Positions 1 to 18,138 of a DNA stretch of 18,138 nucleotides are shown here, piece after piece (the first letter of the stretch is position 1; each line of letters begins with the position of its first letter). Both the position numbers and the translations under genes were made by a program. The DNA comes from Spirulina sp. (GTDB lineage Bacteria > Cyanobacteriota > Cyanobacteriia > Phormidesmidales > Phormidesmidaceae). The stretch is from NCBI GenBank assembly GCA_044070495.1, contig JBIPSI010000054.1, positions 1-18,138 on the forward strand. Direction: 5' to 3'. The notes under the pieces are model-generated. The model saw nothing but the letters and a program-made list of their open reading frames with translations, had not been told where the DNA came from and did not search any database.

Positions 1-1
1 A

Positions 2-100
2 GCCTATATCTTTTTCAGCTTGCGTCGTTTTGTCGAGCAGCGGGCCAGCATAGGTGCGGTTCGCCTCCTCCACTGAGTGCCCCATCAGCTCAGCAGCGGC
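2..100 (-). pseudogene. Possible C-terminal remnant of a tyrosine recombinase/integrase
   Basis: Minus-strand translation AAAELMGHSVEEANRTYAGPLLDK resembles the integrase box II motif (LMGH...Y). It is immediately preceded by an in-frame TAA (101-103), so there is no intact upstream ORF, and it is adjacent to a tRNA att-like fragment. Confidence 0.4.
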
Positions 101-122
101 TTAATGAGAATTTCAGATTCTC

Positions 123-170
123 AAAAGCATTGATGCGCAAGAGCTAGAACCCTTGCGCATCAATGCTTTT
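123..170. terminator. Perfect 19-bp inverted repeat; likely bidirectional terminator downstream of the tRNA 3' end
   Basis: AAAAGCATTGATGCGCAAG (123-141) and CTTGCGCATCAATGCTTTT (152-170) with a 10-nt loop and A/T runs at both ends, 6 nt from the tRNA fragment. Confidence 0.75.
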
Positions 171-176
171 ACAATA

Positions 177-220
177 TGGGCGATACTGGATTCGAACCAG
201 TGACCCCTTCCGTGTGAAGG
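177..220 (-). tRNA. 3' half of tRNA-Val(CAC), truncated; probable att site of an integrated element
   Basis: Minus strand reads CC-TTCACAC-GGAAG-GGGTC-ACTGG-TTCGAAT-CCAGT-ATCGCCC-A: anticodon loop CAC (216-214), T-arm and acceptor 3' strand. No D-arm or acceptor 5' strand is present upstream, and the 5' anticodon stem is incomplete. Confidence 0.85.
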
Positions 221-346
221 GTGTAATCAAGCACCTTAAATCCTTTGAGTATCAGGGCTTTGAGAATTGCCAATAAATCGTATCTCAATGGCTTATCACA
301 ATCCACAAAGCTTTACTGACGGACAGAGCAAGGGCGGTGAGAGGGT

Positions 347-1531
347 TTATCGACCTGGCGAAATTTGGTTTCGCGTCTGAGGCTCTGGATGCCCCTGACT
401 GTGTTGCTCAACGAAGTCGAGAATATGGCGATTAGCGTCTTCAGTGTGGATTGGGATTGGCAGTGCCTCTAAGCCAGTGGCGTCGTAGCTAGCCAGTAAC
501 CAGTCGCCCTTTTTGAATTTGAAGGTTTGGCGGAACATATCTTCCGAAATACCAAAGGCTTCAGCAATTGCCCGTCGGTCATATTCTCGGGGCAGTTTTG
601 ACACAAAGTAGGTGTGGGGCTGGGCTAGGGTGTTGACGTCTAGGTTGGCGATCCGCTGGGTGGAGATGCCGATGCCCAGACCAAACTTACGGCCCCGACG
701 GGCTAGGGTCATGACTGCGGCTTTGGAGTGTTTTTGGCTATCGCTGCTGCTCTTGCCGGGAATGAACTCGTCGGCCTCATCGAAGATGAAGGAGACCAGA
801 GGGGTAATCTGGCCGGTGCGACGGCGGGACTCGTAGGCGACGTGGGCCAGTTTGGCGGCGAAGTCGCGCAGGTCATCGGGGTTGTGGGATTGGACAATGA
901 TCAGGCTGCTCTGGCTGTCATCGTTGAGCCACTCGACGATTTGGGGAATGGAGACAGTGACGCTGGGGGGGATGTCAATGTGGGACTGCTGGGCCTGGGC
1001 TTTGAGCCCATGGATGACCGTATCCAGATTAGTCTGAGCGGTGGCGGTAATGGATTTTTTTGCCTTTTTGTTGGCAGGGTCTTCGTTGTAGTCGTCGATG
1101 AAGGCTTCGATCTGGATGCGGGGGCCGGTGTTGTTCGGAGAAAAGGCGACTTCAACGACCTCCAGATTGGTAGGGACAGCGATACAGCGGATTTTGGTGG
1201 TGTCTTCGGTGGAGAGGGTATCTTGGGTGATCCAATCTTTCCCGGCATTGCGGGCGGCCTCGGTGATAAAGCCGGGGTAGCCGCCGGTGTCGGTACCGAG
1301 GGCGTAGTGCATGGGCAGGATGCCAGTCACTTCGAGGATGCTGTAGCGAGTCTGCTGCTGGTCGCTGGCAAAGTTGGGCACCGCCAGCATCGCTCCCTCA
1401 GCGATGGTGTTCATGGCCTGGCGGGTGTAGTCGAACCAGAGTTCGTAGCGGTAGCGAGTCACTTCGTTCTCTTCAATTTTCATGAGAATGCCGCTTAGGT
1501 CACGGACAAACATGGTGGACCTCAAGGTCAA
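347..1531 (-). CDS. HerA/FtsK-like ATPase, apparently internally deleted (no Walker A)
   Basis: C-terminal FIFDEADEF (Walker B), ARRGRKFGLGIGISTQR and N-terminal barrel-like region; overlaps the upstream NurA-like gene by 4 bp. No GxxGxGK[ST] motif precedes Walker B. Alternative ATG start at 1513. Confidence 0.75.
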   Translation of the reverse strand: MTLRSTMFVRDLSGILMKIEENEVTRYRYELWFDYTRQAMNTIAEGAMLAVPNFASDQQQTRYSILEVTGILPMHYALGTDTGGYPGFITEAARNAGKDWITQDTLSTEDTTKIRCIAVPTNLEVVEVAFSPNNTGPRIQIEAFIDDYNEDPANKKAKKSITATAQTNLDTVIHGLKAQAQQSHIDIPPSVTVSIPQIVEWLNDDSQSSLIIVQSHNPDDLRDFAAKLAHVAYESRRRTGQITPLVSFIFDEADEFIPGKSSSDSQKHSKAAVMTLARRGRKFGLGIGISTQRIANLDVNTLAQPHTYFVSKLPREYDRRAIAEAFGISEDMFRQTFKFKKGDWLLASYDATGLEALPIPIHTEDANRHILDFVEQHSQGHPEPQTRNQISPGR

Positions 1532-3402
1532 GATCGGTGGAAGGAGTCACGGATGGCGCGAAAGGTGCGGCTCAAGGGTTGAGATCGGAAGGAGTAGGCG
1601 GACGACCGAACGATTCCCTGGATGCGCTTGCCCACAGTCTTTGCACCCCAGTCAGCCTTATGCAGCGGATCGGGATAGCCAATCACCTCCGGGAAGTGGT
1701 TACGGGTGAGAACGCTCAGCAAGTACATATTGATGAACTGGGCTAAATTGGTCTCCTCGTTGGTGCGATAGCAGAGGGGCTGAATGCGCCCTAGGGCGTT
1801 GGTTTCGATCACCACTTGGTCAAGTCCGGGCTGATCCCACTCGGGGTAAATAAGTCGGTCAATAAAGACAACATGCCCCATCAGAGGGGTGGCCTTATCT
1901 CGCTTCAGGAAAAATTGGGCCAGTGATCGCGCAAACAGCCGCTCCGGAGCCACGATGAACCCCTGCACCCCTGAAACTTCCGGGCTACCGTCGGCCCTCG
2001 CCCTCGCGTGGAGGGTCATGTAGGTAGAGTCGAACTCAATGGAGGTCCAGGGGGCAGTGAGGGTTTCGTCGGCCAGGGGGAGCAGTTCGAGGAAGATGCG
2101 ATCCGTCCAGGGCAGTTGGCGCACGTCTAAGTCGGCCAGGGTTGGGTATCCCTGCTCGCCGAGCTGCTTCATGACGCCCAGATAGTTGCGGGTGAGGTAG
2201 CGGGAAGCGGAGTCTTTGATGATGCCGGTGAGCAAAATTTTGCGACTCCAGCAGACTTCGATCAGGGCGCGGATGCCAACGGCAATCAGAAAGCCCACGT
2301 CATTGGGCGACATCCAGCGCTGGCAAACGACTCCGTACTCGTCGGGGGCTTCGTAGACGAGGGCTTGCTGATCTTTTTCGAGAAAGAGGCGGCGGCAAAT
2401 GTGCTCGAAGAGAGCCACGCAGTAGTCCCAGGAAGCCCCACAGTTGACGTCGGTGGTGAGGATGGTACGGCCCTGGTGAGTTTCGAGGTGGGCGAAGGGA
2501 GGGAGGGGATCTTGCCCTCGGCGGCGAGCTTTGGTGAGGTAGCGAATGGCCCCTTGCAGGTCATCGGTGGTGAGGTGGTGGCGAGCGGCAAAGTCGTCGA
2601 GATTGAGGGTCTGGGTGCGCTGATGATGGAACTCGGCAATCAGAGCCATGTACTGGCTGAACTTTTTGGTGGTGGGAATACCGAGAGACGGGTTGAAGGG
2701 GTGGGCCAAGGCCACGGTGACATCATCGACGGTGAGGCGACGACGGTCGAAGGGGAAGTTGAGCATGGGAATGGCCTCGGGCTGGATAGCCACGCTGGCC
2801 AGAATGCTGGAGGGAGATCGGTCTAGGAGGATGACTTTGGGCGCTTCAAGGGCTGATGAAGTGGCGACGTTGTAGGCGAGGTAGATTTCGGCCAGCTCCA
2901 TCATTTTGGTGTCGATGCTGGAGAGGTCTACTCGCTCACTATCGGAGACCAGAAAGGTTTCGGGACGGTCTTGGTCTACGACGTCAGCAAATTCGGAGAA
3001 GGGAACGGGGATGTAGGTGACCATGGAGACGTCCTTTTCCAGCGACCACTTCTGGTAGCGGACGGTGGGTGGATCGTCGTCGAGGTTGATTTGGCCTTTG
3101 GCCCCATAGGCGCAGGCAGAAAAGACGATGAAGTCTTGGAAAGGATCTTTGCCGCAGGTGCCATCGATGGCCACAAAGTCGAGCTGGCGGCTACCAAAGA
3201 AGCGTTCGATATAGCGATGGAGAGACCGAAGGGAGGCCGGATCAGCAAAGTGGGGCTGGAGGGGACAGATCAGACGGTGGAAGAAAGTTTGATAGAAGTC
3301 GCTGGCGTTGCGGGCGCGACTCGTATAGAGCGTATCGAACTTGTCTCGGGAGAAGTCGAGAGCTTTGCCGTAACTGCTGTAGATTTGGGAAATATCAGAC
3401 AT
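1528..3402 (-). CDS. NurA-family (RNase H-fold) nuclease
   Basis: Motifs FVAIDGT, ILLDRS, GIIKDS and C-terminal GYPDPLHKAD typical of NurA; paired with a HerA-like gene. Confidence 0.8.
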   Translation of the reverse strand: MSDISQIYSSYGKALDFSRDKFDTLYTSRARNASDFYQTFFHRLICPLQPHFADPASLRSLHRYIERFFGSRQLDFVAIDGTCGKDPFQDFIVFSACAYGAKGQINLDDDPPTVRYQKWSLEKDVSMVTYIPVPFSEFADVVDQDRPETFLVSDSERVDLSSIDTKMMELAEIYLAYNVATSSALEAPKVILLDRSPSSILASVAIQPEAIPMLNFPFDRRRLTVDDVTVALAHPFNPSLGIPTTKKFSQYMALIAEFHHQRTQTLNLDDFAARHHLTTDDLQGAIRYLTKARRRGQDPLPPFAHLETHQGRTILTTDVNCGASWDYCVALFEHICRRLFLEKDQQALVYEAPDEYGVVCQRWMSPNDVGFLIAVGIRALIEVCWSRKILLTGIIKDSASRYLTRNYLGVMKQLGEQGYPTLADLDVRQLPWTDRIFLELLPLADETLTAPWTSIEFDSTYMTLHARARADGSPEVSGVQGFIVAPERLFARSLAQFFLKRDKATPLMGHVVFIDRLIYPEWDQPGLDQVVIETNALGRIQPLCYRTNEETNLAQFINMYLLSVLTRNHFPEVIGYPDPLHKADWGAKTVGKRIQGIVRSSAYSFRSQPLSRTFRAIRDSFHRS

Positions 3403-3576
3403 GGCTCAGGCTCAGCATCTGTCCGGGTACCTAAGGGTATTCTATGGCTGATGCCCCAGAGGAAAGATGCTGGGCGGTGCCCCGTAACATTCTTTTAGAG
3501 AAATTTGGATTCGGGTCGTTGGTGTGCCCTTAAGCTATGGAGGGAACCCTAGCGTTACCGAGAGCAATGGATAGCT

Positions 3577-3921
3577 ATGGATCGCACAATTGCAGAATTT
3601 AAGCTGGAAGACGGCAGCGACATCACCGTTCTGTTTGAGGTGCCGCCCCCCAGCACCGACAGCGCCCTAGAGGAGGTGAGCTTAAATGCGGGCAGGATGG
3701 TCTACCAGGCCACCCAAACCCTGGGGCAAGCCCTGGATCAGGTGCAGCCTGTGGCCAATGCCATCATTTCTCGGTTCAAGGCGGGGCTCACCACCCCAGC
3801 CGATGAGGTGGAGGTGAAATTTGGCCTTACCCTCAGTGCCGATGCGGGGGCGATCTTTACCGCCGTCGGGGGCGATGTGACCTTTGAAATTACCTTGAAA
3901 TGGGCAAAGGGCAGCGATTAG
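3577..3921 (+). CDS. Trypsin-co-occurring domain protein (Trypco1 / CU044_2847-like)
   Basis: 114 aa with DEVEVKFGLTLSADAGAIF...FEITLKW signature, 6 bp upstream of a trypsin-like protease. Confidence 0.75.
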   Translation: MDRTIAEFKLEDGSDITVLFEVPPPSTDSALEEVSLNAGRMVYQATQTLGQALDQVQPVANAIISRFKAGLTTPADEVEVKFGLTLSADAGAIFTAVGGDVTFEITLKWAKGSD

Positions 3922-3927
3922 GGACGT

Positions 3928-5082
3928 ATGACGCAACCCGTGACCGAAGCTCAGTATCTGGCGGCCATTGCCCGCATCTACCAGGGCAAGACGCCCATCG
4001 GCATTGCCTTTTGTGTGGCGGATGGTTATCTGCTGACCTGTGCTCATGTGGTGAGTAAGGCACTAGGGCATCAACGCAAGTCTTACCAAATTCCGGCCCA
4101 GGAGATGTTGGGGCAGAAGGTAGCTCTAGAGTTTTGTGGCGAGGGACAGGTGGAACGCCACCATGCCACCGTCGCTTACTGGCGCAGCCCAGCCCAGGAA
4201 GAACCGGGCACGACGGATGTGGATGTCGCCGTTCTCAAGCTTACGGAATCTATGCCTATCGGTGCTCGGGTGCTTAGCCTCACGAGTTTTCCGGAGTTGA
4301 AGGGACACACGTTTCTCGCATCGGGTATCCCGGAAAACGTTGCCGATGGCGCATGGTCTGAGGGAAAGATACAGGGGGCAACCCATAGCCGCGCCCTAGT
4401 ACAAATGGTGGCTGGCCCAGGCTATGCGATTGAACCGGGCTTCAGCGGTGCCCCAGTGTGGAGCCCATCCTTGGGGGATGCCATTGTGGGTATGGTGGTG
4501 GCCCGAGATAAGCAGCGAGAAGAGGAGAGAATTAGCTTTATGGTGCCAGCGGCGAGGCTTCAGCCAGCCTTGGCCGCCATTGGAATCGATATTTCAGCAG
4601 TTCAGTCGAGCTTACCTACTGCCATGCCTGCATCAGAACGGCTTCAACTCATTAACACGCTCAACAGTCTGCCTACGGTACAGTTTGAAACGTTGGTCAA
4701 CACTCTGAACCCACCTAGCGGCCTGATGCCCCCCAACAGTGCGCCCCAGGGGTTGCGTTCTTCGGCCTTATTGCAGTGGGTTGAAGGGCCAACGGGGCCA
4801 GGACTGAATGAATTGCAGGCAGGGCTACAGGCAATGGGGATTTCCACAACCGTCCAAGACTCTGTGCAACCAAACATAAACGGCATAAGCAAGACTTCAG
4901 AATCATCCAAAAAGGAGCGTCTTCGGAAAGAGATTCAATTATTGCAGGAACAACTAGAACGCTGTTTTGAAAAGCGCCTTTTGACGGACGATCCTGACCG
5001 TGAGGTCAAGCTAGAGAAGCTAGAGCAAGAACTGGAACAAAAAATAGCTGAGAAGCAGAGTGAGCTAGATGCCCTAGATTAA
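3928..5082 (+). CDS. Trypsin-like serine protease with two C-terminal helical adaptor (EAD-like) domains
   Basis: Catalytic triad motifs LTCAHVV, DVAVLKL and GFSGAPV. Helical domain at ~4636-4839 and a coiled-coil domain at 4909-5076 that recurs at the N-terminus of the next gene. Confidence 0.85.
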   Translation: MTQPVTEAQYLAAIARIYQGKTPIGIAFCVADGYLLTCAHVVSKALGHQRKSYQIPAQEMLGQKVALEFCGEGQVERHHATVAYWRSPAQEEPGTTDVDVAVLKLTESMPIGARVLSLTSFPELKGHTFLASGIPENVADGAWSEGKIQGATHSRALVQMVAGPGYAIEPGFSGAPVWSPSLGDAIVGMVVARDKQREEERISFMVPAARLQPALAAIGIDISAVQSSLPTAMPASERLQLINTLNSLPTVQFETLVNTLNPPSGLMPPNSAPQGLRSSALLQWVEGPTGPGLNELQAGLQAMGISTTVQDSVQPNINGISKTSESSKKERLRKEIQLLQEQLERCFEKRLLTDDPDREVKLEKLEQELEQKIAEKQSELDALD

Positions 5083-5123
5083 ATTTACTAACCCTTAAAC
5101 CATTCACATAAAGTCTAACAGCA

Positions 5124-6125
5124 GTGGACAAAAAAGAAAGGCTAGAGAAAGAAATTGAACAGCTCAAAGCAACGCTTGACAAGTGCTTTCAGAAGCGTCT
5201 GTTAAGTGATGATCCAGAAAAAGAAATTAAGCTTGAGGAACTGGAGGAAAGACTAGAGAGTCAGATTCGCGAAAAGGAGCGAAAATTATCCCATCTCTCA
5301 TCCTCATCCTCCAACCGAAACCGTGGCACCCTCACCCTAAAGGAAGAGCTTTGTTCTCTAGATTTTGATGAACCCAAGAAAGTTGTCCAGGACATCTTGA
5401 CATGCCTACACGAAAATGAAGGAGGCTCAGCTTTGCTTCTAGCGGAAAAATGCCTGGATATGGAAGGTGAACTCCTTCTAATTAAAATTCGAGATATTCT
5501 AAAATCAAACACAAGTCAGCTTATTGAATATCCTGTTCAGTTTATTCCTACAATGCCAGCCAATAGAATGGCTTTTCTCAAAACTATTGCTGGATATTTG
5601 GGTATTGATCTCCCTGTAACTGATGGGAATGAATCTGAGGATGAGTTGACCAAGGCTACTGAGAAGATTGTCGGAAAACTATCTGAGCGGTTGCGCTCTG
5701 GAACAACTATATTCATTCCAGTGGCAAACTGGAAAAGCTTAAGCTTAAGCTATCAATCTGTTTTTCTGGATTGGTTTATTTGTCAATTCTGGCAATCGCT
5801 AAATAGGTCGGTTTCGATGGCTATGAATGACTATTCTCCTAGGGTTTTCTGTATTATCATGGTCGATGAGTCGATGGCGGAAGCCTGTAAGAAAGCTGAT
5901 TACTTCTGTGATACGGCAGAATTTGACTGTAACAAGTTACTCATGCTGCCACTACGGTGCTGGACAAAGACAGATGTTCGACGTTGGCTCAGTAGCTATT
6001 CCTCAGAGATCAACAAGACAGAATGTAATCGATTGGTAGATTATATCTTTGGCAGCAAGGATGAGGAGTTGCCCTGGAAGGTTCGGGCTGAGCTTGAAAA
6101 AGCCCATGCGCAATCATGTTTTTGA
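5124..6125 (+). CDS. EAD-like N-terminal domain plus probable inactive STAND (iSTAND) NTPase-like protein
   Basis: GTG start. N-terminal 56 aa match the protease C-terminus. The remainder has LDF...LPLRCWTKTDVRRWL features and no intact Walker A, and lies directly upstream of MoxR and vWA genes. Confidence 0.6.
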   Translation: MDKKERLEKEIEQLKATLDKCFQKRLLSDDPEKEIKLEELEERLESQIREKERKLSHLSSSSSNRNRGTLTLKEELCSLDFDEPKKVVQDILTCLHENEGGSALLLAEKCLDMEGELLLIKIRDILKSNTSQLIEYPVQFIPTMPANRMAFLKTIAGYLGIDLPVTDGNESEDELTKATEKIVGKLSERLRSGTTIFIPVANWKSLSLSYQSVFLDWFICQFWQSLNRSVSMAMNDYSPRVFCIIMVDESMAEACKKADYFCDTAEFDCNKLLMLPLRCWTKTDVRRWLSSYSSEINKTECNRLVDYIFGSKDEELPWKVRAELEKAHAQSCF

Positions 6126-6142
6126 CGAACGATAGTAAACCC

Positions 6143-7114
6143 ATGAAATTCTTTACTGGTGCCCCCAATCATCGTGCTGCTAACCCTCACCCAGAGGCTC
6201 CGGAATGGGAGCCTTACCTGGCGACGGAGGAGTTGGTCAATGCGGTGAACCTCGCTATTTTTCTGGAGCGACCTCTTTTGCTGGAGGGCGAAGCGGGCTG
6301 TGGCAAAACGCGCCTTGCCTCGGCGGTAGCCTATGAGTTGGGTTATCCGCTCTATCGTTGGAACATTCGTTCTAAAACGCGCTATCAAGAAGGGCTATAC
6401 GAGTACGATGCCCTGCTGCGGCTCCATGATGTTAACTTGAGCCAAAAGCTGGACGGTGCAACGACCGAGGGAGACCGTTCCATCGATCCGAGGCGGGTAG
6501 AAAACTACCTTGATCTCAAGGAGCTAGGCAAAGCTTTTGAGCTAGAAGAATGCCCAGCGGTGGTGTTGATCGATGAAATTGACAAGGCGGACTTAGATTT
6601 TCCCAATGATTTGCTCACCGTCTTGGAAAAGCCCTACGAGTTTACGATTCGGGAAACAGGCAGGGTCGTCAGGGCACATCACCCGCCCATTGTGATCATC
6701 ACCAGCAACAAGGAGAAGGGCAATCTCCCAGCTCCATTTTTGCGGCGTTGTGTTTACCACTACATTGAATTTCCGAGCCGACCGGAGCAACTGAAGCGGT
6801 TGGCAGATCTACATTTTTCGCTCCCTGATTCGGCTACGGAGGCGGCTACGGTGGAGGGGCAACCTAGTCAGCCCCCTGAGGATTTGGTGGATGCGGCTAT
6901 CGACCGATTTTTGGCTATTCGGCAGCGCAAGGGGCTGGCCAAGCCCCCAGGCACCAGCGAATTTTTGGACTGGCTACGGGTGCTCGCCCACTATGGGCCA
7001 AAGGCTCCTTACCCAGCTCAAGATTTGCCAGAGGATGGGCCATTGCCCTACCGGGAGTTGCTGTTCAAACTCCGGGGTGATTGGCGACAGGCGGGGTTCA
7101 GTGCATCGCCATGA
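6143..7114 (+). CDS. MoxR-family AAA+ ATPase
   Basis: RPLLLEGEAGCGKT (Walker A), VLIDEIDKAD (Walker B), IITSN, LPAPFLRRC. Alternative start at 6116. Confidence 0.92.
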   Translation: MKFFTGAPNHRAANPHPEAPEWEPYLATEELVNAVNLAIFLERPLLLEGEAGCGKTRLASAVAYELGYPLYRWNIRSKTRYQEGLYEYDALLRLHDVNLSQKLDGATTEGDRSIDPRRVENYLDLKELGKAFELEECPAVVLIDEIDKADLDFPNDLLTVLEKPYEFTIRETGRVVRAHHPPIVIITSNKEKGNLPAPFLRRCVYHYIEFPSRPEQLKRLADLHFSLPDSATEAATVEGQPSQPPEDLVDAAIDRFLAIRQRKGLAKPPGTSEFLDWLRVLAHYGPKAPYPAQDLPEDGPLPYRELLFKLRGDWRQAGFSASP

Positions 7115-8226
7115 GGGTAAGTGGGGTAGACGGTGAAGGGTTGGTGCTGGAAACGTTCTTGCAGTTGCGCAAGAGCGGATTCAACCTGGGCCTGGATGAG
7201 TACTTTGCCGGGTTAGCCCTGGTGACTGGGGAAGAGACACCGTTTGCCCAAAATCTAGACACCCTGAAGCGGTCGCTCAAGGCGGTGTGGTGTACGTCCC
7301 CATCGGAGCAGAGGCAGTTTGATCCAGACTGGGACAAGGCCCTGGCCATCGTACAAGCGGCCACCCTAGACACTACGGAGACAGTAGATGCCCCTGAGTC
7401 CTCTTCTTCTCGGTCATCGGTCGAACCGTTCCCATTTACCCCGGCAAGGTTTGAGCAAACCCAGCTAGAGACTAAGGCCGAAAAATCGACCCCTCCGGCC
7501 TTGGATGCGGTGTCTCAGCCAGTGCGTGCGCCGTTTACCCCGGTGGAACTGGAGCGTCCTTCGGAACTGCGGAGCTACTGGCCTGTTACCCGGCGATTTA
7601 TGAGCTATAGCTGGCGCTATCTGCGGCGCACCGTGGAGGCTGGCCCAGCGGAACAGTTGGATGTAGAAGCCACCGTGCAACAGGTGGCGCAGCAAGGATT
7701 TTACCTAGAGCCTGTGCTGCGGCAAGGCGACCAAAACCGAGCACAACTGCTGCTGTTGATTGACCAAAATGGATCTATGATGCCGCTGCATCCCTTTTCT
7801 CGTGCCGTAGCCGAAACGGCGCTTTACAACAGTGGCTTGCCACCAGGGCAGGTGTCTGTGTATTACTTTCAAAACGTTCCGGCAGACGATGTGTATTACG
7901 ACGTGTTTTTGACCCAACCCGTGGAACTCAAGGCGGTGCTGGCAGCCTGTGATGCCGATACCAGTGTTGTTGTGGTTAGCGATGCCGGGGCGGCACGGGG
8001 CTATCGGCGGCTAGAACGCATTCGCGCCACGGTGCGGTTTTTGGCCCACCTGCGCCGCACGACCCAACGCTGTGCTTGGCTAAACCCCATGCCCACCGAG
8101 CGGTGGGTAGGCAGCTCAGCGGAAATGATTGCCAATTTGGTGCCGATGTTTCAGATGGATCAGGATGGGTTGAGCCATGCGATTGATGTGGTGCGGGGGC
8201 TGCTGGTTCAGCCCATTCAGCCATGA
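7111..8226 (+). CDS. vWA (CoxE-like) domain protein, MoxR partner
   Basis: ATG at 7111 overlaps the MoxR stop (ATGA). MIDAS-like LIDQNGSM, VVSDAGAARG and WLNPMP motifs. Confidence 0.85.
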   Translation: MRVSGVDGEGLVLETFLQLRKSGFNLGLDEYFAGLALVTGEETPFAQNLDTLKRSLKAVWCTSPSEQRQFDPDWDKALAIVQAATLDTTETVDAPESSSSRSSVEPFPFTPARFEQTQLETKAEKSTPPALDAVSQPVRAPFTPVELERPSELRSYWPVTRRFMSYSWRYLRRTVEAGPAEQLDVEATVQQVAQQGFYLEPVLRQGDQNRAQLLLLIDQNGSMMPLHPFSRAVAETALYNSGLPPGQVSVYYFQNVPADDVYYDVFLTQPVELKAVLAACDADTSVVVVSDAGAARGYRRLERIRATVRFLAHLRRTTQRCAWLNPMPTERWVGSSAEMIANLVPMFQMDQDGLSHAIDVVRGLLVQPIQP

Positions 8227-10094
8227 CCACCCTGCTCACCCTAGAACAACGCCAGGAGCGGGCCGAGCGTCAGATCCGTCGCTTTGTGGCCCGGTTCGAG
8301 CCTGCCTACTACGATCTGGTTTGCCATGCGGCCCTACCCTTGGTGCTTACCCCAGAACTGGTGAGCTATCTCCGCAATGAGTTTTTGCCGGGGGTGCCCT
8401 GGATTGCCGAAGTCGATCTGCTGCTGTCCGATCTGTGCGCTCCTGTGGGCTACGAACGCTACGTGATGGATGCTGAGGTGCGGGCCTATGCGCTGGCCGA
8501 TCCTGCGGCTCCCCTTTCTGCCGAGCGCAAACGAGGGGTGGCCAACCTACTGGTTAGCTATGTGCGCTACCTGGCCGAGCACCAATCCTATTTAAGCCCT
8601 CGCGACCTAGAAGCCCAGCAGTGGGCCGCCATGCTCTACCTAGGAGAAACGGAACGCCAAACCGTTGTGTCTGAACTGGTGGAGCGGTTCCAAGTGGCGA
8701 CAGCGGGAGGATCGCTGGTGGGGGCCAACCTGCTAGGCAGTGCCGAACTAGCCCGTTTGGCCCAACTGGTGCAAACGCTCAAACTGCCCCTGGCCGACTA
8801 CCCCGAACTGATCGAATACGCTGCCCTCGTCAGCGATGTGCAACGAAGCAACCTGCCCCTAGCCCCCAACCGAGTTGAAAAAACCTATGTGGTGGCCCCT
8901 GGGCAATTTCTGTGTTTGCCTGAAGCCCTAAAAACAGACCTGAGGGCCAGAGGCCGCATTCAGGATTCGGAGCCGTCCTTACCCGTAGGCGACGGGGCAA
9001 ACGCTCAAAATACCCCTCAGACATCACACATCAGTGCTGTTGAGACCTCGGATATTTCCTTATCTACCCTGGCCGAAAACTTCCCAGAACTCAAAACCCT
9101 TGAATTTGAATATCCGCTCATTGACTTTGAGCCAGACCCTAGCCCAGACCAAACCGAAGACAACACCCCTACCCTACAAACCTTCAGCTTTGAAACCGTG
9201 CGGGTTAACAACCGGGGCAAGGTGATCGAAAAGACTCAAGCTACAGCTCGCTACTTCTCTGAATCGTTGTCTAATCAGAATGGCACCTGGCTGAGACAAG
9301 TTACAAAGCGCTTATTAGGCCAAGATAGATTGCTCACCCTCGATATGGTGCTCATTCCCGGTGGCACCTTTATGATGGGTTCTCCTGACGATGAACCCGA
9401 ACGCTTCGACAGAGAAGGCCCCCAGCACGAGGTGACGGTGCCCCCGTTCTTTATGGCCAAAACCCTCATCACCCAGGCCCAGTGGCGGGCGGTAGCCCAC
9501 CAGCTCGACCCGGTAGATCGAGAGCTAGACCCAGACCCGTCCAGCTTCAAAGGCGATGACCGTCCGGTGGAGAACGTCTCTTGGCATGATGCCACAGAGT
9601 TCTGTGCCCGCCTGTCGTGCCTCACCGGGCGCGACTATCGCCTACCCACGGAAGCGGAGTGGGAATATGCCTGCCGAGCTGGCACCACTACTCCCTTTGC
9701 ATTTGGTGAAACCCTCACCGCAGACTTGGCCAACTACGATGCCTCGGTTACCTATGCAGAAGGAGTAAAAGGGGAGTATCGCCGGGAAACCACCCCAGTC
9801 GGCAGCTTCCCGCCCAATGCCTTTGGCTTGTACGACATGCACGGCAACGTCTGGGAATGGTGCCAAGACCACTGGCACGACAACTACCAAGGTGCCCCTA
9901 CCGATGGCAGCGCATGGTTATTCTCTGACGAGAGAAAAGACAAGAATGATCCTCGTCGCGTGTTGCGGGGTGGTTCCTGGCTCTTCAACCCGAGGAATGG
10001 CCGCTCTGCCTGTCGCAACAACCGCCATCCGGACGCTCGCACCTACAACTACGGTTTTCGTGTTGTTTGTTCTGCCGCCAGGGCTCTTCAGTAG
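8223..10094 (+). CDS. DGR target protein 1: N-terminal helical domain, linker and C-terminal FGE-sulfatase (CLec-fold) domain carrying VR1
   Basis: ATGA overlap with the vWA stop. FGE motifs [36 protein letters not shown] and RGGSW...GFRVV. Last 44 codons align with TR. Confidence 0.92.
   Translation: MTTLLTLEQRQERAERQIRRFVARFEPAYYDLVCHAALPLVLTPELVSYLRNEFLPGVPWIAEVDLLLSDLCAPVGYERYVMDAEVRAYALADPAAPLSAERKRGVANLLVSYVRYLAEHQSYLSPRDLEAQQWAAMLYLGETERQTVVSELVERFQVATAGGSLVGANLLGSAELARLAQLVQTLKLPLADYPELIEYAALVSDVQRSNLPLAPNRVEKTYVVAPGQFLCLPEALKTDLRARGRIQDSEPSLPVGDGANAQNTPQTSHISAVETSDISLSTLAENFPELKTLEFEYPLIDFEPDPSPDQTEDNTPTLQTFSFETVRVNNRGKVIEKTQATARYFSESLSNQNGTWLRQVTKRLLGQDRLLTLDMVLIPGGTFMMGSPDDEPERFDREGPQHEVTVPPFFMAKTLITQAQWRAVAHQLDPVDRELDPDPSSFKGDDRPVENVSWHDATEFCARLSCLTGRDYRLPTEAEWEYACRAGTTTPFAFGETLTADLANYDASVTYAEGVKGEYRRETTPVGSFPPNAFGLYDMHGNVWEWCQDHWHDNYQGAPTDGSAWLFSDERKDKNDPRRVLRGGSWLFNPRNGRSACRNNRHPDARTYNYGFRVVCSAARALQ
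9960..10091 (+). repeat. DGR variable repeat VR1 (including 3' IMH)
   Basis: Aligns ungapped to TR 11836-11967. Over the first 120 nt there are 11 mismatches at TR adenines and 1 at a TR T (9999). Two further differences lie in the 3' IMH-type end (AGG vs AGC, CAG vs CTG). Confidence 0.95.
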
Positions 10095-10166
10095 CCCTTT
10101 TCTCTATAGTACTCTTGCACTCTTCTCTTTCTTCTTTTCTCTCTTCCCTCGGCGCGTAGCGCCTCA
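10092..10166 (+). promoter_or_regulatory. Post-VR1 conserved tail: pyrimidine tract plus GGCGC-GTA-GCGCC hairpin (10151-10163); putative DGR target-recognition element
   Basis: Near-identical copy after VR2 and absent after TR. Confidence 0.75.
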
Positions 10167-10344
10167 ATTTTTTTTCATTTTTGAGTTCCGTAGGGTGAAT
10201 TCGCGGCCCTCAACCCCACACCACCAACCCCCAATCCCCAGGCCGCAATGCACCATCCACCACATTTGGTATTTTTTGTGATCTTTTTTGCTTTGGCTTC
10301 CAACTCATGGCATGGTTGGCTTCATTGAAACACCCCATTGCCCC

Positions 10345-10725
10345 ATGGCCGAGTTGCCCATCATTCAAAAAACTTATGATCTGATTAAGTGGTACGTGCC
10401 CATTCTCAATCGGCTCCCCCGCGACCACAAATTTCTGCTGGGCGACAGAATCACCACGGGTCTTTACGACCTCCTCGAAAACCTCATCCAGGCCCGCTAC
10501 GAAACCGATAAACTGCCCCGTCTCACTGCACTCAACAGCAAGCTCGACATTTTGCGCCACCAAACTCGTCTGCTGCTAGATTTTGACTTGGTGGCCGATC
10601 ACCGCTACGAATATGTCAGCAATTTGCTAAACAGTATCGGCACCGATCTCGGAGGCTGGATCAAACAACAGCAGCAGCGTCACCGGGTGATCACCGCTCG
10701 GCAGCGGGCCTTGGCTCAGTCGTAG
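10345..10725 (+). CDS. avd: DGR accessory variability determinant (Avd, four-helix bundle)
   Basis: 126 aa [36 protein letters not shown]...[10 protein letters not shown], typical Avd, immediately upstream of the RT. ATG 10345 preferred over TTG 10288. Confidence 0.92.
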
Positions 10726-10755
10726 TCTAAAAACTTTGTCTAAAAAAGTTGTCCC

Positions 10756-11814
10756 ATGAAACGTTACGGCAACCTCTGGCCTGCCATTGTCGAGTTTTCT
10801 AACCTACTCCTGGCCGCCCGCAAGGCCCAAAAGGGCAAGCGCTTTCGCCCCAATGTGCTCGACTTTAACTACCACCTAGAATCCGAATTGTTAACCCTAC
10901 AAACGGAGCTAGATCACCAAACCTACACACCGGGCCAATATCGCACCTTTGAGATCAAAGAACCCAAGCCACGCCTCATCTCCGCCGCCCCCTACCGGGA
11001 TCGGGTGGTTCACCATGCGCTGTGCAACGTGATTGTGCCGATCCTTGAGCCATCCCTCATCCACGACACCTACGCCAACCGAGAAGGCAAGGGCACCCAC
11101 AAAGCCCTCCAACGCTTTACCCGCTATGCCCGATCTAGCCAGTACGTCTTGCAGGGCGATATTCAAAAATACTTTCCCAGCATCGATCACGCCATCCTCA
11201 AGGCCCGCCTGCGCCGCAAAATCAAATGCCCCCGCACCCTTTGGCTGATCGATACCATCATCGATGCCAGCAACGACCAAATTCCAGCCGCCTTCCACTT
11301 TGCCGACGACGACCTACTCACGCCCCTAAGCCGTCGTCGGGGTTTACCCATCGGCAACCTCACTAGCCAGTTCTTTGCCAATGTCTACCTCAGCGGCTTC
11401 GACCATTTTGTGAAAGAAGCCCTTGGGGCCAAAAAGTACCTCCGCTATGTAGACGACTTTGCCCTATTTTCAGACGATTACCGCTTCCTAGCCCAGGCCC
11501 GTCAAGCCATCGAAGCCCACCTCGACACCCTACGGCTTAAAATTCATCCAATCAAAAGCCACATCACCAAAACGCAGCAGGGTTCAAACTTCCTAGGGTT
11601 TCGCGTTTTCCCAGACCGCATCCGCGTACGCACCGAAAACCTATGCCGTGCCCGTCGCCGCTGCCGAGCCCTCCAGGTGGCCTATGCCACGGGTCATACC
11701 GATCTGGCTGGCGTGATTCAACGGCTCCAAAGCTGGGAAGCCCACCTCAAACATGGCGATACCCACCACCTCCGCCGACAGATATTCGACTCGCTTGTAT
11801 TCTCAAGGAGTTGA
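10756..11814 (+). CDS. DGR reverse transcriptase
   Basis: 352 aa with [53 protein letters not shown] and FLGFR. No maturase or endonuclease extension; flanked by avd and TR. Confidence 0.95.
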
Positions 11815-11835
11815 AGAAGGGGTAGGCACCTCCGG

Positions 11836-11967
11836 ATGTTGCGGGGTGGTTCCTGGATCAACAACCCGAGGAATTGCCGCTCTGCCTATCGCAACAACAA
11901 CAATCCGGACGCTCGCAACAACAACAACGGTTTTCGTGTTGTTTGTTCTGCCGCCAGCGCTCTTCTG
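11836..11967 (+). repeat. DGR template repeat TR (including IMH*)
   Basis: Non-coding, AAC-rich copy of both VRs, starting 22 nt after the RT stop. 27 adenines in the first 120 nt, including 11 AAY codons in the VR frame. Confidence 0.95.
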
Positions 11968-12120
11968 CATCAGAACTGGCCAATGGGAATTGACCGGGTG
12001 CATCAGGGAAGAGTCCAGACCTGCTCCTGCAATGCTGGTGACAGCATTCAAAGATAAACCGGGTTGGTCAGCTTGGTAGGTTCGCCGAAGAGTTGCCCAG
12101 CCCTCCCCTGACCCGTAGGG
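11968..12120 (+). ncRNA. Putative DGR RNA spacer 3' of TR
   Basis: Intergenic segment following TR that contains a perfect hairpin AATGCTG-GTGA-CAGCATT (12031-12048). In characterised DGRs the sequence 3' of TR is part of the template RNA. Boundaries uncertain. Confidence 0.45.
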
Positions 12121-12156
12121 CTAAACTTGAGGCAGACCTCCTTAGCTTTGAGTGCT

Positions 12157-12967
<811 letters not shown>

Positions 12968-12988
12968 TGTCAAACATAGCCCTAACCC

Positions 12989-13843
12989 ATGGCCCAACTC
13001 ACCCTTACCTACCACAAGGCCACAGCCCGATATTTCACCGAAGACCTCGGTAACAGTATCGGCCTCGATATGGTGCTGATTCCCGACGGCACCTTTTTGA
13101 TGGGTTCGCCCGAAGACGAGCTAGAACGCACTGACGCTGAAGGCCCACAACACGAGGTCACGGTGCCCACCTTCTTCATGGGCAGATTCCCCATCACCCA
13201 GGCCCAGTGGCGAGCCGTGGCCCAGTTAGAGCAGGTAGATCAAAAGCTAGACCCTGATCCATCCCGATTCAAAGGCGACAACCGCCCAGTGGAGCAAGTT
13301 TCCTGGTACGACGCTACGGAGTTTTGCGCCCGCCTGTCACAACTTACCGGACGAGACTATCGCTTGCCCAGCGAAGCCGAATGGGAATACGCTTGCCGAG
13401 CCGGAACCACCACCCCATTTCACTTTGGCGAAACCATCACAACAGACTTAGCCAATTACCGAGGGGTAGACGATGACAGTTTTAACTGGAAGGGTAACTA
13501 CGGCCAAGGCCCCAAGGGCATTTACCGCAAAGAAACAACCGAGGTAGGGAGCTTTCCTCCCAATGCCTTTGGGCTACAGGATATGCACGGCAACGTGTGG
13601 GAATGGTGCCAAGACCACTGGCACAGCAACTATGAAGGCGACCCGCCGACCGATGGCAGCGCATGGTTATTTTCTGCCGAGAGAAAAAGCAAGGATGATA
13701 TTTCTTGCGTGTTGCGGGGTGGTTCCTGGCTCTTCTTCCCGTGGAATTGCCGCTCTGCCTATCGCCTCAACAACAATCCGGACGCTCGCTACCACAACGG
13801 CGGTTTTCGTGTTGTTTGTTCTGCCGCCAGGGCTCTTCTGTAG
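12989..13843 (+). CDS. DGR target protein 2: stand-alone FGE-sulfatase (CLec-fold) domain carrying VR2
   Basis: Paralogue of the target 1 C-terminal domain ([27 protein letters not shown]); ends in VR2. Confidence 0.93.
13709..13840 (+). repeat. DGR variable repeat VR2 (including 3' IMH)
   Basis: Ungapped alignment to TR: 13 mismatches in the first 120 nt, all at TR adenines, plus AGG vs TR AGC at the 3' end (shared with VR1). Confidence 0.95.
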
Positions 13844-13914
13844 CCCTTTATCTATAGTACTCTTGCACTATACCCTTTCTTCTTTTCTCTCTTCCCTCGG
13901 CGCGAAGCGCCTCA
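13841..13914 (+). promoter_or_regulatory. Post-VR2 conserved tail: pyrimidine tract plus GGCGC-GAA-GCGCC hairpin (13899-13911)
   Basis: Near-identical to 10092-10166; stem identical and loop GAA instead of GTA. Confidence 0.75.
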
Positions 13915-14083
13915 AAATTTTTTGGTGCCCAAAGCCTTGGCCTCGCCAGCATAATCCTTGGGGCTAAACTGCAAACATATCCCTATCAGCCTTGAAGGCA
14001 ATGACCTAGACCAACGTTGTCAGCCTTACCCAAGCCCGTCAGTTGGCCTTTCCGCTCGCAGTCCTTGCCTGTGAGTCGTTAGA

Positions 14084-14497
14084 TTAGGTCGGTGTCGGTG
14101 GGGGAGGGATAAGTTTGGTGGCAGAGGCCGCTAATTTGAGGGCGATGGCTTTTTGGTCTTCCTTGGTGGTTGGCCATCCTTCAACGTCAGCATGGTTCGG
14201 GTTGTCTGGAAAGGGTTGGGCCGTCACGCGCAGGGAATCGATTAAGCAATCGCGAGTTAGAACGTCTGATCGACCGTAGAGGGTGCGTTGCTGTTGAGTC
14301 GCGACGTTGACCCCGGCCTGCCAAATTTCCGCCGCCGTCGCATCACGATGACGGGTGACAGAAAGCTCTTGGTAGGGATGGGGAATAAACAGGTTGGGCT
14401 TTACGGAGAAATCGCTCCGAAAATGCCCTTTCTGCATCACGTAACGGGCGAGCAGCTCGGTTTCGTCAACGGGGGGGATATTGTCTGGATCCAGCAT
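14084..14497 (-). CDS. Hypothetical protein, possible ADP-ribosyltransferase-like fold
   Basis: 137 aa with LARY...F...ELSVTR...NPNHADV pattern; third gene of a compact operon. Confidence 0.5.
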   Translation of the reverse strand: MLDPDNIPPVDETELLARYVMQKGHFRSDFSVKPNLFIPHPYQELSVTRHRDATAAEIWQAGVNVATQQQRTLYGRSDVLTRDCLIDSLRVTAQPFPDNPNHADVEGWPTTKEDQKAIALKLAASATKLIPPPPTPT

Positions 14498-14503
14498 GAA
14501 CCC

Positions 14504-14968
14504 TTAATGTTTAGCTAAAGCGACTTCTTGAATCAGGCTGAGCAACCGTCTTGGAATTGTCCCTAGAAAGGGCTCAGAGCCCCGTGGATCGCTATTGCCC
14601 AAAAGAGCCGCGTAGTAGAGCACACCGTCAGGGCTAATGCTCACTGAAATTGTCCAGTGAGGATCGCGATACCACTCAAGGGTTAAGTGACCGTCGGGTT
14701 CTGCCCCTACGGAGGGCAGGGGAAACCCCAGCGGTAGCGCCTGAATCACAGCATAGGTGTAATTTAGCGTTGATTCCTCTACCGGAAAAGCATCATAGCC
14801 GTCCCAGTTGGAGGTTTTACACTCGGCCCAGAGAGTGACGAGATCGTCAATGGCGGGCTGCTTGCTAAGGGCAGCGGTGTGGGCAAAGTACTGCTGATTA
14901 TTGCGGCTAACCTGGTCGATATAGGCAGCGGTAGGGCTAACCCCTCTGGGCAATAGGGTCGTGGTCAT
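14504..14968 (-). CDS. Hypothetical protein (NWDGYDA...DGHLTLEW type)
   Basis: 154-aa ORF overlapping the upstream gene by 4 bp and ending 6 bp before the downstream gene. Confidence 0.7.
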   Translation of the reverse strand: MTTTLLPRGVSPTAAYIDQVSRNNQQYFAHTAALSKQPAIDDLVTLWAECKTSNWDGYDAFPVEESTLNYTYAVIQALPLGFPLPSVGAEPDGHLTLEWYRDPHWTISVSISPDGVLYYAALLGNSDPRGSEPFLGTIPRRLLSLIQEVALAKH

Positions 14969-15753
14969 GGCGTGGCTCCAAAGCGTTCAAGGGCGTGGGG
15001 GGTCATGCAGCTAAAGAAGACTTTATTTTTAAGCCAGCGCATTTCCTGGAGTCGTCGAACTAGGGTATCTTGATCCAATTGAATCAACTCGTGGGTAAAA
15101 ACGTCGATATCCACAATTAAGGCACGGCCATCGGCAGGTTCTGCGCCAGCGGGTTGAATGGTTCTGACCCAGTTGATCACGTAGGGATAGCCGGGGACTG
15201 GGTAGGTATCTTGGTGAAAGAAGGACTCGGTGGCAAGGGCTAAGCCCGATGGTGGGGCGGGGACGGTACTGAGATAACTGGAGGGTGGCTCGCCAGTTTC
15301 TAGGGGAATGCGGTTGATGTAGCGCACCCCTAAGCGTTGAATGATGGTTGGGTCTGCCAGTTCTAAGAAAATACGCCAGAACCGTAGGGCCTCGGATTGA
15401 AAACCGCTCCACTCTTCGTAGGGTTCTAACCGACTAAAGGCAACCCCGTTGAGGGTAAACTGGGCCACATGGCGATTTTGGGCATCCTGAAGACGAAAAC
15501 CACTCCACTGCATCCGCTGCAAGATCTCTGGAGCACTATCCGGTTCCCCAGTAGCCACAACTTGAACATCATGCTGAATCTGAAGGATGGGGTAATCGGG
15601 CAACCGCCGAGTTAGCTCCGCTTTCAGGGCTTCTTCCTCTAGCTTTTTGCCTGCATGGGCCTGCCAATGGATCACCGCCTCAATGCTGGGGGCGGCTTTC
15701 AGAGTAGGAAATCTCTCATTCAGGTCAATGCTGAACTTGGGCAGCGGACTCAT
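14965..15753 (-). CDS. TIGR04255-family protein
   Basis: APSIEAVI, YEEWSGF, RLGVRYINRI and IVDIDVF motifs as recalled for this family. Confidence 0.75.
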   Translation of the reverse strand: MSPLPKFSIDLNERFPTLKAAPSIEAVIHWQAHAGKKLEEEALKAELTRRLPDYPILQIQHDVQVVATGEPDSAPEILQRMQWSGFRLQDAQNRHVAQFTLNGVAFSRLEPYEEWSGFQSEALRFWRIFLELADPTIIQRLGVRYINRIPLETGEPPSSYLSTVPAPPSGLALATESFFHQDTYPVPGYPYVINWVRTIQPAGAEPADGRALIVDIDVFTHELIQLDQDTLVRRLQEMRWLKNKVFFSCMTPHALERFGATP

Positions 15754-15915
15754 AGTAATCGCTAGGGTTCTGAGGGTGATTATATCGATCAGTGTTGATC
15801 CCTGAATAGTGAGTGCGCTGGGGGATTATGGTGGCTGATGCCTCGAAGCCGCACAGTGAGCGACGCCCAACACCCGTCCCATGACCTTAACTCTGCGCCG
15901 CCATCCCCCCAAAGG

Positions 15916-16521
15916 TCATGCCCCTGGCGGCAAAATCTCTGAAAGGGACAACAACACATCTGAAAACGCCAGGGGCGAAATCTGGTTTGGCTCGGTCAGG
16001 ATGAGGTGCTGGGTGTAGCCCGTTGCCGTGGGTGCGCGGAAGAGATGAATTTGGCGATGTTTGAGATCTAGCACCCAATAATCGGCAATACCCGCCTGGG
16101 CATAGAGCTTGGCTTTTACCTCGCAATCCTGCCGCAAGGTCGAATCAGCCACCTCCACCACGAGATACACCTGCTCCGGGCGGGGATGCTTCTCGGCGTA
16201 GTCGAGGATGGTGCCTTGCACAACAGCCACATCCGGCTCCGGCTCCGAGAAATCGTCCAGTTGGATGGGGTCTTGAGTCCGCACTAGGGCACGTTCTCCC
16301 AACCGAACCCGCAACGCATGGGCCAGCAGATGCAGCGCTGTAACGTGGGGCGTGCCTTTAGGAGCCATTAGGGTAATCTGTCCGGCCAAAAGTTCGGTGT
16401 GTTCGTCGGCGTTAAAGAGGCCGAGTTCCCCCATGCGGTGGTAGTCTTGCACCGTCCATCGCTTAAGTTGGCTCGGCTCCAGGGCAAGGGGCCAATGGGA
16501 AAGAGTGCTTGATGCCGTCAT
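15916..16521 (-). CDS. Uma2/DUF820 family putative endonuclease
   Basis: RWTVQDYHRM, SEPEPDVAVV, LVVEVADSTL..D...KAKLYAQAGIADYWVLDL. Confidence 0.9.
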   Translation of the reverse strand: MTASSTLSHWPLALEPSQLKRWTVQDYHRMGELGLFNADEHTELLAGQITLMAPKGTPHVTALHLLAHALRVRLGERALVRTQDPIQLDDFSEPEPDVAVVQGTILDYAEKHPRPEQVYLVVEVADSTLRQDCEVKAKLYAQAGIADYWVLDLKHRQIHLFRAPTATGYTQHLILTEPNQISPLAFSDVLLSLSEILPPGA

Positions 16522-16682
16522 GGCTCTCCATGGTTGGGGCCAACAAACCCCTCAGTTACAGGATAGTGTACCCAAGAGTAGCCCATGGGGGAATCAGCAA
16601 TTTTAGGAACAATTGTCGGTAGTACATTACTCTACGGATCAGAGAAAAAACACTCAAAAACAGCAATCTACGAGCTTCTACA

Positions 16683-17657
16683 TCACTTAAACCAAGATGG
16701 TGGCAAAAGAAAGACCGGGCCTTTAGGATGTACACGAATAGAGTCATCAAAGGTCTCTAACCATTTCTCAAAGCTTGAAATCAAATTGCCTGCTTGAGTT
16801 GAGCCTATAGCCATCATTCCTAAACAGTCTGTCAAATGAACTCTGGCTCGACGACCATCAAAATTCTTATAGACACCATCAAGGGTCGCATAGAAATCGA
16901 TAGTCATCACAGATCTAGGGGATTTTGGAGCTGGCACAGGGGAATTGTTTCCTTGATGCTTCCAGATTCCTGAGTAAGCACAGAACTTTGATGGGGCAAA
17001 CTTTCGAGAGTAGGGATCAAAGACAAAATAAGTGATGGTGCGTTGCCCCCACTTATCTTTTGCGATGGGATTATGGAGAATTTCATGGTTCCATTGTCTT
17101 AAATTTAGGAAGACCTCTAGGAAATCTCCAACAAAGTGAAGTCTTCTGTCCTGAAGATCAAGAATGGATTCAGATACCGCTATGGCACGAAGAATTTCTG
17201 CTTTGATATCAAGAAACTCATGGACGATATCTTGATCGGATAAGTGATTAATTCTCTTGATATGCTCTGGAGATAGTTGGGGTAAGAGAACAGTTTGAAA
17301 GGCATTCATCCCGATCTCTCGCATGAGATTAATCGAACTAGCGGCTAAGTTCCGTCTTCCCCTGGCGACATGGGAGCTAATCATGCTTACAAAGGCATCA
17401 TTGGGATGCTGTGGCTGGAATAGATGAGTTGTCGCAAATTTGGCATGATTTGCGACTGGATCCGCCCTGCTAATCTCAAATTCAATCCATAGTTTTTTGT
17501 GATCGTCTTCTCTTTCTAGAAGTACGTCTGCCCTAGAGGAATATCCTAGGATATCAGACAGTTCTTTCGGTAGGACTTGAACCTCTGAACGACACGACCA
17601 GCCTATCGGAAGTTGTCGGCGAAATTCTTCTTGAAGAAAGGTCGTTAAGCTGCCCAT
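16683..17657 (-). CDS. Hypothetical protein with N-terminal PD-(D/E)xK-like nuclease motif
   Basis: SEVQ...RADVLLE...LWIEFEISR pattern; visibly AT-richer than neighbours. ATG at 17657 (ORF open from 17684). Confidence 0.6.
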   Translation of the reverse strand: MGSLTTFLQEEFRRQLPIGWSCRSEVQVLPKELSDILGYSSRADVLLEREDDHKKLWIEFEISRADPVANHAKFATTHLFQPQHPNDAFVSMISSHVARGRRNLAASSINLMREIGMNAFQTVLLPQLSPEHIKRINHLSDQDIVHEFLDIKAEILRAIAVSESILDLQDRRLHFVGDFLEVFLNLRQWNHEILHNPIAKDKWGQRTITYFVFDPYSRKFAPSKFCAYSGIWKHQGNNSPVPAPKSPRSVMTIDFYATLDGVYKNFDGRRARVHLTDCLGMMAIGSTQAGNLISSFEKWLETFDDSIRVHPKGPVFLLPPSWFK

Positions 17658-17730
17658 CGTAGGGATGTGATGGCTTGAATGCACTGATTATATCGCCTGT
17701 GCAAAAAACGTAAACTTTATGACTTACTCC

Positions 17731-17937
17731 TCAACGCCCATCGAACTCTATGGGGGAATCATCACCCCTCACGATTTTCTGAGCCTTTGTCCTCGGCCCC
17801 TGTCCTCCGTCCTCCATCGCCGCCAAGTAAGCACCCGCTAACTTTCCCCAGTCCAGCCCAGCCTCCACATCACAGCCAGCGTCCTCCTCAATCTGGGCCA
17901 TTTCCCGCCACTCCTCCGGGCTAATCTCAAACGGCAT
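17731..17937 (-). CDS. Small acidic hypothetical protein
   Basis: MPFEISPEEWREMAQIEEDAGCDVEAG..., preceded by a strong AGGAGG Shine-Dalgarno on the minus strand (~17944-17949). Real start is probably 17937 or 17940, not 18045. Confidence 0.55.
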   Translation of the reverse strand: MPFEISPEEWREMAQIEEDAGCDVEAGLDWGKLAGAYLAAMEDGGQGPRTKAQKIVRGDDSPIEFDGR

Positions 17938-18022
17938 CACCTTCCTCCTTTCTCTCTGCCATCCCAACCCGGCTTCCCTCAGACAACTGCGATAATAAAC
18001 GCAAACCCTCTCTGGCATTGCC

Positions 18023-18138
18023 ATGGCAAAAATCACCCTCGACATCCCAGACGAGCTGCTCGACCAACTCTCCGAGCTAGGCCAACCTATCGCAGACTGG
18101 CTACCCCAGCAGTTGCCCAGCCTGCTTACCCAAGGCCG
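18023..18138 (+). CDS. Partial small protein (ribbon-helix-helix/antitoxin-like N-terminus), runs off the window
   Basis: MAKITLDIPDELLDQLSELGQPIADWLPQQLPSLL; open to the window end. Confidence 0.5.
   Translation, partial: MAKITLDIPDELLDQLSELGQPIADWLPQQLPSLLTQG

Follow-up and report, generated by a model that had tools for sequence, protein, structure and literature searches.

The trypsin-like serine protease and the iSTAND protein encoded by neighbouring genes of a Spirulina sp. contig (the window, i.e. the whole 18,138-nt stretch analysed) carry, at the C-terminus of the former and the N-terminus of the latter, two copies of one 56-residue module. We propose, with a probability of about 0.7 for the two statements taken jointly, that these copies form a cognate adaptor pair docking the protease to the iSTAND protein, and that the module is a diverged EAD9. 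The two peptides align without gaps and share 32 of their 56 residues, exactly as the earlier note had counted by hand; BLASTP gives 57% identity, 82% positives and an E-value of 4e-12 (single comparison).

Table 1. Features of the locus (positions in the window)
Feature	Position	Strand	Remarks
Trypco1 protein, 114 aa	3577..3921	+	PF19493, 79.3 bits, E 3e-22; NCBIfam CU044_2847 family
Trypsin-like serine protease, 384 aa, two adaptor modules	3928..5082	+	PF13365 Trypsin_2, residues 27-184, E 3e-10
Middle helical module of protease, residues 231-302	4618..4833	+	Second multi-copy adaptor-like domain
Effector-side copy of the 56-aa two-helix module	4909..5076	+	Within last 58 residues of protease (C-terminus)
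iSTAND protein, 333 aa	5124..6125	+	GTG start; PF19995
Core-side copy of the 56-aa module	5130..5297	+	iSTAND residues 3-58 (N-terminus)
MoxR-type AAA+ ATPase	6116..7114	+	PF00004/PF07728; start overlaps iSTAND end by 10 nt
vWA-domain protein	7081..8226	+	PF05762 VWA_CoxE, E 6e-11
623-aa protein	8223..10094	+	C-terminal FGE-sulfatase (C-type-lectin-fold), PF03781, 216 bits
DGR variable repeat (VR)	9961..10089	+	129-nt direct repeat, 91% identical to 11837-11965
bAvd, DGR accessory protein	10288..10725	+	PF22296, 70.8 bits
DGR reverse transcriptase	10756..11814	+	PF00078, 80.8 bits
DGR template repeat (TR)	11837..11965	+	Pairs with VR 9961..10089

As listed in Table 1, the Pfam assignments of the Trypco1, trypsin-like, iSTAND, MoxR and vWA proteins confirm the ternary-type neighbourhood that had been claimed from the sequence alone. 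Trypco1 is the usual small companion of a trypsin-like peptidase. The translation of the protease, read by eye, contains the motifs TCAHV, DVAVL and GFSGAP. The iSTAND, MoxR and vWA genes overlap or abut and constitute one operon. The GTG start of the iSTAND gene agrees with the MDK/RRERL starts of its homologues, and the protein is laid out as the N-terminal module, a disordered linker (residues 60-70) and an inactive STAND P-loop-like body. Its score against PF19995 lies at the 24-bit cut-off (23.9 bits in one scan, 24.6 in another), with homologues at 29-48 bits; the top Foldseek matches of its model were the ZAR1 resistosome, Cdc6/Orc1, NRC2 and Dark, which have the STAND/AAA+ fold.

The order signalling peptidase, iSTAND, MoxR, vWA is that of the iSTAND-MoxR-vWA ternary conflict systems, as presented in the portions of Kaur et al. 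2020 (PMC7159879) and Kaur et al. 2021 (PMC8195603) drawn on here, where an EAD is the predicted coupler of the peptidase to the iSTAND protein. According to the 2021 paper, a minority of iSTAND systems encode their vWA-L arm separately. Unlike the systems described in those portions, the window has its FGE-sulfatase arm as a separate gene after that of the vWA protein, and this gene is the target of a DGR: its 3' end contains the VR, whose mismatches with the TR fall mostly at adenines of the template copy. The N-terminal ~370 residues of the 623-aa product have no Pfam match; the protein is likely a diversified sensor or effector arm.

Relatives of the module are few. A profile search of 1.84 billion representatives gave 10 matches at E<=0.001, i.e. 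eight family clusters and two unrelated repeat proteins (P0018 and P0019, E 1e-4 and 1e-3), which were rejected. Two loci besides the window's own genome were found in the one-genome-per-species contigs of 185,579 species. A metagenome locus (L101) was discarded because its match was partial, reached 16 bits and lay in a GC-rich frame. In the viral contig collection no phage copy was found, the sole match, which runs antisense to a phage tail gene, being spurious; NCBIfam holds no model for the module.

C-terminal copies of the module occur on Trypsin_2 proteins (the window's protease, P0007 and P0013), on Peptidase_C14 proteins (P0009 and P0010), on a TIR_2 protein (P0016) and on a TIR+caspase protein (locus L100); iSTAND proteins carry it N-terminally. 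At five of the six loci with an iSTAND-side copy (the window, L040, L098, L099 and L100), the effector-side copy is in the gene directly upstream, and these adjacent-gene pairs stand upstream of MoxR and vWA genes. The exception is L041, from Leptothoe spongobia: here the whole assembly lacks a partner for the iSTAND copy, upstream of which there is an IS transposase. Terminal copies on core and effector, usually in adjacent genes, are what is generally expected of an EAD; so is the closeness of adjacent copies to each other, and here the partner copy ranked first of 48 when compared together with 47 EAD9 copies. The suggestion of a duplicated EAD shared by core and effector extends to relatives, with trypsin, caspase and TIR carriers. 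Twenty columns are invariant across 10 copies. Identity to same-side copies is 64-85% and 60-67%, and the small subfamily groups by side.

The published EAD layout, as given in the part of Kaur, Burroughs, Iyer & Aravind (eLife 2020, PMC7159879) considered here, consists of small helical terminal modules, one on the core and one on the signalling enzyme, EAD9 mainly recruiting signalling components. The module resembles EAD9 (PF19962) in being an all-helical unit of ~60 residues with a central turn, placed at the C-terminus of trypsin, caspase/CHAT or TIR enzymes and at the N-terminus of the core protein that the following gene encodes. In the AF2 model of the iSTAND protein (mean pLDDT 78.3), it forms helices 3-27 and 31-59 separated by the three-residue turn S28-D29-D30, with pLDDT 69-88 over residues 1-60. 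It is accordingly modelled, as befits an EAD9, as a small, all-alpha, non-enzymatic unit.

The relation to EAD9 escapes the ordinary sequence-to-profile tests. No family member reached the 25-bit cut-off of PF19962, the best score being 12.5. The window copies were at 10.6-12.5 bits, the protease copy aligning with profile positions 4-62 of 62. A match at E<=10 was obtained for only 3 of 10 module copies, and one at E<=1 for only one of 14 full-length homologues (P0017, 11.7 bits). A scan of the window's genome with PF19962 gave nothing over the cut-off, hence no canonical EAD9; when EAD9 HMMs built here were run on that genome, the protease copy ranked 62nd and 69th (3.5-3.7 bits) and the iSTAND copy was not listed. 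The family also differs from EAD9 by its very small size and by its own invariant signature R-C-F-E-K-R-L-L-T-D-D-P, which is lacking in all 47 EAD9 copies examined. Other weak Pfam matches, all far under their cut-offs, were taken as helical noise (Mu_Gam-Sipho_Gp157-TOTE, in 7 of 10 copies with a best E of 0.0019; HSCB_C, OmpH, Prefoldin and others), as was CARD (E 0.016-0.05; 14-14.8 bits, cut-off 23.9).

These failures speak for an alternative which we hold to be rather improbable, namely that the two copies do form a docking pair but that an unrelated two-helix coil has displaced EAD9 at the same position, making the module an analogous, unnamed EAD. The profile search of 1.84 billion representatives, in which canonical EAD9 was absent from the matches at E<=0.001, agrees with it in giving no link between the two, and the N-terminal modules of iSTAND proteins are swapped often, 12 changes among 7 types being needed in the iSTAND-body tree. 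Profile-profile comparison argues against it. The family profile matched that of 24 EAD9 sequences with an hhalign probability of 90.2% (E 1.5e-6, 57 gapless columns) and those of the 47, N-side and C-side EAD9 sets with 87.9%, 87.5% and 78.7%, values which stay below 95% in a class of coiled-coil-like profiles prone to spurious matches. However, none of 200 + 200 column shuffles or of 150 heptad-preserving ones came near the real score (maximum 20.7 versus 32.3), the reversed profile gave 17.5, and hmmalign and MAFFT reproduced the full-length register of hhalign. EAD9 domains are also enriched among the best matches of the family HMM, as they make up 6 of the 22 best non-self matches among 38,149 segments (hypergeometric 1e-13), and member P0017 behaves as an intermediate, with 17.7 bits over its full length on an EAD9 HMM built here.

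The carriers point the same way. In a tree of the iSTAND body (last 265 residues, module excluded; 40 rows, 5 dropped; quick search, midpoint rooted), the seven carriers form one clade (SH-aLRT 100). This clade is nested in one of 14 rows that holds, besides them, only seven EAD9-iSTANDs (SH-aLRT 100; 96 for the inner 13-row clade). Moreover, at locus L027 the middle module of the protease stands ahead of a true EAD9. A strongly diverged EAD9 lineage is therefore the most likely identity of the module. The earlier note had put it as EAD9-like or an unnamed EAD, which was fair: EAD9-like by profile-profile match, layout and carrier phylogeny, the module remains under the Pfam EAD9 threshold.

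According to the docking model that we propose, the two segments would be cognate partners in an adaptor pair, both folding into two helices around a tight S/T-D-D-P turn. The copies may pack against each other as a helical bundle, which would tether the trypsin-like protease non-covalently to the iSTAND-MoxR-vWA core; binding would recruit or activate the protease. Both halves would have changed together, giving rise to the shared R-C-F-E-K-R-L-L-T-D-D-P signature and making the pair private to its own system. A covalent enzyme-iSTAND fusion in other genomes would be the same tether. Fusions of this kind are present among 14 other cyanobacterial iSTAND proteins that were scanned: four with Trypsin_2, three with caspase, one with TIR, one with CHAT and one Trypsin-EAD9-iSTAND. 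Both the enzymes and the scaffold match those of the paired systems, with the hairpin pair standing where the fusions have their covalent junction. Unlike a fusion, the predicted link would join the products of two genes non-covalently, so that regulation or exchange would be possible in principle. Death-fold adaptors (CARD/Death, bDLD1-3), as treated in the portion of Kaur et al. 2021 (PMC8195603) used here, follow the same functional idea, scaffold and effector each bearing a small helical module that matches the other's; they differ by their six-helix fold, the module having two helices.

It could also be imagined that the hairpins are self-association coils, the protease and the iSTAND protein each dimerising without mutual docking and resembling each other by common descent only, although we give this little credit. 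Helical hairpins often homodimerise, and docking by EAD9 in general is a prediction: a literature search on 'EAD9' yielded no experimental study of such a domain, and Kaur et al. 2020 was the one paper on the subject as far as titles show. Furthermore, when 10 effector-side and 7 iSTAND-side copies are compared, four columns share no residue between the sides, which are therefore not interchangeable copies. Against self-association, 26 of the 56 columns are kept common to both sides across all carriers, the copies lie in adjacent genes at five of six loci, and it is exactly the module-carrying enzyme types that are fused to iSTAND elsewhere. The partners of true EAD9 pairs, finally, change together. 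Adjacent tail-to-head pairs occur at 15 of 30 EAD9 loci and divergent ones at two; identity is 31-71% between partner copies versus 19-29% between non-partners. The corresponding values for the window are 58% between the two copies versus a mean of 20% to the 47 EAD9 copies. A complex prediction with the two modules supplied as alignments, run without controls, gave ipSAE values of 0.01 and 0.00 for a mark of 0.32, which weighs on neither side of the question of binding.

The two copies have a Smith-Waterman score of 173. Plain shuffles (n = 2000) had a mean of 42.8 and a maximum of 84, and heptad-preserving shuffles (n = 2000) a mean of 46.7 and a maximum of 82. Since none of the 4000 reached the real score, generic coiled-coil composition, the explanation under which the original claim would have had to be given up, does not account for the match. 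Compared as DNA, the two segments are identical at 94 of 168 bases: 33 of 56 at codon position 1, 44 at position 2 and 17 at position 3. The excess at position 2 over position 3 points to an old duplication preserved at the protein level and disfavours recent DNA copying. With the 10-member family profile, the module was found at only two places of its own 5.3-Mb genome (E 1e-28 and 5e-27; next match E 0.5). A functionless likeness, by chance between two charged coiled coils or by recent neutral duplication of DNA, has in its favour the abundance of E, K and L in both segments, together with their weak Pfam noise matches to many coiled-coil families, but it is contradicted by the shuffles, by the codon positions, by the restriction to two genomic copies and by the conservation of both sides in relatives from other assemblies, and may be dismissed.

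The module pair is one more member of a class already described and leaves the overall picture unchanged. It nevertheless provides a compact test case for the predicted 'EAD principle', by which signalling enzymes are connected to the scaffolds of bacterial immunity through small matching modules; the case is a clean one because the modules have 56 residues each, are private to one operon and have no other genomic copy. It also shows that the Pfam EAD9 model misses diverged branches, so that surveys relying on Pfam will call such iSTAND systems 'adaptor-less'.

For all 17 EAD9 pairs and for the window pair, identity to the partner exceeds identity to non-partners. A tentative extension, which we regard as possible but doubtful, is that EAD9-type hairpins occur naturally as docking pairs that are orthogonal to one another, the two members of each changing together around the turn and the helix faces, and that the RCFEKRLL-TDDP lineage is a fully insulated pair that would have ceased to cross-react with canonical EAD9. 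Pairs that diverged together could then serve to read docking specificity and be reused as compact heterodimerisation tags, and the four side-specific columns would mark a directional, heterotypic interface, not a strictly homotypic one.

One further feature of the protease deserves mention. Its middle helical module has no Pfam match at E<=10 and occurs at 12 places in the genome of the window; the nearest Atlas clusters are EAD7/EAD1-like, with a score of 0.95 that is to be taken as a lead only.

The genes from Trypco1 to the 623-aa protein abut or overlap on the plus strand and form one run (3577-10094). The earlier note had claimed that the trypsin-like protease ends, and the iSTAND protein begins, with the same 56-aa coiled domain, the two copies being identical at 32 of 56 residues. 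Translation of both copies confirmed that count, without gaps (BLASTP E 4e-12). The likeness goes beyond generic coiled-coil composition, as the Smith-Waterman score of the pair was 173 versus maxima of 84 for 2000 plain shuffles and 82 for 2000 heptad-preserving shuffles. In the DNA, the copies match at only 17 of 56 third codon positions but at 44 of the 56 second ones, which marks the duplication as old and as maintained by selection at the protein level. A profile made from ten family members found just these two copies in the 5.3-Mb assembly of the same genome, the next match being at E 0.5.

Coordinates of the gene run, of the modules and of the downstream repeats
Feature	Position	Strand	Remark
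Trypco1	3577-3921	+	
Trypsin-like protease	3928-5082	+	
Protease middle helical module, ~65 residues	4618-4833	+	residues 231-302; 12 places in own genome
Effector-side module copy	4909-5076	+	56 codons ending just before the protease's final residue
iSTAND protein	5124-6125	+	
Core-side module copy	5130-5297	+	iSTAND codons 3-58
MoxR-type AAA+ ATPase	6116-7114	+	
vWA protein	7081-8226	+	
623-aa protein	8223-10094	+	FGE-sulfatase domain at its end
VR (variable repeat), 129 nt	9961-10089	+	in 3' end of FGE-sulfatase gene; 91% identical to 11837-11965
bAvd	10288-10725	+	
Reverse transcriptase	10756-11814	+	
TR (template repeat)	11837-11965	+	downstream of bAvd gene and reverse transcriptase

According to passages of Kaur et al. 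2020 (PMC7159879), effector-associated domains (EADs) are small, non-enzymatic, terminal modules, of which a core component has one copy and an effector or signalling protein, usually the product of the following gene, has another; homotypic contact between the copies is proposed to link the two proteins, and EAD9 (Pfam PF19962) is listed among those recruiting signalling components. The Pfam EAD9 model aligned over its whole length with the protease copy, yet at only 10.6-12.5 bits for a cut-off of 25, and no member of the module family, whether as isolated copies or full-length relatives, exceeded 12.5 bits. Real EAD9 copies were sampled within the same class, where 38 of 301 genomes had a match over the Pfam cut-off. 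Among the 30 EAD9 loci listed, 15 had tail-to-head adjacent pairs and two had divergent pairs. Trypsin, TIR or caspase/CHAT proteins end with the first copy. The second opens a core protein of ~470 aa or an iSTAND-like protein with MoxR next to it downstream; this is the layout of the window.

Compared by hhalign with a profile of 24 EAD9 copies, the module family gave a probability of 90.2% (E 1.5e-6); the alignment spans 57 columns, has no gap and brings the turns into register. With 47 copies the probability was 87.9%. The real score, 32.3, was reached by none of 200 + 200 column shuffles and none of 150 heptad-preserving ones (shuffle maximum 20.7); the reversed family profile scored 17.5. 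The same register was obtained with hmmalign and with a full-length MAFFT alignment of iSTAND proteins. In a family-HMM search of 38,149 six-frame segments, taken from the own genome and the EAD9 loci, EAD9 domains made up six of the best 22 non-self matches, the top one at 14.9 bits. One family member, P0017, scored 17.7 bits over its full length on a broadened EAD9 HMM built here. Two results speak against the link: with our EAD9 HMMs the protease copy came no higher than 62nd and 69th among own-genome matches (3.5-3.7 bits), and an exhaustive family-profile search of 1.84 billion cluster representatives did not reach any canonical EAD9. Two-helix modules are also present at other cyanobacterial iSTAND N-termini (L042, L044, L045, L047, L048, L052, L053 and L062), with 1-12 bits on the EAD9 HMM built here and about 22-24 bits on Pfam's (genomes G204 and G117); EAD9-like hairpins thus seem to span the Pfam threshold as a continuum.

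A maximum-likelihood tree was computed from the last 265 residues of the iSTAND bodies, i.e. leaving the module out, with 40 rows after removal of L043 (internal stop), L027e (duplicate of L054), OWN_C72, L069 and L049 (short). The seven module carriers formed a single clade (SH-aLRT 100), nested in a 14-row clade (SH-aLRT 100; inner 13-row clade, 96) otherwise composed solely of EAD9-bearing iSTANDs, and iSTANDs with other N-terminus types fell elsewhere. Since the search was quick and the tree midpoint rooted, this support is good, not final. The simplest reading is in-place divergence of an EAD9 on both partners. The suggestion that the segments are EAD9-like or an unnamed EAD thus holds, given the hhalign probabilities, the shared layout and the position of the carriers, with Pfam scores below cut-off. 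The most fitting classification of the module is as a rare and diverged EAD9 branch missed by the Pfam model, and the pair is an addition to a known domain kind within a known system type. A second iSTAND match (34.7 bits) was seen in the own genome at G000:C72:4556-4909 (-).

Partners of real EAD9 pairs (n=17) are 31-71% identical, versus 19-29% on average to non-partners, and rank 1st to 8th among about 48, the copies ranking higher being same-side ones from related genomes. For the window pair the values are 58% versus 20%, with rank 1. The mean identity of the window copies to EAD9 copies (20%) lies inside the range that real EAD9 copies show among themselves. Of the 56 columns, the module subfamily keeps 26 conserved on both sides; columns 11, 30, 37 and 51 have no residue common to the effector and iSTAND sides.

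The family, searched with the module only (word-indexed searches, and HMMER run exhaustively over the 1.84 billion cluster representatives), is very small: eight clusters reached E<=1e-10 and 10 reached E<=0.001, the last two being unrelated repeat proteins. The module is N-terminal on the iSTAND proteins P0002-P0005 (29.5-48 bits on PF19995) and on P0014 and P0017 (19.5 and 21.1 bits, under cut-off). It is C-terminal on Trypsin_2 proteins (P0007, P0013), Peptidase_C14 caspases (P0009, P0010), a TIR_2 protein (P0016) and a TIR+caspase protein (metagenome locus L100). P0015 (89 aa) consists of a low-complexity lead plus the module and represents a fragment or else a protein with an adaptor role alone. 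Scanning 185,579 species, one genome each, gave two loci. L040 has the gene order of the window (Trypco1-trypsin-iSTAND-MoxR-vWA). At L041 (Leptothoe spongobia; 6294-7586 (+) and 7671-8684 (+)), an IS-type DDE transposase precedes the iSTAND gene, at the place expected for the effector gene; no second copy was found in that assembly, so the system may be decayed. A metagenome scan added three true loci besides one spurious match; in each of the three, the iSTAND-side copy is immediately preceded by the effector-side copy. The adjacent pair is thus present in five of the six loci having an iSTAND-side copy.

Fourteen additional iSTAND proteins from the same class included four Trypsin_2-iSTAND, one TIR-iSTAND, one CHAT-iSTAND and three caspase-iSTAND fusions, and one single Trypsin-EAD9-iSTAND polypeptide; the enzymes bearing the module are therefore those joined covalently to iSTAND elsewhere. 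The single 577-aa polypeptide at L071:595-2325 (+), in which Trypsin_2 is followed by one EAD9 (67.9 bits) and then by iSTAND, is a fused form of the two-gene arrangement. The predicted function of the module pair is likely the docking of protease and iSTAND. An AlphaFold2 model of the window iSTAND (11-row alignment, mean pLDDT 78.3) places module helices at residues 3-27 and 31-59, split by S28-D29-D30. From there a low-confidence linker of 11 residues (60-70) leads to an alpha/beta body whose top structural matches are the ZAR1 resistosome, Cdc6/Orc1, NRC2 and the Dark apoptosome. The two helices would pack antiparallel, and both copies together would form a bundle. A literature search found no experimental work on EAD9; among nine papers containing the word, and judged by title, Kaur et al. 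2020 stands alone on the subject.

Downstream, the VR/TR mismatches fall mostly at adenines of the template copy. Together, bAvd, the reverse transcriptase and the repeats are a diversity-generating retroelement (DGR) diversifying the lectin-fold arm of the system, its target being the FGE-sulfatase domain at the C-terminus of the 623-aa protein. The Leptothoe iSTAND is followed by a matching DGR/FGE-sulfatase gene set. Sections of Dore et al. (PNAS 2024, PMC10907252) describe DGR-diversified C-type-lectin sensors in MoxR-vWA systems of multicellular bacteria, including cyanobacteria. On the opposite strand lie a HerA-like ATPase gene (347-1531 (-); NCBIfam anti-phage HerA E 5e-9, far under its cut-off) and one for a 624-aa, weakly NurA-like protein (1528-3402 (-); Pfam E 0.007); they may be a separate defence pair adjoining the ternary system.

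The middle helical module of the protease has no match in Pfam or NCBIfam. In the own genome (loci L073-L093) it sits at N- or C-termini of NB-ARC-TPR (2), NACHT (2), TRADD-N-pentapeptide, CHASE2, CHAT and Clp_N proteins. Its Atlas neighbours are EAD7/EAD1 clusters (0.95), a proximity that we take as a lead only; it may belong to the EAD1/EAD7 group as an EAD so far uncatalogued. With two modules, one of them multi-copy, the protease thus appears wired twice, privately to the iSTAND and to a wider network. At locus L027, this second module stands ahead of a true EAD9.
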